A DNA stretch of 64,000 nucleotides from an uncultured Pirellula sp. (GCA_964483385.1 CAZACJ010000001.1:18780-82779), one strand, 5' to 3'; counted from the first letter of the stretch, positions 1-64,000 are shown. A program made the numbers and translations. Notes: a model not told the origin generated them from the sequence alone.

Positions 1-3000
1 GCGAGCCAAGGCTCGGACGTAGTCTATACCAGCGCGGAGATCGAGTTCGAAGGCTTGGCGTAAGATGCTCTCTGACTCTTGGCTGGCTCCGAGTTCATTG
101 AGAGCTTGACCTGCCTGTACGAGGATTTTAGCGGTTTGGGAGCTATCGCCTTTGACGGTAGATTGGCTGAGTTGGTTATCTTTCCAAGTGACTACTTTTT
201 GGATAGCCAATTCAGACTTTCCGGAAAGTTTCAGGAGTCTGCTTCGTAGCAGTACGGTGGAGAATCCGTCTGGGGCTACGAGTTCCATGCGGTCAGCTTG
301 GATGTTGGCTTCGCCGATTTTTTCTCGTTCGATTAGGAAGTCTGCGTATCCGTAGAGGTATTCCGGCGGGGTGTCAGCTCCTTGGCAAGCTGCTTTCAGG
401 TTTCGTTCGGCGGCGATTGATAACTTTTCGATTTGGGGATCATCGGGGACTTGGGCAGCGATGAGTTTTGCGTTGCGCATGTAAACAGAGGCTAAGCGGA
501 AGCGGTCTTCTTGGGTTCTATTCAAGGGGTCTTCTACGAGTCCTTCGAGTAAGAACTGGGCTTGTGCGAGGTCTCTGGATGTGCCGCGTTGCGCAAAGAG
601 CTCTGCGCGAAGTCGTCTGTCATCTGGGGTATCAGCAGCAGAGTTGGATTGGTAGATCGATTCGATCATTTCCCAGTCTTTGTCTTGACCGCGTGAAGCG
701 AGGAGGGTGACGAAGGCGCGTCGAGCATCGGCATTCTCTGGGGCTGATTTCCAGATGCGTTCGTAAGCATCAATTGCTTCGTCTTGTTTGCCTTGAGTGA
801 TGAGTAAGCCGGCGAGTTTGAGTTCGATGTCGATTTTGTCTTTAGCAGTCTTTTTGGCTTCTTGGAGAGCTTCAGTGGCTTCTGCCATTCTTCCGAGGAC
901 TTGATAGACCTGAGCAACGGCTACCCATTTTTCGGTTGCCTCAACGTTGCTCACTTTGATTCGATCGATGATTTCTTCGACTTTTGCTGGGTTTTTCGTA
1001 AGATAATAAAAACCGAAAGCTGCGTTGAAAACAGCTACGGATTTTTCTTCGGCAAGTTCTAATCCACGCAATATTGCTTCTTCGGCTTTGGTTATCTCGT
1101 TGGGTCTTTGGTCATCTGGAAGGGCTCTGGAGGAGAGTTCAAGGATTTGTCCATACCAGACCCAAGCCATGGCGTCTTTGGGTCGAGCGAGGGTTCCTGC
1201 TCTTGCAGTCTCTAGCATTTCCGATTCATCTCTACCTGCCAGGCCGATAGCTAGGGATGAGAGTCTTTGGGAGCGGTTTGATCTTTCACCGAGGCGATCG
1301 ATCAGAGAGTTGGCCTCTGCGATCATTCCCTGGGTCATGTAGAGTTCCGCCAATCGTTCGAAGGTATGGATGTCGTCATCTCCGAGCGAGATAGCACGCG
1401 CATAATCCTTGACGGCTTTTGTGTAGTTTCTAGAGGTGTCTTCAACCATGGCAGCTACGAGGTGGGTAGCAGACCAGAGAGGCCGTTGTCGATCTAGGTA
1501 ATTTGCAAGTTCTCTGAGTTCATTGGAGTCATCGAAGCCGTCGATTAGATTTTTGGCCAGCAGCCTTCTTGCTCGAAGATATCGCCATTCGGTTCCTTCT
1601 TTTCCTTCGATTTCTCGCAAGCGTTCTTCGATTTCCTGGATGGATTTACACCATGCTTCGATCGCTGCCTTTTTTTTATCGTCATCGTTTTCCTCTTCGA
1701 TTTGGATTGGTCGAACGAGAACGAGCCTGCCGGCTTCCTTAAGAGCTGCGAGGTTTTTTGTTAGGAAGTCGTTTTGGTTGAAGACTTCGCCAACTTTCGT
1801 GTTTTTTGAGTTAACTCTCACAAGGGCTTGTTGAAGTTGTTCGTTATCTGGATCTTCCTTCATTCTTGCGTCGACGAGCTGGGCTGCTTGTTCTTGAAAT
1901 CCATCACGGAGCATACGATCGATTTTGGCTAGAAAGACGCCGATGTCTTTGGGGGCTTTTTCTTCGAGTTTCGTTAGCATATCCCGGGACTGCTGTTCGA
2001 AGCCCCAGTCGCTGAGTCTTTCGACGGAGAAGCGTTGTAGTTGGATATCGGTTGGGTAAATTGCGTTGAGTTCTATAAGTTTTTCGGCGGCAGCAGACTT
2101 GATCAGATCTAGGTCATTTGGGTCGGCCCGCAGTACTTTGGAGTCGAGGCCGACGGTGTCTACAAGCCAAGGTTTTTCCACTAGATATGGATCTGAGGAT
2201 TGAAGTGCGGAGGCTTCTTCAAGAGATTCATCGAAGATGAACCAGTCTCTAAAGTTTTGGCGACCTCTGGCTTGCGTTTCGAGGATGTATTCGCAGAGCC
2301 GGATGTGGTCTTTCCCGGACTTGAGTGACACGCGTTGCAATTGCGTGATCGCTTCACGGTATCGACCAGTTGCAGCCCAAGCTTCCGCTGCTCCGCGATA
2401 CCTTTCGTCTTCGTTTGGAGTTAGGCTCGCTGCAGTTTCGTAGTAAGCCGCAGCGCGGTCGTACTGTCCAGAACGCATGTAGCAACCTGCTAGGAACGCG
2501 AACAATTCCGAGCGATTGCGGGAGTCCATTTCCAAGTTACTTGCAACGACTTGTTCGAGCAGATTGGTGGCCGAGAGGTAATCACGCTTGGTCACGTAGT
2601 AGCTAGCCCAAGCTTGTTTGCCGAGTCGTTCGAGGTAGCCTTGGAAGCGGTTGCTCACGAGCGTACTCTGATCGCGAAGTACACGATCCATCTCCTGGAG
2701 GATGAGTTGGCTTTTTTCCAGATCACCTTCGCGGAGCCAGTAATCAGCGATTTTGAAATAGAGCAAGGACGTTGGAGCGGCGGCGATACGGATTCCATTC
2801 TCCCACACCGCAAGGGCTTCGTCCTTTCGAGAGCGTTCCGAGAGTGTATCCCCTAGGCCTAGGTAGGTTTGTACGTCGCGTCTAAGGTTTTTCTCTAGGC
2901 AGACGCGGAAATAGGTTTCGGCTTTCTCCAGCCATTCGTCTTTCTTTTCGAGTTCTGAGACACCGTATGCGTTTTTAGCACGGTTCAGGTAGTGCATTCC

Positions 3001-3915
3001 CGCTTCCAGAACGATCTCTGGATCTTCTGGGGCAAGCGCTAGAGCTTGTACGATGTCGGATTCTGCGGCAATTCTGTCGATTTGTGAAGTAATTCTGTAG
3101 TGGATCAACCAAGCTTCGGGGTCTTCTCTATGGGTCGATAGCATGCGGTCGACGACGGTCAAAGCTCTATCCTTTAGAGCTTTGGGGCTTTCATTTCCGA
3201 GTTGTGAGTTTCGCAAGAAAGTTTCGTCTTCTAGGCAAGCGATAGCGATTGCGTAGCTAATATCTTTATCGCCGGGGTTTTCGATGAGTGCTTTGAGCAG
3301 TAGATCGACAGAGTGCATCGCAGATGCAGTGACCAGCCATTCGTACATAAGCGACTGCGATGCGCTTGAGAATGAGTGTGAGCGTTTATCTAGTGCAAGT
3401 TTGAATCGGCATCGAGCGAGCCACTTTAGTAGAAGTGGATCCATAGTTGGGGAGGACAATCTCGGAATTTGCTCCATCGCGTCTTCATAGCGTCCAAGAT
3501 CGAAGAGTCGTTCCATCATTCGAGTTCTCAGCGCTGGAACTCGATCTTTAAAGTCGGGGTTGGCTTCGCAGCCCCCCACGGCCGCTGCGTAGAGGGAAAC
3601 GGCAAGTGAGTATTCGGGGAAGGTTTTTGCGGCCTTGTCGACCGCTTCTGCATACCGGACTTTGTATTCCGGATTCGTTGGGTCGAGTTGAAGTAGGCTT
3701 TCCAGTACTCCGGAGGCTTCGCGCCAGCTACCTTGCTCTGTTAATTCCACTGCACGTCCATCTAGCGCGTTTCTCACGCGTTCGACTTGGACATTCCGAA
3801 CGATCACTCCGGACAACCCAAGCACTATCAGCATGACCAGCGATCCTACGGCCAGCTTCCAATTAAGAACAAGCCGTTGGCGGGTCTCTGGGGTAGAGCG
3901 TTTATGGATTTTCAT
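1..3915 (-). CDS. Very large tetratricopeptide-repeat (TPR) protein with N-terminal transmembrane anchor; 3' end lies outside the window
   Basis: Not in the ORF track because no stop falls inside the window. Manual translation from ATG at 3915 gives MKIHKRSTPETRQRLVLNWKLAVGSLVMLIVLGLSGVIVRNVQVERVRNALDGRAVELTEQGSWREASGVLESLLQLDPTNPEYKVRYAEAVDK. Spot translations at 1-60, 1801-1860 and 2821-2880 are open in the same frame with helical TPR-like text (e.g. KEDPDNEQLQQALVRV). At least 1305 codons. Confidence 0.8.
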   Translation of the reverse strand, partial: MKIHKRSTPETRQRLVLNWKLAVGSLVMLIVLGLSGVIVRNVQVERVRNALDGRAVELTEQGSWREASGVLESLLQLDPTNPEYKVRYAEAVDKAAKTFPEYSLAVSLYAAAVGGCEANPDFKDRVPALRTRMMERLFDLGRYEDAMEQIPRLSSPTMDPLLLKWLARCRFKLALDKRSHSFSSASQSLMYEWLVTASAMHSVDLLLKALIENPGDKDISYAIAIACLEDETFLRNSQLGNESPKALKDRALTVVDRMLSTHREDPEAWLIHYRITSQIDRIAAESDIVQALALAPEDPEIVLEAGMHYLNRAKNAYGVSELEKKDEWLEKAETYFRVCLEKNLRRDVQTYLGLGDTLSERSRKDEALAVWENGIRIAAAPTSLLYFKIADYWLREGDLEKSQLILQEMDRVLRDQSTLVSNRFQGYLERLGKQAWASYYVTKRDYLSATNLLEQVVASNLEMDSRNRSELFAFLAGCYMRSGQYDRAAAYYETAASLTPNEDERYRGAAEAWAATGRYREAITQLQRVSLKSGKDHIRLCEYILETQARGRQNFRDWFIFDESLEEASALQSSDPYLVEKPWLVDTVGLDSKVLRADPNDLDLIKSAAAEKLIELNAIYPTDIQLQRFSVERLSDWGFEQQSRDMLTKLEEKAPKDIGVFLAKIDRMLRDGFQEQAAQLVDARMKEDPDNEQLQQALVRVNSKNTKVGEVFNQNDFLTKNLAALKEAGRLVLVRPIQIEEENDDDKKKAAIEAWCKSIQEIEERLREIEGKEGTEWRYLRARRLLAKNLIDGFDDSNELRELANYLDRQRPLWSATHLVAAMVEDTSRNYTKAVKDYARAISLGDDDIHTFERLAELYMTQGMIAEANSLIDRLGERSNRSQRLSSLAIGLAGRDESEMLETARAGTLARPKDAMAWVWYGQILELSSRALPDDQRPNEITKAEEAILRGLELAEEKSVAVFNAAFGFYYLTKNPAKVEEIIDRIKVSNVEATEKWVAVAQVYQVLGRMAEATEALQEAKKTAKDKIDIELKLAGLLITQGKQDEAIDAYERIWKSAPENADARRAFVTLLASRGQDKDWEMIESIYQSNSAADTPDDRRLRAELFAQRGTSRDLAQAQFLLEGLVEDPLNRTQEDRFRLASVYMRNAKLIAAQVPDDPQIEKLSIAAERNLKAACQGADTPPEYLYGYADFLIEREKIGEANIQADRMELVAPDGFSTVLLRSRLLKLSGKSELAIQKVVTWKDNQLSQSTVKGDSSQTAKILVQAGQALNELGASQESESILRQAFELDLRAGIDYVRALAR

Positions 3916-3943
3916 CTGTGGCTAGATCGAGAGCAATTATGGA

Positions 3944-3973
3944 AAAATGCGCACCTGGTTGGAGGTGCGCATT
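3944..3973 (-). terminator. Intrinsic terminator-like hairpin between wzc and the TPR gene
   Basis: Perfect 11-bp inverted repeat AATGCGCACCT (3946-3956) / AGGTGCGCATT (3963-3973) with a 6-nt loop. On the minus strand the stem ends in a 5-T run. Confidence 0.6.
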
Positions 3974-4036
3974 GAGGGCGTTTGTGTTGGATTCAATCTG
4001 ACGTTACGCCAGAGAATGTAGTTAAAGACATGTGCG

Positions 4037-6271
4037 TTAAGCTTTGGATTCGTAGTAATCGCCGTAATAACTAGCGTATTCCTTGACGGGCACACCCGAG
4101 AGTACGGACCCGGCAACACGAGCGCCTGCCGATTCCATTCTTGCAAATGCCTGAACCATTTGTTCGATGCGGCTTTTATCTCTCAAGGCACAAATCAGAA
4201 CTGCATCAGCTGCGGTTGCAAAAAGTAGGGCTTCGCTCGCTGGCAACACAGGTGGGGTATCTACGACGATGAATCCGTATTCTTCCCTAGCTTCAGCGAT
4301 CATTTTTTCGAATCGACCTGAACTCATTAACCGGTGGGGGCTTCCTTTTAGATACCCCGCAGAGAGGATGTGAATCGATTCGTTCCAGTCGCGGTCCACG
4401 TATTCGCGCCAGTCACCGTCACCGGATAGGTAGCCTACTAGCCCTGGGGACATTTGGCGACCGAAAACGTGGTGAACGTCAGGTGCGCGAAGGTCACCGT
4501 CTACGAGCAAGACTTTTTTACCGGTCGCTCGAGCCATACTAACTACGAGTTGGCATGAGACGCTCGTTTTTCCTTCGCCTGAGAGCGCACTTGTTACCGT
4601 GAATACTTGAGAGCCTTTGAGATCTTCTCTGAGGATTAGGGTTGTCGAGAGAGAATCGACACTTTCTTCGAACAGTCGAAGTTCGCGGGCGTGCGAACGT
4701 TTTCGTTTGGAAAGTTTACCGTTCGTAGCGACGGGAATTGTTGAGATTTCCCCGAGTACGGACAGACGGGTTTTTGATTCGAGTTGTGCTGCATCGTCTA
4801 CTCTGCGAGTTCGGATTTCGAGTAGCAGCGCGATGAGGAAGGGGAAGGTAGCGGCGAGCATTCCGCCGAGAGCTAATTGCTTGTATGGAAGTTCTTCTAT
4901 AGGCAAGCGTGGTGCGATAGCTCGTTCCAGTTCTCTCACTGAGTCCATAGCGTCGCGTTCGGTTTGCAGTTGGATACGTCGGTTGTGCACTGTCGCTCGA
5001 ATATTATTCCATTCTTCGAGGTCTGCTTCAGCGAACTGCAGATCGACACTGGTAGCGCTCGATTGTTTCAATGAAGTGAGGTATTCCTTGACTTGGTTTT
5101 CGAGAACATCCCGTTTGGTCTTCATTTCGGACACTTTGTCTCGGAGTGCAGTGATACGATCTCTGCGTGCATCTGCTGAAGCGAGAACACCTCGATTTGA
5201 CAGTTCCGCTTTTCTGCTTTCCTTCACGCGTTCGAGTTCTTTTTCCAAGAACTCCACGCGTCGTTGGGCTTGGATGTAGATTGGATTTTTCACACCGACG
5301 TTTGTGGCTGTTTCTAGATCGCGCAAAGCCGCCTTGGCGTTTTCGACTTGTTGAATTACGGCACCGACGACAACGTCTCGGTCGAGTAATTCAGGAGTGA
5401 TTTCAACGGGTTTTGGTTCTTCACCACCATCTTCTTTAATTTGTTGATCACGTTTGTATGCGGCTTCTACTTCGGCGAGATTGAGTTCGAGGATAGCCAA
5501 TTCGCTGGTCAGTTCCATCCGTTGCATACGGATACCGTCGAGGTACGTGGTGTCGATTTTGCCGCTAGCCGATTCGCCGACGAGGCTGTCGCTTTTGACA
5601 GCTTGTACGCTAAGGTCTCGCACGCGAGCCTTTGCTGCTTCGACTTCCGCCTCTGCTTTGGAGAGGGCGGCGAGAACGTTTCGTTCTTGGGTGGAGGTGC
5701 GAATTTCGTCCATGGCGCGACGGGTACGTAGGTATTCATCCACGAGGGTATTTACGACGTTTGCGGCGGCCGTTGGGTCTGGGTCTTCGAATCGCACGTC
5801 CATGAGTCGGAACCCAGCAGAGCTGGTGACTCGGACTTCTTCTCGCAGGAAGGCTACCGGGTCTTTGGCTTGTGCCACTGCGGGAACAGAGGCTATGACG
5901 CGGTCAGCGACAGCCTTTTCGAGAACGCTATTTCCCAGAAGGATTGCTTTTTGCAGATCAACAAATTCAGAGGAGGGGCGAACCGAACCATCTTTGAACA
6001 CCACGAACGTGCTCGGGTCGACTTCAAGACGGAATCTAGCTTGGTAAGAAGGTCTGAAGAAAGCGAGTACAGCGGCGGAGGCGATTGCGATGCAAAGGAG
6101 CATGGCTGGAATCATCCAAGCCCAATTTTTACGGAACAAGCTCCAGAAGAACGCCGCATCGAGTGTTGGGATCCCGAAGTTCGAGGTTCGTCGTGCAACG
6201 GAGGTCGGTGTTGCGCCACCGGCCACGGAGACCGCTGAAACTCGAGCCAGCTTACCAGGATTATCTGCCAT
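4037..6271 (-). CDS. wzc: Polysaccharide co-polymerase / BY-kinase (Wzc, CpsD/CapB family)
   Basis: 744 aa. N-terminal TM, coiled-coil periplasmic region and second TM. Walker A (TSALSGEGKTS), A' (LLVDGDLRAP) and B (IVVDTPP) motifs. C-terminal tyrosine cluster YASYYGDYY. Confidence 0.92.
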   Translation of the reverse strand: MADNPGKLARVSAVSVAGGATPTSVARRTSNFGIPTLDAAFFWSLFRKNWAWMIPAMLLCIAIASAAVLAFFRPSYQARFRLEVDPSTFVVFKDGSVRPSSEFVDLQKAILLGNSVLEKAVADRVIASVPAVAQAKDPVAFLREEVRVTSSAGFRLMDVRFEDPDPTAAANVVNTLVDEYLRTRRAMDEIRTSTQERNVLAALSKAEAEVEAAKARVRDLSVQAVKSDSLVGESASGKIDTTYLDGIRMQRMELTSELAILELNLAEVEAAYKRDQQIKEDGGEEPKPVEITPELLDRDVVVGAVIQQVENAKAALRDLETATNVGVKNPIYIQAQRRVEFLEKELERVKESRKAELSNRGVLASADARRDRITALRDKVSEMKTKRDVLENQVKEYLTSLKQSSATSVDLQFAEADLEEWNNIRATVHNRRIQLQTERDAMDSVRELERAIAPRLPIEELPYKQLALGGMLAATFPFLIALLLEIRTRRVDDAAQLESKTRLSVLGEISTIPVATNGKLSKRKRSHARELRLFEESVDSLSTTLILREDLKGSQVFTVTSALSGEGKTSVSCQLVVSMARATGKKVLLVDGDLRAPDVHHVFGRQMSPGLVGYLSGDGDWREYVDRDWNESIHILSAGYLKGSPHRLMSSGRFEKMIAEAREEYGFIVVDTPPVLPASEALLFATAADAVLICALRDKSRIEQMVQAFARMESAGARVAGSVLSGVPVKEYASYYGDYYESKA

Positions 6272-6316
6272 TGGGACTTACTCCATCCAAACAAAAACAA
6301 GCGTGTGAGGTCTTAC

Positions 6317-7372
6317 TTAGGCTCTTCGCAGAGCGACTTGATCCATCGTCTGAGCGTCTTGAATCAACCATCGCAGATACATCACGAAGGCACCGAAAAG
6401 CGCCCCTGCTAGCAAGATCATAAAATATCCAGCTATGTCGTGAGAGAACTTCTTTGCCGCTTCGCCGCTTAGCCATTGGTAACATAGGCCAGTGACGACA
6501 ATTCGAGAGATGTTTGCTATCAAAGCGATGGGGATTGCCGCGAGGATGATCAAGCCACCTTCCCACCAGGTTCGGCGGGCAAGCATTGCGTAAACGTAGG
6601 CGAGTGCGAATACGCCGAAGAAGATTCGCAGGCCGGAGCATGCGCGTTCGACTTCTAGCACGTTTTCTCCGAGCAATATAGTCGTGCCTTGGGAGATTGC
6701 AGGTTGGCCCAGGAGTTGTAGCACTCCTGCGCTTCCATGGGTAGCGACCCATTGGAGGGGGCGGCTGAGTTCGTTTTCGATTCGGAAGGGAAGCGGAATC
6801 ATAAAAAAGAGGAATATGAGCATCGGAAACGCCCACACGGCGAAAGCCCAACCGCCGAGAACCCAACTGAGGGCCATAACGGTCAAGGGGATCATCCAAC
6901 CGTCGGCAAAATCGAGATATGCCCAGCGGGAGAACAGGCGTACACCTAGCACGGCGAGCAACAGAATCAAGCCACCGGGATGGAATCCTGCTCGAAGTGG
7001 GGGCATGGAATCGCGGAAGGACCACATCAGGTATGCAACGATTGGAATAACGAACCAACCGTGTGAGTAATCTGGTTCGCGTTCCCAGGCTTGGACGAGG
7101 TTCGTCCAGGAGGGGAGGAATGACCAGAGTAACACTAGGGCGCAAGCCACCAGGCCGGCCCAAGCGAATTTATTGGCGACCCAGGGGTAGCGGAGGGTAG
7201 CTGGGTCGACTTTACCGCTAGCTAGCAGCAGTTTTTCCTGGACTGAGCCACCATCTTCAACAAGATCTGCGGATCTTCTACGTCTTGTGAGCTGTAACGG
7301 ATCCGATCCTCTTACGGATGGATCCAATGAAATTGCGGGGGGACCCCCGGAACGTCTACGTCGACTGCTCAT
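6317..7372 (-). CDS. Exosortase (EpsH/Xrt family transpeptidase)
   Basis: 351 aa multi-TM protein with YSHG, PLPF and the catalytic-triad context VERACSGLR (Cys), ANISRIVV (Arg), FSHDIAG (His). Confidence 0.93.
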   Translation of the reverse strand: MSSRRRRSGGPPAISLDPSVRGSDPLQLTRRRRSADLVEDGGSVQEKLLLASGKVDPATLRYPWVANKFAWAGLVACALVLLWSFLPSWTNLVQAWEREPDYSHGWFVIPIVAYLMWSFRDSMPPLRAGFHPGGLILLLAVLGVRLFSRWAYLDFADGWMIPLTVMALSWVLGGWAFAVWAFPMLIFLFFMIPLPFRIENELSRPLQWVATHGSAGVLQLLGQPAISQGTTILLGENVLEVERACSGLRIFFGVFALAYVYAMLARRTWWEGGLIILAAIPIALIANISRIVVTGLCYQWLSGEAAKKFSHDIAGYFMILLAGALFGAFVMYLRWLIQDAQTMDQVALRRA

Positions 7373-7512
7373 GATCCGTACCCCCTTAGATAATGCTTTT
7401 CAGACATGCACAAAGCATAAGCGAATGAACTAGAAGGTCAACTGGCCGAGCGCTTTAATTCGGTTAATTCCAGCGAAACCACGTGGAAATTCGTTGGGGT
7501 AGTGTGATTGGA

Positions 7513-8658
7513 CTAGGGGATTCCTCGAACGATTGGCGGCCCAATCCACCGGGTTATCGTAACCGGTAATTTTTGCCACAGTCGGATGAGTTTTTGTTTA
7601 TTTGGTGAGTCGGGGCGCATGTCGGTTGGGTTACCTTTTCGAACGTAGAATTGCCAGGTAGCTTGGTGTGGTTTCGCTCCCCACTGTTCCTTGAATTTGT
7701 ACGTTCCGCTGCCGACGGAGCTTCTACCGAAATCGAAACATTGTGATTTGCGTTCGATGGCACGATCCAGGAGTTTTGAGTACATCCACATATTTACCCC
7801 TGTTGCGTTGAAGCGTCGCAGGGAGCTCGCGCTCGGGACTTCCGTTTTTCCTTGATGATGAATCAGGAGGGCTGCGGCGGTGGGGTAAGCGTTGAGGTAT
7901 ACCACGCCGAGTTCGGCTTGTCCGCTGTGTGTTGGATTTGGGGTTGGGGTGTGAGCTGGAGACGTGTGGGGGGAGTTTTTAGGGGGAAAAGCTTTCAGTA
8001 TTTCGCGAAAGAGACTCTTGCTATAAACAGGAGTGCCTAGGTCTCGCATGTTTTCGGCAAAAACTCCGTAGAAATCTTGGAGGAGTTCTGTGGTGCCAAA
8101 ACGGATTTCGAAGTTGTTTTCGTTCGCTTTCTTTATTTGGCTCCGAAGTTTGCTTTTAAAGCTAGCCATGAGGGTTGAGGCATCGTTTGGAAGTGGGAGT
8201 CGCATGTGGACTTTGTCGCTTCGTTCGGCGTTGAAAGCGGGATGCGGGAAGGGGGACTCGTGTCGCAGTTCTAGGTGTTTGACGTCGAGGGTATCGGCGA
8301 GTTCGACTGCGCGGTTGATCAACGAGATTCCGAGTTCGCGCAGGGCGGGTTGCAGTTCTGTTGCTTGTGAGGGGATTATGGAATTGGGGATCTGTGATGA
8401 TTGCAGCAGTAGTCCCCCTGAGTTGAGATAGGGGAGGGAAACCAAGAACTTTCCGAAGAGAAGGCTTTGGACGAGCATCAACGGCAGGCAGCCTTTGGCT
8501 CCGCAATTTGACTGCGCGACGAGGAAGAAGGGCTGGTGTTTCAGGCCTCTGGGAAGGGCTTCCCACCACTGCATAGATGGGTGGACACTTGACCAGTCCC
8601 AGGACGGTCCCAGCAGGTCGTAAGCTTGTTGAGGATTTTGGCAGGTTTCAACCTTCAC
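7513..8658 (-). CDS. FemAB-related GNAT protein, PEP-CTERM/exosortase-system associated
   Basis: 381 aa. LVSLPYLNSGG, FKSKLRSQIKKA, FAENMRDLGTPVY and FDFGRSSVGSGTYKFKEQWGAKP are typical of the PEP-CTERM-associated FemAB family. Confidence 0.88.
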   Translation of the reverse strand: MKVETCQNPQQAYDLLGPSWDWSSVHPSMQWWEALPRGLKHQPFFLVAQSNCGAKGCLPLMLVQSLLFGKFLVSLPYLNSGGLLLQSSQIPNSIIPSQATELQPALRELGISLINRAVELADTLDVKHLELRHESPFPHPAFNAERSDKVHMRLPLPNDASTLMASFKSKLRSQIKKANENNFEIRFGTTELLQDFYGVFAENMRDLGTPVYSKSLFREILKAFPPKNSPHTSPAHTPTPNPTHSGQAELGVVYLNAYPTAAALLIHHQGKTEVPSASSLRRFNATGVNMWMYSKLLDRAIERKSQCFDFGRSSVGSGTYKFKEQWGAKPHQATWQFYVRKGNPTDMRPDSPNKQKLIRLWQKLPVTITRWIGPPIVRGIP

Positions 8659-8715
8659 AATTCGATCCGTAATTGCCTGAGGAAAAAAGGAGTGGGGGCG
8701 AGTTTGGGGTGGACT

Positions 8716-10602
8716 TTAGAAGTGGGATCGTCCCCAACGTTCCAGGAACAGAAGAGCCCAGAGGCGGTCGCCGAAGTCCCAGTTTCCTGATTGATTTTTT
8801 GCGATAATTTCGGAGATAGCGGCGGTGTTAAGGAATTGGCTACAGAATGAGTTTGGGTCAGATAGTTGTTGGATTCCTTTGTTTTCGTGTCCTCGCATCC
8901 AGTAGCTAAGTGGGATTCTGAAACCCATTTTGGGTCGTGTTCGCAGTTCTTGAGGGATCCATTGTTTGAAGGTATTGCTGAGCATGGGTTTGACGTAGGT
9001 GCTGTCGACGAGATATTGGAATGGGATTTTCAGGGCATCTTCGATTAGTAGATGGTCGAGGAAGGGGCTTCGGCATTCCAATCCGTGAGCCATGCTGACG
9101 ATGTCGACTTTTGCGAGTAGGTCACCTGGAAGGTAGCTGAGCATGTCCGTGCGCATGGCTTTGAGGCCATCTCCCATGTTGGGTAGAGAGCGAATGATAT
9201 TTGAGAGGAAAGCGGCAGAATTTGGCTCTGAGGGTTGGAGTGGTCCAGCCGCGATTAGTTTGCGAACGTGCTCTCTGGTGAATGGGCTTATCCAATCCAC
9301 ATAGCGATTGCAGAATGGTTCGCGTAGGACGGTCAAGCGATTCTTGAGTTTGCCGAGTTTGGAAGATTGGTTCGTGCGTGGTAGTGCATTGACCCAGTTT
9401 CCGGTGAGGGACTTTCGAATCCAGCCAGGGAGTGCATCGAAACGGGACAGGGATTCGACAGTGCGATGTCGAGGGTATCCCGCGAAGGCTTCGTCTCCTC
9501 CGTCGCCGGTGAGTGCGACTTTGACGTACTTTCGGGTTTCTCTGGAGAGGAAGTAGGTAGGGATGGCGCTGCTGTCAGCGAATGGTTCATCGAAGAGCCA
9601 AACGAGTTGATCGAGAATATCCATCGATTCTGGTTCGACTTGTAGGCATCTGTGGTTTGTGTGCAGGTGATTGGCTGCTGTTTGCGCGTATTTCGATTCG
9701 TCGTATTCTTGGACACCGAAGCCGATAGTGAAAGTATTCAGTGGTGCATTGAGTTGTTCTTGGATCGCTCCTGTGATGACCGTGCTATCGATACCGCCGG
9801 AGAGAAAGCACCCGAGGGGAACGTCGCTTCTGAGTTGAGTCCTGACGGAATCTTTGAGGCGAGCGCGGATCATCTCTTGGCACTCTTCGAGTCTTAGGGA
9901 TGGATCTGGAGCGAGGTTTGGGGACCAGTACTGCGAGAGTTTTAGCTGATTATTTTCGATCAGACCGAAGTAGCCGGGTGGCAGTTTTTCTAGGCCTTCG
10001 AATGCGGTATAGGGATGGGGAATGTATCCATAGAGTAGGTATTCGGTGATAGCCTCTTGGCGTAGTCGTTTGGCGAAGAAGGGAAGTTGCAGAAGGACTT
10101 TGATTTCGCTACCGAAATAGAAACCGTGGGGAGTGCTGTGATAGATGAATGGTTTTTGGCCTAAGCGATCTCGGGCGAAGAAGAGTCGTTTTTTGCGATC
10201 ATCCCAGATGGCGAAGGCGAACATACCTCGGAGATGTTTTAAGCAATGCTCGCCGTACTCTTCGTAGAGGTGAACGATTACTTCTGTATCCGATCGAGTT
10301 TCGAATCGATGTCCTTTTCGCAGCAGGTCTTCGTAGAGTTCTACGTAGTTATAGATTTCGCCATTGAATACGATCCATACGTCTTTGGTTTCGTTGTGTT
10401 GGGGTTGTCCACCACCTTCGACATCGATGATGGAGAGGCGTCGGTGTCCGAGTGTCACTCCGTGATTTGAGTTGTGGATTTGTCGATGGATTCCTCTTCC
10501 ATCGGGCCCGCGATGCGACATCGCGTCGGTCATTGAATCGAAGACGGATTCTTGGATGAATCCGTTAGCGTTCCACCAAAATGCTCCGCTGATTCCACAC
10601 AT
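8716..10602 (-). CDS. asnB: Asparagine synthase (glutamine-hydrolysing)-like amidotransferase
   Basis: 628 aa. N-terminal Ntn Cys (MCGISG), HRGPDG, LGHRRLSIID, VFNGEIYNY, LSGGIDS, LTGDGGDEAFAGY. The EPS context suggests glycan amidation. Confidence 0.93.
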   Translation of the reverse strand: MCGISGAFWWNANGFIQESVFDSMTDAMSHRGPDGRGIHRQIHNSNHGVTLGHRRLSIIDVEGGGQPQHNETKDVWIVFNGEIYNYVELYEDLLRKGHRFETRSDTEVIVHLYEEYGEHCLKHLRGMFAFAIWDDRKKRLFFARDRLGQKPFIYHSTPHGFYFGSEIKVLLQLPFFAKRLRQEAITEYLLYGYIPHPYTAFEGLEKLPPGYFGLIENNQLKLSQYWSPNLAPDPSLRLEECQEMIRARLKDSVRTQLRSDVPLGCFLSGGIDSTVITGAIQEQLNAPLNTFTIGFGVQEYDESKYAQTAANHLHTNHRCLQVEPESMDILDQLVWLFDEPFADSSAIPTYFLSRETRKYVKVALTGDGGDEAFAGYPRHRTVESLSRFDALPGWIRKSLTGNWVNALPRTNQSSKLGKLKNRLTVLREPFCNRYVDWISPFTREHVRKLIAAGPLQPSEPNSAAFLSNIIRSLPNMGDGLKAMRTDMLSYLPGDLLAKVDIVSMAHGLECRSPFLDHLLIEDALKIPFQYLVDSTYVKPMLSNTFKQWIPQELRTRPKMGFRIPLSYWMRGHENKGIQQLSDPNSFCSQFLNTAAISEIIAKNQSGNWDFGDRLWALLFLERWGRSHF

Positions 10603-10605
10603 GAT

Positions 10606-11736
10606 TTACCGTTTCTTTGAGAGCATTTGGTGATAGACCTTGCGATATGCGTCTTGCATAGCACGGTCGGAGAATCGGAGTTGGGCGTCTATTTTTCCGG
10701 CTTGCCCGAGCAGCTTAGCTCGATTTTGGTTAGCTAAGACTTCGGTCAGTAGCACACTTAGAGCTTCAGGATCTCTTGCGGGTGCTAGTAGTCCATTTCG
10801 TTGGTGTTCGATAATTTCGGGAAGTCCACCGACATTTGAGCAGACGCATGGGATACCAGCAAACATGGCTTCGATTACCGTCAGTGGGATACCTTCGGAA
10901 ATGCTTGTAAGTAGAAATGCATCTGCGGCGTGTATCAGTACTTCAACATCTGTCCGATTCCCGAGGAGGCGGACATGGTGGTTGATCGCGAGTCTTTGGA
11001 TCTCTTGGACGATTTTGTCGTGTTCTTCTCCTTCGCCTACGATCCAAAGCTTAGCGTCTGGGAGTTGAGCGACGGTTTTAGCGAAAGTTTGGATTGCGGT
11101 GATATGGTCTTTGAGTGGATGAAGTCGTGCGACTTGGATAACGACGGGGGCATTGGGGTTGGTATCGAGAGAGTGTCGCACCGCGACTCTTTGTTCGGTG
11201 GTTATAGGAGTGGAGTAGCGTTCCGAAGCAACACCGTTGTAGATCACCTCGATTCGGTTTTCGGGGATTTCTTCGAAGTCGATGAGGGCTTGTTTGACTT
11301 GTTTTCCAACTGCGACAACGCGATCGCAGCGTTTCAGTAGGAATCGATTTGCTAGGCAACGTTTTGGTCGCCGCATATCCGGGAATGCGCGTCCATGTTC
11401 GGTGAATAGGATAGCGGGCTTATTTGCCAGGAGACCTCGGGAGGCGGATGAGTAGAAAAACGGGGCGTACTGATGGGCATGTACGATGGCTACTTTTTCT
11501 TCAATGAACAGTTTGTGGAGTCTTTTGGTCAAGCCGTAGTCGAAGCCGGGCTTTCGATTCAATACGGTAACTTTGAATCCTTCTTGCTGCATTACGGAGG
11601 CCATGTTTCCGGCTTCGTCTAAGCAAACGTAGATTACTTCGAAGGCATCGCGTTGCTGCCGTCCAAACTCGCAGGCGAGGACTTCTGCGCCACCGGTATT
11701 GAGGGTGTGTAGAACGTGGCAAATAACCGGTTTCAT
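10606..11736 (-). CDS. Glycosyltransferase family 4 (GT-B)
   Basis: 376 aa. GGAE N-terminal motif, VARLHPLKDH, SISEGIPLTVIEAM (E-x7-E), VGGLPEII. Confidence 0.92.
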   Translation of the reverse strand: MKPVICHVLHTLNTGGAEVLACEFGRQQRDAFEVIYVCLDEAGNMASVMQQEGFKVTVLNRKPGFDYGLTKRLHKLFIEEKVAIVHAHQYAPFFYSSASRGLLANKPAILFTEHGRAFPDMRRPKRCLANRFLLKRCDRVVAVGKQVKQALIDFEEIPENRIEVIYNGVASERYSTPITTEQRVAVRHSLDTNPNAPVVIQVARLHPLKDHITAIQTFAKTVAQLPDAKLWIVGEGEEHDKIVQEIQRLAINHHVRLLGNRTDVEVLIHAADAFLLTSISEGIPLTVIEAMFAGIPCVCSNVGGLPEIIEHQRNGLLAPARDPEALSVLLTEVLANQNRAKLLGQAGKIDAQLRFSDRAMQDAYRKVYHQMLSKKR

Positions 11737-11765
11737 ATTTGGGATCCCTCGGGCAAGCGTTCGGA

Positions 11766-12692
11766 TTATTCGTTGAAGGGTTGCTTGCCAAAATACTTAA
11801 TTCGAATTGCATCGAGGACATTTTGGTCGAACATGTGTGTTGCCCAAACGAGCGAATCGTGGGCGGCGTAGAAGGTATGTTCTAGCACATTGATGGGTGG
11901 AAGCTCGGTAGAGGTTTCGTAGCCAAGTTTCCTGAGCATTGCGCCAGCGGTGCGTTCAAAGATTTGGATGGATTTTTGGGATAGGTTAGTTTTCCATTTG
12001 TTCGAGTTGTTCCCGCGAACGCGACTTGCCATCTGTTCAATTTGTTCATCGGAAGCTTGATATTCCAAGAATGCGAGCAAGCGCCGGAGAATGGGTTCGG
12101 GGTCTTCGAGAAGTTTTTCGTATCGGATGCTGAGGAGTTGGTTTTCGGGGATTCTCTTTTCCGATTCCAAAAGGGCGTTACAACAGGTTCTCCAGTACTC
12201 AGCGGCGGCCCAAATGTTATTGGGGCCCCATTTTCGTTCGAGGAGAGAATTGGCTACATCACGGCCATCGCGATAAATAAAGATGAACTTAGCGTTTGGG
12301 AATAGATCCGCGAGTAAGGGGACGTGAAAGCTAAAGCTTGGAGTCTTGTCTGCCCAGCGTGGAAAGCCGAGTTTTCGGGAGCGAGCCAAGCAGATTTGAT
12401 TCACCAGTTCTGAATAGGACTTCGGTTCTGTAGCTTGATATAAATCGTCGAGATCCCAAGGTATTTCCCATTGCATTATGGGTCGTTCTCGAATGATTCT
12501 TCCTGCGATGCTCTTAAAGACTTTCGGGTTTGCTAGATCGCTTTGGAGGGCGACAGATGCGTATTTTGTAATAAAGTGGGTTTCGACGGCATTTCCCCAA
12601 TCGCTAGGGAGCAAGAAGCCTCCGATCAGTGTCGTTCCGGACCTTGGGCAACCAAGTACGAACATGGGGCGCAGGTCTTCATTCTGATTCAT
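11766..12692 (-). CDS. Sulfotransferase (Sulfotransfer_3/Stf0-like)
   Basis: 308 aa. 5'-PSB loop GCPRSGTTL, WADKTP, 3'-PB motif YRDGRDVANS, IRYEKLLEDPE. Confidence 0.9.
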   Translation of the reverse strand: MNQNEDLRPMFVLGCPRSGTTLIGGFLLPSDWGNAVETHFITKYASVALQSDLANPKVFKSIAGRIIRERPIMQWEIPWDLDDLYQATEPKSYSELVNQICLARSRKLGFPRWADKTPSFSFHVPLLADLFPNAKFIFIYRDGRDVANSLLERKWGPNNIWAAAEYWRTCCNALLESEKRIPENQLLSIRYEKLLEDPEPILRRLLAFLEYQASDEQIEQMASRVRGNNSNKWKTNLSQKSIQIFERTAGAMLRKLGYETSTELPPINVLEHTFYAAHDSLVWATHMFDQNVLDAIRIKYFGKQPFNE

Positions 12693-12810
12693 GCTGCTTG
12701 AAATTCTCCAATACTTAGGATTTGCAAAATTCGTTCACCGTGGGGTGATTGGAGAAGGGGGCGGTGCCAACTCTTGATTGCGGATGGGCTTTATGTTTAT
12801 TTCGTGGAGA

Positions 12811-14166
12811 TCAGCTCGGGACGGGTACAAGGTCGCTTTCCCAGTATTCCGCATCTACCGCTTGTTCGTCCTCAAGTATTTCTCCTTCGATGGGTTGAAG
12901 ATCTAGGGTTCGGTTCAATCCGTAGCGATAATTGACTGCACCTGCGACGAGACCTCCGCACATGTAGTAGATTTCCACCAGAAGTGAGCTTGAGAAGATG
13001 GACGCGAGCGACACGGCGATCATGCCTGAGAGGCCCGCAAGGAGCGCTAGTCGTTCTTCATTGGTCGTGTCGTTTCGGCGTAGGTAAAGGAACGCCAAGA
13101 GCATATTGAGTAGAAAAAAGCAATAGTAGCCAGTAAACCCTACGATCCCGTAGTCTGCCAGGACTTCGATCGGGGTGTTATGCGGATTTTTCATTCGGCG
13201 TTCGCCGCCGTCCAAATAAATTTCCGGAATGTATTTGATGACCTCGTAGCCGCTCATATTTGGACCATGTCCGAATAGTGGGCTTGTTTGGAATGCGGAA
13301 ATACCACCTTGCCAAGTATCGAAGCGGCTTCGTGCTGAGATGTCCAGGTCATCTGAGCCGGTAAAAACCGAGCTAAATTCTTCGACAACGCTTGGTCCAG
13401 CCAGGACGGATCCTGCGATTAGTCCTAGAACAAGGATAGAAAAGTTAAGTTGTGTTTTTGGGGCGAAAATGCAAATCACGCCGATCGCAGCAACTGCACC
13501 GATCATACATGATCTGGACTGCAGAAGCATGATTGCGTGCATTTGCAGGGTGAAGGCGATGAATGCAATACCGCGCCAATGGAGTTTGCGATCGTAAAGC
13601 ATAAGGCACAGGGAAAGCATAGCGAGCGCTGTGAAGATCATTGCAGCTTGGTTGCTACCGATGTTCCATCCCCAGCCATCATAGACGTATCGGCAGTAAC
13701 CGAGTTCCAAGTATTCTTTGGTCAGTCTGTAGACGCTGTAGAGCGAAGCGACCGTAGAGACTCGCAATAGAGCAAGCATCCGGGTGGGTTCAATGAATGC
13801 AACGCAACTAAAGCCGGCGACTAGAGCGATTTTCCAAAGAGAGCCGAAAAGAAAATTCGCCAATTGAGGGTCAACGGCATAGTAAGTACCCATAAAAGCG
13901 ACGCTAATCCAGACGAGTAGACCAAACATCGCAAATTTTTCGATTGGGTGGATGTATGGGATTTTCCTACAACGCAATAGGGCACCGACAAGCACTGCAA
14001 TGATGATGTAGCGTTCGAACGCTGCCTCTCGCGGAATGGAATAAGCCCAATTCCACTTTGGTTGTAAATATAGGAATCCGTAGTAGCCTACGACCCCCAT
14101 CCAGGGGCGAAAAACACTTAAGAGGAGCGCCAGGGCTAGGAGTGCCCAGACAACAATCGCGGCCAT
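12811..14166 (-). CDS. O-antigen ligase / Wzy_C family membrane protein (O-glycosylation ligase or polymerase)
   Basis: 451 aa with about 12 TM segments. LQSRSCMIG, RFDTWQGG, PLFGHGP and the conserved His motif NPHNTPIEVLADYGIVG. Confidence 0.85.
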   Translation of the reverse strand: MAAIVVWALLALALLLSVFRPWMGVVGYYGFLYLQPKWNWAYSIPREAAFERYIIIAVLVGALLRCRKIPYIHPIEKFAMFGLLVWISVAFMGTYYAVDPQLANFLFGSLWKIALVAGFSCVAFIEPTRMLALLRVSTVASLYSVYRLTKEYLELGYCRYVYDGWGWNIGSNQAAMIFTALAMLSLCLMLYDRKLHWRGIAFIAFTLQMHAIMLLQSRSCMIGAVAAIGVICIFAPKTQLNFSILVLGLIAGSVLAGPSVVEEFSSVFTGSDDLDISARSRFDTWQGGISAFQTSPLFGHGPNMSGYEVIKYIPEIYLDGGERRMKNPHNTPIEVLADYGIVGFTGYYCFFLLNMLLAFLYLRRNDTTNEERLALLAGLSGMIAVSLASIFSSSLLVEIYYMCGGLVAGAVNYRYGLNRTLDLQPIEGEILEDEQAVDAEYWESDLVPVPS

Positions 14167-14252
14167 TAGGTGATTTCCTGTATGTTACAGCGGTGTAATC
14201 AGCAACAAGGATGGTTCCAAACAATTTGGAGCAGTGATCTGCCCATACTAGT

Positions 14253-15128
14253 TTACCGGAGGGATTTCAAAAATAAAATCAGATCTTCGGTTTCTTCTGG
14301 GCTCAATGCGCCATCGGAGTAAGCCGGCATCAAAGATGTCTTGGTTTCACTCCATTCGATGTCGTCGTTTTTCGAGAATTGCGTAAGGGCGTATCCACTT
14401 TGGGATCGATTTACCAAGATCACTGCGTTTTCTTGCTCAAACAATCTGCCGGAGACCAGCTCGTCGTCGAGCATAGCTTTGCCGAAGCGGAATCCGCGAG
14501 ATAGGTAGCAGGAGGGGCATTTCATGGATTCAGCAAGGTAGGTTTCGTCATTGATGCCAACGCCGGAGAGATTGGGGGCAAGTAGGTGGTCGGCGGCGTT
14601 GACGGGGTTTAAGATGTGGCACTCGCCGCATTTTCCTTTGCCGTGGAAAATGGCTTTACCTCGATTGAGTTTTTCTAGGGACCAATTTGCGGCGGTTTGG
14701 TCTGCTTTTACTGGAGCCTGCCAGTCTTTAGCGGCACTCCAGAGTGGAGCGAAGTCATTGTTGTTATCGACAGACATTAGATAAGCGACGATTTGGAAGA
14801 GATTTTCACGTCCGATGTTTGAGGCTAATCCTGCGGGCATAAGTCCTTCGGTTGCCTTAAACGCAGCTGGGTCGACGACAGACTCCCACAAGTACTCTTG
14901 CGCAGAGAGACCAGGTTTTCTGGTTGCTGCCACGTTTGCGATCCCGTGTAAGCTTGGGCCAAACCCATTTTCTCCTGCTTCAAGACTATGGCATTTCAAG
15001 CAATACTTCTCAAAACCTTCCTTGCCTTCAGAAAGACGGACATTGGGTAGTTTCGAGGAGTAGTTCCATTCTCCGATTAGGACCAAGCCTAGGAGGAAGC
15101 AAGCGATTGCAGATAACTTGATTAGCAT
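14253..15128 (-). CDS. Membrane-anchored di-heme c-type cytochrome; C-terminal half resembles the PVC-type putative heme-binding domain
   Basis: 291 aa. N-terminal hydrophobic helix and two CxxCH motifs (CLKCH, CGECH), each followed by GPSL/APNL and a distal Met (LMPAG, SLMPAY). Confidence 0.85.
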   Translation of the reverse strand: MLIKLSAIACFLLGLVLIGEWNYSSKLPNVRLSEGKEGFEKYCLKCHSLEAGENGFGPSLHGIANVAATRKPGLSAQEYLWESVVDPAAFKATEGLMPAGLASNIGRENLFQIVAYLMSVDNNNDFAPLWSAAKDWQAPVKADQTAANWSLEKLNRGKAIFHGKGKCGECHILNPVNAADHLLAPNLSGVGINDETYLAESMKCPSCYLSRGFRFGKAMLDDELVSGRLFEQENAVILVNRSQSGYALTQFSKNDDIEWSETKTSLMPAYSDGALSPEETEDLILFLKSLR

Positions 15129-15187
15129 CTCTTGGGTAATCCTTCGGGGTGAGCAAGTAGTTGTGGCGACGTTTAGACCGAATTAAC

Positions 15188-16600
15188 TTAGGGCGCCGGG
15201 TCAAATTCGATGCGGTAGAGTGCCTTTTCCGCGTAGCTGCATGCGTATGCTACGTTTTTTCCTGCATAGTGCGTGTCCACGATTTGGTTAATTTTTGCTA
15301 CGAATTCTGATTTGACTTCGTAGTTTTCAGCATCCTTGGGGGTGATTCGTATGGCGCTCAATGCGTTGTCTCCGTAGGAGGCCATGAGGATTCGGTCTGC
15401 CCACTGGTTTTTTTCGTTCTTCGGGACGTAACTGATGCCTTGGGCACTTGAGAAACGTTTTAAGGGAGGCGTTCCCCCTTCCACGGTAACGCCGTCAACG
15501 GAGTCGTAGGGGAATCTGAGGTTCGAGCCTTGTTCCACCAGGCACAATTTATCGCCGAGTTCCGCGAAGTTAGGATCGTTATCCGTAACATAAATTTTTT
15601 CGAGGGGGCCCAAAGTGATTCCGTAGGGATTACGTAGGCCTTGTGCAAAGGTTTCGATGTCTGTTCCATCGAGGTTGCATCGGAGGATGGTTCCTTCGGT
15701 GTCGAGGACTGCAGGAGTGTGATCTGTCGAGACACCGACGGTGATGTAGAGTTTTTCCCCCACGATCTCGATTCCGTTGTTTTGGTGAAGTCCATCGGGC
15801 AGTTGTGCACCCGGAAGTGACTTGACGATATCTTCGTAATGATCGAATACACCATCTTGGTCCAGATCCTTAATTCTTGTTACTGCTCCGGTGCGTTCTT
15901 GAATCATGCGACCGGCTTCGGCGCGGCTGAATTGCCCCGCTCTCGAGACGAACAGATCGCCGTCGTGATAGCCCAAACCATGCGGGCGAGTGAATCCCTC
16001 TGCCACGCGTTTACTGGGAACATCTTTTTTACTGAAGTCATAGCGGTACACTGCGCCACCTTGTAAGTAGGCACCAATGTATCCGGCTACGAAGACTTCA
16101 TCGGCATTGGCTCCGGTTACCACGCTCGTTGGGTAAAAGGGAAGTTCGATTCGTTGGACTCGCACCCCTTTTGCAGATGAGACTTGAATGAGTCCGGAGG
16201 TGACGGATGCATCTGGATCGGATATCAGTCCGCTCAAGGTATCTCGGAAGAGTAGAAGGCTGATTGAGCCAACCCCGATCGCTAAGAAAGCCAGTTGCAA
16301 CCATCGCAGGTACTGTTTGCTATACTGACTGGCAAATAGGCTCGTGGCACTGAAGGCACCGATCCCCAGAGCGGCTATACGGGTGAAGAAGCCGACGCGT
16401 CCCTCTGCGTACCATCCAAACAGTAAGGACTGAACGAGGTTTTCTCCTCGCGTTCTTTGTGCGACGATGGCCAGAACGCCTAGTCCAATGCCAATGACTG
16501 CAAGTGCAACCCAACGCGATGAGCGTTTTCGGTAATCCAACAGCCATAGGCAGACTAGACAAAACGCGAAGTAGAAAAATAGGACTATTTGGACAAGCAT
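15188..16600 (-). CDS. Glucose/sorbosone (PQQ-type) dehydrogenase-like beta-propeller with N-terminal multi-TM anchor
   Basis: 470 aa. About 120 aa of hydrophobic N-terminus, then RPHGL, DLDQDGVFD, LHQNNGI, LYITVG, FAQGLRNPYGI and YVTDND motifs of the GSDH/sorbosone dehydrogenase family. Confidence 0.75.
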   Translation of the reverse strand: MLVQIVLFFYFAFCLVCLWLLDYRKRSSRWVALAVIGIGLGVLAIVAQRTRGENLVQSLLFGWYAEGRVGFFTRIAALGIGAFSATSLFASQYSKQYLRWLQLAFLAIGVGSISLLLFRDTLSGLISDPDASVTSGLIQVSSAKGVRVQRIELPFYPTSVVTGANADEVFVAGYIGAYLQGGAVYRYDFSKKDVPSKRVAEGFTRPHGLGYHDGDLFVSRAGQFSRAEAGRMIQERTGAVTRIKDLDQDGVFDHYEDIVKSLPGAQLPDGLHQNNGIEIVGEKLYITVGVSTDHTPAVLDTEGTILRCNLDGTDIETFAQGLRNPYGITLGPLEKIYVTDNDPNFAELGDKLCLVEQGSNLRFPYDSVDGVTVEGGTPPLKRFSSAQGISYVPKNEKNQWADRILMASYGDNALSAIRITPKDAENYEVKSEFVAKINQIVDTHYAGKNVAYACSYAEKALYRIEFDPAP

Positions 16601-16628
16601 TTACTGTCTCCGCCTTGGATGACTTTCT

Positions 16629-18122
16629 TTATTGACTTTTAAGTGTTGGCGCCGTTCGAAATCCGCCTAATTTCGTTAGGACCAACTGCTCGATCGATTG
16701 ATAGGATTCCATTTTTGATAGGCGGCAAAGCAGCGCAAACGAGAGAACTCCAGCGACTATTTGTGTAAGTAACTGAACGTGAGGATTCGGGTAATCGTAC
16801 CAGCCTACCGCCGTCACTATGGCCCCCATCGTCAACGAGAGGGAAAGTACGGGAAGTAAGTCCCAGAACTGTCGTTTCATCGAGTAGCCGATCATGTTGG
16901 AGGTGTACGAGCAGTTGATGAAGTACCCAAAGATCGCAACGACCACTTGTCCGATTATCATTGGGACAATTCCGAATTTCCAAGTACCAGCCAGAAGCAG
17001 AACGGCGAACCCCTTCTTGATGAGTTCCAAGCGAAGAATGAGGTCTGAGCGTCCAAGTGCTGAAAGAACACTCGAATTGATTGCACTTAACGGGTGTAGC
17101 AATCCGACGATGCAAAGTAGTTGAAGGTAGGGAACAGAGGGCAACCATTTTGATGTATACACCACTTGAACTAAAGGTTCAGCGACCACTGCCAAACCTA
17201 CCATAAGCGGAAAATTTATCATGCCGAGGTAACAAAGTCCTCTGCGCACACCGGAACGCAGTTGAACCAAGTCGTTCTGGATGCTTGAAAAAACAGGAAA
17301 GGTGACGCGACCAATTGAGAAATATAGGTTTGAAGCGAGTAGTTGCTGAGTCACCCTCGCTCTGGAGTAAAACCCTAGTAAGTCCGGGGTATAGGCCTTG
17401 CCTATAACAAGTTCGTACATGTTCTGGAAAGTCGTTTCGAGCATTCCAGTGGCGAGCATTTTTGAACCAAAGCTAAACAGAGACTTAAGGGATTGAAAGC
17501 TGAACATCCAGCTTGGACGCCAGCCGACGAAACACCAGAGGAGTATCGCATGCAGTGAGCTGTAGCAAAGTTGTTGCGCCACAAGGCTCCAAATTCCAAA
17601 CCCAAAATAAGCGAGGCTCACGCCGAGAGATCCTGCGATAGGAAATGAAATCGCATTCACGCTAAAGAGAGTCTTAAAGTTCATCTGCTTGACGAGAATT
17701 CGGTGTTGGATTACTCCGAAGGAATTGATTAGGAGAAGGAATGAAAGACTACGGATCACGGGCTTCAGAGAGGGCTGCGAATAGAAAGTTGCGATCAGGG
17801 GTGCGACGGTAAACAGGAGTGCCGTGGCGAAGCAACCCATGGCGATATTGAAGAAAAAAACAGAGCATTCGTCGAGGCGGGTGACGTTCTGTTTCTGTAC
17901 CAGAGCGGATCCAAATCCGCTGTCAATAAAGCTCTGCGAGACGGCGATGAAAAACCCGACCAGCGCGATTAAACCGAACTCGCTTGGTTCAAGAAGTCTT
18001 GCAAGAAGGACGGCAAGTGCAAATTGTAGAAGTTGTTGGCAGAGCCTTTCAAGCGTACTCCATGCCAAGCCAGTGATCGCTTTTTTCTGAAGACTTTCTA
18101 CCATAAAAACGCGGTCCAACAC
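16629..18122 (-). CDS. wzx: Wzx/MOP-family oligosaccharide flippase (WzxC-like)
   Basis: 497 aa. LKKAITGLAWS-like start, LARLLEPSEFG, DSGFGSALVQ, LGFYSRA; multi-TM. Confidence 0.9.
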   Translation of the reverse strand: MLDRVFMVESLQKKAITGLAWSTLERLCQQLLQFALAVLLARLLEPSEFGLIALVGFFIAVSQSFIDSGFGSALVQKQNVTRLDECSVFFFNIAMGCFATALLFTVAPLIATFYSQPSLKPVIRSLSFLLLINSFGVIQHRILVKQMNFKTLFSVNAISFPIAGSLGVSLAYFGFGIWSLVAQQLCYSSLHAILLWCFVGWRPSWMFSFQSLKSLFSFGSKMLATGMLETTFQNMYELVIGKAYTPDLLGFYSRARVTQQLLASNLYFSIGRVTFPVFSSIQNDLVQLRSGVRRGLCYLGMINFPLMVGLAVVAEPLVQVVYTSKWLPSVPYLQLLCIVGLLHPLSAINSSVLSALGRSDLILRLELIKKGFAVLLLAGTWKFGIVPMIIGQVVVAIFGYFINCSYTSNMIGYSMKRQFWDLLPVLSLSLTMGAIVTAVGWYDYPNPHVQLLTQIVAGVLSFALLCRLSKMESYQSIEQLVLTKLGGFRTAPTLKSQ

Positions 18123-18257
18123 ATGGGTTGGCCCCTAAACGACCTCAAGCGACGCGTTGGACTCTGCATCAAGAGTGTACAGGCTGGCAACGTTCTGGAA
18201 AGTCGAAAACTATTAATTGTCCAATCGGTTGAAATGCCGCTTGTAGTAGCGGAAGCC

Positions 18258-19571
18258 TTACGCTTTGACCAGTTTTCCGCTGACTGGAATTCCGTGCATC
18301 GCGTTTCTCGTGTCGATAATGAGTTTTGACCACAATCCTAGTTCGATGTAGTTTACGTTGCGATGTGCTGTGACGATCAGAACCGCATCGGATTGGGAGA
18401 TTGTCTCTTCCTGCCAAACCGCACTTTGAACGCCAGCCCAATGGCTGTGTTCTCGACTGGGGCGGATAGTAGGGATGTAGGGGTCGTAATAGGAAACGTC
18501 GCATCCTCTTGATTTTAGGCGTTCGAGGAAAACATACCCTGGAGATTCGCGATCGTCATCTACATTGGCTTTGTATGCCAGGCCGATCATCAAAATTCGA
18601 CTACCGCGAAGGGGTTTTCCTTCGTCGCTCAGGGCCGACTCCAGTTTGTGGATGACGTATTCGGGCATGGATGTATTGACTTCGCCGGCTAACTCGATGA
18701 ACCGCGTTGACATTCCGAATTCTCTGGCTTTCCAGGTGAGGTAAAACGGATCGATCGGAATGCAGTGTCCTCCGAGCCCGGGTCCTGGATAAAACGGCAT
18801 GTACCCAAACGGCTTGGTCTTCGCTGCTTCTATAACTTCCCAGACGTCGATTCCCATGGCTTGGTAGACGACCTTCAGTTCGTTTACCAAGGCGATATTC
18901 ACGCCTCGAAAAATGTTCTCCAGTAGTTTGGTGGCTTCCGCAACCCGGCAGCTTGAGACCGGTACCACGTGGTTTAATGCTTGCGAGTAAAGTTCTGTGG
19001 CTCGTTTGAGGCAGTTTGGGGTAAGCCCACCGACGATTTTGGGGATTTTTTCTACGTGGCTATTGGGGTTGCCGGGGTCTTCGCGTTCAGGGGAGTAAGC
19101 GAGATGAAAATCGATCCCGGCTTGGAGCCCGGAGTGGCTCTCCAGTACCTCTCGCAGATCTTCGTCGGTAGTTCCGGGGTAGGTGGTAGATTCCAGGACG
19201 ACAAGGGTTCCGTGGTTTAGGTGCGGTGCGATTGCTCTTCCGGTGTCAAGCACGAAGGAGAGATCTGGATCTCTATTCTTGCTCAAAGGAGTTGGCACGC
19301 AAATGACAACTGCATCGCAGTTCTTTATTTCAGAAAACTCGGTGCTTGCCCTGAACTTACCCGCCTGTAGAGCATGTGATACTCTTTCGGATGGGATATG
19401 GTGTATGTAGCTAGAGCCTTGGTTTAGTTGGGCAACTTTGGACGGGTCTACATCGAGCCCGATGACGTGTATTTCCGACTTGGCGAATTGTAGGCTCAGG
19501 GGGAGTCCGACGTAGCCAAGCCCGACGACCGCTATCGTTTTAGCTTGAATAGATGCATGCTTTTCCGGCAT
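18258..19571 (-). CDS. Nucleotide-sugar 6-dehydrogenase (UDP-GlcNAc/ManNAc/GalNAc dehydrogenase, WbpA/WecC/WbpO family)
   Basis: Rossmann motif VVGLGYVGLP, ICVPTPL, ESTTYPGTT, YSPEREDPGN, KLLENIFR, catalytic GLGGHCIP. Start moved to ATG 19571 (MPEKHASIQ) because the longer track ORF runs through a terminator. Confidence 0.92.
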   Translation of the reverse strand: MPEKHASIQAKTIAVVGLGYVGLPLSLQFAKSEIHVIGLDVDPSKVAQLNQGSSYIHHIPSERVSHALQAGKFRASTEFSEIKNCDAVVICVPTPLSKNRDPDLSFVLDTGRAIAPHLNHGTLVVLESTTYPGTTDEDLREVLESHSGLQAGIDFHLAYSPEREDPGNPNSHVEKIPKIVGGLTPNCLKRATELYSQALNHVVPVSSCRVAEATKLLENIFRGVNIALVNELKVVYQAMGIDVWEVIEAAKTKPFGYMPFYPGPGLGGHCIPIDPFYLTWKAREFGMSTRFIELAGEVNTSMPEYVIHKLESALSDEGKPLRGSRILMIGLAYKANVDDDRESPGYVFLERLKSRGCDVSYYDPYIPTIRPSREHSHWAGVQSAVWQEETISQSDAVLIVTAHRNVNYIELGLWSKLIIDTRNAMHGIPVSGKLVKA

Positions 19572-19610
19572 GGTATTTTTGGGTGGAATAGCAGTAACGT
19601 CGGGATGAAA

Positions 19611-19642
19611 AATAAAAAAGGGGGGGATTGAATCCCCCCCTT
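19611..19642 (-). terminator. Intrinsic terminator downstream of the PEP-CTERM gene
   Basis: Inverted repeat AAGGGGGGGATT (19618-19629) / AATCCCCCCCTT (19631-19642). On the minus strand it is followed by a T-rich tract (A-run at 19611-19619 on +). Confidence 0.8.
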
Positions 19643-19670
19643 CTTCATTGAGTCTGTTATCGTCAAACAA

Positions 19671-20342
19671 TTACTTCTTGCGACGGCGGGCGAAAGCGAC
19701 ACCGGCACCCACGAGTCCGAAGACCGCCAAAGAGGCTGGCTCAGGCACAACTTCTCCGTTGATCTGGATGTCATCGATATCAAGCTGGCGGCTGGTCGTG
19801 TTCGCTTCGTCCTTGAAGAATCGGAAGAAAACCGTCAGGGTGTCACCTTGACGAAGGGTCAATCCGTCAAGCGAACCAGTCGAGTTCGAGAAAGTCGCAG
19901 CGGTACGAACGTAATCGCCAATTGCTTGCTCGGCACCGCCGTTCAACGATACACTCACGCGAACGCCGCGTTGGGTGGTACCGTTTTGATTCTTCGCGTT
20001 AAACGACAAAGAAGAAAGCTGAATCGGATTCCGTGCATCGTTGTTGGTAAACGTCAAGCTAGAGCCACGGGCGGCGAGAACGTTATCTGCGCCTTGGACA
20101 TTGAACAGCGAAGTACGCCAGAAATTTCCCGCGTTTCGGGATCCATTGTTGCCGTAAACGATGCCACCGACGCTTGTAGATGGACCGAAGTTAGACATAT
20201 TCGTCGCTGAAGCGTTGACACCTGAAGATACGGAGCCGCTTGCGTCCGTATTGAAGTTCCACGAAGCCAACAGGGCGGCGTTCGCAGTTTGCACTGAAGC
20301 AACAAGTGCAATTAACAAACCAAAAATTCGTACCATAATCAA
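19671..20342 (-). CDS. PEP-CTERM sorting-domain surface protein
   Basis: 223 aa. Signal peptide (MVRIFGLLIALVASVQTANA), Asn/Ser/Thr/Gly-rich body and a canonical C-terminal VPEPASLAVFGLVGAGVAFARRRKK. Confidence 0.95.
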   Translation of the reverse strand: MIMVRIFGLLIALVASVQTANAALLASWNFNTDASGSVSSGVNASATNMSNFGPSTSVGGIVYGNNGSRNAGNFWRTSLFNVQGADNVLAARGSSLTFTNNDARNPIQLSSLSFNAKNQNGTTQRGVRVSVSLNGGAEQAIGDYVRTAATFSNSTGSLDGLTLRQGDTLTVFFRFFKDEANTTSRQLDIDDIQINGEVVPEPASLAVFGLVGAGVAFARRRKK

Positions 20343-20735
20343 TTCCCCCGGAATCAGATTCCAAAAATCGTTAACTCAGTCATTCCCTTTTCATGCAACC
20401 CAACCGGGAATGCCCTGGTCGTTAGCACAGACACCTCTATGGTAGCTACTGCTTGGACTCGTGTCAAACCGTTCACGTTGTTTCGGCGAAAAAAGGTCTG
20501 GAATGAGGTAATTTTTCTGTCGTGGAGGAGTTTTTAGCCATTTTTTCCTTGGGTTTGCTAGCAAACGATGAATTTGGGATTTTTTCGGAAATTTGAAAAT
20601 GTTGTTCAGCTTCGCTGTTTCAAGGAGGTGCTTTGAATTATTGAGGGATCTGCCGAGGCGATTTGAACTTTTCGAAAGGGGGGGGCGGGTGTATCGTCAC
20701 GTTATATTACTGCTCGCTTTAGAAGGAGTTTCCGG

Positions 20736-21164
20736 TTGAGTTTTTCGACGCATACCTGTTTTTCGCTGGAGCAAGCCCGGTCGATGTTACCGTTGCTTAG
20801 GCTCATCGTTGCGGACATTTCGTTATCGCACCGGGAGTTAACTGAGCGGCGCTCGATATTGCGCAAGATGTTGCGAGGGCATCAGGGCAAATCGAAGTTT
20901 CAGGTGTACGATCAGGAAATAGCTGAAGTTCAGGAGGAGTTGAAGGCTCAGACGGCCAACTTGGAAGCGTACGTGGAAGAGTTAGAGCGGCTTGGGGTGA
21001 TTCTTCGGTCGGCCCACGATGGATTGGTAGACTTCCCGACTGTTTTGGGGGATCAGGCTGCTTTTTATTCTTGGCAGATGGATCAGTCGGACATTCTGGA
21101 CTTTCACTATGCTAGCGAGTCCTCGTCGGAGCGTCGTCGTTTATCGGATTTGGTGAGCGAATAG
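20736..21164 (+). CDS. DUF2203 family protein
   Basis: 142 aa. FSLEQARSMLPLL start, coiled coil, and GLVDFP...YSW...DFH motif. TTG start with AGGAG upstream. Confidence 0.75.
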   Translation: MSFSTHTCFSLEQARSMLPLLRLIVADISLSHRELTERRSILRKMLRGHQGKSKFQVYDQEIAEVQEELKAQTANLEAYVEELERLGVILRSAHDGLVDFPTVLGDQAAFYSWQMDQSDILDFHYASESSSERRRLSDLVSE

Positions 21165-21276
21165 GTGTTGTTTGTCGGGCCCGGGGCTGCGAGGTCTGCG
21201 GGTCGGTTGGCTTGTTGTGACTTTATTTCTTTTTGGTTTGTGCGAGTGCCGGACGGGCGCTGGTGGGGGTTGGGAG

Positions 21277-22626
21277 ATGATTGAGCCGAGAACGCTTAAG
21301 GGGTTTAGGGATTTTCTGCCGGCGGTTATGCAGCAGCGTGAGCGTTTGATGGAGATAGCCAGAGGTGTATATCGGCGATTTGGATTTGTGCCGATCGATA
21401 CTCCGGCGTTGGAATATTTGGAGGTGTTGACTGGCAAGGGGTCTGAGGAGACTGATCGCCAGATGTACCATTTCAAGGACAATGGCGGTCGAGCGGTTGG
21501 GATGCGTTTTGATTTGACTGTTCCGTTAGCAAGGTATGCAGCGCAGCATTTCGGTGAGTTGGGGGTTCCTTTCAAGCGGTATCACATAGCGCCGGTATGG
21601 CGGGGCGAGAGTCCGCAGGAGGGGCGGTTCCGCGAATTCGTTCAATGTGATTTCGATACGATCGGAACCACAGGGGTTGTTTCTGACATTGAGACTGCGT
21701 TGGTGATTCATGAGTTGATGAGCGCCATCGGGATCGAAAGGTTTCGTATACGGATCAACAATCGGCAGATATTGACGGGTTTGCTCGACACGTTGGGCTT
21801 GGTGGATCGAAGCACGGTGGTTCTTCGGGCGTTGGACAAGCTTGAGAAGATCGGTATCGAAGGAGTGGGCAGGGAGTTGGCGTCCGTTGGAGTGGACGAG
21901 CAGTCGGCCGCAAAGTTGTTTGAGTTTGCGACGATTCGTGGGGGGCACGAGCAAGTGCTTGGGCGACTGAAGGGTTTGCTCGCTGAGAGCGATTTGGCGT
22001 TGCAGGGTATTGAGCGATTGCAAGTCGTATGCGGAGCTTTATTGGCCGCAGGGGTTTCCTGTGAGCGATTCGAGATCGATGTTTCGATCGCTCGGGGGTT
22101 GGACTACTACACAGGGATTATCTTTGAGACGACTCTGTTGGATCTGCCGCAGATTGGAAGTGTTTGTAGTGGTGGTCGGTATGATAACTTGGCCGGTTTG
22201 TTCACCAAGCAGTCGCTTCCTGGGATCGGTGCATCTCTTGGGTTGGATCGATTGCTCGCGGCGCTTGAAAAGCTAGAGATGTTGCCGCGGGGTGTGCAGG
22301 GTGCGGACATATTCATTCCGTTGTTTGATCCTGATCGAATCAATGATTATTTTGCGTTAGCAGCTTTGGTTCGCTCGGCCGGGTTTTCAGCAGAGGTGTA
22401 CCCTGAGCCGAAGAAGCTCGGGGCGCAATTGAAGTACGCGGACGGCCGCGGTTGTCGGCTTGCGTTGATCGCCGGTGCTCGAGAGTTTTCGCAGGGGGTG
22501 GTTCAGATCAAGGATTTGAGGAGTCAGGTGGCGGTAGAGTTGCCGTTGGGAGCGAGCGACAGAAGTGAGTTTCTTGATCGTTTGCGAGGGATGTTGTCGT
22601 TGGACCGCTCGGTTGTCGCGCGTTAG
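21277..22626 (+). CDS. hisS: Histidine--tRNA ligase
   Basis: MIEPRTLKGFRDFLP, MRFDLTVPLARY, GRFREFVQCDFD, ARGLDYYTG, GGRYDNL, anticodon domain QLKYAD. Start moved to ATG 21277. Confidence 0.97.
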   Translation: MIEPRTLKGFRDFLPAVMQQRERLMEIARGVYRRFGFVPIDTPALEYLEVLTGKGSEETDRQMYHFKDNGGRAVGMRFDLTVPLARYAAQHFGELGVPFKRYHIAPVWRGESPQEGRFREFVQCDFDTIGTTGVVSDIETALVIHELMSAIGIERFRIRINNRQILTGLLDTLGLVDRSTVVLRALDKLEKIGIEGVGRELASVGVDEQSAAKLFEFATIRGGHEQVLGRLKGLLAESDLALQGIERLQVVCGALLAAGVSCERFEIDVSIARGLDYYTGIIFETTLLDLPQIGSVCSGGRYDNLAGLFTKQSLPGIGASLGLDRLLAALEKLEMLPRGVQGADIFIPLFDPDRINDYFALAALVRSAGFSAEVYPEPKKLGAQLKYADGRGCRLALIAGAREFSQGVVQIKDLRSQVAVELPLGASDRSEFLDRLRGMLSLDRSVVAR

Positions 22627-22755
22627 TTGTTGTTGGCTCAGTATGTCCTTTGGGGTAGGGGCTCCCTTGGATTGCGGGAGCTATGTCCACGATTATGGGA
22701 AGCAGATTGCAGTAGATTGCAATGGATGCTTGGCTTTTGTTAGGCTGGGATTTTG

Positions 22756-23190
22756 TTAGGCTGGGAGCGTGGAAGCTTCTGCGTACGACTCGTCCGTTTC
22801 CCAGATTCGAACCCGTGTAGCAACAGCTCCGGAACCGGCGAGGAGGTTCGGGCAGACTTCTTCGAGAAGGTATTTCGCCATGTTTTCGGCGGTTGGGTTG
22901 TATGGCAGGATGAACAGGCGGCAGGGGGTGACCATCTTGAGTGCATCGATGGCGTTTGTGTCCGCGTGGCAGACGAGAAAGCTGTGGTCCCAGTGTTCAT
23001 CGATCCAGCCTTTGCAGCGGGCTTTGAGGTCGGCAAAATCCATGACGCGACCGACGGTGTCTTGGGTGTCGCTGGTGACAAAAAAGTCGCAGACGTAGTT
23101 GTGGCCGTGGAAGTTCTCGCATTTGCCACCGTGTTGATAGAGTCGGTGTCCGGCGCAGAACTTGATCCGCCGCATGATGGTCAGAGCCAT
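22756..23190 (-). CDS. queD: 6-carboxytetrahydropterin synthase / PTPS family
   Basis: FCAGHRL...KCENFHGHNY, DFADLK, WDHSFL, NPTAENMA, VRIWET. Start moved to ATG 23190 (MALTIMRR). Confidence 0.88.
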   Translation of the reverse strand: MALTIMRRIKFCAGHRLYQHGGKCENFHGHNYVCDFFVTSDTQDTVGRVMDFADLKARCKGWIDEHWDHSFLVCHADTNAIDALKMVTPCRLFILPYNPTAENMAKYLLEEVCPNLLAGSGAVATRVRIWETDESYAEASTLPA

Positions 23191-23224
23191 TTTTGTCTTG
23201 GTTTCTGTAAGGGGTTTGGGGCTG

Positions 23225-23569
23225 TTACTGCAGTTTTGGATTTTCTGCATGACGCTTTGCGTCGCGTTTAGTTTTCTTTTCCAGGTTTGCTTGGATGGCT
23301 TCGTCGAGATTGATGCCTGTTTGGTTCGCGAGGCAGATCAGTACAAAAAGGACGTCGGCCATTTCGTCGGCGAGATTGTAGGCGTGGTCGGATTTTTTAA
23401 AGCTCTGTTCTCCGTAAGTTCTGGCAAAAATTCTTGCGAGTTCTCCGACTTCTTCCATGAGTACTGCGAGGTTTGTCATTTCCGAGAAGTATCGGACGCC
23501 GACGGAGCGGATCCATTGATCGATTTCGGACTGAAGTTCAGGGAGAGTTTTTGGGGTGGCTTGTTGCAT
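23225..23569 (-). CDS. MazG-like nucleotide pyrophosphohydrolase
   Basis: 114 aa from ATG 23569. EEVGELAR and ADEMADVLFVLICLAN give the ExxE/ExxD metal-binding motifs. Confidence 0.88.
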   Translation of the reverse strand: MQQATPKTLPELQSEIDQWIRSVGVRYFSEMTNLAVLMEEVGELARIFARTYGEQSFKKSDHAYNLADEMADVLFVLICLANQTGINLDEAIQANLEKKTKRDAKRHAENPKLQ

Positions 23570-23591
23570 TTGGTTTCTTGTGGCGTTGCTC

Positions 23592-23626
23592 TGAGGGTTT
23601 CGTGTGAGGGTTTCGTGTGAGGGTTT
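23592..23626. repeat. 13-bp tandem repeat, about 2.7 copies
   Basis: TGAGGGTTTCGTG TGAGGGTTTCGTG TGAGGGTTT, read directly from the sequence. Confidence 0.9.
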
Positions 23627-24213
23627 GGGGTGGGGGTTGCGGAGGAGTATAAGCGAATCTCTCGGAGGGGAGAGGGAGAGCATAGTGACGCATTCGTTGA
23701 GGTGCTGTATAGCCGATTGCTCCTTGGCGGCAGCTGTTGTTTTGGGGGGCGGGAAGATAGGAGCGTGTTCCGGTGTTTGCGAGGATTGGCTAGCCGAAGG
23801 GGTTCGCTCTTGCCGGAATCTTCCGAAAAATCCGCACAACACATCCGGTTGGACACTTGGTTTTTGATGAGGCAGCGGGTGTTGGTTTTTTAGGCACTGC
23901 TGAAAGATCCCCTCTTTGGGGGCGTTGCTTGTTTTCTGTGCAGTTGGGTTTGCTAGCCATAAGTCATTGCAAGCATTAGGTTTGTGTCGAAGGGGTTGAC
24001 TGGTGGTTCAGTATAAACGCGAAGTCCGCCGGAGGGAGTCTTGGGCAGGTCGCATGGTGCGACGCTTAGGGCTCGTCAAGGTGGACGGGTTGCCTCTGAA
24101 AGGTTGCCGGAGGGGAACAGCCGAATTTTGTAAGACGACCGTTTTGGGATTCTCGGGTATTTCTTCGAGTGAAGGGGTCTCTGAGGTTTGGGACACAGGA
24201 AGGTGCATAAGCG

Positions 24214-24837
24214 ATGACAATCAATATGGATGGAGCGTTGGTAACTGGGATGGAAGCGATGCATGGGATGAGTGCGGAGAGGGGTGCGGAGTCGGAGGGG
24301 GTGGTGAAGGGTGCGGGTGAGCGGATGGCTTCGGAGATGAGGGTATTTCAGGGGGTTGCCGATGAGTTGCGAGGCAAGCATTGTGTTTCGAAGGTTTTTG
24401 AGGATCGTTGTCATTGGGTTCAGCAGGTCGCGGCGGAGTTGTTTGGAGTTGCGCCGACTTGGACTGCATTTTTTCGGGAGACGCTGGGTGTAGACGGGGT
24501 GGCGCACCAGGTATTTCCGGAGGCTTCGGAGTATCGCAAGTATGAGGCGAGCGAGACTCATGGTAAATTGTTGGAGATGCTCACGGTGTTGCGTTCTCGG
24601 GATCTTCCGGATTGCGATCCGAGCGAACCGCAACGGATGATTACTGTGCGGATTCCGAAGAGCTTGCATGACAGTTTGTGCAAGGAATCCAATGATTTGA
24701 AGGTTAGCATGAACAAGTTGTGTATTACACGATTGTTGCAGCGGGTGGATTTAAGCATGTTGCCTAGTTCGACGCAGAAGCGACGTGGGCGACGACCGGG
24801 GGCCGAGTACCACAAAGGGGCTTCAGACGTTTCCTAG
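24214..24837 (+). CDS. Planctomycete hypothetical protein with C-terminal ribbon-helix-helix (HicB-like) domain
   Basis: 207 aa, start uncertain. C-terminal MITVRIPKSLHDSLCKESNDLKVSMNKLCITRLLQ fits an RHH pattern; central WTAFFRETLG. Confidence 0.7.
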   Translation: MTINMDGALVTGMEAMHGMSAERGAESEGVVKGAGERMASEMRVFQGVADELRGKHCVSKVFEDRCHWVQQVAAELFGVAPTWTAFFRETLGVDGVAHQVFPEASEYRKYEASETHGKLLEMLTVLRSRDLPDCDPSEPQRMITVRIPKSLHDSLCKESNDLKVSMNKLCITRLLQRVDLSMLPSSTQKRRGRRPGAEYHKGASDVS

Positions 24838-24894
24838 GTTGATTTGTATTTGATTGCCGGCTGTTTCGCTTGTTCCTTTTCGGGGGCAGTGAGA

Positions 24895-24900
24895 TACAAT
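24895..24900 (+). promoter_or_regulatory. Candidate -10 box for rnpB
   Basis: TACAAT ends 8 nt before the 5' strand of P1. The -35 match is poor. Confidence 0.35.
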
Positions 24901-24908
24901 CTTTGCGG

Positions 24909-25327
24909 ACCGGGAGGTAGGGCAATCGCTTTGCGCAGTTGGATTCGAAGGGGAGACTTTTTGAATTCTATGTGTGGGGAGGAAAGTCCGGGCTCCAACG
25001 AGCGAGATGGTCGATAACGTCGACCGGCCGAAAGGTTAGGGAAAGTGCAACAGAAAGCAAACCGCCCGCGAGGCCTTTGGCTGCGTGGGTAAGGGTGAAA
25101 CGGTGGGGGTAAGATCCCACCAAGTGGCGGGTGACCGTCCACTTCGGTAAACCCCATCTGGAGCAAGATCCAACAGAGTGAGATTTCGAGAGAGGTCGCA
25201 TCCGGCTCGTGATGTTAACACTCGGGTAGATCGCTTGAGCCCAAGAGTAATTTTGGGCCTAGATGAATGATTGCCGGCGTGGTGTTCGTTCACTGCGTGA
25301 CAGAACCCGGCTTACATACCTCCCGGT
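24909..25327 (+). ncRNA. rnpB: RNase P RNA, bacterial type A
   Basis: Conserved GAGGAAAGTCCGGGCTCC, GGAAAGTGCAACAGAAAG, GGGTGAAACGGTG, GGTAAACCCC...GAGCAAG, CTAGATGAATGA and ACAGAACCCGGCTTA. P1 is ACCGGGAGGTA (24909-24919) pairing with TACCTCCCGGT (25317-25327). Confidence 0.97.
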
Positions 25328-25419
25328 TTTTTGTTTTGATTGCTGGATTTCTTTGGGACTTTGGCTTTTGTGTAGCGTAAAAGCCTTGGGTTCTGTGGGT
25401 TCGGATGTAGGAGGGGTCG

Positions 25420-26049
25420 ATGGCTAGCGTCGAGTCCGAGCGCGCATTTGTGGTTGCCGGTGGGGTGGAATTGTCCTTGGGGGCCGTCGCGCTTGTGCTT
25501 GGGGCAATATTAGGTGTGGATCCTAGAGAGGATTTACCTCTAGTGGAGAGTATTTTTGAGGTGCCTTGGCCAAGTCTTGGTCGAAGTGTATTGGTTGGTA
25601 GTGTCATTGCGATCGTTTTGTTTTTGATGATTCAGCTGATTGGCAAGTTGCCTCTGTCGGGGATCAGGAAGCTGGAAAAGCTTGCGCAGAACCAATTGAA
25701 GACCATGCTCGGTACAATGACCGTTGCACAGATGCTTGTCCTGTCGTTGACGGCCGGGGTTGGCGAGGAGTTGTTGTTTCGTGGCTTGATTCAAAACTGG
25801 TTTCACTCATTTTTTGAAACGACGAACATTTACCAAGCAGCACCGGGGATTTTGGTGGCGTCCATTTTGTTTGGGTTGGCTCATCCGTTGACGAAGACTT
25901 ACGTGGCGGTAGCAGCACTGATCGGTCTCTTTTTGGGGTTCTTCTACTGGTACACGCGGGATCTGTTGGCTTGTGTTGTGGCGCACAGCCTTTACGATGC
26001 GATTTTATTGCTGTTGTGGAATTGGACTGAGCGGACATTTGCGAGGTAG
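25420..26049 (+). CDS. CPBP family intramembrane glutamic endopeptidase (CAAX protease/Abi)
   Basis: 209 aa multi-TM protein with GVGEELLFRG, FGLAH and HSLYD motifs. Confidence 0.9.
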   Translation: MASVESERAFVVAGGVELSLGAVALVLGAILGVDPREDLPLVESIFEVPWPSLGRSVLVGSVIAIVLFLMIQLIGKLPLSGIRKLEKLAQNQLKTMLGTMTVAQMLVLSLTAGVGEELLFRGLIQNWFHSFFETTNIYQAAPGILVASILFGLAHPLTKTYVAVAALIGLFLGFFYWYTRDLLACVVAHSLYDAILLLLWNWTERTFAR

Positions 26050-26050
26050 T

Positions 26051-26081
26051 TTGACGGCAAGCGGTCAAGTTGACGGCAAGC
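26051..26081. promoter_or_regulatory. Operator-like element: 12-bp direct repeat plus nested inverted repeat
   Basis: TTGACGGCAAGC at 26051-26062 and 26070-26081. TTGAC-N8-GTCAA at 26051-26068. Lies in the 51-bp gap before the next gene. Confidence 0.45.
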
Positions 26082-26100
26082 TTTTGGGAAAGTCAGGGGG

Positions 26101-26781
26101 GTGATTGGTGTGCTGAATTACAAACGGATCAATTCTGCCTCGTTCTTTGAGATTGCGGTTCCTATTTATCGATTGGGTGAGGTTGTTGACATGCAATCTC
26201 CTGACACATGGGGGATGTCAGACCGATATCAAATTGCTGCGATCGACGTATTGAATTCACGCAACGTTACGTCGAGCAAGTTGCAGATAGCTTGGAATGA
26301 GCAAGGGTTGTTTTTGGCAGGTTGTTTGGAGGGGCCCGTCGGGACGGTTCTTAGCGGGAACGCTTGTATTCGTTGTGAGTGGAGGATCCAGTCGCGGCAT
26401 CGCAGAGAGTTGCGAGAATGGGATCAATACTGCGTCGCGTATCGCTTTATGTATCCAGTGGAGTTACCTGGCGGATTGATGGAATCAACGCAGTTAGGAG
26501 AGTCGATTTCACGGGGGCAAGCGAGAAATTCTCGCGCGTTGGATAAGGGGGCTTCGCCAGATGTATTTTCTCAGGTGATTCGAACGGGTAAGCAACTGCG
26601 ATTTTGGATGTCAGCGAGGGCAATCAGTATTCCGGAGTACCGTCCTTTGGAGTATCCCGATTTGTCTATGGGCTTGGAGGTTATGGAATCGGCAGGAGTG
26701 GAATTGAGTCTTTCTCAACTCGGCATAGGTGGCAACCCATTCGATCCTTCGGGTTGGTTTCACTGCTATTGTGTGGAATGA
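26101..26781 (+). CDS. Conserved planctomycete hypothetical protein (possible CBM9/DOMON-like beta-sandwich)
   Basis: 226 aa with + strand codon style like its neighbours. The IAWNEQGL segment is reminiscent of CBM9-like folds, but the fold call is weak. Confidence 0.5.
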   Translation: MIGVLNYKRINSASFFEIAVPIYRLGEVVDMQSPDTWGMSDRYQIAAIDVLNSRNVTSSKLQIAWNEQGLFLAGCLEGPVGTVLSGNACIRCEWRIQSRHRRELREWDQYCVAYRFMYPVELPGGLMESTQLGESISRGQARNSRALDKGASPDVFSQVIRTGKQLRFWMSARAISIPEYRPLEYPDLSMGLEVMESAGVELSLSQLGIGGNPFDPSGWFHCYCVE

Positions 26782-26856
26782 GTTTGGGGGTGCGGAAAGC
26801 TGTGATCGACGGAATTTCGCAACGTTCGTTTTTGAATTGGATTTGTTATTGGCGCG

Positions 26857-28263
26857 TTAGGCGAGAACATTCTTGACGACATGGGCTTCTTCAACTCCGG
26901 TTAGTCGTTGGTCGAGACCACCGTGTTGAAAAGTGAGGCGTTGGTGGTCGAAACCCAGGAGGTGCAGGATGGTGGCGTGGAAATCGCGGACGTGTACGGG
27001 TTGATCAGCCGCGCGAAGGCCGATTTCGTCGGTAGAACCGTGGACGATACCCTTTCGCACCCCTGCGCCTGCGAGCCAGGAGCTGAAAGCCCAGGGATGG
27101 TGTTCGCGTCCTTTTGCGTCGGCGGTGTTATTGAATGGAGTTCGCCCGAATTCCGTTGTCCAGACGACGAGAGTATCTTCGAGCATACCGCGTTGTTTCA
27201 GGTCTTTGATTAGAGCTGCGATAGGTTGATCAACATTTTTGGCGAGGGGTTCATGAGTCATCATATCTCCGTGGGCATCCCAGTTTCCGGAGGAGCCGGT
27301 ATCGATGAGTTCGACGAAGCGAACACCGCGTTGTATGAGTCTTCTTGCGGCGAGGCATTGCCAGCCGAATCCGGATGTTTGATTGCGTAGTAAGCCGTAG
27401 CTTTGCAACGTCGCATCGGATTCATTTCGAAAATCGAAAGCTTCTGGGACTTCCATTTGCATACCGAAGGCGGTTTGAAAGGTTTGCAATCGTGCTTGAA
27501 GGATCGGATCGTTTTGTCGAAGGTTGAGGTGGTTATGATTCTGTTGTTCGAGTAGATCAAGTTCGAGGCGTTGTAGATCTGAGGGGAGTCGTGGGGCGAT
27601 ATTGGCTACCGGATCCGCGCCGGGGATGACGAGAGTGCCTTGGTAGGTACCTGGTAGGAAGTCATTGGCGTAGACTTGGGTCCCCGCGTAGGTTTGCCGC
27701 GGTGCGATCACGACAAAACCGGGTAGGTTTTTATTAAGGGTACCGAGCCCGTAGGTTACCCAGGAGCCGATACTAGGGCGAGACTGGGCAAAGGAGCCGG
27801 TGTGCATGCCCAGGGTTGCGTTGTAATGGTTTGAGTGTGAGGTATGCATGGAGCGGATGAGTGCTATCTCATCGACGCAGGATGCCATGTGAGGGAATAG
27901 AGCACTTACTTCGGTGCCACATTCACCATGTTTTTGAAAATCCCATTGCGGCCGTTTGAGAAAGATTCTCTCGTAGCCCGGTCGATCCTTGATTTCTGGG
28001 TGATCGGCTTTGATTTCTTTTCCATGGCCGTTGATCAAATCGGGTTTGGGGTCCCAAGTATCGACGTGAGAGACGCCCCCGGTCATAAAGAGGAAGATGA
28101 CATTTTTGGCTTTTGCGGGGAAGTGTGAGGATTTTGGTGCAAGTGGGTCGCCGCTATCTGCGAGCAGTTGCTGCATCACAGCGGGCAAAATTATGGAGTT
28201 TGCGAAAGCAGACTGCAGCCAAGTGCGCCGATGTTGCGACGGTAGGTGTGCTGAGGGTTTCAT
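26857..28263 (-). CDS. DUF1501 domain protein (sulfatase/alkaline-phosphatase-like, twin-arginine signal)
   Basis: 468 aa. RRTWLQ N-terminus, AKNVIFLFMTGGVSHVDTWDPKP, RPSIGSWVTYGLGT, RRLIQRGVRFV, WDAH, TEFGRTP, GREHH. Confidence 0.93.
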   Translation of the reverse strand: MKPSAHLPSQHRRTWLQSAFANSIILPAVMQQLLADSGDPLAPKSSHFPAKAKNVIFLFMTGGVSHVDTWDPKPDLINGHGKEIKADHPEIKDRPGYERIFLKRPQWDFQKHGECGTEVSALFPHMASCVDEIALIRSMHTSHSNHYNATLGMHTGSFAQSRPSIGSWVTYGLGTLNKNLPGFVVIAPRQTYAGTQVYANDFLPGTYQGTLVIPGADPVANIAPRLPSDLQRLELDLLEQQNHNHLNLRQNDPILQARLQTFQTAFGMQMEVPEAFDFRNESDATLQSYGLLRNQTSGFGWQCLAARRLIQRGVRFVELIDTGSSGNWDAHGDMMTHEPLAKNVDQPIAALIKDLKQRGMLEDTLVVWTTEFGRTPFNNTADAKGREHHPWAFSSWLAGAGVRKGIVHGSTDEIGLRAADQPVHVRDFHATILHLLGFDHQRLTFQHGGLDQRLTGVEEAHVVKNVLA

Positions 28264-28279
28264 AGGGAATGGTATTGGT

Positions 28280-31261
28280 TTAGTCGATGTGTAGAAATTC
28301 GTTGCTAGCGAGTAGTACGCGGGTGATGGCGGCCCATTGATTCGATTCGGGGCCAGGGTATTTCGTTAGGAATTCTGAGATGCGTTGCGTTTCATCAACT
28401 GTTGGGTCGCGTTGAAACAGGTTGTGGTAAAGTTCATTAAGTCGTTCTTGCGTTGAGGAATGGGAAGTGACCAATCGAGCCGCGATCAAGTTTGCTTGTG
28501 CGTGAAAGAATGGATCGTTCATGAAGTAAAGGGCTTGTGTTGGCACGGTGGTGGATTGTCTAGAGGGGGTCGAGCCGTTTGGGTCTGCGCCATCGAAGGT
28601 AGCAAGAAATGGGTGTCGTCTTTGGCGTTGAACCATCTGAAACGCTGTGCGGTGATTGGAGTCGTAGACTGCGTTGAATGGATCGTGCTGTGTGAACGTC
28701 CACGAAGATTCTGGTGGGAAGGGGTGTTGTTCCGGAAAGTTCAGAGCGATCGATTGGGAGGCGACGAGTAAGCTGTCTCGCATTTCCTCTGCGGAGAGTC
28801 GTCGGCGTGAAAAGTGACTTAGCCATCGGTTTTCTGGATCTGAATCGTTCGGGATCTGGCTTGCGCGGCGGTAAGTCTTGGAAAGCAGAATCCAGCGATG
28901 GAGGGTCTTTAGGCTATAGCCGTTGCGGACGAATTCCGTCGTGAGTTGATCGAGGAGTTGTGGGTGAGATGGAGAGTCACCTCTTGCGCCGAAGTCGTTA
29001 GCAGATGGGACGAACCCTTTACCGAAATGCCAATGCCAGACACGATTGACGATGACGCGAGCGGTCAGGGGAGAAGTTGCGATCCAATCTGCGAGTTCTT
29101 TTCTTCCGCTTGCACCATTCTCGACGACGGTCTGTCCGCCAAAGATGCCGAGCCAGCGTCGGGGGATTTCTTTTCCGAGTTGTTCGGGATCACCTCTTAG
29201 GTGTAGTTTCGCGTTCTTCGCACTTGCTTCTGCGACAGCGTAAGCAACGGGCTGAGGGGGCATTGGTTCAAGTTTTTCGAGTGGTTGAGAGGCTTGGCCC
29301 AATCTCAACAAGGCGTCCGAAATCTCAGGAGAAGGGAGGTGAGTGAAGCTAAAGGAGACTCCATCCCCGCCGCTTGGGTGCGCATCGGCGATGGTACCGG
29401 AGATTTCGATTTCTGCATTGATTGGGCACGTCCAAGCGATGCCGACGCATTGGCTTGGGCCTGGGTGGATAAAAACGGATTTTGGGGGCAGGTTCGTCCA
29501 GACGTGAACTGGTTGGTCGGATGTATTTACGAGGACGGAGGGTGGGGATTGAGCTTCCCAAGCTGCGAGAGCATCGTTTCCTTGGACTTTGGGTTTTCGG
29601 TCGACTAAGAAAGCGTTTGCAGTGGTATCTAGCAAGCACCAGTGGGCTTGGTGTGTCGTTGGTCTTGGGTTGGACAAGAGCAAATCCTCGAGCAGTTCGT
29701 TAACGTTCCAGGACTTGGGATTGTCTTGATTGGTTGCGTGGGGAGTACCTGAGGTTAGTTCGGAGATTGCCCATTCGACTTTGGTGGTATCTGCACCGTA
29801 GTTTCCGTTGGGTGAAACCGATAGTAGGAGAACTTCTCCTTTTCGCATCGAGAGCTTTGCTGCGAAGGGTGCGCTTGCACCTTCTGAGACGTTAGCTTCA
29901 GCGACAACCACGGGGTTCTTGGCGGCTAATTGAGCGAATTGTTTTCGGTGTGATTCGGTGGCTAAACGTTGTTCTTCGGTGGCTTGTTCGAGTCGTTGTT
30001 TTTTTTCCATGTAGGGGGCAAGAAGCTGATCGATTTCCGATTGAGCGAGGAGCGGTACCATGTCTTTTGGCTGACCTTTGGGTTCGCAACCTGGGAATGA
30101 GAAGCGACAGCTATCGAAGATTCCGTAGAGTGCGTAGTAATCTTCTGCGGTGACGGGATCGTATTTGTGGTCATGGCATCTAGCGCAACCGATGGAGAGT
30201 CCCATAAAAGCGCGTCCCAGGTTGTCGATGACATCTTCGTAGGTTAAGTGCATATCTTTATCGATGTCGTGGCCGAATCTGCGGGCGATTGCGAGATAAC
30301 CTGTTGCGATAATCCCATCGCGGCGTTGTTGTGCGGTAGCGTCATTCAGGAGTAGATCACCAGCGATTTGGTAGCGAACGAAATCAGAAAACGGTAGGTC
30401 TTTGTTGAATGCATCCATGACCCAATTGCGGTATCTCCAAGCGTGAACGAGTGGGCGGTCTGTATTTTCGCCGGCTGTATCGGCATAGCGAACGACATCG
30501 AGCCAGTGTCGTCCCCAATGAACGCCGTATTGAGGTGATTCGAGAAGTTCATCAATCCATCGCGTAAGGACTTCGTTGTGTTGTGTTTCGTTGGAGCATT
30601 GTTTCCACTGCGTTACGAAGGCGTTGACTTGTTGAGTGGTCGGTGGGAGTCCGAGAAGGTCGTAATGAATGCGTCGGAGCAAATCTTTTGGTTCTGCTTC
30701 TGGTGCGGGGGTAAGGCCCATGCTTTGCAGTTGTTGATCGATTTGTTCATCGATCTGTTGGGTTGGGTTTGAGTTGGATTGAGTTGGTGAAGGAAGGGGT
30801 TGGAAGGCCCACCACTTTTTTGCCGTTTCGGCGTTCATTCCGGCGATTTTTGTTTCGGCTTTTCGTGGATCGAATGCACCATTATCAATCCACTGTGTTA
30901 GTGCCTCGATGGCTTCGTCAGGGAGTTTCCCTTTAGGGGGCATTTGCAGAGCAGAGTCTTCATACTGGACGGCTTGGATGAGCAAGGATTCTTTTGCTTT
31001 TCCGGGGAAGATAGACGGACCGGAGTCACCGCCTTGTTGCCATCCTTCTCGAGATTCTAGGGTCAGTCCACCTTTGGTGCTGGTACCGCTATGGCATTCG
31101 TAACAGTGTTCGATCAGAAGTGGGCGAATGCGAGACTCGAAGAATTGTTCGTTGGGATCGCTAGGGTTTTGAGCGGAGCAGTTAGGTGTTGCGAAGCTAC
31201 CGAGTGAAGCGAGGCTGGCAACGCAGATGCAGAGCGTTAAAGGTGGGATTGAGCGGTTCAT
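28280..31261 (-). CDS. Planctomycete cytochrome c (PSCyt1) + DUF1549 + DUF1553 protein
   Basis: FFESRIRPLLIEHCYECH, WIDNGAFDPR, YGVHWGRHWLDVVRYADT, CARCHDHKYDP, ARVIVNRVWHWHFG, RRRLSAEEMRD. Start moved to ATG 31261. Confidence 0.93.
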   Translation of the reverse strand: MNRSIPPLTLCICVASLASLGSFATPNCSAQNPSDPNEQFFESRIRPLLIEHCYECHSGTSTKGGLTLESREGWQQGGDSGPSIFPGKAKESLLIQAVQYEDSALQMPPKGKLPDEAIEALTQWIDNGAFDPRKAETKIAGMNAETAKKWWAFQPLPSPTQSNSNPTQQIDEQIDQQLQSMGLTPAPEAEPKDLLRRIHYDLLGLPPTTQQVNAFVTQWKQCSNETQHNEVLTRWIDELLESPQYGVHWGRHWLDVVRYADTAGENTDRPLVHAWRYRNWVMDAFNKDLPFSDFVRYQIAGDLLLNDATAQQRRDGIIATGYLAIARRFGHDIDKDMHLTYEDVIDNLGRAFMGLSIGCARCHDHKYDPVTAEDYYALYGIFDSCRFSFPGCEPKGQPKDMVPLLAQSEIDQLLAPYMEKKQRLEQATEEQRLATESHRKQFAQLAAKNPVVVAEANVSEGASAPFAAKLSMRKGEVLLLSVSPNGNYGADTTKVEWAISELTSGTPHATNQDNPKSWNVNELLEDLLLSNPRPTTHQAHWCLLDTTANAFLVDRKPKVQGNDALAAWEAQSPPSVLVNTSDQPVHVWTNLPPKSVFIHPGPSQCVGIAWTCPINAEIEISGTIADAHPSGGDGVSFSFTHLPSPEISDALLRLGQASQPLEKLEPMPPQPVAYAVAEASAKNAKLHLRGDPEQLGKEIPRRWLGIFGGQTVVENGASGRKELADWIATSPLTARVIVNRVWHWHFGKGFVPSANDFGARGDSPSHPQLLDQLTTEFVRNGYSLKTLHRWILLSKTYRRASQIPNDSDPENRWLSHFSRRRLSAEEMRDSLLVASQSIALNFPEQHPFPPESSWTFTQHDPFNAVYDSNHRTAFQMVQRQRRHPFLATFDGADPNGSTPSRQSTTVPTQALYFMNDPFFHAQANLIAARLVTSHSSTQERLNELYHNLFQRDPTVDETQRISEFLTKYPGPESNQWAAITRVLLASNEFLHID

Positions 31262-31616
31262 CGAAAATCGTCGCGGAGTAGGGAGGGGGGGGATTACGAA
31301 GTGCATGCAGTGCGATAGGAAATCGCAAGAACTATCTTTTCAAGCGACAGAAAAATTGCGGATAATTCATGGTGTGTTAACGCAATCCTTACACGTAGCG
31401 ATAGTCTTCATGGTTTCTTAACGCAAGCATAACACTTGCTTCATCGAAATGCGAGCATTACTCCCTAGAGTAGTTGCAACATAAAGGCAGCACTCGGGGG
31501 GTGCCTGAAAATCCCATCCAAGGTGGATGGTGGGTACCAACTGCGAAGGTTTCTGATGGACGGATGGTCCGGGGGGAAGCCCGTCGCCTTGCACATCACA
31601 CAGGGAATAGAGGCTG

Positions 31617-32621
31617 ATGAAGAAGTATATCGGAGATCGACGTGGCGGGTTTACGCTAGTAGAGCTTTTGGTGGTCATTGCGATCATCGGGATTTTGGTT
31701 GGGTTGTTGTTGCCGGCTGTGCAAGCAGCGCGTGAGGCAGCCAGGCGGATGTCTTGCAGTAGCAATGCGAGGCAGTTGGGATTGGCGTTGATGAATTACG
31801 AGAGTGCCTATAAAAGATTGCCTCCGAGTCGAATCTCGATTAACAATCCTGTTTTTCAGGTGTCGTGGCCTGCGATGATTTTGCCGATGATCGAGCAGGG
31901 GCCAAGTTTCGCGAGTTACAACTTTAATCGACCTTGGTATGAGCCGATTAATGACGTTGTGACGACGACACAGATTCCGGTAATGATTTGTCCATCGAGT
32001 CCATCTCCTCGTGAGTTGCCTCCACAAAACTTGTACACGGCGATTTCGAACAACGTACGAACGGACCGTCCGATTTGGGGTTATTCGGATTACGGTTCTA
32101 TTAATGCAGTGCGGAATGCCGCGTTTGTTGCAGCGGGGTTGCCAAGTATTGGAACACGGGAAGTGATGGCCGCGATGGGACGTGGGCCTGAGGGGGTCAA
32201 GTTGGCGATGATTCGTGACGGGCTTTCGAATACTTTCTGTTTGGGTGAAGGTGCAGGTCGGCCATCGATGTATGTCAGTGGTAAGAAGACGACAAATCCT
32301 CGACAAGGGAACATTGCGTTTGGTACTCCAGTGGTTGCGGACGGTTGGGGATGGGCGGACATTAATGGTGGGTTTAGCGTTGACGGTTCCGATGCTTTGG
32401 GAAATCAGAACAGCACATCAAGTTCCGGTGCGACGAACGTTGTTGGATCATGCTTCTTGAACTGCACGAATGACTCTGAGTTTTATGCATTCCACGGAAG
32501 TGGAGCACACTTTGTCATGTGTGATGGTTCTGTACAGTTTATTGCACAGAGTGTGACTGGATCGGTATTTGTGGCATTGTGTACCCGTGAGCAGGGTGAC
32601 ATCGCTTCGGTGCCTGACTAG
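31617..32621 (+). CDS. DUF1559 family prepilin-like protein (N-methylation motif, H-X9-DG C-terminus)
   Basis: 334 aa. [40 protein letters not shown] and [14 protein letters not shown]. Confidence 0.95.
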
Positions 32622-32655
32622 TACTGATTAGCTTACTGCGTATGAAATTCAAATG

Positions 32656-32692
32656 GAGCCTGCGTGGGTACACCCATGCAGGCTCTGTTTTT
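32656..32692 (+). terminator. Intrinsic terminator after the DUF1559 gene
   Basis: GAGCCTGCGTGGG-TACA-CCCATGCAGGCTC followed by TGTTTTT. Confidence 0.85.
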
Positions 32693-32793
32693 GGGGGCGG
32701 TTGCATGAAGTCAGTCGTCGTGAGAGAGATATTCGTTGGTTAAAAGTCCCGCGTGATAATCGGCACGCATAAGATGAAGAGCACTAGAGAGCC

Positions 32794-34038
32794 ATGAAAG
32801 AGCTATCGATGATACAGACCGTTGTTACCAAGAAGCGCAAATGTCCGCTTGCAGACCGCTTCGTGTTAGCGTTGTTAACGCAAGTTCTTTTTTTGGGTGT
32901 CGCGCAGAGTTTCGGGCAGGATGTCGCGGGTGGAAGGAAGCCTGAGCTATTGGCGGTAGCGAGGGTTTCGGGAGAGTATCGAGATCGAAGTGGGTTGAGT
33001 GGTATGTTGGAGACGAACACACCCGTGAATGCATTTGGTGGGCTTTCGGCGATTGAGTATACGGGGCAGGAGAACCGTTATTACGTTTTATCTGATCGGG
33101 GTGCTGGGGATGGTGCTGCAAGTTTTCCTTGTCGATTTCACACGGTAGAGTTGGCTTACGATGAGCGTCAGCGTCGTTTGGATTTTCGTTTGCTCGCAAC
33201 AACGCTCGTCAAGGACTTACAGGGGCGGGCATTGACGGGTAGTTTGATGCAGCTCAAGAATTGGAAGGAAGAGGGGAGGTGTCCGAGTTACGATCCCGAG
33301 GGGATTCGGCTTTTGAAAACGGCAGATAACGAATCCATGGTAGTGATAAGCGATGAGTATGGTCCGAACATCGATTTTTTTTCTTTGGGCGGTAGGATGC
33401 TTCGATCGGTAGTGATTCCCGAATCGTTTGGTCTCAGTGAGCGGCGGCCCGAACCATTTCAGGTTGGCGCGTTTACCAACCGTGGGTTAGAGGGGTTGGC
33501 GGTGAGTCCTAGTTTTAAGCGGATGGTGGGAGCGATGCAGGGTCCGTTGGTGCAGGACGGTCGGCTTGAGAATGGCAAGTGCTATGGGACTTGGACGCGT
33601 TGGTTGGTGATCGATGCGCAGAGTGGCGCGACGTTGCAGTGGGCGTATCCGCTTGAGGATGAATCGACGGGGGTCAGTGAGGTTTTGGCGATAGATGAGG
33701 ATAGGTACTTGGTATTGGAGCGAGATAGTTTGTTGGGTGAGGAGGCCAAGTTCAAGCGAATTTATTTAGCGGATGGTTCGAAGGCTGCTGATGTTTCTTC
33801 GGTGGAATCGTTGAAGTCGGGGTTACCCGCTGGGTCTTCTGCGGTTACCAAGCGACTATTGATTGATTTGCTCGATCCGCGATATGGATTTCATGGGGGC
33901 AATGCACCGGAGAAGCCGGAGGGATTGGCTTGGGGACCTAAGTTATCGGATGGACGTCGGTTGTTGATGGTCTGTTTTGATAATGACTTTGAGCCAGCGA
34001 ACAGCACGATTTTTGCTGCTTTTGCTGTGGACTTGTAG
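32794..34038 (+). CDS. Esterase-like activity of phytase family protein (secreted beta-propeller)
   Basis: 414 aa. Signal-like N-terminus, FGGLSAI, LSDRG, DPEGI, ISDEYGP, NRGLEGLA, KPEGL, DNDF motifs. Confidence 0.85.
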   Translation: MKELSMIQTVVTKKRKCPLADRFVLALLTQVLFLGVAQSFGQDVAGGRKPELLAVARVSGEYRDRSGLSGMLETNTPVNAFGGLSAIEYTGQENRYYVLSDRGAGDGAASFPCRFHTVELAYDERQRRLDFRLLATTLVKDLQGRALTGSLMQLKNWKEEGRCPSYDPEGIRLLKTADNESMVVISDEYGPNIDFFSLGGRMLRSVVIPESFGLSERRPEPFQVGAFTNRGLEGLAVSPSFKRMVGAMQGPLVQDGRLENGKCYGTWTRWLVIDAQSGATLQWAYPLEDESTGVSEVLAIDEDRYLVLERDSLLGEEAKFKRIYLADGSKAADVSSVESLKSGLPAGSSAVTKRLLIDLLDPRYGFHGGNAPEKPEGLAWGPKLSDGRRLLMVCFDNDFEPANSTIFAAFAVDL

Positions 34039-34058
34039 GGATGGTGGGGGGGAGTGGG

Positions 34059-37000
34059 TTACCGAAAGTCGCGGGAGCGCCAATCGATGGGTCCTAAAGA
34101 GTTGGAGAGATCTTCGAGGCGTCCTGCGACGACGTGGATGACCCCTTTTCGGTTTTCTAAGGTACCGTGAACGAGCCAAGCATTGGATTGTTTGCAGATA
34201 AGGTAGTGGGCTTCCCAGGTTCTCGGGTGGATGACGAGATTGATGCTACCGGTTTCATCTTCCATGGTGACGAAGGTGATGCCTTTGGCGGTACCGGGGC
34301 GTTGTCGCAGAACGATAAGGCCGGCGACGCGAACGAATTGTCCGTGGTTTAGGGAGGCTAATTCGCTTGCGGTGCGCACGCGTAGGTTTCGTAGTTGATT
34401 GCGGTAGAACTGCATGGGGTGGCCTTGGAGAGAGAGGCCGAGAGTAGCGTAATCGGTTGCAACTTCTTCCATGGGGTTCATGGGTGCGAGGGAATCTGGG
34501 ATGGGGTCATCGACATCTGCACCGGCGGCTTCTAGGAGCGGCAGTGACGTGTGTGTTTTGTCTTGTCCTAGTGCTTGCCAGTATGCGGCGCGTCGATTAC
34601 CTGAGAGGCTAGCGAGAGCACCACTATCGGCGAGTATTGTCAGCGTGGCTTGAGAGAATCGGCATCGCCTAACGAGCTCGCTTTGGTCGCTAAATTTTCC
34701 GTTGCGATTGCGTTCTTCTACGAGGATTTGTGCATCTGATTGATGCAGTCCGCGGATTAGTTGAAGTCCTAGGCGAATACGGAGTGTTTGAGGTGAGGTA
34801 GTTGTTACTTGGGAGGGTTCGAGGGTGGACTCCCAGTGGCTTGTATTGACATCGACGGGAGCGATAGCGACTGCATGTCTTTGGGCATCGGCTATCAGTT
34901 GGGCAGGGGAGTAGAATCCGAGTGGTTGGCTATTGAGGAGTGCGCAGCAGAAAGCTTGTGGGTAGTGGTATTTGATCCAGCAGCTTGCGTAGACGAGTAG
35001 GGCGAAGCTAGCGGCGTGGGATTCGGGGAATCCGTATTCACCGAATCCGCGAATTTGGTGGAAAACGGTTTGTGCAAATTCTTCGGAGAGACCTTTCTTG
35101 CGCATACCGTCGACAAGTTTTCGTTTGAATTGATCGATGACGCCGGGGCGTCTCCAAGCGGCCATAGCGCGGCGTAGTTGGTCAGCTTCACCGGGTGTGA
35201 AATCTGCGGCGGCGACGGCCAGTCGCATCGCTTGTTCTTGGAAGATGGGTACTCCCATGGTTTTTCGGAGGACTTGAGCGATGGCTTCTGTGGGATATGG
35301 GGGGTGGATACCGGTTTGTCGTGCGGTGAGGTAGGGGTGAACCATATTGCCTTGGATGGGGCCTGGTCGCACGATTGCGACTTCGATCACTAGATCGTAG
35401 AAGCAGCGTGGTCTCAGTCTGGGGAGCATGCTCATCTGTGCGCGGCTTTCGATTTGAAAGACGCCGACGGTATCGGCTGAGCAGATCATGTCGTAGACTT
35501 GGGAATCGTCTGGGGGGATGGACGCGAGGGTGAGTGGACGTTGAAAGTGGTTACCGATCAAATCCATGGCTCGATGCAAAGCGGAGAGCATTCCTAAGGC
35601 GAGGCAATCGACTTTGAGGATACCGAGTTCATCGAGATCGTCTTTGTCCCATTGGATGATGGTACGCTCTTGCATGGACGCGTTTTCGATGGGGCAAAGT
35701 TCCCAGAGTTTTCCGTTGGTCATGACCATGCCGCCGGTATGTTGGGAGAGGTGACGTGGGAAACCGAGGATGGATTCGACGAGGTATAGGAAGCGTATTG
35801 CGGAGGGGGTTGTTGGATCGATTCCTATTTGTTGGAGTCGAACAGAGAGGTTTTCTGAGAGTGATTCTTTGCTTGAACGACCGTCGATGACTTTTGCGAG
35901 GCTATCGATATGGTCGTTTGACCATCCAAGGGCTTTTGCGCATTCTCTGGCGGCGGAACGGGTTCTATAGGTTGTCACAGCGGCGGTCATTCCAGCTCGT
36001 TCGCGACCATACTTAGCGTAGACGTATTGGATGACTTCCTCGCGGCGTTGGTGTTCGAAGTCGACATCGATGTCGGGGGCTTCGTTTCGTTCGCGGCTGA
36101 TGAAGCGTTCGAAGAGTAGGTCGTAGCAGCTAGGGTCGACGCTGGTTATTCCCAAGCAGAAGCAGACTGCGGAGTTGGCGGCAGAACCGCGGCCTTGGCA
36201 GAGGATATTTCGAGAGCGGGCGAATCGGACGATATCCCAGACGGTTAAGAAGTAGGCTTCGTAGTGTAGTTCTTCGATCAGGTGGATTTCGTGTCGAAGC
36301 ATCTCTACGATGCGCATGGGGACACCGTTTGGGTATCGCGATTTTGCACCTTGCCAGGTGAGTTGTTTGAGGTATTCGATGGCAGACATGCCATCGGGAG
36401 CCCATTCGGTTGGGTATTCGTAGCGAAGAGAATCGAGTCGAAAGGTGAGTTCAGACGCTATTTGTTCGGTGCGTTGGATTGCTTCTGGGATAGAGCGATA
36501 GAGGCTAGCGATTTGTTCGAGGGAGCGCAGAGCGTATTGAGCGTTGGCGGGTCTGAACGAGGCGACTTGATCGATGGTGCTACCAGTTGCGATGGCTTGG
36601 AGGCAATCGTGCAGGACCATACGATGGTGATGGTGATAGAGCGTCCCGCCGGCGGCGACGAGTGGAACGTTGCTGAGGGTGCTCCATCGATTAAGGATAT
36701 CGAGTCGTTGTGCGTCGTGTGGGCCGAGGTGAAGGTGTGCGAGAAGGTAGGCGCGATTTGGGAGTAGTTCGCGAAATGCGGCGAGCCACTGTAGCCAAGG
36801 AAGTTCATCGTAGGGGTCGAAGCGATGACCGGCGGGGCACCAGGGTTCCAGAGGGATAGGTTTTAGCGAGATGCAGTCCGGTTGATACCGATCTTCTGTG
36901 GGTTGTGATTCTTGGGTGGTATAGTCGTCTTGGTCGGGTGGTTCCCAGCCGAGGACTGAGGAGGGGCGTCCTGCGGGGAGAGAGGGGATAAGTCCGGCGA

Positions 37001-37370
37001 TACATTCGCAGGTGTGATCAGCAATATCGTGCCAGGAGATGGTGGAGAATCCTTTGGCGGCTCGCAGTCTTCCAATGCTGAGTAACTTGCAGAGGTCCGC
37101 GTAGCCTTGTCGGTTTTTTGGCCAAAGCACCAGCGGGGGGCCGTCGATCGGGTTGATTTCGCAGCCGACATAGAAGGGAATCTCAGAATCTTTTGCGGCG
37201 GTGTGAGCGCGGACGATACCTGCGAGTGTATCGCGATCGGTGATGGCAATTCCTGCGTAATTGAGTTCTTTGGCCGTTGCCGTCAGTTCGTGGGCGTGCG
37301 AAGCCCCTTCGAGGAAGGAGAAATTCGACTTACAATGGAGTTCTACGTAACGTACGCGGAGATTATTCAT
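34059..37370 (-). CDS. dnaE2: Error-prone DNA polymerase III alpha, DnaE2
   Basis: 1103 aa. YVELHCKSNFSFLEGASH (PHP), GRGSAANSAVC, PDIDVDFEH, PRHLSQHTGG, FGEYGFPESHA, OB fold and the DnaE2 signature C-terminus SRDFR. Confidence 0.97.
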   Translation of the reverse strand: MNNLRVRYVELHCKSNFSFLEGASHAHELTATAKELNYAGIAITDRDTLAGIVRAHTAAKDSEIPFYVGCEINPIDGPPLVLWPKNRQGYADLCKLLSIGRLRAAKGFSTISWHDIADHTCECIAGLIPSLPAGRPSSVLGWEPPDQDDYTTQESQPTEDRYQPDCISLKPIPLEPWCPAGHRFDPYDELPWLQWLAAFRELLPNRAYLLAHLHLGPHDAQRLDILNRWSTLSNVPLVAAGGTLYHHHHRMVLHDCLQAIATGSTIDQVASFRPANAQYALRSLEQIASLYRSIPEAIQRTEQIASELTFRLDSLRYEYPTEWAPDGMSAIEYLKQLTWQGAKSRYPNGVPMRIVEMLRHEIHLIEELHYEAYFLTVWDIVRFARSRNILCQGRGSAANSAVCFCLGITSVDPSCYDLLFERFISRERNEAPDIDVDFEHQRREEVIQYVYAKYGRERAGMTAAVTTYRTRSAARECAKALGWSNDHIDSLAKVIDGRSSKESLSENLSVRLQQIGIDPTTPSAIRFLYLVESILGFPRHLSQHTGGMVMTNGKLWELCPIENASMQERTIIQWDKDDLDELGILKVDCLALGMLSALHRAMDLIGNHFQRPLTLASIPPDDSQVYDMICSADTVGVFQIESRAQMSMLPRLRPRCFYDLVIEVAIVRPGPIQGNMVHPYLTARQTGIHPPYPTEAIAQVLRKTMGVPIFQEQAMRLAVAAADFTPGEADQLRRAMAAWRRPGVIDQFKRKLVDGMRKKGLSEEFAQTVFHQIRGFGEYGFPESHAASFALLVYASCWIKYHYPQAFCCALLNSQPLGFYSPAQLIADAQRHAVAIAPVDVNTSHWESTLEPSQVTTTSPQTLRIRLGLQLIRGLHQSDAQILVEERNRNGKFSDQSELVRRCRFSQATLTILADSGALASLSGNRRAAYWQALGQDKTHTSLPLLEAAGADVDDPIPDSLAPMNPMEEVATDYATLGLSLQGHPMQFYRNQLRNLRVRTASELASLNHGQFVRVAGLIVLRQRPGTAKGITFVTMEDETGSINLVIHPRTWEAHYLICKQSNAWLVHGTLENRKGVIHVVAGRLEDLSNSLGPIDWRSRDFR

Positions 37371-37414
37371 ACACTGTTAGTCTACCGCATTCCCTCCATT
37401 GCAAAGGTCTAGAC

Positions 37415-40114
37415 ATGTTGTTTCCTGAACGAAGAACTTCCGCGAAGCGAATCGAGGTGTGTGGGGGCTTGGCATGGGGCGGTTTGGGTAAGTGGATTTC
37501 TGGAGTGTTGGTGTGTGGAGTTTTTACGGCGGTACCGATTGAAGCTCAAGAGGGGGGCGTGGAGGGCGCTAGCAAGCCAGATGATTTTGCGCATACGGTG
37601 GTGCCCATTATCAAGAAGCACTGCATTGAGTGTCATGCGGGCAATGAGAAGAAGGGTGGTTTTTCGATCAACACGCGTGAGGATTTGTTGCGTGGAGGAG
37701 AGTCGATTTCTGGGGTAGGCTTGAATGGGGATAGTTCTGCGGCAGAGATGTTGCGTGCTGTTGCGCAAGGGTTACGGGAGCGGATCGAGACGCAAGACAG
37801 AGATTTAAGGATGCCCCCAGATGGGCCGGGGCTGACGGAGGCCGAGAAAAGAGTATTGGTAGCTTGGGTTTCGCAGGGGATGGATTGGGAGCCAGGGTTT
37901 ACTTTTGGCGAGCGGAGTTACGAACCACCTTTGCGTCCTAGAGCGGTTGAATTACCACCGGGAAATTCACCGGATCGTATGCATCCGATCGACCGAATCT
38001 TGGATGCTGTGCGAGTGGATAGTGGGGGAGAAATTTTGCCGGTCGTGGATGATCGCACTTTTGTGCGGCGAGCGTATTTGGATTTGATTGGTTTGTTGCC
38101 GACCCCGGAGCAGACGGAGGGGTTTGTAAGCAGTGAGAATGTTCGTAAGCGTGAGGAGTTGGTTCGCGAGTTATTGGGACGTGACATCGAGGTTGCGGAG
38201 CATTGGTTGACATTTTGGAATGACTTATTGCGGAATGACTACACGGGAACGGGATTTATCACGGGTGGGAGAACACAGATCACGAAGTGGTTGTATGAGG
38301 CTTTGGTGACGAACAAGCCGTACGATCAGATGGTCCGCGAGTTGATTGCGCCGCCTAGTGCAGAGAGTGCGGGTTTTTCTGGAGGGATTAAGTGGCGAGG
38401 TGAAGTTAGTGCGGGGCAGACGGTGGAGATTCAGTTTGCACAGAGTGTAGGGCAAGCTTTTTTGGGTATCAATCTAAAGTGTGCATCTTGTCATGATAGT
38501 TTCATTGATCGTTGGAGGTTGAAGGATGCGTACGGTATTGCGGCGGTTTACGCGAATCAGCCGTTGGTGATTCATCGTTGCGACAAATCGACGGGAGAGC
38601 AGGCTACGGCGGGGTGGTTGTATCCTGAGTTAGGGCAAGTGGATTCGAATGCATCGCAACCTCAGCGGCTCAAGCAACTCGCCGATTTGATGACTCATCG
38701 GGAGAATGGTCGATTTGCGAGAACGATTGTGAATCGGATTTGGCACCGGATGATGGGGCGAGGGATTGTGCATCCCACGGATGCGATGGAGACGCAACCG
38801 TGGAATGAAGATTTGTTGGACATGTTGTCCAATGAGTTTGTGGCCAGTGGGTATGATTTGCGCAAGTTGATTGAGACGATAGCAACTTCAAAGGCTTATC
38901 AAAGTCCTGCGGAGAGGCTTGTGGGTGATGAAGGAATTGTGGCTTACCGTTATGCGGGGACGCGGGGTAAGCGATTGACAGCCGAGCAGTTTGTCGATGC
39001 GGTATGGCAGCTTACGGGGGCTTCGCCGAGCAAATTTGACGCGGGGGTGGTTCGAGTCGGTCCGCCGAAGAAAGAGTTTTCGGGGGAGAGTGTGTTGGAT
39101 GGGGAAGATACGAGTGCTGGGGTGGTGCAAGCGGCGCGAGGAGCGCGGGAAGTGGAAGGGGAGTGGATTTGGGGTTCTAGTGCAAAGGGTGCTCCTGGTC
39201 CTGCGGCGAATGAGACGGTTTGGTTTCGCAAAACGTTTGAGCTCCCATTTGAAGTTGAGCGGGCATCGGGCACGATTACTTGCGACAACAGTTATCGACT
39301 TTGGGTGAATGGACAGTTGGTTCTCGAAGATGGGAATTGGGAGGGAGTCGAAGTGTTTTCTGGGTTGGAATTTCTTCGGCCTGGTCAGAACGAGATACTG
39401 GTGGAAGGGAAAAACGGTGGAAGCGGACCGAATCCTGCGGCGCTGTATTTTGAGTGGATCTTGGCGGGCTTCGATCCAAAGGGTGAGCAGTTCTCAAAGC
39501 CAGATAAACAACGAAGTTCGATTTTGCGAATCGTTTCTTCTACGGAATGGCAATGTTTCACCGGTGGTGGGATAGCACCTGAGGGTACAGATCGCAGTTC
39601 GATTTTATGGGAGTCTGCAGTGCGAGCCACTGGGCCTTGGGGGGATAGGTTGCGGGATGAGATATCTCGCAAGATGATCGAAGGGTTAGAAGGGGAGTTG
39701 AAGATGGTCAGGGCCTCGTTAGTGAAGGCGGACTTTTTGATGAGGAGTTTGGGCCGGCCGAATCGGGATCAGATTGTCACGGTCAGGCCGACGGAGTTAA
39801 CTACTTTGGAGGCGATGGATTTATCTAATGGGGAGACACTTGCGGAGTGGTTGCGGTTTGGGGCGAAGCGATGGATAGCGTCCTTGGCGATGCGAGGGGA
39901 GTTCGACGGTGAGCAGAGCGGAGCGGAGCGAGGCAGAGAGTACTGGCGAAGGGAGTTGATTGAGCCTTTGTATCTGCATGCATTGAGTCGACATCCTACT
40001 GAATTGGAGTTATCTGCAATTTATGAAGCGGTTGGAGAGAGACTGGAGAATCAGGACGTTGAGGATTTGATTTGGAGTTTGGTGATGTTGCCAGAGTTTC
40101 AGTATGTCCGTTAA
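37415..40114 (+). CDS. PSCyt1 + DUF1549 + DUF1553 protein with inserted sugar-binding-like domain
   Basis: IIKKHCIECH, RRAYLDLIGLLPT, WLTFWNDLLRND, CASCHD, ARTIVNRIWHRMMGRG. Insert WIWG...WFRKTF...CDNSYRLWVNG...PGQNEILV. Start moved to ATG 37415 so that it does not overlap dnaE2. Confidence 0.88.
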   Translation: MLFPERRTSAKRIEVCGGLAWGGLGKWISGVLVCGVFTAVPIEAQEGGVEGASKPDDFAHTVVPIIKKHCIECHAGNEKKGGFSINTREDLLRGGESISGVGLNGDSSAAEMLRAVAQGLRERIETQDRDLRMPPDGPGLTEAEKRVLVAWVSQGMDWEPGFTFGERSYEPPLRPRAVELPPGNSPDRMHPIDRILDAVRVDSGGEILPVVDDRTFVRRAYLDLIGLLPTPEQTEGFVSSENVRKREELVRELLGRDIEVAEHWLTFWNDLLRNDYTGTGFITGGRTQITKWLYEALVTNKPYDQMVRELIAPPSAESAGFSGGIKWRGEVSAGQTVEIQFAQSVGQAFLGINLKCASCHDSFIDRWRLKDAYGIAAVYANQPLVIHRCDKSTGEQATAGWLYPELGQVDSNASQPQRLKQLADLMTHRENGRFARTIVNRIWHRMMGRGIVHPTDAMETQPWNEDLLDMLSNEFVASGYDLRKLIETIATSKAYQSPAERLVGDEGIVAYRYAGTRGKRLTAEQFVDAVWQLTGASPSKFDAGVVRVGPPKKEFSGESVLDGEDTSAGVVQAARGAREVEGEWIWGSSAKGAPGPAANETVWFRKTFELPFEVERASGTITCDNSYRLWVNGQLVLEDGNWEGVEVFSGLEFLRPGQNEILVEGKNGGSGPNPAALYFEWILAGFDPKGEQFSKPDKQRSSILRIVSSTEWQCFTGGGIAPEGTDRSSILWESAVRATGPWGDRLRDEISRKMIEGLEGELKMVRASLVKADFLMRSLGRPNRDQIVTVRPTELTTLEAMDLSNGETLAEWLRFGAKRWIASLAMRGEFDGEQSGAERGREYWRRELIEPLYLHALSRHPTELELSAIYEAVGERLENQDVEDLIWSLVMLPEFQYVR

Positions 40115-40242
40115 CTTTCTGGAAACTTAGTTGATTTTTCGTTGTGTGGATCGGTACAATGGGGACGGTGCTGCGAAACGCATCGCGGCTTGCGTATCCG
40201 TGCAATCGGCTTCCGATTCTAGGCAACCTGGGAGTTTTGATT

Positions 40243-40394
40243 GCCTGGCTCGTTTCGAAAGGAGGTGATTAGTGAATTCTTGTTCTACTAGCCAAAGGGG
40301 TGGGGCGTCTTAAGCATGCCGGCGGGCTGCATAAGACAAGCAGCTCCAACCCCAGCTTGTGAATGAAATGAATCACCATTTCACCCTTACAGGC
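40243..40394 (+). ncRNA. Candidate structured RNA with 6S (SsrS)-like rod and central bubble
   Basis: Nested complementary segments: GCCTG 40243-47 / CAGGC 40390-94; GAAA / TTTC; GGTGATT 40264-70 / AATCACC 40371-77; GGGGTGGGGC 40297-306 / GCTCCAACCCC 40343-53; GTCTTA 40307-12 / TAAGAC 40332-37. A strong terminator follows. No covariance-model search was run. Confidence 0.5.
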
Positions 40395-40410
40395 TAAAGT
40401 GACGGTAACG

Positions 40411-40450
40411 GCCCGTGCTGCTGCGATTCTGCGGTAGCACGGGCTTTTTT
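40411..40450 (+). terminator. Strong intrinsic terminator
   Basis: GCCCGTGCTGCTGCG-ATTC-TGCGGTAGCACGGGC (15-bp stem with G:U pairs) followed by TTTTTT. Confidence 0.88.
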
Positions 40451-40477
40451 GTTTGGAGGGGGGGAAGATTGGATTGG

Positions 40478-41011
40478 TTAGGGTAGTTCGTAGAGTTCGG
40501 GGTCGACGTTGGGGGCTTCGAGAAGTTTTCGAAGGGTGTTTTTTATTTTTTGGGAGTGATGAGGTTCGCTCTTTGCGAACGGGTCCGTTTGTGATTCGAT
40601 TTCGTCTCCGATATGTTCGTCGATGGAGTCAGGGTCTTCGCCTGCTTCCATTCTGCGCATTGCTTCGAGCATTGCTCCGGAGGGTTCTGCTCCGGCGAGT
40701 TCGAACATGCGGTTCATTAGTTTTGCCATTTGTCGGGGGTCTTCGGATTCATCGGAATTACTTAGACTGGGTGCGAATTCGCTCATCAGTTGTTCCATTT
40801 TGGAATCGTCCAAGTGGGCGAATGGGTCTTGTGGATCCGCTTGGTTCTGGGGTTCGATCAATCCTTTTGATATAGCGAAACGAGATACTTTTTTCTCCAT
40901 GTCGTTTCTGCCACATTTTGGGCAGAGAACTTGGTTAGGCACCTGCATTTTACGGGCAAGAAAGTTAAAAATAGTATGGCAGTTGCCGCAGTAGAATTCG
41001 TACACTGGCAT
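40478..41011 (-). CDS. FmdB-family zinc-ribbon protein with acidic helical C-terminal extension
   Basis: 177 aa. MPVYEFYCGNC...CPKCG. Confidence 0.85.
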   Translation of the reverse strand: MPVYEFYCGNCHTIFNFLARKMQVPNQVLCPKCGRNDMEKKVSRFAISKGLIEPQNQADPQDPFAHLDDSKMEQLMSEFAPSLSNSDESEDPRQMAKLMNRMFELAGAEPSGAMLEAMRRMEAGEDPDSIDEHIGDEIESQTDPFAKSEPHHSQKIKNTLRKLLEAPNVDPELYELP

Positions 41012-41149
41012 TGGCTGGGGGTACCTTGGGATTCTTGACCGGGGGGTTGGAAAGGCTATGCTTGTTCAAGTTTTACCTTGTCCCTTTGGCGGGAGCGAGT
41101 CGATTTTTTATCCACGACTTTGGATCGCCGACGGCGAGTGATCTAGCAA

Positions 41150-41899
41150 ATGGAATACGAACCCTTGATCGGATCTTTAGGTGCCGATCCTCCGTTGATA
41201 CCGACGCCGGAAGTGCTTGAAGAGTTGCGATCGGTGAGTTTAGGGTTTGAAGAGTCGGAGCCTGAGGAGATTTTGAAGTGGGCTTTGGATCGTTATTCGG
41301 ATCGGTTCACGATGGCAACGGCGTTTGGGCCCGAGGGTATGGTGATTCTCGAGATGTTATCGAGGGTTGCGCCTAAGGCGCATGTGTTTAATTTGGACAC
41401 TGGGTATCAGTTTCCCGAGACGCTTGCCTTGCGAGATCGCGTAGCGGAGTTGTACGGTATCGAAGTCGAATTGATGCGTCCTGAGCAGAGTGTTGAGGTG
41501 TACGAGTTATCGAATGGCGGGCCTGTTTACAAGTCGGATCCGAATCGTTGCTGCAATGACCGCAAGATCGCTGTGTTGCGTAGGGCTGCTTTGGGTAAAT
41601 ATGCTTGGGCTAGTGCCATTCGTCGGGATCAGAGTCCGGATCGATTGCGAGCACCGATCGTAGGTTGGGACAGTAAATTTCATTTGGTCAAGATATCGCC
41701 GTTGGCGAATTGGACGAAGAAGAAGGTGTGGGAGAGGATTACCTCCAAGGGGATACCATATAACCCTTTGCACGATCAGGGTTACACGAGTATTGGATGT
41801 TGGCCGTGCACGCGTGCGGTGAGTTTTGGCGAGGACGAGCGAGCGGGGCGTTGGAGTGGTACTGGGAAGACTGAGTGTGGATTGCACACTCAAGATTAA
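41150..41899 (+). CDS. cysH: Phosphoadenosine phosphosulfate (PAPS/APS) reductase
   Basis: 249 aa. TAFGPEG, LDTGYQFPET, RCCNDRK, IRRDQS, YTSIGCWPCT, RAGRW, KTECGLH. Confidence 0.95.
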   Translation: MEYEPLIGSLGADPPLIPTPEVLEELRSVSLGFEESEPEEILKWALDRYSDRFTMATAFGPEGMVILEMLSRVAPKAHVFNLDTGYQFPETLALRDRVAELYGIEVELMRPEQSVEVYELSNGGPVYKSDPNRCCNDRKIAVLRRAALGKYAWASAIRRDQSPDRLRAPIVGWDSKFHLVKISPLANWTKKKVWERITSKGIPYNPLHDQGYTSIGCWPCTRAVSFGEDERAGRWSGTGKTECGLHTQD

Positions 41900-42058
41900 G
41901 ATTTCGGGCGTGGGGTAGATTTCTGGGGGGAGTCCGGTTTCTGAGGGATTTGGTACAATCCCGGTTTGGAATTAGTCAAACGTTTGCCGTAGCGTCCGAT
42001 TTGGGCTCAAAGTGGCGCGTTTGGGGAACTTTGTTTACGCAAGAAAGCAGCAATTGCC

Positions 42059-42553
42059 ATGGCAGTCGTATTAAAGACCAATCAAGGGGACATTACCATT
42101 GAGCTCGACGAGAAGTCGGCACCGCTAACGGTAGCGAATTTTCTGGATTACGCCAAATCGGGGCATTACGACGGCACCATCTTTCATCGGGTAATCCCTG
42201 GATTCATGATTCAGGGAGGTGGTTTTTCCGATGGGATGGTTCAGAAGAAGACCAAGGCGCCGATTAAGAATGAGTCTTCGAATGGATTGAGTAATTTAAA
42301 GTACACGATTGCCATGGCGCGAACGTCGGTACCTGACAGTGCGACGAGTCAGTTTTTCATCAACGTTTCGGACAATCGATTTTTGGACAAGGCGCAGTCT
42401 CAGGATGGTGTGGGGTATTGTGTGTTCGGCAAAGTCACGGCGGGAATGGAAGTTGTGAATGCGATTGAAGGTGTGGATACGACTCGGCGCAGTGGCCATT
42501 CTGACGTTCCGGTCGAGGTCATTGAGATTCTATCGGTGGAAGTTACCGAGTAG
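42059..42553 (+). CDS. Cyclophilin-type peptidyl-prolyl cis-trans isomerase
   Basis: 164 aa. APLTVANF, YDGTIFHRVIPGFMIQGGG, AMART, SATSQFFIN, GYCVFGKV. Confidence 0.96.
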   Translation: MAVVLKTNQGDITIELDEKSAPLTVANFLDYAKSGHYDGTIFHRVIPGFMIQGGGFSDGMVQKKTKAPIKNESSNGLSNLKYTIAMARTSVPDSATSQFFINVSDNRFLDKAQSQDGVGYCVFGKVTAGMEVVNAIEGVDTTRRSGHSDVPVEVIEILSVEVTE

Positions 42554-42576
42554 AGGCTGGTGAGAGAATCGCGTGC

Positions 42577-42602
42577 CTATCGATCCCATTTGGGATCGAT
42601 AG
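42577..42602. terminator. Hairpin between convergent genes (probable bidirectional terminator)
   Basis: Perfect 11-bp stem CTATCGATCCC-ATTT-GGGATCGATAG; weak U-tracts. Confidence 0.55.
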
Positions 42603-42702
42603 CTTCTGAGGCCTCAAGAGATAGAGCAGCCATTGGTGGGGATTCTCAGGTTTGCGTTTCCGGTTGCGTGAAACGCAAGCTAGAGGTTGTAGTTGCGGGT
42701 GG

Positions 42703-43335
42703 TTACTTTTGGGACGAGTTGTTTGCGGTCGCGGCAGCGCGGGCCATAGACGGGACGACAAGCCAGGCCAGGGCGGTGAAGGCGAGGGTGAATATTAGGT
42801 CGCTGGTGAGCGTCGACCTCCAGAAGGGGATTGCAGCGAGGTAGCAGTCGAGCAATCCATTCAGAGACTTTGCGTACTGCATACGCGGATCGAGCCAAGC
42901 TCCGAAGTTGCTGATGAGGAAGAAAGCGAACGATCCTGCGAGGGTTGCCAGTGGGAGTCCCGTGAATAGTTTGGAGGAAGATTTCGTCAATTGCGAGCGG
43001 AAGGCACTGGCAACGAGAGTCATGCTTGCGAAGCCGACGTAGTTGAGTGCCATGGCGAGTGGGTCGTAGAAGCCCATTCCTGGGATATGTGCGAAGTGGC
43101 CGATGCAGTCAGCGATAAAGAGAATGCATACGGGGATCCACCAGCGGGTTGCGTTCGGAGCGAAGATCCCGCAGAAGATTGCCAGAGCGCCGAAAGCCGA
43201 GAAGTTTTCTGGTAGCGGTGCGAAGCGGAGAGCGAGCGTGAGGAGTCCAAGAAGTCCGCAAATCATCAAAACTTGGGTAGAGTTCCAATGAAAGGCCGCG
43301 TTGGCATTGGCATCGGCTTGTTTTCGAAACTGCAT
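42703..43335 (-). CDS. DUF6580 family putative transport membrane protein
   Basis: 210 aa multi-TM protein with LRFAPLPENFSAFGALAIF, FFLISNFGAW, Y...GLLDCYLAAIPFWR. Confidence 0.75.
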   Translation of the reverse strand: MQFRKQADANANAAFHWNSTQVLMICGLLGLLTLALRFAPLPENFSAFGALAIFCGIFAPNATRWWIPVCILFIADCIGHFAHIPGMGFYDPLAMALNYVGFASMTLVASAFRSQLTKSSSKLFTGLPLATLAGSFAFFLISNFGAWLDPRMQYAKSLNGLLDCYLAAIPFWRSTLTSDLIFTLAFTALAWLVVPSMARAAATANNSSQK

Positions 43336-43658
43336 TTCAGGTCACCTTGAATGGACGCCCTATTGGGCGACGAAAGTTTGATTTTAGCGACGATGCTTTG
43401 GTGGGAACTTGGATGTTCATTGCCAACAGGCAGGCCGCGGGGATTTTAGTCACAGGGAAAGCCCTGCTGGGTGCGTCGCGGAGCACTCCACGCATCGTAA
43501 GCTTATGGGAAAACCTTCATCTTGCAAGCGTCTTGGGGGGATAGATGGGGGAGGAAAGGAGTAAATGTGTCATAGGGCATTTGTCGACCCACACCAAAAT
43601 CGTTACGATACCGGTTTCCTGGGGAAGCCGCGCACTTGGAGGTTGTTGAAAGGACGTC

Positions 43659-45323
43659 ATGACCAAGCACATATTTGTAACTGGTGGGGTGGTCAGCTCG
43701 ATAGGCAAGGGGTTGACGAGTGCGTCGATAGGGATGTTGTTGGAGGCCAGGGGATTGCGGGTGCGGATGCAGAAGCTTGATCCGTACATCAACGTGGATC
43801 CTGGCACGATGAGTCCGTACCAACACGGCGAGGTGTATGTGTTGGACGATGGCAGCGAGACGGACTTGGATTTGGGGCATTACGAGCGATTTACCAGTGG
43901 GCAATTGACGCGGGACTCGAATTACACGACGGGTCAGATATACCTTCGGGTGATTGAGAAAGAGCGTCGTGGGCAGTTTTTGGGAAAAACGGTGCAGGTG
44001 ATTCCGCACGTTACCAACGAGATTAAGGAAGCGGTGTTACGTTTAGCGGATTCGAACACGGACATTGTGATAACGGAGATTGGTGGGACGGTCGGTGACA
44101 TTGAGAGTTTGCCGTTTCTCGAGGCGATTCGTCAATTTCCGCAGGATGTAGGGCGGGAGAATTGTCTTTTCATTCATTTGACGTTGGTGCCTTATTTGAA
44201 GGCTGCCGCGGAGATTAAGACCAAGCCGACGCAGCATTCTGTGGGGCAATTGCGTCAGATTGGGATTCAGCCTGACGTGCTTATTTGTCGTTGCGAGCAG
44301 AGTATCTCGAGGGAGGAGCGTGAAAAGATCGCATTGTTTTGCAATGTAGATTTGCAGGCGGTGATAGAAGAGAAGGACAAGGATTTTTCGATCTACGAGG
44401 TACCTTTGTCGTTGAAGGATCACCGGCTCGACGAGTTTATCATCAAGCGGTTTGGTTTAAATGCGCAGCCATTGCGTTTGGATGCTTGGGACCAGTTGAT
44501 GTATTCATTGAGGAATCCGAAGCACGAGGTTAGCATTGCGGTGGTTGGCAAGTATGCTGAGCACAAGGACGCATACAAGTCGATTTATGAATCGATTGAT
44601 CATGCTGGAATTACTCATCAGGCGAATATTCGCATTGCGAGGATTCAGAGTGGGGACATAGAGGAAGAGGGGCCGGAGCGGTTGTTATCTGGATACGATG
44701 GGATTTTGATCCCGGGTGGGTTTGGGGAGCGTGGCGTTGAGGGGAAGGTTCAAGCGATTCGGTATGCGCGCGAGAAGGGGATTCCATTTTTTGGGATCTG
44801 TTTGGGGATGCAGTGTGCGGCGATAGAGTTTGGTCGCAACGTGGTTGGATTGGGGCAAGCCCATTCGACGGAGTTTGATAAGGACACTCCGCACCCTGTG
44901 ATTTGTTTATTGGATGAGCAGCGGAATGTTACGCAGTTGGGTGGAACGATGCGACTCGGATCGCAACCTTGTCGATTGCAATCCGATTCGATTGCCCAGA
45001 AAGCTTATCATACTCAGGAGTTGATTCACGAGCGTCATCGGCATCGCTATGAATTCAACAACGTTTATCGAAGTCAGTATGAAGCCCATGGGATGCGTTT
45101 TTCGGGATTAAGTCCTGACGGTGGTTTGGTGGAGATCATGGAGTTGCCGTCGCATCCGTTTTTCTTGGCCGTGCAATTTCATCCGGAGTTCAAGAGTAAG
45201 CCGACGAAGGCGCATCCGTTATTTGCGCGGTTTGTAGAAGCTGCGATTGAGCGACGTGGTGGGCGGAAGGCGAAGGGGGGAGTGGTCGCGGATGGTAGCA
45301 TTTCCGATTCTGTTACTTCCTAG
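43659..45323 (+). CDS. pyrG: CTP synthase
   Basis: 554 aa. [61 protein letters not shown]. Confidence 0.98.
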
Positions 45324-45332
45324 GTTGTTGCG

Positions 45333-46178
45333 ATGAAGATTGATCTTCATGGCAGGAAGGCATTGGTTACTGGGAGCACACAGGGTGTTGGTGCAGCGAT
45401 TGCGACTGCATTGGCGGAGGCGGGTGCGACTGTAGTTTTACACGGGTTGCGAGAAGACTCTCTGGCTCAAGACACACTGGCTCGATGTCGGCAGTGGAGT
45501 TCCGGATCGCAGTTATCTTGTTTCGATTTGGCTTGTTCGATCGAGGAGTTGCGAACTCAGTGGGTTCGTCCTTTGCTTGCGGAGCATAGCGATATTTCAA
45601 TTCTGGTTTGCAATGCTGGGATCTACATTGATCCATCGTTTTTAGAAGTCAGTGAGAGCGGATTTGATCGAACGATGCATTTGAACGTCAAGGTTGGATA
45701 TTTTCTTTCGCAGATGATAAGTCAGCATTGGGTTCAGAGTGGGAGGGAGGGTCGGATATTGTTTACTGGGTCGATCAACGGGTTGTTATCCGAGCCGAAT
45801 CACAGTGTTTATGACGCTTCGAAGGGAGCGGTCAGTGCGCTGGTTCGATCATTGGCGGTCGAGTTAGCACCGAAGGGTATTCGAGTGAATGCGATTGCAC
45901 CTGGATTGGTGAGAACTCCATTGACGAATCAGGTATTGTCGGTCGATGCAGTAGGATTGGATTGGATGCGGTTGCACACGCCGAGTGGGCAAGTTCCTGG
46001 AGCGGAAGTGTGTGGTCCGATTGCGGCTTTTTTGGTCAGTGATTTGGCGACGCACATGCATGGCCAGACTGTGTATATCGATGGGGGTATGAATTCGTGG
46101 CAGCAACCTGACGTGCCTGTGGAGTATCGTCGAGGCTGGGAGTTGGAGCATGGTTTAGCGGGAGGGCAAGAGCCATGA
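45333..46178 (+). CDS. Short-chain dehydrogenase/reductase (SDR)
   Basis: 281 aa. VTGSTQGVG, NAGI, YDASK, GIRVNAIAPG. Confidence 0.93.
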   Translation: MKIDLHGRKALVTGSTQGVGAAIATALAEAGATVVLHGLREDSLAQDTLARCRQWSSGSQLSCFDLACSIEELRTQWVRPLLAEHSDISILVCNAGIYIDPSFLEVSESGFDRTMHLNVKVGYFLSQMISQHWVQSGREGRILFTGSINGLLSEPNHSVYDASKGAVSALVRSLAVELAPKGIRVNAIAPGLVRTPLTNQVLSVDAVGLDWMRLHTPSGQVPGAEVCGPIAAFLVSDLATHMHGQTVYIDGGMNSWQQPDVPVEYRRGWELEHGLAGGQEP

Positions 46179-46197
46179 GTTCCGAGGGGTTACTGCG

Positions 46198-46965
46198 ATG
46201 AAACCGCGTATTTTGGTTGTAGAGGACGAGACGCATTTAGCGCAGGGATTGAAATACAATCTCGAGGCTGAAGGATACCGAGTTTCGTTGGTGGACAATG
46301 GAGCCACGGCAACGAAGTTGCTTGAGTCGGATCCTTATTCGTTTGATTTGATCTTGTTGGATTTGATGTTGCCTGGGATGAGTGGTTACTCGGTCTGTAC
46401 ACGATTAAGGGAGTTGAATTCAAAGGTTCCCGTATTGATTCTCTCGGCTCGAAGTTTAGCGGAGGATCGAGCGCGAGGTTTTGATGTGGGTGCAAACCAG
46501 TACTTGAACAAGCCCTTTGATCTCGATGAGTTGCTAGCGAGAGTTCGGAATCTATTGCGTTTGCATCCTAGGCAGGAGGTGGAGGCATCGAGCAAGGTTT
46601 TTTCGTCGAAGGTGATTGAAGTTCGATTTGGTAGGGCTCATATCAATTTTGAAACGTATGAAGTCTACATCGACGGTCAGGAAGTGAAGTTGACTCATAA
46701 AGAATTGCAGCTGCTGCGGTATTTTGTTGAGAACGAGGGGCGAGTGATCAGTCGTCAGGAGTTGCTTGCCGAGGTATGGGACATGTCTGGCGAGATGCAA
46801 ACCCGGAGTGTGGATCAGTTCTTGCTTCGACTTAGAAAGTTATTTGAGGTGGACCCCGCGCATCCGAAGCATTTTCTTACGATACGTGATGCTGGGTATC
46901 GTTTTGTGGGAGATAGCAAAGAAGAGATTGCGACAGTTGGGGTGAAAGGAAGAGCAGATGACTAA
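46198..46965 (+). CDS. OmpR/PhoB-family response regulator
   Basis: 255 aa. VVEDE, LLDLMLPGMSG, YLNKPF and winged-helix LTHKELQLL...SRQELLAEVW...RLRK. Confidence 0.95.
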   Translation: MKPRILVVEDETHLAQGLKYNLEAEGYRVSLVDNGATATKLLESDPYSFDLILLDLMLPGMSGYSVCTRLRELNSKVPVLILSARSLAEDRARGFDVGANQYLNKPFDLDELLARVRNLLRLHPRQEVEASSKVFSSKVIEVRFGRAHINFETYEVYIDGQEVKLTHKELQLLRYFVENEGRVISRQELLAEVWDMSGEMQTRSVDQFLLRLRKLFEVDPAHPKHFLTIRDAGYRFVGDSKEEIATVGVKGRADD

Positions 46966-47872
46966 TCGACCGGATCCTAGGGTAACGCGCAATTGGCTCA
47001 AGAGCGCTTTTGCTTGGGCAGGTACCGCTTTGCCGATGTGTTACGGCCGTATTATGTTAGCGGTTGGCTATGCAGTTTTGATCGAATCGATTTACAGTTT
47101 AGGGAAATTGCAAGCGACCGAGACTCCAAGCGTATTAGATAAGGAGCTCGATTCCTTTGGACATGTTGTGTTAGGATCGTTGATTGGCTTTTTATTGGTG
47201 TTTCGGATGAATGCTTCGAACGCACGATATTGGGAAGGGCGTTCACATTGGGGGACGATCATCAATGCGAGTCGCAACATTGTTCGGGTGGGTGCTTTGT
47301 ATACGCGTGATGGTGGGAGTTTAGCGGATCTTGTGGCTGGGTTTGCGATCAGTTTGAAGTTATCGCTACGTGGGTTGCGGGATTTAGCGGAAGCGGCTCC
47401 GTTTTTGCCGCAGAGCGTAGTGGAGACAGCGCAGAGATTTGGAAATCAGCCGACGGCGGTTGCGGCGGCGATGAGTTCGTGGGTGCATCGTCACATGCTC
47501 AGTGGGGAATTGCCGCTAGAGATTACGAGGCATTTGGAGGCCCAGATTGCGGAGTTGGTCAATGCTCAGGGGGGATGTGAAAAAATACAAAAGACACCTT
47601 TGCCGTTTGCTTACGTGTCCTTGATTAAATTGTTGATATTGGTTTATTTAGCGACGCTTCCGCTGGTGATTTGTGAGCGTTTTGGGTGGTGGTCTCCGAT
47701 TCTCATGGCTGTGCTGTCTTTGGGGATGTTTGGGATTGAGGAGACGAGTGTTGAGATTGAGGATCCGTTTGGAACGGCGGCAAATTGTTTAGATTTGGAT
47801 GTTTTGACAATCACAGTGACCCGCGATACCGGGCAGCTTGCCCAATTTGCAACGCATGAAAACGCTTCTTAA
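46958..47872 (+). CDS. Bestrophin family (UPF0187/YneE) ion channel
   Basis: 304 aa. FLLVFRMNASNARYWEGRSHWG, CEKIQKTPLPFAY, IEDPFG. Confidence 0.92.
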   Translation: MTNRPDPRVTRNWLKSAFAWAGTALPMCYGRIMLAVGYAVLIESIYSLGKLQATETPSVLDKELDSFGHVVLGSLIGFLLVFRMNASNARYWEGRSHWGTIINASRNIVRVGALYTRDGGSLADLVAGFAISLKLSLRGLRDLAEAAPFLPQSVVETAQRFGNQPTAVAAAMSSWVHRHMLSGELPLEITRHLEAQIAELVNAQGGCEKIQKTPLPFAYVSLIKLLILVYLATLPLVICERFGWWSPILMAVLSLGMFGIEETSVEIEDPFGTAANCLDLDVLTITVTRDTGQLAQFATHENAS

Positions 47873-47922
47873 GGCGGGAGAATATTTTTCATTTCCGCTT
47901 GTTGAATTAGAGATTCTTTTAT

Positions 47923-47949
47923 TTGAGTTTCCGAAACAACTCGTATAAT
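47923..47949 (+). promoter_or_regulatory. Candidate sigma70-type promoter upstream of the GYF-domain gene
   Basis: TATAAT at 47944-47949 with TTGAGT at 47923-47928. The 15-nt spacer is short. Confidence 0.3.
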
Positions 47950-48054
47950 GGGGTGTTAGCAGAAGCAGAGACAATCTAGGTAGGGCCTCCGAGTCGATTG
48001 CAATCATTTTTGATTGATTGTTTGCTTGGACCTTTAATTGGGAGGAGATACCTG

Positions 48055-48300
48055 ATGTCTGCTGACTGGTACTTCATGAAGAAGGGTTTTTTTGGAGGAT
48101 CGAAGACGGTAGGTCCGATTGCTGAGTCCGATTTTGTAAGGCGGATACAGAAGGGGGAGATTGCCCCCGAGACGATGGTATCGAGCACATCGAAGACCCA
48201 CGGTCATTGGTTGCATTTGCGAGAGATTCGCAGTGCGGATCCGTACTGGAAGAAGTCCCAACCGAACTCTACCGAGCCTAAGGGGAAGAGTGCGAATTGA
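48055..48300 (+). CDS. Small GYF_2/DUF4339-like protein
   Basis: MSADWYF...TVGPIAESDF...GEIAPETMV...HWLHL. GGAGG 5' of ATG 48055. Confidence 0.65.
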   Translation: MSADWYFMKKGFFGGSKTVGPIAESDFVRRIQKGEIAPETMVSSTSKTHGHWLHLREIRSADPYWKKSQPNSTEPKGKSAN

Positions 48301-48325
48301 ATTTCGCTGGTTGGCTGAGGAAAAG

Positions 48326-48350
48326 AGCGTGGCATTGACCACGCTTTTTT
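48326..48350 (+). terminator. Intrinsic terminator after the GYF-domain gene
   Basis: AGCGTGG-CATTGA-CCACGCT followed by TTTTT. Confidence 0.7.
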
Positions 48351-48590
48351 AATGCGCAGGTGGCTGGTTGAAATGTTAATTGGTAGGAGTTAGGAAGATT
48401 GAAACGCGGGCTTTGGGGAATGGGTCTAGAAAACGTTGAGGCTGTTTGCAGGGATGGTAGTGACTATGCCGAAAAGAACGGCAGTCGGTCCCCTTGGATT
48501 GAGGTATTCTTTTGGGATGCGGAGAGCCAGGGCAACCCCTAGGACCGACTTTTTTGAATCAATGATCCGCGTTGTGGGGAGTCCAAACTG

Positions 48591-49301
48591 ATGCAAGGTA
48601 TAAGACCGCAGGCTCTTCGTTTAGTTTCGATGTGTACATCGAATCGCGCGGCGAGGTTAGTACTGACATTTGGGGTGATGGGATTTTCGGTTGAGTGTTA
48701 TTCCCAGGAGATAGCGGCGGAGGTCGGGTCGCTCAAGGCCTCGGTTGGCGAGGGTTCGCCGGTGGTTCTACCGCAGGAAGATATTCCTGGGGGACTGGAG
48801 GCATCGGGCGCTAATACTTCGGCCACTCGCAGTACGGAGCCTTTGCGGGTCAAGCCATTGCAGACCCCGAACACATCTATCTCAGGGATTGGTACGGGGA
48901 CGACACCTGAGGATGCCACGCAGGGGCGTTTACCTGCAGCGATGGCATTGCCTTATGGACCGGATCGTCAGCCTGGATGGAGTGTATCGACGAAGAATTG
49001 GGTAGCGCCAACATTTTGTCATTACCCGACTTATTATGACGATGTGATGTTGGAGTATCACGGGCACGAGCGTTGTCCGCCGTTGCAGCCGTTGCTCTCT
49101 GGCGGGCGGTTCTTTACGGGGATTTTCTTTACACCTTACCTGATGACTTTGCAGCATCCATATGAGGATGTGTCGAACGCTGGGCATTTCCGTCCTGGGA
49201 CTTGTGCACCGGGAGTTCGTCAGCGGGCACCTTATGATCCGACAGCATTGAAAGTTCAAGCGGCTGCGACGGCTTCGGGTGTTGTTTTACTTCAACCTTA
49301 G
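48591..49301 (+). CDS. Conserved planctomycete hypothetical exported protein
   Basis: 236 aa. Hydrophobic N-terminal segment, Pro/Thr-rich linker and C-terminal HYPTYYDD..LEYHGH...LQP..SG.RFF...GHFRPGTCAP motif. Confidence 0.6.
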   Translation: MQGIRPQALRLVSMCTSNRAARLVLTFGVMGFSVECYSQEIAAEVGSLKASVGEGSPVVLPQEDIPGGLEASGANTSATRSTEPLRVKPLQTPNTSISGIGTGTTPEDATQGRLPAAMALPYGPDRQPGWSVSTKNWVAPTFCHYPTYYDDVMLEYHGHERCPPLQPLLSGGRFFTGIFFTPYLMTLQHPYEDVSNAGHFRPGTCAPGVRQRAPYDPTALKVQAAATASGVVLLQP

Positions 49302-49316
49302 AGTGTCTGTGGGGTG

Positions 49317-50753
49317 TTAGGAGAGAATTTCTGTGGCGACTTTACCAGCTACGTCGGTCAGACGGAATTCGCGTCCGGCGTAGGGATATGTGAGTCGTTC
49401 GTGGTCTAGTCCTAGAATGTGAAGAATAGTTGCATGTAGGTCGTTGACATGCATCTTATTTTCTACGGCGTAGTATCCATATTCGTCAGTAGCGCCGTAA
49501 GCGTGGCCACCTTTGACGCCGCCACCTGCCATCCACATGCAGAAACCGTGAGGGTTATGGTCTCGACCATTGCCTTGTGATGTAGGAGTGCGTCCGAATT
49601 CGCCGCCCCAGAGGACGAGTGTGTCATCGAGGAGTCCTCGTTGTTGCAGGTCCGCTAGGAATCCAGCGATAGGCTTATCGACTTCAGCAGCGTTTTTGGT
49701 GTGGCCTTGGTACAAGTCCGAGTGTTGGTCCCATTGGACTTCGCTATCGCTGTGTGTGACTTGGACGAAGCGAACACCGCGTTCGAGGAATCTTCGAGCC
49801 ATCAGGCATTGTCTTCCGAAGTTTTCGGTGATGGGGTCATCGATACCATATTGTCTAAGGGTAGCTTCGGATTCGCTTTGAAGGTCTTGGACTTCTGGGA
49901 TACTCGATTGCATTCGGAAAGCGAGTTCAAAAGCGCCGAGTCGGCCGGCTAGTTCGTTTTCGCTGGGGTTTTGTTTTGCGAAATCTTCGTTGAATTTGCT
50001 GAGCAGATCGAGTTGGTTTCGTTGTTGTGCTCGATCGATTTTTTGGGGGGAGATATGTTGAACGGTTGCTTTTGCAACACTTTGGCTCGCGTTCCCAATA
50101 GGTGTGCCTTGGCAATAGGTGGGGAGGAATGCGGCGCCCCAGTTGTTTACACCACCGTGAGCGAGGGTTGGGCAGATGGTGACGAAGGCAGGTAGGTCTT
50201 GGTTTTCCGTACCGAGTCCGTAGGTAATCCAAGCTCCCATGCTTGGGCGCACGAATTGATCGCTACCGGTGTGGATTTTCAGGAGTGCTCCACCGTGTGC
50301 GGGATTGCTTCCGTGGAGGCTTCGCAGGATACAGAGTTTATCAATGTGTTTGGCGACGTGGGGAAAGAGGTCGCTGACGGGGAGTCCGGATTGACCGTGC
50401 TGGGAGAACTTCCACGGAGACTTGAGCAAGTTCCCTTGTTGTGCGAATACAACGCGAGGCAAATCGAAGGGAGGTGGTTTACCATCGTCGCGAGTCAGGG
50501 AGGGTTTTGGATCGAAGGTATCGATATGAGATGGTCCTCCTTTCATGAACAGGAAGACGATTCGTTTGGCGCGGGGAGGGAAGTGGGGTTTTTTGGGCGC
50601 GAGTGGATCGGACGATTGGTTCGAGGGGGATTCTGCGGCGAGGAGGGTATTGAGTGCGAGTCCACCGAATCCGAGTGCGGAGGATTGCAGTATGCGTCTT
50701 CTCGCGAGTAGGTAGTTCACGTTATCGGTTGATTGCATTTTTTTATGGGACAT
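49317..50753 (-). CDS. DUF1501 domain protein (twin-arginine signal)
   Basis: 478 aa. RRRILQSSALGFGGLAL, RAKRIVFLFMKGGPSHIDTFDPKP, RPSMGAWITYGLGTEN, GEFGRTP, GRDHNP. Confidence 0.95.
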   Translation of the reverse strand: MSHKKMQSTDNVNYLLARRRILQSSALGFGGLALNTLLAAESPSNQSSDPLAPKKPHFPPRAKRIVFLFMKGGPSHIDTFDPKPSLTRDDGKPPPFDLPRVVFAQQGNLLKSPWKFSQHGQSGLPVSDLFPHVAKHIDKLCILRSLHGSNPAHGGALLKIHTGSDQFVRPSMGAWITYGLGTENQDLPAFVTICPTLAHGGVNNWGAAFLPTYCQGTPIGNASQSVAKATVQHISPQKIDRAQQRNQLDLLSKFNEDFAKQNPSENELAGRLGAFELAFRMQSSIPEVQDLQSESEATLRQYGIDDPITENFGRQCLMARRFLERGVRFVQVTHSDSEVQWDQHSDLYQGHTKNAAEVDKPIAGFLADLQQRGLLDDTLVLWGGEFGRTPTSQGNGRDHNPHGFCMWMAGGGVKGGHAYGATDEYGYYAVENKMHVNDLHATILHILGLDHERLTYPYAGREFRLTDVAGKVATEILS

Positions 50754-53631
50754 ACATAGCCTCGCTGCAAATAAGTAGGTTTTGACAGACCAGTTCCCAC
50801 TGCAACTCCGAGTTGATGTTTGGTTGTGAAATGAATTCTAGGATGCGTTGTAATTCGGTGTTTGTAGCTTGTCTCCCGAGAACTTCTTTTACGATCCATT
50901 GAACACGGGATGTAGGATCGCTGGCGTTTGCACCGCTTTGTTGGGCAATTTTTTCCGCGGATTGGAGCACCCAAGGGGCATTCATCAGCATAAGCATTTG
51001 GGGGGCGACAATTGTCGCTTGGCGGTCGCCGACGGGCATTGTGGGATCAGGGAAGTCGAATTGTTCGAAGAGTGAGAAGAGGTGGTTTCGGATGACCGGG
51101 AGAAAGATTGTGCGTCGCTGGCTGTCGTATTTGGTGTGATCGATGGATGTGTGATCGAAGACGAATTGGCGGTTGCGTAAGGGCACGCTTTTGCCGCCGA
51201 TTTTCATGTCAAGGTTTCCGGATGCGAATAGGATTGTGTCGCGGATTTGTTCTGCATCGAGGCGTTGTATGGGGAAGTGCCAAAGGAGTCTATTTGCTGC
51301 ATCAACTTCTTGAGCGCGGAGGAAATCGGGATGATGGGAGCTCATTTGGTAGGTGGAGGAGGTGAGGATCAAGCGGTGGAGGGCTTTGATGGACCATCCG
51401 GATTCGATGAACCATCGAGCCAGGTAGTCAAGAAGTTCTGGATGGGAGGGTGGGGAACCAAGAGCGCCGAAGTTTTCGGTGGTATCGACGAGTCCGGTGC
51501 CGAAGTGCCATCGCCAGATGCGGTTGACGATGACTCGTGCAGTCAGTGGGTGGTTGGGGCTAGCGATCCATTTGGCGAGTTCGAGTCGACCGCTGCTGTT
51601 TGTTGGGAAGATTGGGGTGGATCCTTCGGGTAGCATGACTTCGGGGAATCCGCGTTCGACGATGGGTCCTAGATTTCGGTAGCTACCTCGGATGTGGATT
51701 GGGATTCCGTCAACGACGGCTTTGTCGGCAACAGCCATGACCGTTGTTTCATCGGGAGCAGAGCTTTCAAAGAGTCTCGCTTCTTCGGCAGCTTTGTGGA
51801 TGATAGCAACGGTGTCAGGATCGAGGGCGTGTTCCATTTTTGCGGGTATGGCGAGAAAGCCTGCCGGGTCGGAGAGCGCGTTGCGAGCCGCTTCGAGTGT
51901 AGGATCGGTCAGATGCTTGACGTTTGCATCTGCAGCTTTGGCTTTTTGCCACTCTTGGTCAGTTTGTGCGAAGAGTTGCCGATAGTATTCGCGGATCGCT
52001 TCTGAGTCGGAGTTTGCGGCTTTTTCGCGCCATGTCGCAAAGAGTGGATTGTCCGTTTGAGCTTCAAGAAAGCGGCGTGCGTTTGCGAGGACACGAGGAT
52101 GAAGTGGATGGGGTCGCAAGTCGGTTTTCGCTCCGGCCTGCGCCCAATCGTTCAGCGTTGCTTCGGTCGATAGAGTAGCAGCGACGGCTAAGTACTCAGC
52201 GGCATCGGCTCGGACTTGTTCTCGGAGTTTTTGGACCGCTTCATTTTTGAGTTTGTTCCAAGCTGCGTTCTTTTCGGCGACTTGCGCGTCGATAGTTTTG
52301 AGATGTTGTTTCTCATCGGGGGAGGCGAAGGAGACTTCGTTCCAGTGTTTGATCGCTCCGAAGTTGCTATCGCCAAACGTTTTTGTTCCTTTGAAAATTG
52401 CCGCGAGCGCGTAGTAATCTTTTTGTTTGATCGGATCGAATTTGTGATCATGGCAACGGACACATCCGAGGGTCATCCCTAGGAATGTTTTTCCGAGAGC
52501 ATCGATTTGTTCATCGATGGTATCCATGGTTAGTTTTTCTCGGTCTGGTTCCGCGAGGACTTTTGCGCCCAGGACGAGATAGCCGGTAGCGGTGATTGAC
52601 TCTCGGTTGGAATCGGGCAAAAGATCGCCGGCGATTTGTTCTTCGATGAATCTGTTAAAAGGTTTGTCTTGATTCATGGCATCGACGACATAGTCTCGGT
52701 AGCGCCAAGCGTTTCCGTAGGCGATGTTTTCGTCCAATCCGTTTGAATCTGCGTAGCGGGCTACATCTAGCCAGTGACGTGCGTAGCGTACGCCATATTG
52801 AGGAGAGTTTAGCAATCGATCGATTTGTCGTTCGATTGCCTCCGGTGCAGTGTCTTGTTCGAACGCGATGTATTCGTCGGCGGTTGGTGGTAAGCCGATC
52901 AAGTTCATGCTGAGTCGTTTGAGCAGTTGACGTCTGGGGGCAGCGGGGGCGGCTACAAGTTGATTGGCGTGGAGTTTTTCGGCGATGAAGGCATCGATGG
53001 GGTTTTGTGGGTGTTCGCTGTTGGGTTCGTGATGGGCTGAGATGGGGACTTGGGGTTTTGAGAGATTTTGCATGGACCAGAAGCGGCGTCCGTTTTCGAT
53101 ACTCATTCCGAGAGCTTTATTGGCATCGGAATCTTGGGAAGTTGGATTGTCGGGAGCATCTGGGATTTCGGAACGTGGGTCGGGGGCACCTTGCAAGACC
53201 CAATTTGTGAGGATGGAGATTTCGTTTTGTTGCAGTTTGCCTTTTGGTGGCATTTGCAGATCGGGGTTGTTGTATTGGATGGCCGTCAGGAGACGGCTCT
53301 GTTCAAGTTTTTTGGGATCGATAGCGAGTCCGCTATCTCCACCTTGTTGCAGTGCTTGGCGGTAGTCCAAGCGAAGTCCTCCTTGTCGCTCTGCACCGCT
53401 ATGGCATTCGTAGCAATGTTCGATGAGCAGAGGGCGGACTTTAGATTCGAAGAACTCGAGTTGTTGATCTGAGGGAGTAGATGGTGGCGATGTGGGATCG
53501 GATTGTTGAGCTTGAGCGGGGGGCGGTTGCAAGGTGCAACAAGAGAGAGTGAGCGACAGCAAAGTCGTGAAGGACAGCAACTTGAGTGACAGCCACTTTA
53601 GGATTCGTGTATTCCGGCGTGCAGGACGCAT
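50743..53631 (-). CDS. PSCyt1 + DUF1549 + DUF1553 protein
   Basis: FFESKVRPLLIEHCYECH, WVLQGAPDPR, YGVRYARHWLDVARYADS, CVRCHDHKFDP, ARVIVNRIWRWHFG. Start moved to ATG 53631. Confidence 0.93.
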   Translation of the reverse strand: MRPARRNTRILKWLSLKLLSFTTLLSLTLSCCTLQPPPAQAQQSDPTSPPSTPSDQQLEFFESKVRPLLIEHCYECHSGAERQGGLRLDYRQALQQGGDSGLAIDPKKLEQSRLLTAIQYNNPDLQMPPKGKLQQNEISILTNWVLQGAPDPRSEIPDAPDNPTSQDSDANKALGMSIENGRRFWSMQNLSKPQVPISAHHEPNSEHPQNPIDAFIAEKLHANQLVAAPAAPRRQLLKRLSMNLIGLPPTADEYIAFEQDTAPEAIERQIDRLLNSPQYGVRYARHWLDVARYADSNGLDENIAYGNAWRYRDYVVDAMNQDKPFNRFIEEQIAGDLLPDSNRESITATGYLVLGAKVLAEPDREKLTMDTIDEQIDALGKTFLGMTLGCVRCHDHKFDPIKQKDYYALAAIFKGTKTFGDSNFGAIKHWNEVSFASPDEKQHLKTIDAQVAEKNAAWNKLKNEAVQKLREQVRADAAEYLAVAATLSTEATLNDWAQAGAKTDLRPHPLHPRVLANARRFLEAQTDNPLFATWREKAANSDSEAIREYYRQLFAQTDQEWQKAKAADANVKHLTDPTLEAARNALSDPAGFLAIPAKMEHALDPDTVAIIHKAAEEARLFESSAPDETTVMAVADKAVVDGIPIHIRGSYRNLGPIVERGFPEVMLPEGSTPIFPTNSSGRLELAKWIASPNHPLTARVIVNRIWRWHFGTGLVDTTENFGALGSPPSHPELLDYLARWFIESGWSIKALHRLILTSSTYQMSSHHPDFLRAQEVDAANRLLWHFPIQRLDAEQIRDTILFASGNLDMKIGGKSVPLRNRQFVFDHTSIDHTKYDSQRRTIFLPVIRNHLFSLFEQFDFPDPTMPVGDRQATIVAPQMLMLMNAPWVLQSAEKIAQQSGANASDPTSRVQWIVKEVLGRQATNTELQRILEFISQPNINSELQWELVCQNLLICSEAMYVP

Positions 53632-53864
53632 GGTAGTTCCACGGGGTTGGAAGGTGGGGAGCCGCGGTGAAGGGTGGCGGGCGGTTGGTAGGGAGTTACC
53701 GGAGGTTGGTCGTGACGGTAAAGGGGTGGGATTAAGTTTGGTCAACCGACGCAGGTTATCAGCAACAGTCTGTGTCTTGCAATTATAGCACACGCTCGTG
53801 GTTGGGTGCAGGAATTGGCAAGTGGGGAGGGTCGGATTGCTTGGGGGAGTTTCGAGTGGATTTG

Positions 53865-55697
53865 TTAGAGTCTTGTTTCAAGTTCTTCGAGGCGTGCATA
53901 GGCAGCGAGGAGTTCGGCGTCGAGTTGTTCCATTTTTTTTGCGTCGGCAGCGAGGGTGCTGGCGGGAGCCTTGAAGTAATCGGGGTCCGCCATTTTTTGG
54001 TGCAGTTCGGCTTGTTGAGATTCGATGGAATCGATTTGTGATGGGAGGCGATCTAGTTCTTGTTTTTCTTTGTAGGAGAGTTTTGGTTTTGCGTTGGCAT
54101 TTGACGTAGTTGTTTGGGTGTTAGGTAGTGATTTCGCGGGGGGCTTGGTGGGCGTATGTTTTGCGTCTTCTGCGGCTTGGTTTTTGCGTTGCCGGATCCA
54201 GTCATCGTATCCACCGACGACTTCTTTGATGCCGTTTGGTTCGAAGACAATAAGGCTGGTGACAACGTTATTTAGGAACGCGCGGTCGTGGCTGACGACG
54301 ATAAGGGTTCCGTCGTAGTCGACGAGTCTTTCTTCGAGGAGTTCGAGGGATTCGGCGTCGAGGTCATTGGTTGGTTCGTCCATGACCAAGAGGTTTGCGG
54401 GTTGCGCGAAGAGTTTTGCGAGGAGGAGTCGATTGCGTTGTCCACCTGAGAAGTACTGTATTTTTGAGCGAGCTTCTTCGGGTGTAAATAGGAACTCTTG
54501 GAGATAGCCGATAACGTGTTTTGTGCGTCCTTGGACGGTGACGCTTGTACGTCCGACACCGACATTTTCTTCAGCGGTTTTTGTGGGGTCGAGGACATCT
54601 CGGTTTTGATCGAAATAAGCGATTTGCAGTTTGGTGCCATGTCGAAGGGAGCCGTGTGGAAGAGTTTCGGACTTCATGGGTTGCAATTCCCCGAGGAGTC
54701 CTTTGAGGAGCGTTGATTTACCGGCACCATTTCGACCGAGGATACCGATTTTATCGCCGCGCATGATGGTCAGGTCGACGGGAGGCACGATGACTTTATC
54801 GTTGTAGCCGAAAGCGGCTTGTTTTAGTTCGCAGACGAGCATTCCGCTTCGTTCACCTTCGTCGATATTGAGTTGGATTGAGCCAACTTTTTTGGGTCGC
54901 GATGCGCGTTCGAGTCGCATGGCTTCGAGTCGTCGCACGCGACCTTCGTTTCGTGTGCGTCGGGCTTTGATGCCGGTGCGTATCCAGACTTCTTCTTGCG
55001 CGAGTTTTTTGTCGAAGAGTGCGTCTTGTTTTTCTTGGGCGATGAGTTGTTGTTCTTTTCGGTCGAGGAAGGTTGGGTAGTCGCATTCCCAGTCGAAGAG
55101 TTTTCCGCGATCGATTTCGAAGATGCGCGAGGCGATTTTGGTGAGGAAGGCGCGGTCGTGGGTTACGAAGATGAGTGTGGCGGGGAACCCGCTGAGGAAG
55201 GTTTCGAGCCAGGTGATCGAGTCGATATCGAGGTGGTTGGTCGGTTCATCGAGGAGCAGTACATCGGGGTTCGCAACGATTGCTTTTCCGAGCAGGACTC
55301 TGCGTTTCATTCCGATGGAGAGGGGTGCGAAATCGGATTGCAGGTTGAGTTGCAGTTGTGCTTCGACTCGTTCGATCGCTTGGGTTTTTTTCCAGTGGTT
55401 TTCGGGGAGTTCGAGTTCTGGAGGGAGACCGGATTCGAGGATTTGCAAGACGTTTCCATTAGTATCCGGCGGGACGTCTTGGGGAACAAACGCGATTTTG
55501 GTTCCCGATTCGATTTCGATGGAACCGGTTTCGGGTCGTTCGAGGCCGAGTAGCAAGCGCATCAGGGTGGTTTTTCCTGCACCATTGCGACCGAGGAGGC
55601 CAATTTTATCTCCTCGATTGATCCGTGCAGAGACGTGATTTAGTAAGAGAGGTCCGCGGAATCCGACGGACAGGTCATCGAGTGTAATCTGAGGCAT
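53865..55697 (-). CDS. uup: ABC-F ATPase with duplicated ATPase domains and C-terminal coiled coil (Uup)
   Basis: 610 aa. Two Walker A motifs GRNGAGKT/S, LLLDEPTNHLD, ARRTRNEGRVRRL linker, KLSYKEKQEL C-terminal domain. Confidence 0.92.
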   Translation of the reverse strand: MPQITLDDLSVGFRGPLLLNHVSARINRGDKIGLLGRNGAGKTTLMRLLLGLERPETGSIEIESGTKIAFVPQDVPPDTNGNVLQILESGLPPELELPENHWKKTQAIERVEAQLQLNLQSDFAPLSIGMKRRVLLGKAIVANPDVLLLDEPTNHLDIDSITWLETFLSGFPATLIFVTHDRAFLTKIASRIFEIDRGKLFDWECDYPTFLDRKEQQLIAQEKQDALFDKKLAQEEVWIRTGIKARRTRNEGRVRRLEAMRLERASRPKKVGSIQLNIDEGERSGMLVCELKQAAFGYNDKVIVPPVDLTIMRGDKIGILGRNGAGKSTLLKGLLGELQPMKSETLPHGSLRHGTKLQIAYFDQNRDVLDPTKTAEENVGVGRTSVTVQGRTKHVIGYLQEFLFTPEEARSKIQYFSGGQRNRLLLAKLFAQPANLLVMDEPTNDLDAESLELLEERLVDYDGTLIVVSHDRAFLNNVVTSLIVFEPNGIKEVVGGYDDWIRQRKNQAAEDAKHTPTKPPAKSLPNTQTTTSNANAKPKLSYKEKQELDRLPSQIDSIESQQAELHQKMADPDYFKAPASTLAADAKKMEQLDAELLAAYARLEELETRL

Positions 55698-55738
55698 TGT
55701 GCGATCGCGTAGTTGGATTCCGGCTTAATCTTTTGGGA

Positions 55739-56206
55739 TCATTCGTCGGTTGGTAGGGCGGAGCTATGGTCGTGGATGATTTTCCACTGCCCATCGAGTT
55801 TTTGCCATACCAACGAGAAATTCCCTTCGGTGGGTTTCACTTTTTCCAGTCGCCATTTTCCGAGGGTCAATGCGGCGGCTTGGCCGAGTTGGTAGGTTTC
55901 GAGTGAGGAGAATTCGAGAAGTCCCATGGAAGACTTGTCGGGATAGCGGGTTCGGTAGCGGTCGCGGGTTGCTTGCCAACCTCTGGTGGTTTTTCCGCCG
56001 GAGGAGAAAGTAAGGAGGTCTGAATTCCAATAGGCCTGCATGAACTTATCGATATCGCCTTGGTTCCAGGCATTTTTTTGCACATTGAGGATGTGATGGA
56101 GTTCAGTGGCGAGGGGGGAGGCGGTTGGTGTTTGTGGCTTTCGGGTGGTTGAGTCGATTAGGGTAAGGCAAAGGAGGGACACGAGGACGGTGTAGAGGAG
56201 TCGCAT
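55739..56206 (-). CDS. Exported NTF2/SnoaL-like (DUF4440) protein
   Basis: 155 aa. Signal peptide, AWNQGDIDKFM, GWQAT...RY, WKIIHDHSS. Confidence 0.85.
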   Translation of the reverse strand: MRLLYTVLVSLLCLTLIDSTTRKPQTPTASPLATELHHILNVQKNAWNQGDIDKFMQAYWNSDLLTFSSGGKTTRGWQATRDRYRTRYPDKSSMGLLEFSSLETYQLGQAAALTLGKWRLEKVKPTEGNFSLVWQKLDGQWKIIHDHSSALPTDE

Positions 56207-56396
56207 GGGAAGATTTCTGCTTAAATGGATAGAATTGTTGGGGAAGGTTAAAAGTGCGGGAACAAAAACCGGCTGTATCTTAACTGTTTGGCGGGCTGGG
56301 ATACTTTCGGAGGCGATGATTCTTTGTACACTTTGACGCTTTCGGAGAATGATTTCTCAGTCATAGTTAGCAGCATTTGTGCGAGGAGATAGTTCG

Positions 56397-57566
56397 GTGG
56401 CTTCTGGCAAGTATGTATTTACAAGTGAATCCGTTTCGATGGGACATCCTGACAAGCTTGCGGATCGGATTTCCGACAGCGTGCTTGATGCTCTCTTGGC
56501 ACAAGACCCGAAGAGCCGTGTGGCTTGCGAGACGGTCGTGACCACCGGTTTGGCGTTGATAGTTGGCGAAATCACCACGAAGGCCGTGGTGAACTACGCT
56601 GACGTCGTACGTGACGCGATAGTGGCTGTTGGCTACACGGACGATGAATGGGGCATCAGTGGTCGGACGTGCAACGTGATGGTTGCATTGGATCGTCAGA
56701 GCCCAGACATTGCGATGGGTGTTGACGACAACAGCGAGAAGGGCAAGGACATTGGTGCGGGTGACCAAGGTTTGATGTTCGGATATGCTTGTAACGACAC
56801 GCCGGAATTGATGCCATTGCCGATCGCTTTGGCGCACCGGATAACAAATCGTTTGACTGAAGCGCGATTTAAGAAAGAAGTTTCTTGGTTGCGTCCTGAT
56901 TCGAAGAGTCAAGTTTCGGTTAAGTATGAGGGGTACAAGCCCGTTGGCATCCACAACGTGGTTGTATCGACTCAGCATTCCCCGGATGTGACTCATGCGG
57001 AGATTTCCAAGTTTGTGAAGGAGTCGATTATTGCTCCTTGTTTGCCGTCGGCGATGAATACTTCGGACATCGAGTACCATATCAACCCAACTGGAAACTT
57101 TGTTGTTGGTGGACCGCACGGGGATAGTGGTTTGACGGGTCGAAAGATTATCGTTGACACTTACGGTGGTTGGGGGCGACACGGCGGTGGAGCTTTTTCG
57201 GGCAAGGATCCGACGAAGGTGGATCGTTCGGCGGCATACATGGCGCGTCACGTTGCAAAGAACATTGTGGCAGCCGGTTTGGCTGATCGTTGCGAAGTGC
57301 AGTTAGCGTATGCGATTGGGGTTAGCAAGCCGGTTAGTGTTCGCGTGGACACCCAGGAGTCGGGCAAGGTCGATGACGAGAAGATCTGCAAGGTAGTTCA
57401 AGAGTTCTTTGACTTGACCCCAAGCGGCATCATTCGTTACTTGGATCTCTTGCGACCGATTTATGTGAAGACGTCTTCGGGCGGTCACTTTGGACGCAAC
57501 GAACCTGAGTTCACTTGGGAGAATACCGATCGCGCTGGAGACTTGGCGAAGGCGGTACGCGGTTAG
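56397..57566 (+). CDS. metK: S-adenosylmethionine synthetase
   Basis: [63 protein letters not shown] start at 56397 with GAGGAG upstream. Confidence 0.98.
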
Positions 57567-57600
57567 ACGCGATTGAATTTAGGTTTCCTAAAAACAACTG

Positions 57601-57634
57601 ACCTCGGCTTTTTTGAGAGCCGAGGTTTTTGTTT
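57601..57634 (+). terminator. Intrinsic terminator after metK
   Basis: ACCTCGGCT (57601-09) / AGCCGAGGT (57618-26) followed by TTTTGTTT. Confidence 0.8.
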
Positions 57635-57691
57635 GTAGGTTTGTTGTTATTGCACATTGGTGGTTCTTCTTTGGGAAGTGATTTACAGAGC

Positions 57692-58699
57692 ATGGCTTCC
57701 TCCATAGAAACACAGCGACCAGGACGGCGCGTGATGCGCATTGGTTGGGAAGTCTGTAAATGGATTTTGTTGGTAGGGATTTTGTTTTGGATTGCGTATC
57801 GCGTTCCGCAGCGGGATTGGGACATTCTGATTAGTCAGCCGAAGCACTATGGGTATTTGCTGGGTGCGTTTTGTTTAGTTTTTGTATCGAACGTTGTAAC
57901 GTTTTGGCGTTGGAAGCAGTTGTTGGATGCATTGGAGGTTCGATTTTCGATTTGGGAGGTGATACGGATTGGATTTTTGGGGGTCGCGTTGAGTTTGGTA
58001 AGTGTTGGAAGTGTGGGGGGAGATGTGTTTAAGGCGTTAGCGGCAGCGAATCGCAGTCGCGACCGCAAGACGGAGGTGGTTACCAGTGTTTTGGTGGATC
58101 GGGCGATTGGATTATTGGGATTGGTGTTGGTAGCTGCGATTGCGCTGAGCATTTCCTCGAATTTGTCTCCGCAGATGATAGGGATCCGAACGGGGGCTTG
58201 GGTATTGGGTTTGATTGGGCTTGGGGGGTTAACAGCGATTTGTTTTTTTGGGCGGAGCTTACCGACGGCTTGGGTTGCGAAGGTTCCCATGGTTGGAAGT
58301 TTATTGAAAAGGGTCTTGGAGTCTTGTTTGATATTCCAGGATCATCGGGGGTTAGCAGTGACGATGGTCGCATCTTCGTTGTTGGTGCATATCTTAGCGA
58401 CGGTAGCTTGTTGGTTTGTCTCGAGGGGGTTGTATGTTCTGAGTGCATCGGAGGTTGTTCCGACGGTACTTGAGCACCTTCAAGCGATTCCGCCGGCGTT
58501 AGCAGCAGCGACGCTACCGTTGACACCGGGAGGATTGGGGATGCAGGAATTGTGGATCGACGGGTTATTTCGTCAGTTACCCGGTGTGTCGAGCGAGTAT
58601 TCAGGGTTAGTGATGGCGACGATGTACCGAGTGATATTGATTTTGATAGCTGGGGTAGGTGGAGTGATTTACTTGTCTAGTGGTCGGGAAAAACCTTAG
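57692..58699 (+). CDS. Lysylphosphatidylglycerol synthase TM-domain (UPF0104) flippase-like protein
   Basis: Multi-TM protein with RWKQLL, GGDVFKA, SVLVDRAIGL, LPLTPGGLG, YRVI. Start uncertain (57692 or 57734). Confidence 0.8.
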   Translation: MASSIETQRPGRRVMRIGWEVCKWILLVGILFWIAYRVPQRDWDILISQPKHYGYLLGAFCLVFVSNVVTFWRWKQLLDALEVRFSIWEVIRIGFLGVALSLVSVGSVGGDVFKALAAANRSRDRKTEVVTSVLVDRAIGLLGLVLVAAIALSISSNLSPQMIGIRTGAWVLGLIGLGGLTAICFFGRSLPTAWVAKVPMVGSLLKRVLESCLIFQDHRGLAVTMVASSLLVHILATVACWFVSRGLYVLSASEVVPTVLEHLQAIPPALAAATLPLTPGGLGMQELWIDGLFRQLPGVSSEYSGLVMATMYRVILILIAGVGGVIYLSSGREKP

Positions 58700-58785
58700 G
58701 GTTTATACTGCAGGAGGACACGGTGGTGTCTCGACCAGGATCCATAGTTGGTAATCGAGTTGATTTAACGCAAGGGAGTTCAGTG

Positions 58786-59310
58786 ATGAGTAATCGCGAT
58801 AGCATAGTGGTCGGCAAGTGTGCGGTGTTTGCGAGGTGTTTACTTGCAATGGTTTTTACGATGCAGGGGAGTGTGGTACTGATGGCGCAGCAAGCGAGAG
58901 AGAACATGAAGGCATACCCGGCAGCGGGTGAGGGGATGAAGCGATTTGTGGTTTATTTGGCGGAGAAGCCGAATGAAGAGGATTACCGGGTGGAGGTTCA
59001 GGTGGGTAAAACAGTGGAGGTTGATGGAGCGAACCGACACTTTTTTGGTGGCAAGTTAGAGGAGGAGACGATCGAAGGGTGGGGATTCCCGAGGTATGTG
59101 GTCAAGGAATTGGGGCCGATGGCGGGGACTCGCATAGGAGTCGATCCCAATGCACCGAAGGTAAAGCGGTTTGTGGGGCTGGGTGGGGATCCGAGTTTAA
59201 TGCGATACAACAGCAAGTTACCGTTAGTGGTTTATGTTCCGGCGGGAGCGGAGGTTCGTGTGCGAGTTTGGAAAGCAGAGGATCATTCAACCATAGTGAA
59301 TGAAGGTTGA
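58786..59310 (+). CDS. eco: Ecotin serine-protease inhibitor (variant)
   Basis: YPAAGEGMKR, GKTVEVD, GGKLEEETIEGWG, RYNSKLPLVVYVP, VWKAE. ATG 58786 with AGGGAG upstream. Confidence 0.92.
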   Translation: MSNRDSIVVGKCAVFARCLLAMVFTMQGSVVLMAQQARENMKAYPAAGEGMKRFVVYLAEKPNEEDYRVEVQVGKTVEVDGANRHFFGGKLEEETIEGWGFPRYVVKELGPMAGTRIGVDPNAPKVKRFVGLGGDPSLMRYNSKLPLVVYVPAGAEVRVRVWKAEDHSTIVNEG

Positions 59311-59321
59311 GATCGCGGGGA

Positions 59322-59918
59322 TCATTTATTAGTGTTGTCGTCGGTGTTGGAATGTGGCTGGGGTGATGTTGACTTTGAGGGATCTTCTGGCAGCAGGATC
59401 GAGTAGATTCCCAGTAGGATGGCACCGACGACGAGAAGGCTATCGGCGATATTGAAGTTGGGCCAGGTGTATTCTGCGGTTGTGGATTTGTAGCGTAGAA
59501 GGACCCAGTCACGAACACCACCGGCGAATGGACCGGGTAGGTTGTGTAGGTTGAGGCGATCGTAGAGGTTACCTAGGATGCCGCCTGCGATAAGGCCCAT
59601 GATGATTGTCATCGGTAGCGATGTGCAGGCTTTGGCGGCAAAAAGCCAGATTGCGATGCCGCTGATGGCAAGGAGCGAGACGATCGCGAAGAGCCAGCCG
59701 AAGCCTTGGCCGAGGCCGAATAGTGCGCCTTGGTTGATGGCGGTTTCGATTCCGACGTAGCAACCAGCCATATTTTCGATCCACCAGGAGGGAGGTTGTT
59801 CACCGGGGAGTCCTTTGGTGTCGAAGACGAATTGTTTCGACCAAAGGTCTGCTGTGGTTCCCAGGCTAGTTAGGGAAACGAAGAGTAGTGCGCGTTGAGC
59901 GAAGGTAGCTGGGGTCAT
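59322..59918 (-). CDS. lspA: Lipoprotein signal peptidase II
   Basis: ADLWSK, NQGALFG, GGILGNLYDR, GVRDWV, WPNFNIADS. Start moved to ATG 59918 so that it does not overlap lptE. Confidence 0.93.
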   Translation of the reverse strand: MTPATFAQRALLFVSLTSLGTTADLWSKQFVFDTKGLPGEQPPSWWIENMAGCYVGIETAINQGALFGLGQGFGWLFAIVSLLAISGIAIWLFAAKACTSLPMTIIMGLIAGGILGNLYDRLNLHNLPGPFAGGVRDWVLLRYKSTTAEYTWPNFNIADSLLVVGAILLGIYSILLPEDPSKSTSPQPHSNTDDNTNK

Positions 59919-59937
59919 GCGAGCTTGATGGTGTGGA

Positions 59938-60549
59938 TTACCATCGGGTTTCCATTTGGTCGACGATATGGTTAGCGAGTCGTTCTGCGAGTCGTTGGAA
60001 GGAGGTTGCGACGGATTGGCCTGCTTCGGGGACGAAGTCATTTCGTTCTGCGAAGTAGTGCGTTGTTTCGCCGGGTGGAGCGAAGCGAGTCGAGACAAGG
60101 TCCATTCCGCGTCGGTCGGTCCATTTTAGTTCGATCGTGACAACATTTTCGAGGACTCGAGGCTCATCGGTATTGGTCTCACCGATTACGCGTTTCGAAT
60201 CGTTGGTCAATCGGATTTCCATGATAGAATCGGCGAGAGCCGCATCGGCGAGTTTGTACGGGGTGCGGCGTTCGATTTCTTTCTGGACGGCTTCGGTCAG
60301 TTGTACGCCGAGTTCTGGTCTGAAGCTATCGCTGCGCACGACGGGAACATTGATGGTTCGCACATCGTTGCGGTATAGGCTCCGTGTGCCGATACGATAG
60401 CCGAAGCAACCAGAAAGGGAGAGTAGCGATGCGGATACGATGAGTAGGCAACAGGTCCAGAGTCGATGGATTGGGGGCCGCATTTGGATCTGAGCGGCAG
60501 GAAGAGGATTCACTATGTGATTTAGTGTTGAGGGTTGCGACTCCATCAT
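59938..60549 (-). CDS. lptE: LPS assembly lipoprotein LptE-like
   Basis: 203 aa. Lipobox LSGC, then GYRIG..LY..VRTINVP, LTEAVQKEIE. ATGA overlap with the upstream gene's stop. Confidence 0.75.
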   Translation of the reverse strand: MMESQPSTLNHIVNPLPAAQIQMRPPIHRLWTCCLLIVSASLLSLSGCFGYRIGTRSLYRNDVRTINVPVVRSDSFRPELGVQLTEAVQKEIERRTPYKLADAALADSIMEIRLTNDSKRVIGETNTDEPRVLENVVTIELKWTDRRGMDLVSTRFAPPGETTHYFAERNDFVPEAGQSVATSFQRLAERLANHIVDQMETRW

Positions 60550-61930
60550 TTTCGGTTTACCGACTCTTCACTGCTGGCGGTACGAACTTGGGAGTCTGAC
60601 TCGTTTGGTTGTAGTGGGTTTATTGGGAGTTTTGGTTCCCGGCGTGTGATCAGAGCGCGTTTGGCTTGTGATTCTTGTTCGGTAGGTTTTAGCAGAGGGG
60701 TGACTTTATCGCGAGTTGGAAAAGCGTAGGTCATCCAGTGCATGTATGGTGTAGGGATAGCGGGTTTCCCATCGGCGTTATCGATCATTTCTTCTGCGCG
60801 TTGAGCGAAGGGGGTGTCTGGGTAGTTTTCGAGGATACGTTCGCAATAGAGGATAGCGGAGGCGTATTCATGTTTATTGTTTCTGTAGACGGCTTCTTCG
60901 TAGAGGCGTTCTGCTTTTCTGAATTTGACTTCGGCGATCATTTCGCCGATTTGTTCTCGTCGTTCGGAGGATTCCTTGGGGAATTGGCGAACGAGCTGAT
61001 TCAGGAATTTATCGGCTTGATCGAGTGGTTCTGCGGAGTATTGGGAGCCTTGGTAGGAGAGTAGTGAGGCTTTTGCGCCGAGGAAGTGAGCGTTGAATTG
61101 GTGGGGGCTATCGGTATAGACGGTGATAAGGTCTCGGTATCGATCGACAGCTTCGTTCCAATTTTCTCTTTTGAATTCGGTGTTAGCGATATCCATGGTG
61201 ACATCATCAGCGAGGTTACCGGTGGGGCTATCGAGGAGCAGTTTTTCCAGGACTCGTTTACCGTGATTTTCGGTGTCGTTGATGGGTCGTTTTTTGTCGG
61301 TGAAGTTTAGGTGATAGAATTTGTCGGGGAATTGCAGCCAGTAGTTACCGATTGCCAAGCGACGTTGGTCAACTCGGTCTTGGTAGCGAGTACGTGGGTA
61401 TTCTTTGATGAGTTTGACGTAGTATTTTTCTGCTTTGGTGTAGTCTTCTGCGAAGAAATACGATTCACCGGCCATAAAAAAAGCGTCTTGTTCGAGCGAG
61501 CTACTTTCCCAGTTTTTTGCGGCTTCTAAGTAAGTTTTAGCGGCGATACGAAATTTTTCTTGCCGAGCTTCAGCGTCATCTTGAGCGTTAAGTTCTGTTG
61601 CAGCCGTGTAGATTTCGTTGGCTTGTTGGAGTTTTTCGCGAGCGAGAGATTTGTTGATTTCGCGAGCGCCTAAGCCCGGGATTTTTCTAAAGATTTTTGG
61701 GACATCGGAGTTCAATTGTTTATCGGCGCGGGCACCTTCGGGGCGTACCCAGTTGCCTTCTTTGTCTTCGTACCCTTCGATAGCATTTTTTGCGCGAGCG
61801 TATTCATCCTCTTTTTTCCAAGGCGTGAGGCTTGCGCAGCCGCTGCAGAAGCACAGGAGTAGAGCCCAAATGGCGTAGCGTGGGAATTGGTTGTTTCGCT
61901 GTTGTGGTTCGCTTTTGGCGAACTCAAGTT
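60546..61930 (-). CDS. bamD: BamD-like TPR lipoprotein (outer-membrane assembly); start codon unresolved
   Basis: Lipobox LLLCFCSGC (Cys at 61836-61838) and TPR-like repeats (FMAGESYF..EDYTKAEKYY..LIKEYPRT). No ATG/GTG/TTG in frame between the recO stop and the lipobox. Confidence 0.7.
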
Positions 61931-62701
61931 TTAGCGTTTCAAGTCCTCGAGGTAGTCGAGCATTTTTAGGCGTCGATCTGCGTGGTATTGCAGAATGCTT
62001 TCGATGACCAATCGAAGTTCGGAGCGAACGATGTTCGGGAGTGGGTGGGGCAAGGGGGTAGGTTCTCTTACGAGTTCGTCGCCCAGGGAGGATTGGATCA
62101 GAATCTCGAGAGTTTTCTGTTGCATTCGCAGGGTCAGCTTTTGCGTGTGGGTGCATGACGGGCAGACGACACCTCCGCCAGCCGTGCTGAATGCAATCGT
62201 CGATCGATCGTTTTCTATTGCTTCGCCGCATGCCACACACCATTGCCAGCTTGGCAGATGGCCCAATCGTCGGATTGTATCTAGTTCAAAATGCAGGATT
62301 GTTTCGGCGGGGCTAGCACCGTTTTCGAGGAGTCGCAACGTTTGGCTTAGGGATAGCATCAAGCCTGGTATTGGTTGATGGTTTTCCGTCAGTGCGTTGA
62401 TAATTTCCCCGGCGTGGTAGCCGCAGTACAGGGGCAACAGCCCTGAGTGAGCACCTCGGAAACGCTTTTGGAGTTTGGCTTCCATGAGCAGGTCGAGGGA
62501 CTCACCCGATTTCAGCAGGAACACTAGGGAGGAGAGGGATAGAAGGTCAAGAGCAGATTCGAAGGGGCTTTTGAGTCGGCGGGCACCTTTGGCGAGAGCG
62601 CTGATTTTTCCGAAGGAGTCAGTAAAGACGGTGACGATGAGGCTCGTCTCGCTCCATTCGACGGATCGCAGGATAAGTCCATCGCTCTTTTCGAGTGTCA
62701 C
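61931..62701 (-). CDS. recO: DNA repair protein RecO
   Basis: 256 aa. SETSLIVTVFT..FGKISALAKGARRLKS, zinc motif CVACG...GGVVCPSC. GTG start. Confidence 0.93.
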   Translation of the reverse strand: MTLEKSDGLILRSVEWSETSLIVTVFTDSFGKISALAKGARRLKSPFESALDLLSLSSLVFLLKSGESLDLLMEAKLQKRFRGAHSGLLPLYCGYHAGEIINALTENHQPIPGLMLSLSQTLRLLENGASPAETILHFELDTIRRLGHLPSWQWCVACGEAIENDRSTIAFSTAGGGVVCPSCTHTQKLTLRMQQKTLEILIQSSLGDELVREPTPLPHPLPNIVRSELRLVIESILQYHADRRLKMLDYLEDLKR

Positions 62702-62732
62702 TGCGGTACCTTATTGGATCGGTTTAGGATTG

Positions 62733-64000
62733 CTAGCGTGGTTTTGATTTTTTTGAGTTTGTCGGGAATTGTAGGAATTCCCGGAGAGATTCGCCGGTTG
62801 GAGTTTGGAGTTTTGCGATCTGTTCGGGTGTTCCTTGACCGACGAGTTGGCCGCCTGCGAGTCCGCCTTCGGGTCCGAGGTCGATGATCCAATCGCAGCA
62901 GGATATCAGGTCGAGTTGGTGTTCGACGACGAGGACGGTGTTACCTTTGAGCACGAGTTCTTGGAGGAGTTTGGTAAGCCGTTCGACGTCTGCGAGGTGC
63001 AGACCTGTGGTGGGTTCATCGAGGATGTAGAGGGTTGATCCGGAGGATTTTTTTTGCAGTTCAGAGGCGAGTTTGATGCGTTGAGCTTCTCCGCCGCTGA
63101 GGGTGGTGGAGTGTTGACCGAGGGTCAGGTAGCCGAGCCCGACGGATTGCAGGCATCTCAGTGAGTTTGCGACATCGGAGAAGGAGTCGAAGAATTCGGA
63201 GGCTTCATCGATTGAGAGTTTGAGGATTTCGTGGATGTTTTTGTCTTTGAATTTTACGCTCAGGGTGGTGCGATTGAATCGTTTTCCGTTGCAGTCGGGG
63301 CATGGCACGTCGAGTTGTTCAAGGAAGCTCATTTCGAGTTTAACACGTCCTGCTCCGGAGCAGGTTTCGCAGCGTCCGTTTCCGGCATTGAAGCTGAATC
63401 GCGATGGGGTGAAGCCTCTGGTTTTTGCATCGCGGGTTGCGGCGAATATTTTCCGGATAGAGTCCCAGAAACCGCAGTATGTTGCGGGGGTGGATCTGGG
63501 AGAGCGACCGATGGGGGATTGGTCGATTTCGATGATACGTTCTATGGCTTGAGCCCCTTCGAGGTTGTTCCAATGTTTGGAGGAAGGGGTAGACGAATCG
63601 AGATGTGATTGGATGGCGGGTACGAGGGTATCGTGAATAAGGGTGCTTTTGCCGGACCCGCTTACGCCGGTGATGGCGATGAAGCGGCCGAGTGGAAAAG
63701 AAACGGAGAGGTTTTTGAGGTTGTTTTTGTGGATACCTTCGATGGTGAGTTTGGGATGATTGGGGGTGATCTCTCTTCGGGGTGTTTGGTGCATTCGATA
63801 GGAGGGATCGAGGTATTTTCCGGTGAGTGATGCTGGGATTTTTTTCAGGTCGCTCCATTTGCCTTGGGCGACGATTGCACCACCCTTTGTGCCGGCGGCA
63901 GGTCCTACATCGACGACCCAATCGGCTGCTTGCATGAGGGCCGTATCGTGTTCGACAACGATGATGGTGTTACCTTGTGCGCGTAAGGACTCGAGGATAG
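62733..64000 (-). CDS. uvrA: Excinuclease ABC subunit A family ATPase; 5' part lies outside the window
   Basis: Frame is open to the window edge (ILESLRAQGNTIIVVEHD...AADWVVDVGP). ITGVSGSGKSTL, IDQSPIGRSPRSTPATY, Zn finger CETCSG...CPDCNGKRF, LSGGEAQRIKLA, DEPTTGLH. Confidence 0.93.
   Translation of the reverse strand, partial: ILESLRAQGNTIIVVEHDTALMQAADWVVDVGPAAGTKGGAIVAQGKWSDLKKIPASLTGKYLDPSYRMHQTPRREITPNHPKLTIEGIHKNNLKNLSVSFPLGRFIAITGVSGSGKSTLIHDTLVPAIQSHLDSSTPSSKHWNNLEGAQAIERIIEIDQSPIGRSPRSTPATYCGFWDSIRKIFAATRDAKTRGFTPSRFSFNAGNGRCETCSGAGRVKLEMSFLEQLDVPCPDCNGKRFNRTTLSVKFKDKNIHEILKLSIDEASEFFDSFSDVANSLRCLQSVGLGYLTLGQHSTTLSGGEAQRIKLASELQKKSSGSTLYILDEPTTGLHLADVERLTKLLQELVLKGNTVLVVEHQLDLISCCDWIIDLGPEGGLAGGQLVGQGTPEQIAKLQTPTGESLREFLQFPTNSKKSKPR

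What the first reader, a model, noticed from the sequence alone, without database searches (positions are those of the whole stretch)
40221..40450. Unannotated ~150-230 nt structured RNA with 6S-like architecture and its own strong terminator
The 363-nt gap between two convergent genes folds, by inspection, into one rod: closing stem (GCCTG/CAGGC, GAAA/TTTC, GGTGATT/AATCACC), a large asymmetric bubble (40271-40296 against 40354-40370), then a G/C-rich apical stem (GGGGTGGGGC/GCTCCAACCCC, GTCTTA/TAAGAC). A 15-bp terminator follows, about 300 nt from the nearest + strand stop. This is the established shape of 6S RNA, an open-promoter mimic. A competing 5' hairpin (AGGCAA 40221-26 / TTGCCT 40241-46) would disrupt the closing stem, so a conformational switch is also possible.
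Basis: partly seen in the sequence, partly recalled or inferred. Interest (0 to 1): 0.65.

Follow-up and report, generated by a model that had tools for sequence, protein, structure and literature searches.

The report
Abundant Pirellulaceae RNA with mini-ORF
The gap holds a real, independently transcribed and very abundant ~285-nt structured RNA, conserved across Pirellulaceae and absent from Rfam, which carries a perfect ribosome-binding site and an always-13-codon mini-ORF, but it does not have the shape of 6S RNA.

Summary
The structured RNA and its terminator are real; the 6S reading is not supported.

**What it is.** A discrete ~285-nt + strand transcript runs from about 40162-40167 to 40451. 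It has a conserved sigma-70-type promoter (TTGATT-18-TACAAT) and a 16-bp terminator.

**Expression.** One metatranscriptome assembled a 291-nt contig that matches 40162-40451. In two rRNA-depleted metatranscriptomes the core is 40-270 times deeper than the flanking genes.

**Conservation.** I collected 25 distinct homologues, from Pirellula-like MAGs to cultured Aureliella helgolandensis, in at least four gene contexts. Often the RNA lies between dnaE2 and uppP. It is therefore an independent gene, not a UTR or leader.

**Structure.** It is displaced by the local helices P3 and P5 (95% paired). No 5'-3' closing stem exists, and RF00013 gives no hit even at E<=10.

**Mini-ORF.** Every variant keeps GA[A/G]AGGAGGUG, complementary to the 16S 3' tail, in an SD-poor genome. 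A GUG follows 6-7 nt later, then exactly 13 codons, with UAA or UAG inside P4. The peptide itself varies.

**Best reading.** This is a new ribosome-engaging, probably translated, structured RNA. Its trans function is unknown.

The parts
40131..40160 (+). Promoter: -35 TTGATT (40131-36), 18-nt spacer, -10 TACAAT (40155-60)
   Evidence: Consensus scan. Both hexamers are kept in relatives (TTGATT/TTGTTT/TTGCTT ... TACAAT/TAGAAT/TACACT/TAAACT/TAAAAT/TATAGT) while the spacer and flanks vary.
40162..40451 (+). The transcript (~285-290 nt). The 5' end is predicted at 40166-68 from the -10 box. The 3' end is the terminator U tract.
   Evidence: A 291-nt metatranscriptome contig lies on 40162-40451 with zero depth downstream. 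The core is 40-270 times deeper than the flanks in X25 and X28. Full-length alignment of 21 relatives.
40170..40189 (+). P1 hairpin GCUGCGA/UCGCGGC, with an 8-nt loop holding invariant ACGC
   Evidence: RNAalifold: 7 pairs, 4 with compensatory changes (G-C/A-U, C-G/U-A, U-A/C-G). L208 has GUUGCG/CGCAAC.
40202..40244 (+). P2 long hairpin: outer GCAAUC/GAUUGC, inner GCUUCC/GGGAGU. The 15-nt apical loop holds the conserved UCU[A/U]GGC.
   Evidence: Columns 42-47/83-88 of A2 show 3-11 sequences with changes on both sides at every pair.
40246..40294 (+). P3: UGGCU (40246-50) pairs with AGCCA (40290-94). It encloses the SD, the start codon and codons 1-6.
   Evidence: 100% paired in A4 and 85-90% paired in A3 and A5, with one covarying pair U-A/U-G/C-G. 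Support is weak because the helix is mostly invariant.
40257..40269 (+). Extended Shine-Dalgarno GAAAGGAGGUGAU, complementary to the 16S rRNA 3' tail
   Evidence: GA[A/G]AGGAGGUG (AAAAGGAGGUG in L064 and L117) is invariant in all 25 variants. It is the only perfect AAGGAGGTGA in the 64 kb. GGAGG-N4-9-ATG occurs at chance level in the window.
40272..40313 (+). Mini-ORF: GUG + 12 codons + UAA (MNSCSTSQRGGAS)
   Evidence: GUG lies 6-7 nt after GGAGG. There are exactly 13 codons and a UAA or UAG stop in all 25 distinct variants, including divergent ones scoring 53-72 bits. A control AUG ORF at 40316 ranges from 3 to >24 codons.
40297..40353 (+). P4 long irregular hairpin, with an invariant apical GCC-GGCG-GGCUG. 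The stop codon of the mini-ORF lies in its 5' arm.
   Evidence: 20 pairs are 94-97% paired, 8 of them with changes on both sides, and 0/500 shuffles do as well.
40354..40395 (+). P5 hairpin (AGCUUGUG.../...UUACAGGCU; inner UGAAAUG/CAUUUCA). The loop AAUCAC(C) is complementary to the SD flank GGUGAUU.
   Evidence: The outer stem is 92% paired, with U-A/C-G and A-U/G-C changes. The inner stem is replaced by GGCUCC/GGGAGCC in L089. SD-to-loop complementarity has p=0.05 here and p<=0.007 in L208, L209 and L212.
40410..40451 (+). Intrinsic terminator (16-bp stem, loop AUUC, U tract)
   Evidence: Scan. 8 of 13 pairs show compensatory changes. RNA-seq depth falls to zero after 40451 in X6.

Best explanation
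This is an independent gene for a very abundant, ~285-nt structured RNA. It defines a family, so far unnamed and not in Rfam, that is found across Pirellulaceae.

**Shown**
- It has its own sigma-70-type promoter and its own strong terminator.
- It forms a chain of covarying hairpins: P1, P2, P4, P5 and the terminator.
- It is expressed far above its neighbours.

**Inferred**
- The RNA engages the ribosome. An invariant 11-13-nt complement of the 16S 3' tail recruits the 30S subunit, which starts at the invariant GUG and translates exactly 13 codons.
- The stop codon sits in the 5' arm of the invariant P4 hairpin. A terminating ribosome must therefore melt P3 and P4.
- ORF position and length are fixed while the peptide varies. 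The act of translation, or ribosome occupancy, is therefore more likely the functional point than the peptide.
- Occupancy could stabilise the RNA and/or toggle it between a folded form and a ribosome-opened form.
- In some lineages an anti-SD-like sequence in the P5 loop can mask the SD.

The downstream target of the RNA is unknown.
For: **Independent gene**
- The promoter hexamers and the terminator are conserved while the flanks change.
- At least four contexts occur: dnaE2(-)|RNA|uppP(+); PSD1(+)|RNA|Zn-ribbon(-); other convergent genes; and 1.2 kb from uppP in Aureliella.

**Discrete and abundant transcript**
- A 291-nt contig matches 40162-40451.
- Core depth is 2611 and 1797, against 10-30 in the flanks.
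- Parts of it are held by metatranscriptomes as small as 21-62 million letters.

**Structure**
- 32 of 62 predicted pairs show compensatory changes.
- The core is 93% paired, with 9 covarying pairs and 0/500 shuffles as good.
- G-U pairs fit only the + strand.

**Sequence conservation**
- The RNA is 87% identical in L003, where the adjacent protein is 66% identical.

**Ribosome engagement**
- SD, spacing, GUG, 13 codons and UAA/UAG are invariant in 25 variants whose model scores run from 138 down to 53 bits.
- Indels occur in the SD-start spacer and next to the stop codon, but never shift the frame.
- Ser3 uses TCT/TCA/TCG/AGT, Thr6 uses ACT/ACC/ACA, and Ser13 uses all four TCN codons.
- The stop codon's third base is only ever A or G.
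- The genome makes little use of SDs.
Against: - There is no ribosome profiling, toeprint or peptide evidence, so translation is inferred from sequence only.
- The most conserved codons (6-10) coincide with the P3 and P4 strands. The start codon may lie in a small local hairpin. RNA constraints could therefore explain part of the ORF conservation.
- The excess of synonymous changes is modest (roughly 16 synonymous to 24 non-synonymous events by my hand count) and is confounded by stem covariation.
- Contigs carry no strand information and their depths pool related strains.
- No target or partner was identified.
- I could not search the rest of this genome, so copy number and the presence of a canonical 6S gene are unknown.
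Confidence: 0.55

Rival explanations
1. It is simply the mRNA of a 13-residue micropeptide. The peptide is the functional product, and the hairpins only stabilise or regulate the message.
For: The start, frame, length and stop are all conserved. Several synonymous codon families are used at Ser3, Thr6, Ala12 and Ser13. High abundance combined with a terminator soon after a tiny ORF recalls the mccA transcript (from my own knowledge).
Against: The peptide is poorly conserved. Position 2 is N/K/S/T, position 4 is C/F/V/S, position 5 is S/C/F/Y, position 9 is R/W/G and position 10 is G/D. No conserved modification, export or partner gene lies nearby. About 105 nt of 5' domain carries invariant loop motifs (ACGC, UCUNGGC), and 140 nt of 3' structure is more than a stabiliser needs.
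Confidence: 0.15
2. It is a purely non-coding RNA, either a base-pairing or protein-binding sRNA or an RNP component. The SD-like stretch acts only as a structural element or as a 30S-binding stabiliser of the STAB-SD type, and the ORF is incidental.
For: There are conserved apical loops in P1, P2 and P4. The abundance is typical of housekeeping ncRNAs. The SD and start codon may be partly paired locally. GAAAGGAGG is the STAB-SD motif of cryIIIA mRNA (from my own knowledge).
Against: It does not explain why the frame, the 13-codon length and a UAA/UAG stop survive in lineages where a third or more of the ORF bases have changed, counted by hand for L208 and L210. It also does not explain why the SD-to-GUG spacing stays at 6-7 nt while the spacer sequence and length change.
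Confidence: 0.17
3. It is a divergent 6S RNA or a functional analogue. It would sequester RNA polymerase holoenzyme by mimicking an open promoter.
For: It is abundant, discrete and terminator-ended. [quoted passage not shown] That leaves a vacant role.
Against: RF00013 gives no hit at E<=10. The rod's closing stem is not conserved. No 5'-3' helix was found. There is no large central bubble in the covariation-supported fold. The length is 285 nt. The conserved SD and ORF have no counterpart in 6S.
Confidence: 0.05
4. It is a cis-acting leader or attenuator of uppP. Translation of the mini-ORF would control read-through of the terminator into uppP.
For: In many lineages uppP starts 60-100 nt after the terminator on the same strand.
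Against: In the window clade, the L085 clade, L064, L117 and Aureliella, no same-strand gene follows, yet the RNA, promoter and terminator are intact. uppP is not within the 64-kb window. No conserved antiterminator pairing was found. Several uppP genes have no such RNA upstream: L201, L204, L206, L207 and L211.
Confidence: 0.05

Closest known systems
6S RNA (ssrS, Rfam RF00013)
   Same: It is an abundant, discrete small RNA with its own promoter. In several lineages it lies just upstream of a housekeeping gene on the same strand, as ssrS lies upstream of ygfA in E. coli (from my own knowledge).
   Different: There is no model match. There is no closing stem between the 5' and 3' ends and no central bubble. 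It is about 100 nt longer, and it contains an invariant SD and ORF.
Dual-function sRNAs (SgrS/SgrT, RNAIII/hld, SR1/SR1P) - from my own knowledge
   Same: It is an independently transcribed structured RNA that also carries a small ORF with a ribosome-binding site.
   Different: The ORF is far shorter (13 codons) and its peptide is weakly conserved. No base-pairing target is known, and there is no sequence relationship.
mccA transcript of the microcin C operon - from my own knowledge
   Same: It has a tiny ORF with a strong SD and a nearby intrinsic terminator. The result is a very abundant short transcript thought to be protected by ribosomes.
   Different: MccA-type peptides end in Asn and sit beside mccB-E genes. 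Here the C-terminus is S/P/F/T and no biosynthetic genes are linked. This RNA also has about 105 nt of conserved 5' structure.
STAB-SD stabiliser of cryIIIA mRNA (GAAAGGAGG) - from my own knowledge
   Same: It has the same extended SD motif near the 5' part of a stable RNA. 30S binding could plausibly protect it against 5' decay.
   Different: STAB-SD is not followed by a start codon at initiation distance. Here a GUG and a fixed-length ORF always follow.
Orphan abundant structured ncRNAs found by comparative genomics (for example raiA-motif RNA, IMES RNAs) - from my own knowledge
   Same: It is lineage-restricted, covariation-supported, terminator-ended and highly represented in metatranscriptomes, and its function is unknown.
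   Different: No Rfam family matches. This one has a ribosome-binding site and an ORF as its most conserved feature.

Membership tests
6S RNA (RF00013) | Scores against the family covariance model | tested here: not met
   There is no hit at the gathering score in the 64 kb. RF00013 is also not listed at E<=10 with permissive filters on 40050-40550.
6S RNA (RF00013) | Rod shape: a closing stem formed by the 5' and 3' parts of the RNA | tested here: not met
The competing local helices are 95% paired. No long-range covarying helix was found.
6S RNA (RF00013) | Large central bubble between the closing stem and the terminal stem | tested here: not met
   The proposed bubble strands are taken up by P3 and its enclosed SD/ORF domain, and by the P5 hairpin.
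6S RNA (RF00013) | Abundant discrete transcript of about 160-200 nt | tested here: inconclusive
   It is discrete and abundant, but it is ~285-290 nt long.
6S RNA (RF00013) | Binds sigma-70 holoenzyme and templates product RNAs | not testable with these tools
   This needs RNA polymerase co-immunoprecipitation and small-RNA sequencing.
Dual-function (ORF-bearing) sRNA | Independent transcription unit | tested here: met
   The promoter and terminator are conserved, the contexts vary, and there is RNA-seq support.
Dual-function (ORF-bearing) sRNA | The small ORF is translated | tested here: inconclusive
   SD, spacing, start, length and stop are invariant in 25 variants. There are no translation data.
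Dual-function (ORF-bearing) sRNA | Separate RNA-level regulatory activity | not tested
   Conserved loops in P1, P2 and P4 suggest partners, but no target search was possible without the genome.
Leader-peptide transcription attenuator | A regulated gene follows on the same strand | tested here: not met
   A convergent gene follows in the window clade, the L085 clade, L064, L117 and L210. uppP follows only in some lineages.
Leader-peptide transcription attenuator | Conserved alternative antiterminator pairing | tested here: not met
   No covarying helix competes with the terminator.
tmRNA | tRNA-like domain and a tag ORF without SD or start codon | tested here: not met
   ARAGORN finds nothing in 39000-41500, and Rfam gives no tmRNA hit.
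Rhodopirellula-1 motif (Weinberg 2010, not in Rfam) | A multi-copy bulged hairpin with conserved sequence around its base | tested here: not met
   It is described as a hairpin recorded 153 times in that study, and its sequence is unlike this RNA. This RNA is single-copy in the window.

The most novel reading that the evidence does not exclude
The RNA is a translation-level counterpart of 6S RNA. It would be a very abundant decoy that captures 30S/70S ribosomes through a 13-nt complement of the 16S 3' tail. In this SD-poor lineage that makes it almost the only strong SD. It would release the ribosomes only after a fixed 13-codon run into the P4 hairpin. In that way it would buffer or sense the cell's free translational capacity, in a family where canonical 6S has not been found.
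Probability: 0.1. Interest if true: 0.9.

Novelty: new variant of a known kind. Interest (0 to 1): 0.62.

Why it matters
**A new RNA family in a poorly explored phylum.**
- Planctomycetes have almost no described regulatory RNAs.
- Pirellula-type genomes reportedly lack a recognisable 6S RNA.
- This RNA is among the most abundant non-rRNA transcripts of freshwater and wastewater Pirellulaceae.
- It is more conserved than the neighbouring proteins, and it matches no Rfam family.

**An unusual most-conserved feature.** The most conserved element is a full-length ribosome-binding site with a fixed-length mini-ORF that ends inside an invariant hairpin. That is unusual for an sRNA, and unusual in a genome that hardly uses Shine-Dalgarno sequences.

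**Directly testable.** The RNA is present in a cultured strain, Aureliella helgolandensis. Its role can therefore be tested: micropeptide message, ribosome-coupled riboswitch-like regulator, or ribosome decoy.

Tried and rejected
**Known families**
- Rfam at gathering score and at E<=10 returned only terminator-driven noise (tfoR, F6).
- tRNA/tmRNA scan found nothing.
- The Rhodopirellula-1 motif of Weinberg 2010 is a different, multi-copy hairpin.

**Other readings of the transcript**
- 3' UTR of the upstream PSD1 gene: rejected. Other lineages have a divergent dnaE2 or unrelated genes upstream, and the promoter hexamers are conserved.
- A conserved AUG ORF at 40316: rejected, because its length ranges from 3 to >24 codons.

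**Structure**
- A search of all column pairs for long-range or pseudoknot helices found only noise among G-rich and C-rich runs.
- By hand I looked for pairing between the 5' linker (GCGUAUCCGU) or the P2 stem and loop and the 3' linker (UGACGGUAACG). An 8-bp match exists in L088, but it is not kept elsewhere.
- A universal internal anti-SD: rejected as universal. It is significant only in the L208/L209/L212 clade and marginal in the window clade and L117.

**Searches that found little or could not run**
- The CM search of the 76 other Zn-ribbon loci (L004-L080 without L064) found no further homologue.
- Literature searches for planctomycete sRNAs found nothing on this RNA.
- Wehner 2014 itself is not held in the library.
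I therefore could not look for a 6S gene or further copies elsewhere in this genome, nor in complete Pirellulaceae genomes.

Full report
**1. Observation**

The + strand gene (PSCyt/DUF1549/DUF1553 protein, 37277-40114) and the - strand gene (FmdB-type zinc-ribbon protein, 40478-41011) leave a 363-nt gap.
- The consensus scan finds one promoter-like site, TTGATT-18-TACAAT (40131-40160).
- It also finds a 16-pair terminator (40410-40445) followed by a T run.
- The + strand of 40200-40452 folds at -106.9 kcal/mol, z -5.5. The - strand gives z -3.3.
The MFE fold, however, is a chain of local hairpins, not a rod.

**2. No known family**

Rfam 15 finds only RNase P (24910-25330) in the window. At E<=10 the gap gives only terminator-driven noise and no 6S match. 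ARAGORN finds nothing.

The rest of the genome could not be examined.

**3. Relatives**

I used three routes to find homologues.
- **Zn-ribbon neighbour in genome contigs.** Of 80 Pirellula-type loci, L001-L003 carry the RNA at 94, 91 and 87% identity, while the protein is 85, 84 and 66% identical. L064 carries a distant copy.
- **Metagenome scan with a pattern from the P4 hairpin.** The pattern did not include the SD or the ORF. It returned 21 loci with the RNA among 120 matches.
- **UppP homologues.** Looking upstream of uppP added L202, L203, L208, L209, L212 and L210. L210 is the cultured strain Aureliella helgolandensis (record CP036298.1).

Together these give 25 distinct core sequences. 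Against model R1 they score from 138 down to 53 bits.

Model R1 finds one copy in the window. Among the other 77 Zn-ribbon loci it finds only L064.

**4. An independent gene**

The promoter hexamers and the terminator are kept while everything around them changes. Four contexts were seen.
- dnaE2(-)|RNA(+)|uppP(+) in many lineages. The L089 polymerase is 73% identical to the window's 34059-37370 gene.
- DUF1553 gene(+)|RNA|Zn-ribbon(-) in the window clade. Here the DUF1553 gene sits between dnaE2 and the RNA.
- Other convergent genes in the L085 clade and L117.
- In Aureliella, a - strand gene separates the RNA from uppP.

uppP is not in the 64-kb window. Five uppP loci have no such RNA upstream. 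This excludes a 3' UTR and makes a dedicated uppP leader unlikely.

**5. Expression**
- Metatranscriptome X6 holds a 291-nt contig lying on 40162-40451. Nothing lies downstream, and there are only low-depth pieces upstream.
- In the rRNA-depleted metatranscriptomes X25 and X28, the core (40242-40374) has word depth 2611 and 1797. The flanking genes have about 10-30.
- The window's own allele of the 5' part (40183-40270, no mismatch) has depth 404, against 9.6 for the upstream gene.
- Parts of the RNA are held by metatranscriptomes of only 21-62 million letters.

Caveats: contigs have no strand, depths pool related strains, and some DNA may be present in the runs. The edges at the predicted start and at the U tract still argue for a discrete RNA.

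**6. Structure**

RNAalifold on 21 full-length sequences predicts 62 pairs, 32 of them with compensatory changes.

| Element | Window coordinates | Notes |
|---|---|---|
| P1 | 40170-76 / 40183-89 | Loop holds invariant ACGC |
| P2 | 40202-07 / 40239-44, plus inner stem | Apical loop holds conserved UCU[A/U]GGC |
| P4 | 40297-40353 | Invariant apical GCC-GGCG-GGCUG |
| Terminator | 40410-40445 | 8 covarying pairs |

- P3 (40246-50/40290-94) and P5 (40354-61/40388-95) are 95% paired in 14 relatives, with changes on both sides in P5.
- On 27 CM-aligned cores, the P3-P4 structure is 93% paired with 9 covarying pairs, and 0/500 shuffles do as well. The same structure slid by 1-3 columns is 31-50% paired. 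That alignment leans towards the model.
It overlaps P3 and P5, so the two readings exclude each other.
- No helix joining the 5' and 3' regions emerged from an all-pairs search.

The architecture is therefore not that of 6S RNA.

**7. The ribosome-binding site and mini-ORF**

GAAAGGAGGUGAU (40257-69) is the complement of the 16S 3' tail. That it matches the tail is established knowledge; I did not read this genome's 16S gene.
- It is the only perfect AAGGAGGTGA in 64 kb. GGAGG-N4-9-ATG occurs at chance level, 19 against 16.9 expected. This agrees with the known scarcity of SDs in Planctomycetes.
- In all 25 variants, the core GA[A/G]AGGAGGUG is followed after 6-7 nt by GUG, then exactly 12 sense codons and UAA or UAG.
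- Length changes occur in the SD-start spacer (4-5 nt after GGAGGUG). One occurs beside the stop codon in the L085 clade. The frame is never lost.
- Divergent copies have changed a third or more of the ORF bases (hand count): L208 MNRFFTGHGDGAS, L212 MNSFFTGQWGGAT, L210 MSRSYSSHWGASP. All keep the start, the length and the stop.
- A control AUG ORF starting at 40316 varies from 3 to >24 codons.
- Ser3 is encoded by TCT, TCA, TCG and AGT. Thr6 uses ACT, ACC and ACA. Ser13 uses all four TCN codons. The third base of the stop codon is only ever A or G.
- The peptide is otherwise variable, and codons 6-10 coincide with the P3 and P4 strands. The evidence for selection on the peptide itself is therefore weak. 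My rough count is 16 synonymous to 24 non-synonymous events.

The pattern of fixed position and length with a free sequence is that of ORFs whose translation, not product, matters.

**8. SD masking**

The P5 loop of the window RNA (AAUCACC.AUUUC) can pair with GAAA...GGUGAUU.
- L117 and L210 have GAUCACCU opposite GGUGAUC. Relative to the window this is a double change.
- L208, L209 and L212 have [A/G]CCUCCUUUC opposite GA[A/G]AGGAGGU, giving 10-12 bp.
- Against dinucleotide shuffles, p<=0.007 in the L208, L209 and L212 copies, which form one clade. It is 0.05-0.12 in the window, L117, L093 and L064, and not different from chance elsewhere.

I take this as a lineage-specific option to mask the SD, not a family-wide feature.

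**9. Mechanism**

*Shown:* an independent, abundant, structured RNA with an invariant SD and mini-ORF.

*Inferred:*
- 30S subunits bind the extended SD and translate 13 codons.
- Termination inside the 5' arm of P4 forces P3 and P4 open.
- Ribosome occupancy then either protects the RNA or switches it between conformers. The first would explain its abundance, as proposed for STAB-SD and mccA transcripts (from my own knowledge).
- The conserved loops of P1, P2 and P4 point to further partners that I could not identify.

*Rivals:* micropeptide mRNA, a purely non-coding RNA with a stabilising SD, a 6S analogue, and a uppP leader. They are weighed in their own sections.

**10. Literature**
- A Thermogutta genome paper reports that Infernal found RNase P, SRP RNA and tmRNA but no 6S. 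It cites Wehner et al. [quoted passage not shown] The primary paper is not held.
- The only planctomycete-named motif in Weinberg et al. 2010, Rhodopirellula-1, is an unrelated multi-copy hairpin (PMC2864571).
- I found no description of this RNA.

**11. Verdict**

It is best filed as a new, lineage-restricted, ribosome-engaging structured RNA of unknown trans function.

Noticed in passing
window 24910-25330 (+): Bacterial class A RNase P RNA, 278.6 bits and full length. It is the only Rfam hit in the window.
   Followed up: no
window 40345-41035: In metatranscriptome X25, a 691-nt contig (depth 32.5) runs from inside the Zn-ribbon gene across the terminator into the 3' part of the RNA gene. 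The Zn-ribbon mRNA has no T run after the hairpin on its strand, so it may read through antisense to the RNA's 3' end.
   Followed up: no
L001 4526-4730 (- strand of locus): About 200 nt of G-rich tandem-like repeats (GGGCACAGAGAC..., GGTTAGGGGAGTGGGT...) are inserted between the RNA terminator and the Zn-ribbon gene. They are absent from the window.
   Followed up: no
L040 and L041, about 450 nt after the Zn-ribbon gene: The complete genomes SH467 and SH501 carry long direct repeats downstream of the Zn-ribbon gene instead of the RNA. One example is a repeated ~38-nt unit GTTGCTGGTCGGCCAAGAGTGGCCAACCTACAGT.
   Followed up: no
window 34059-37370 (-) and 37277-40114 (+): The DnaE2-type polymerase gene is orthologous (73% identity) to the gene lying divergently next to the RNA in L089. 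In the window the DUF1549/DUF1553 gene sits between them, so it looks like an insertion into an older dnaE2|RNA|uppP arrangement.
   Followed up: partly
L064 and L117 terminator loops; L210 815-860: In the L064 and L117 copies the terminator loop contains CACCUU, another anti-SD-like motif. The corresponding L210 loop reads UCACUCUGAG.
   Followed up: no
L202 2501-3604, L204 2501-3973: Gene callers extended UppP to 367 and 490 residues. In L202 the extension runs over the RNA gene, so the public annotation there hides the RNA.
   Followed up: partly
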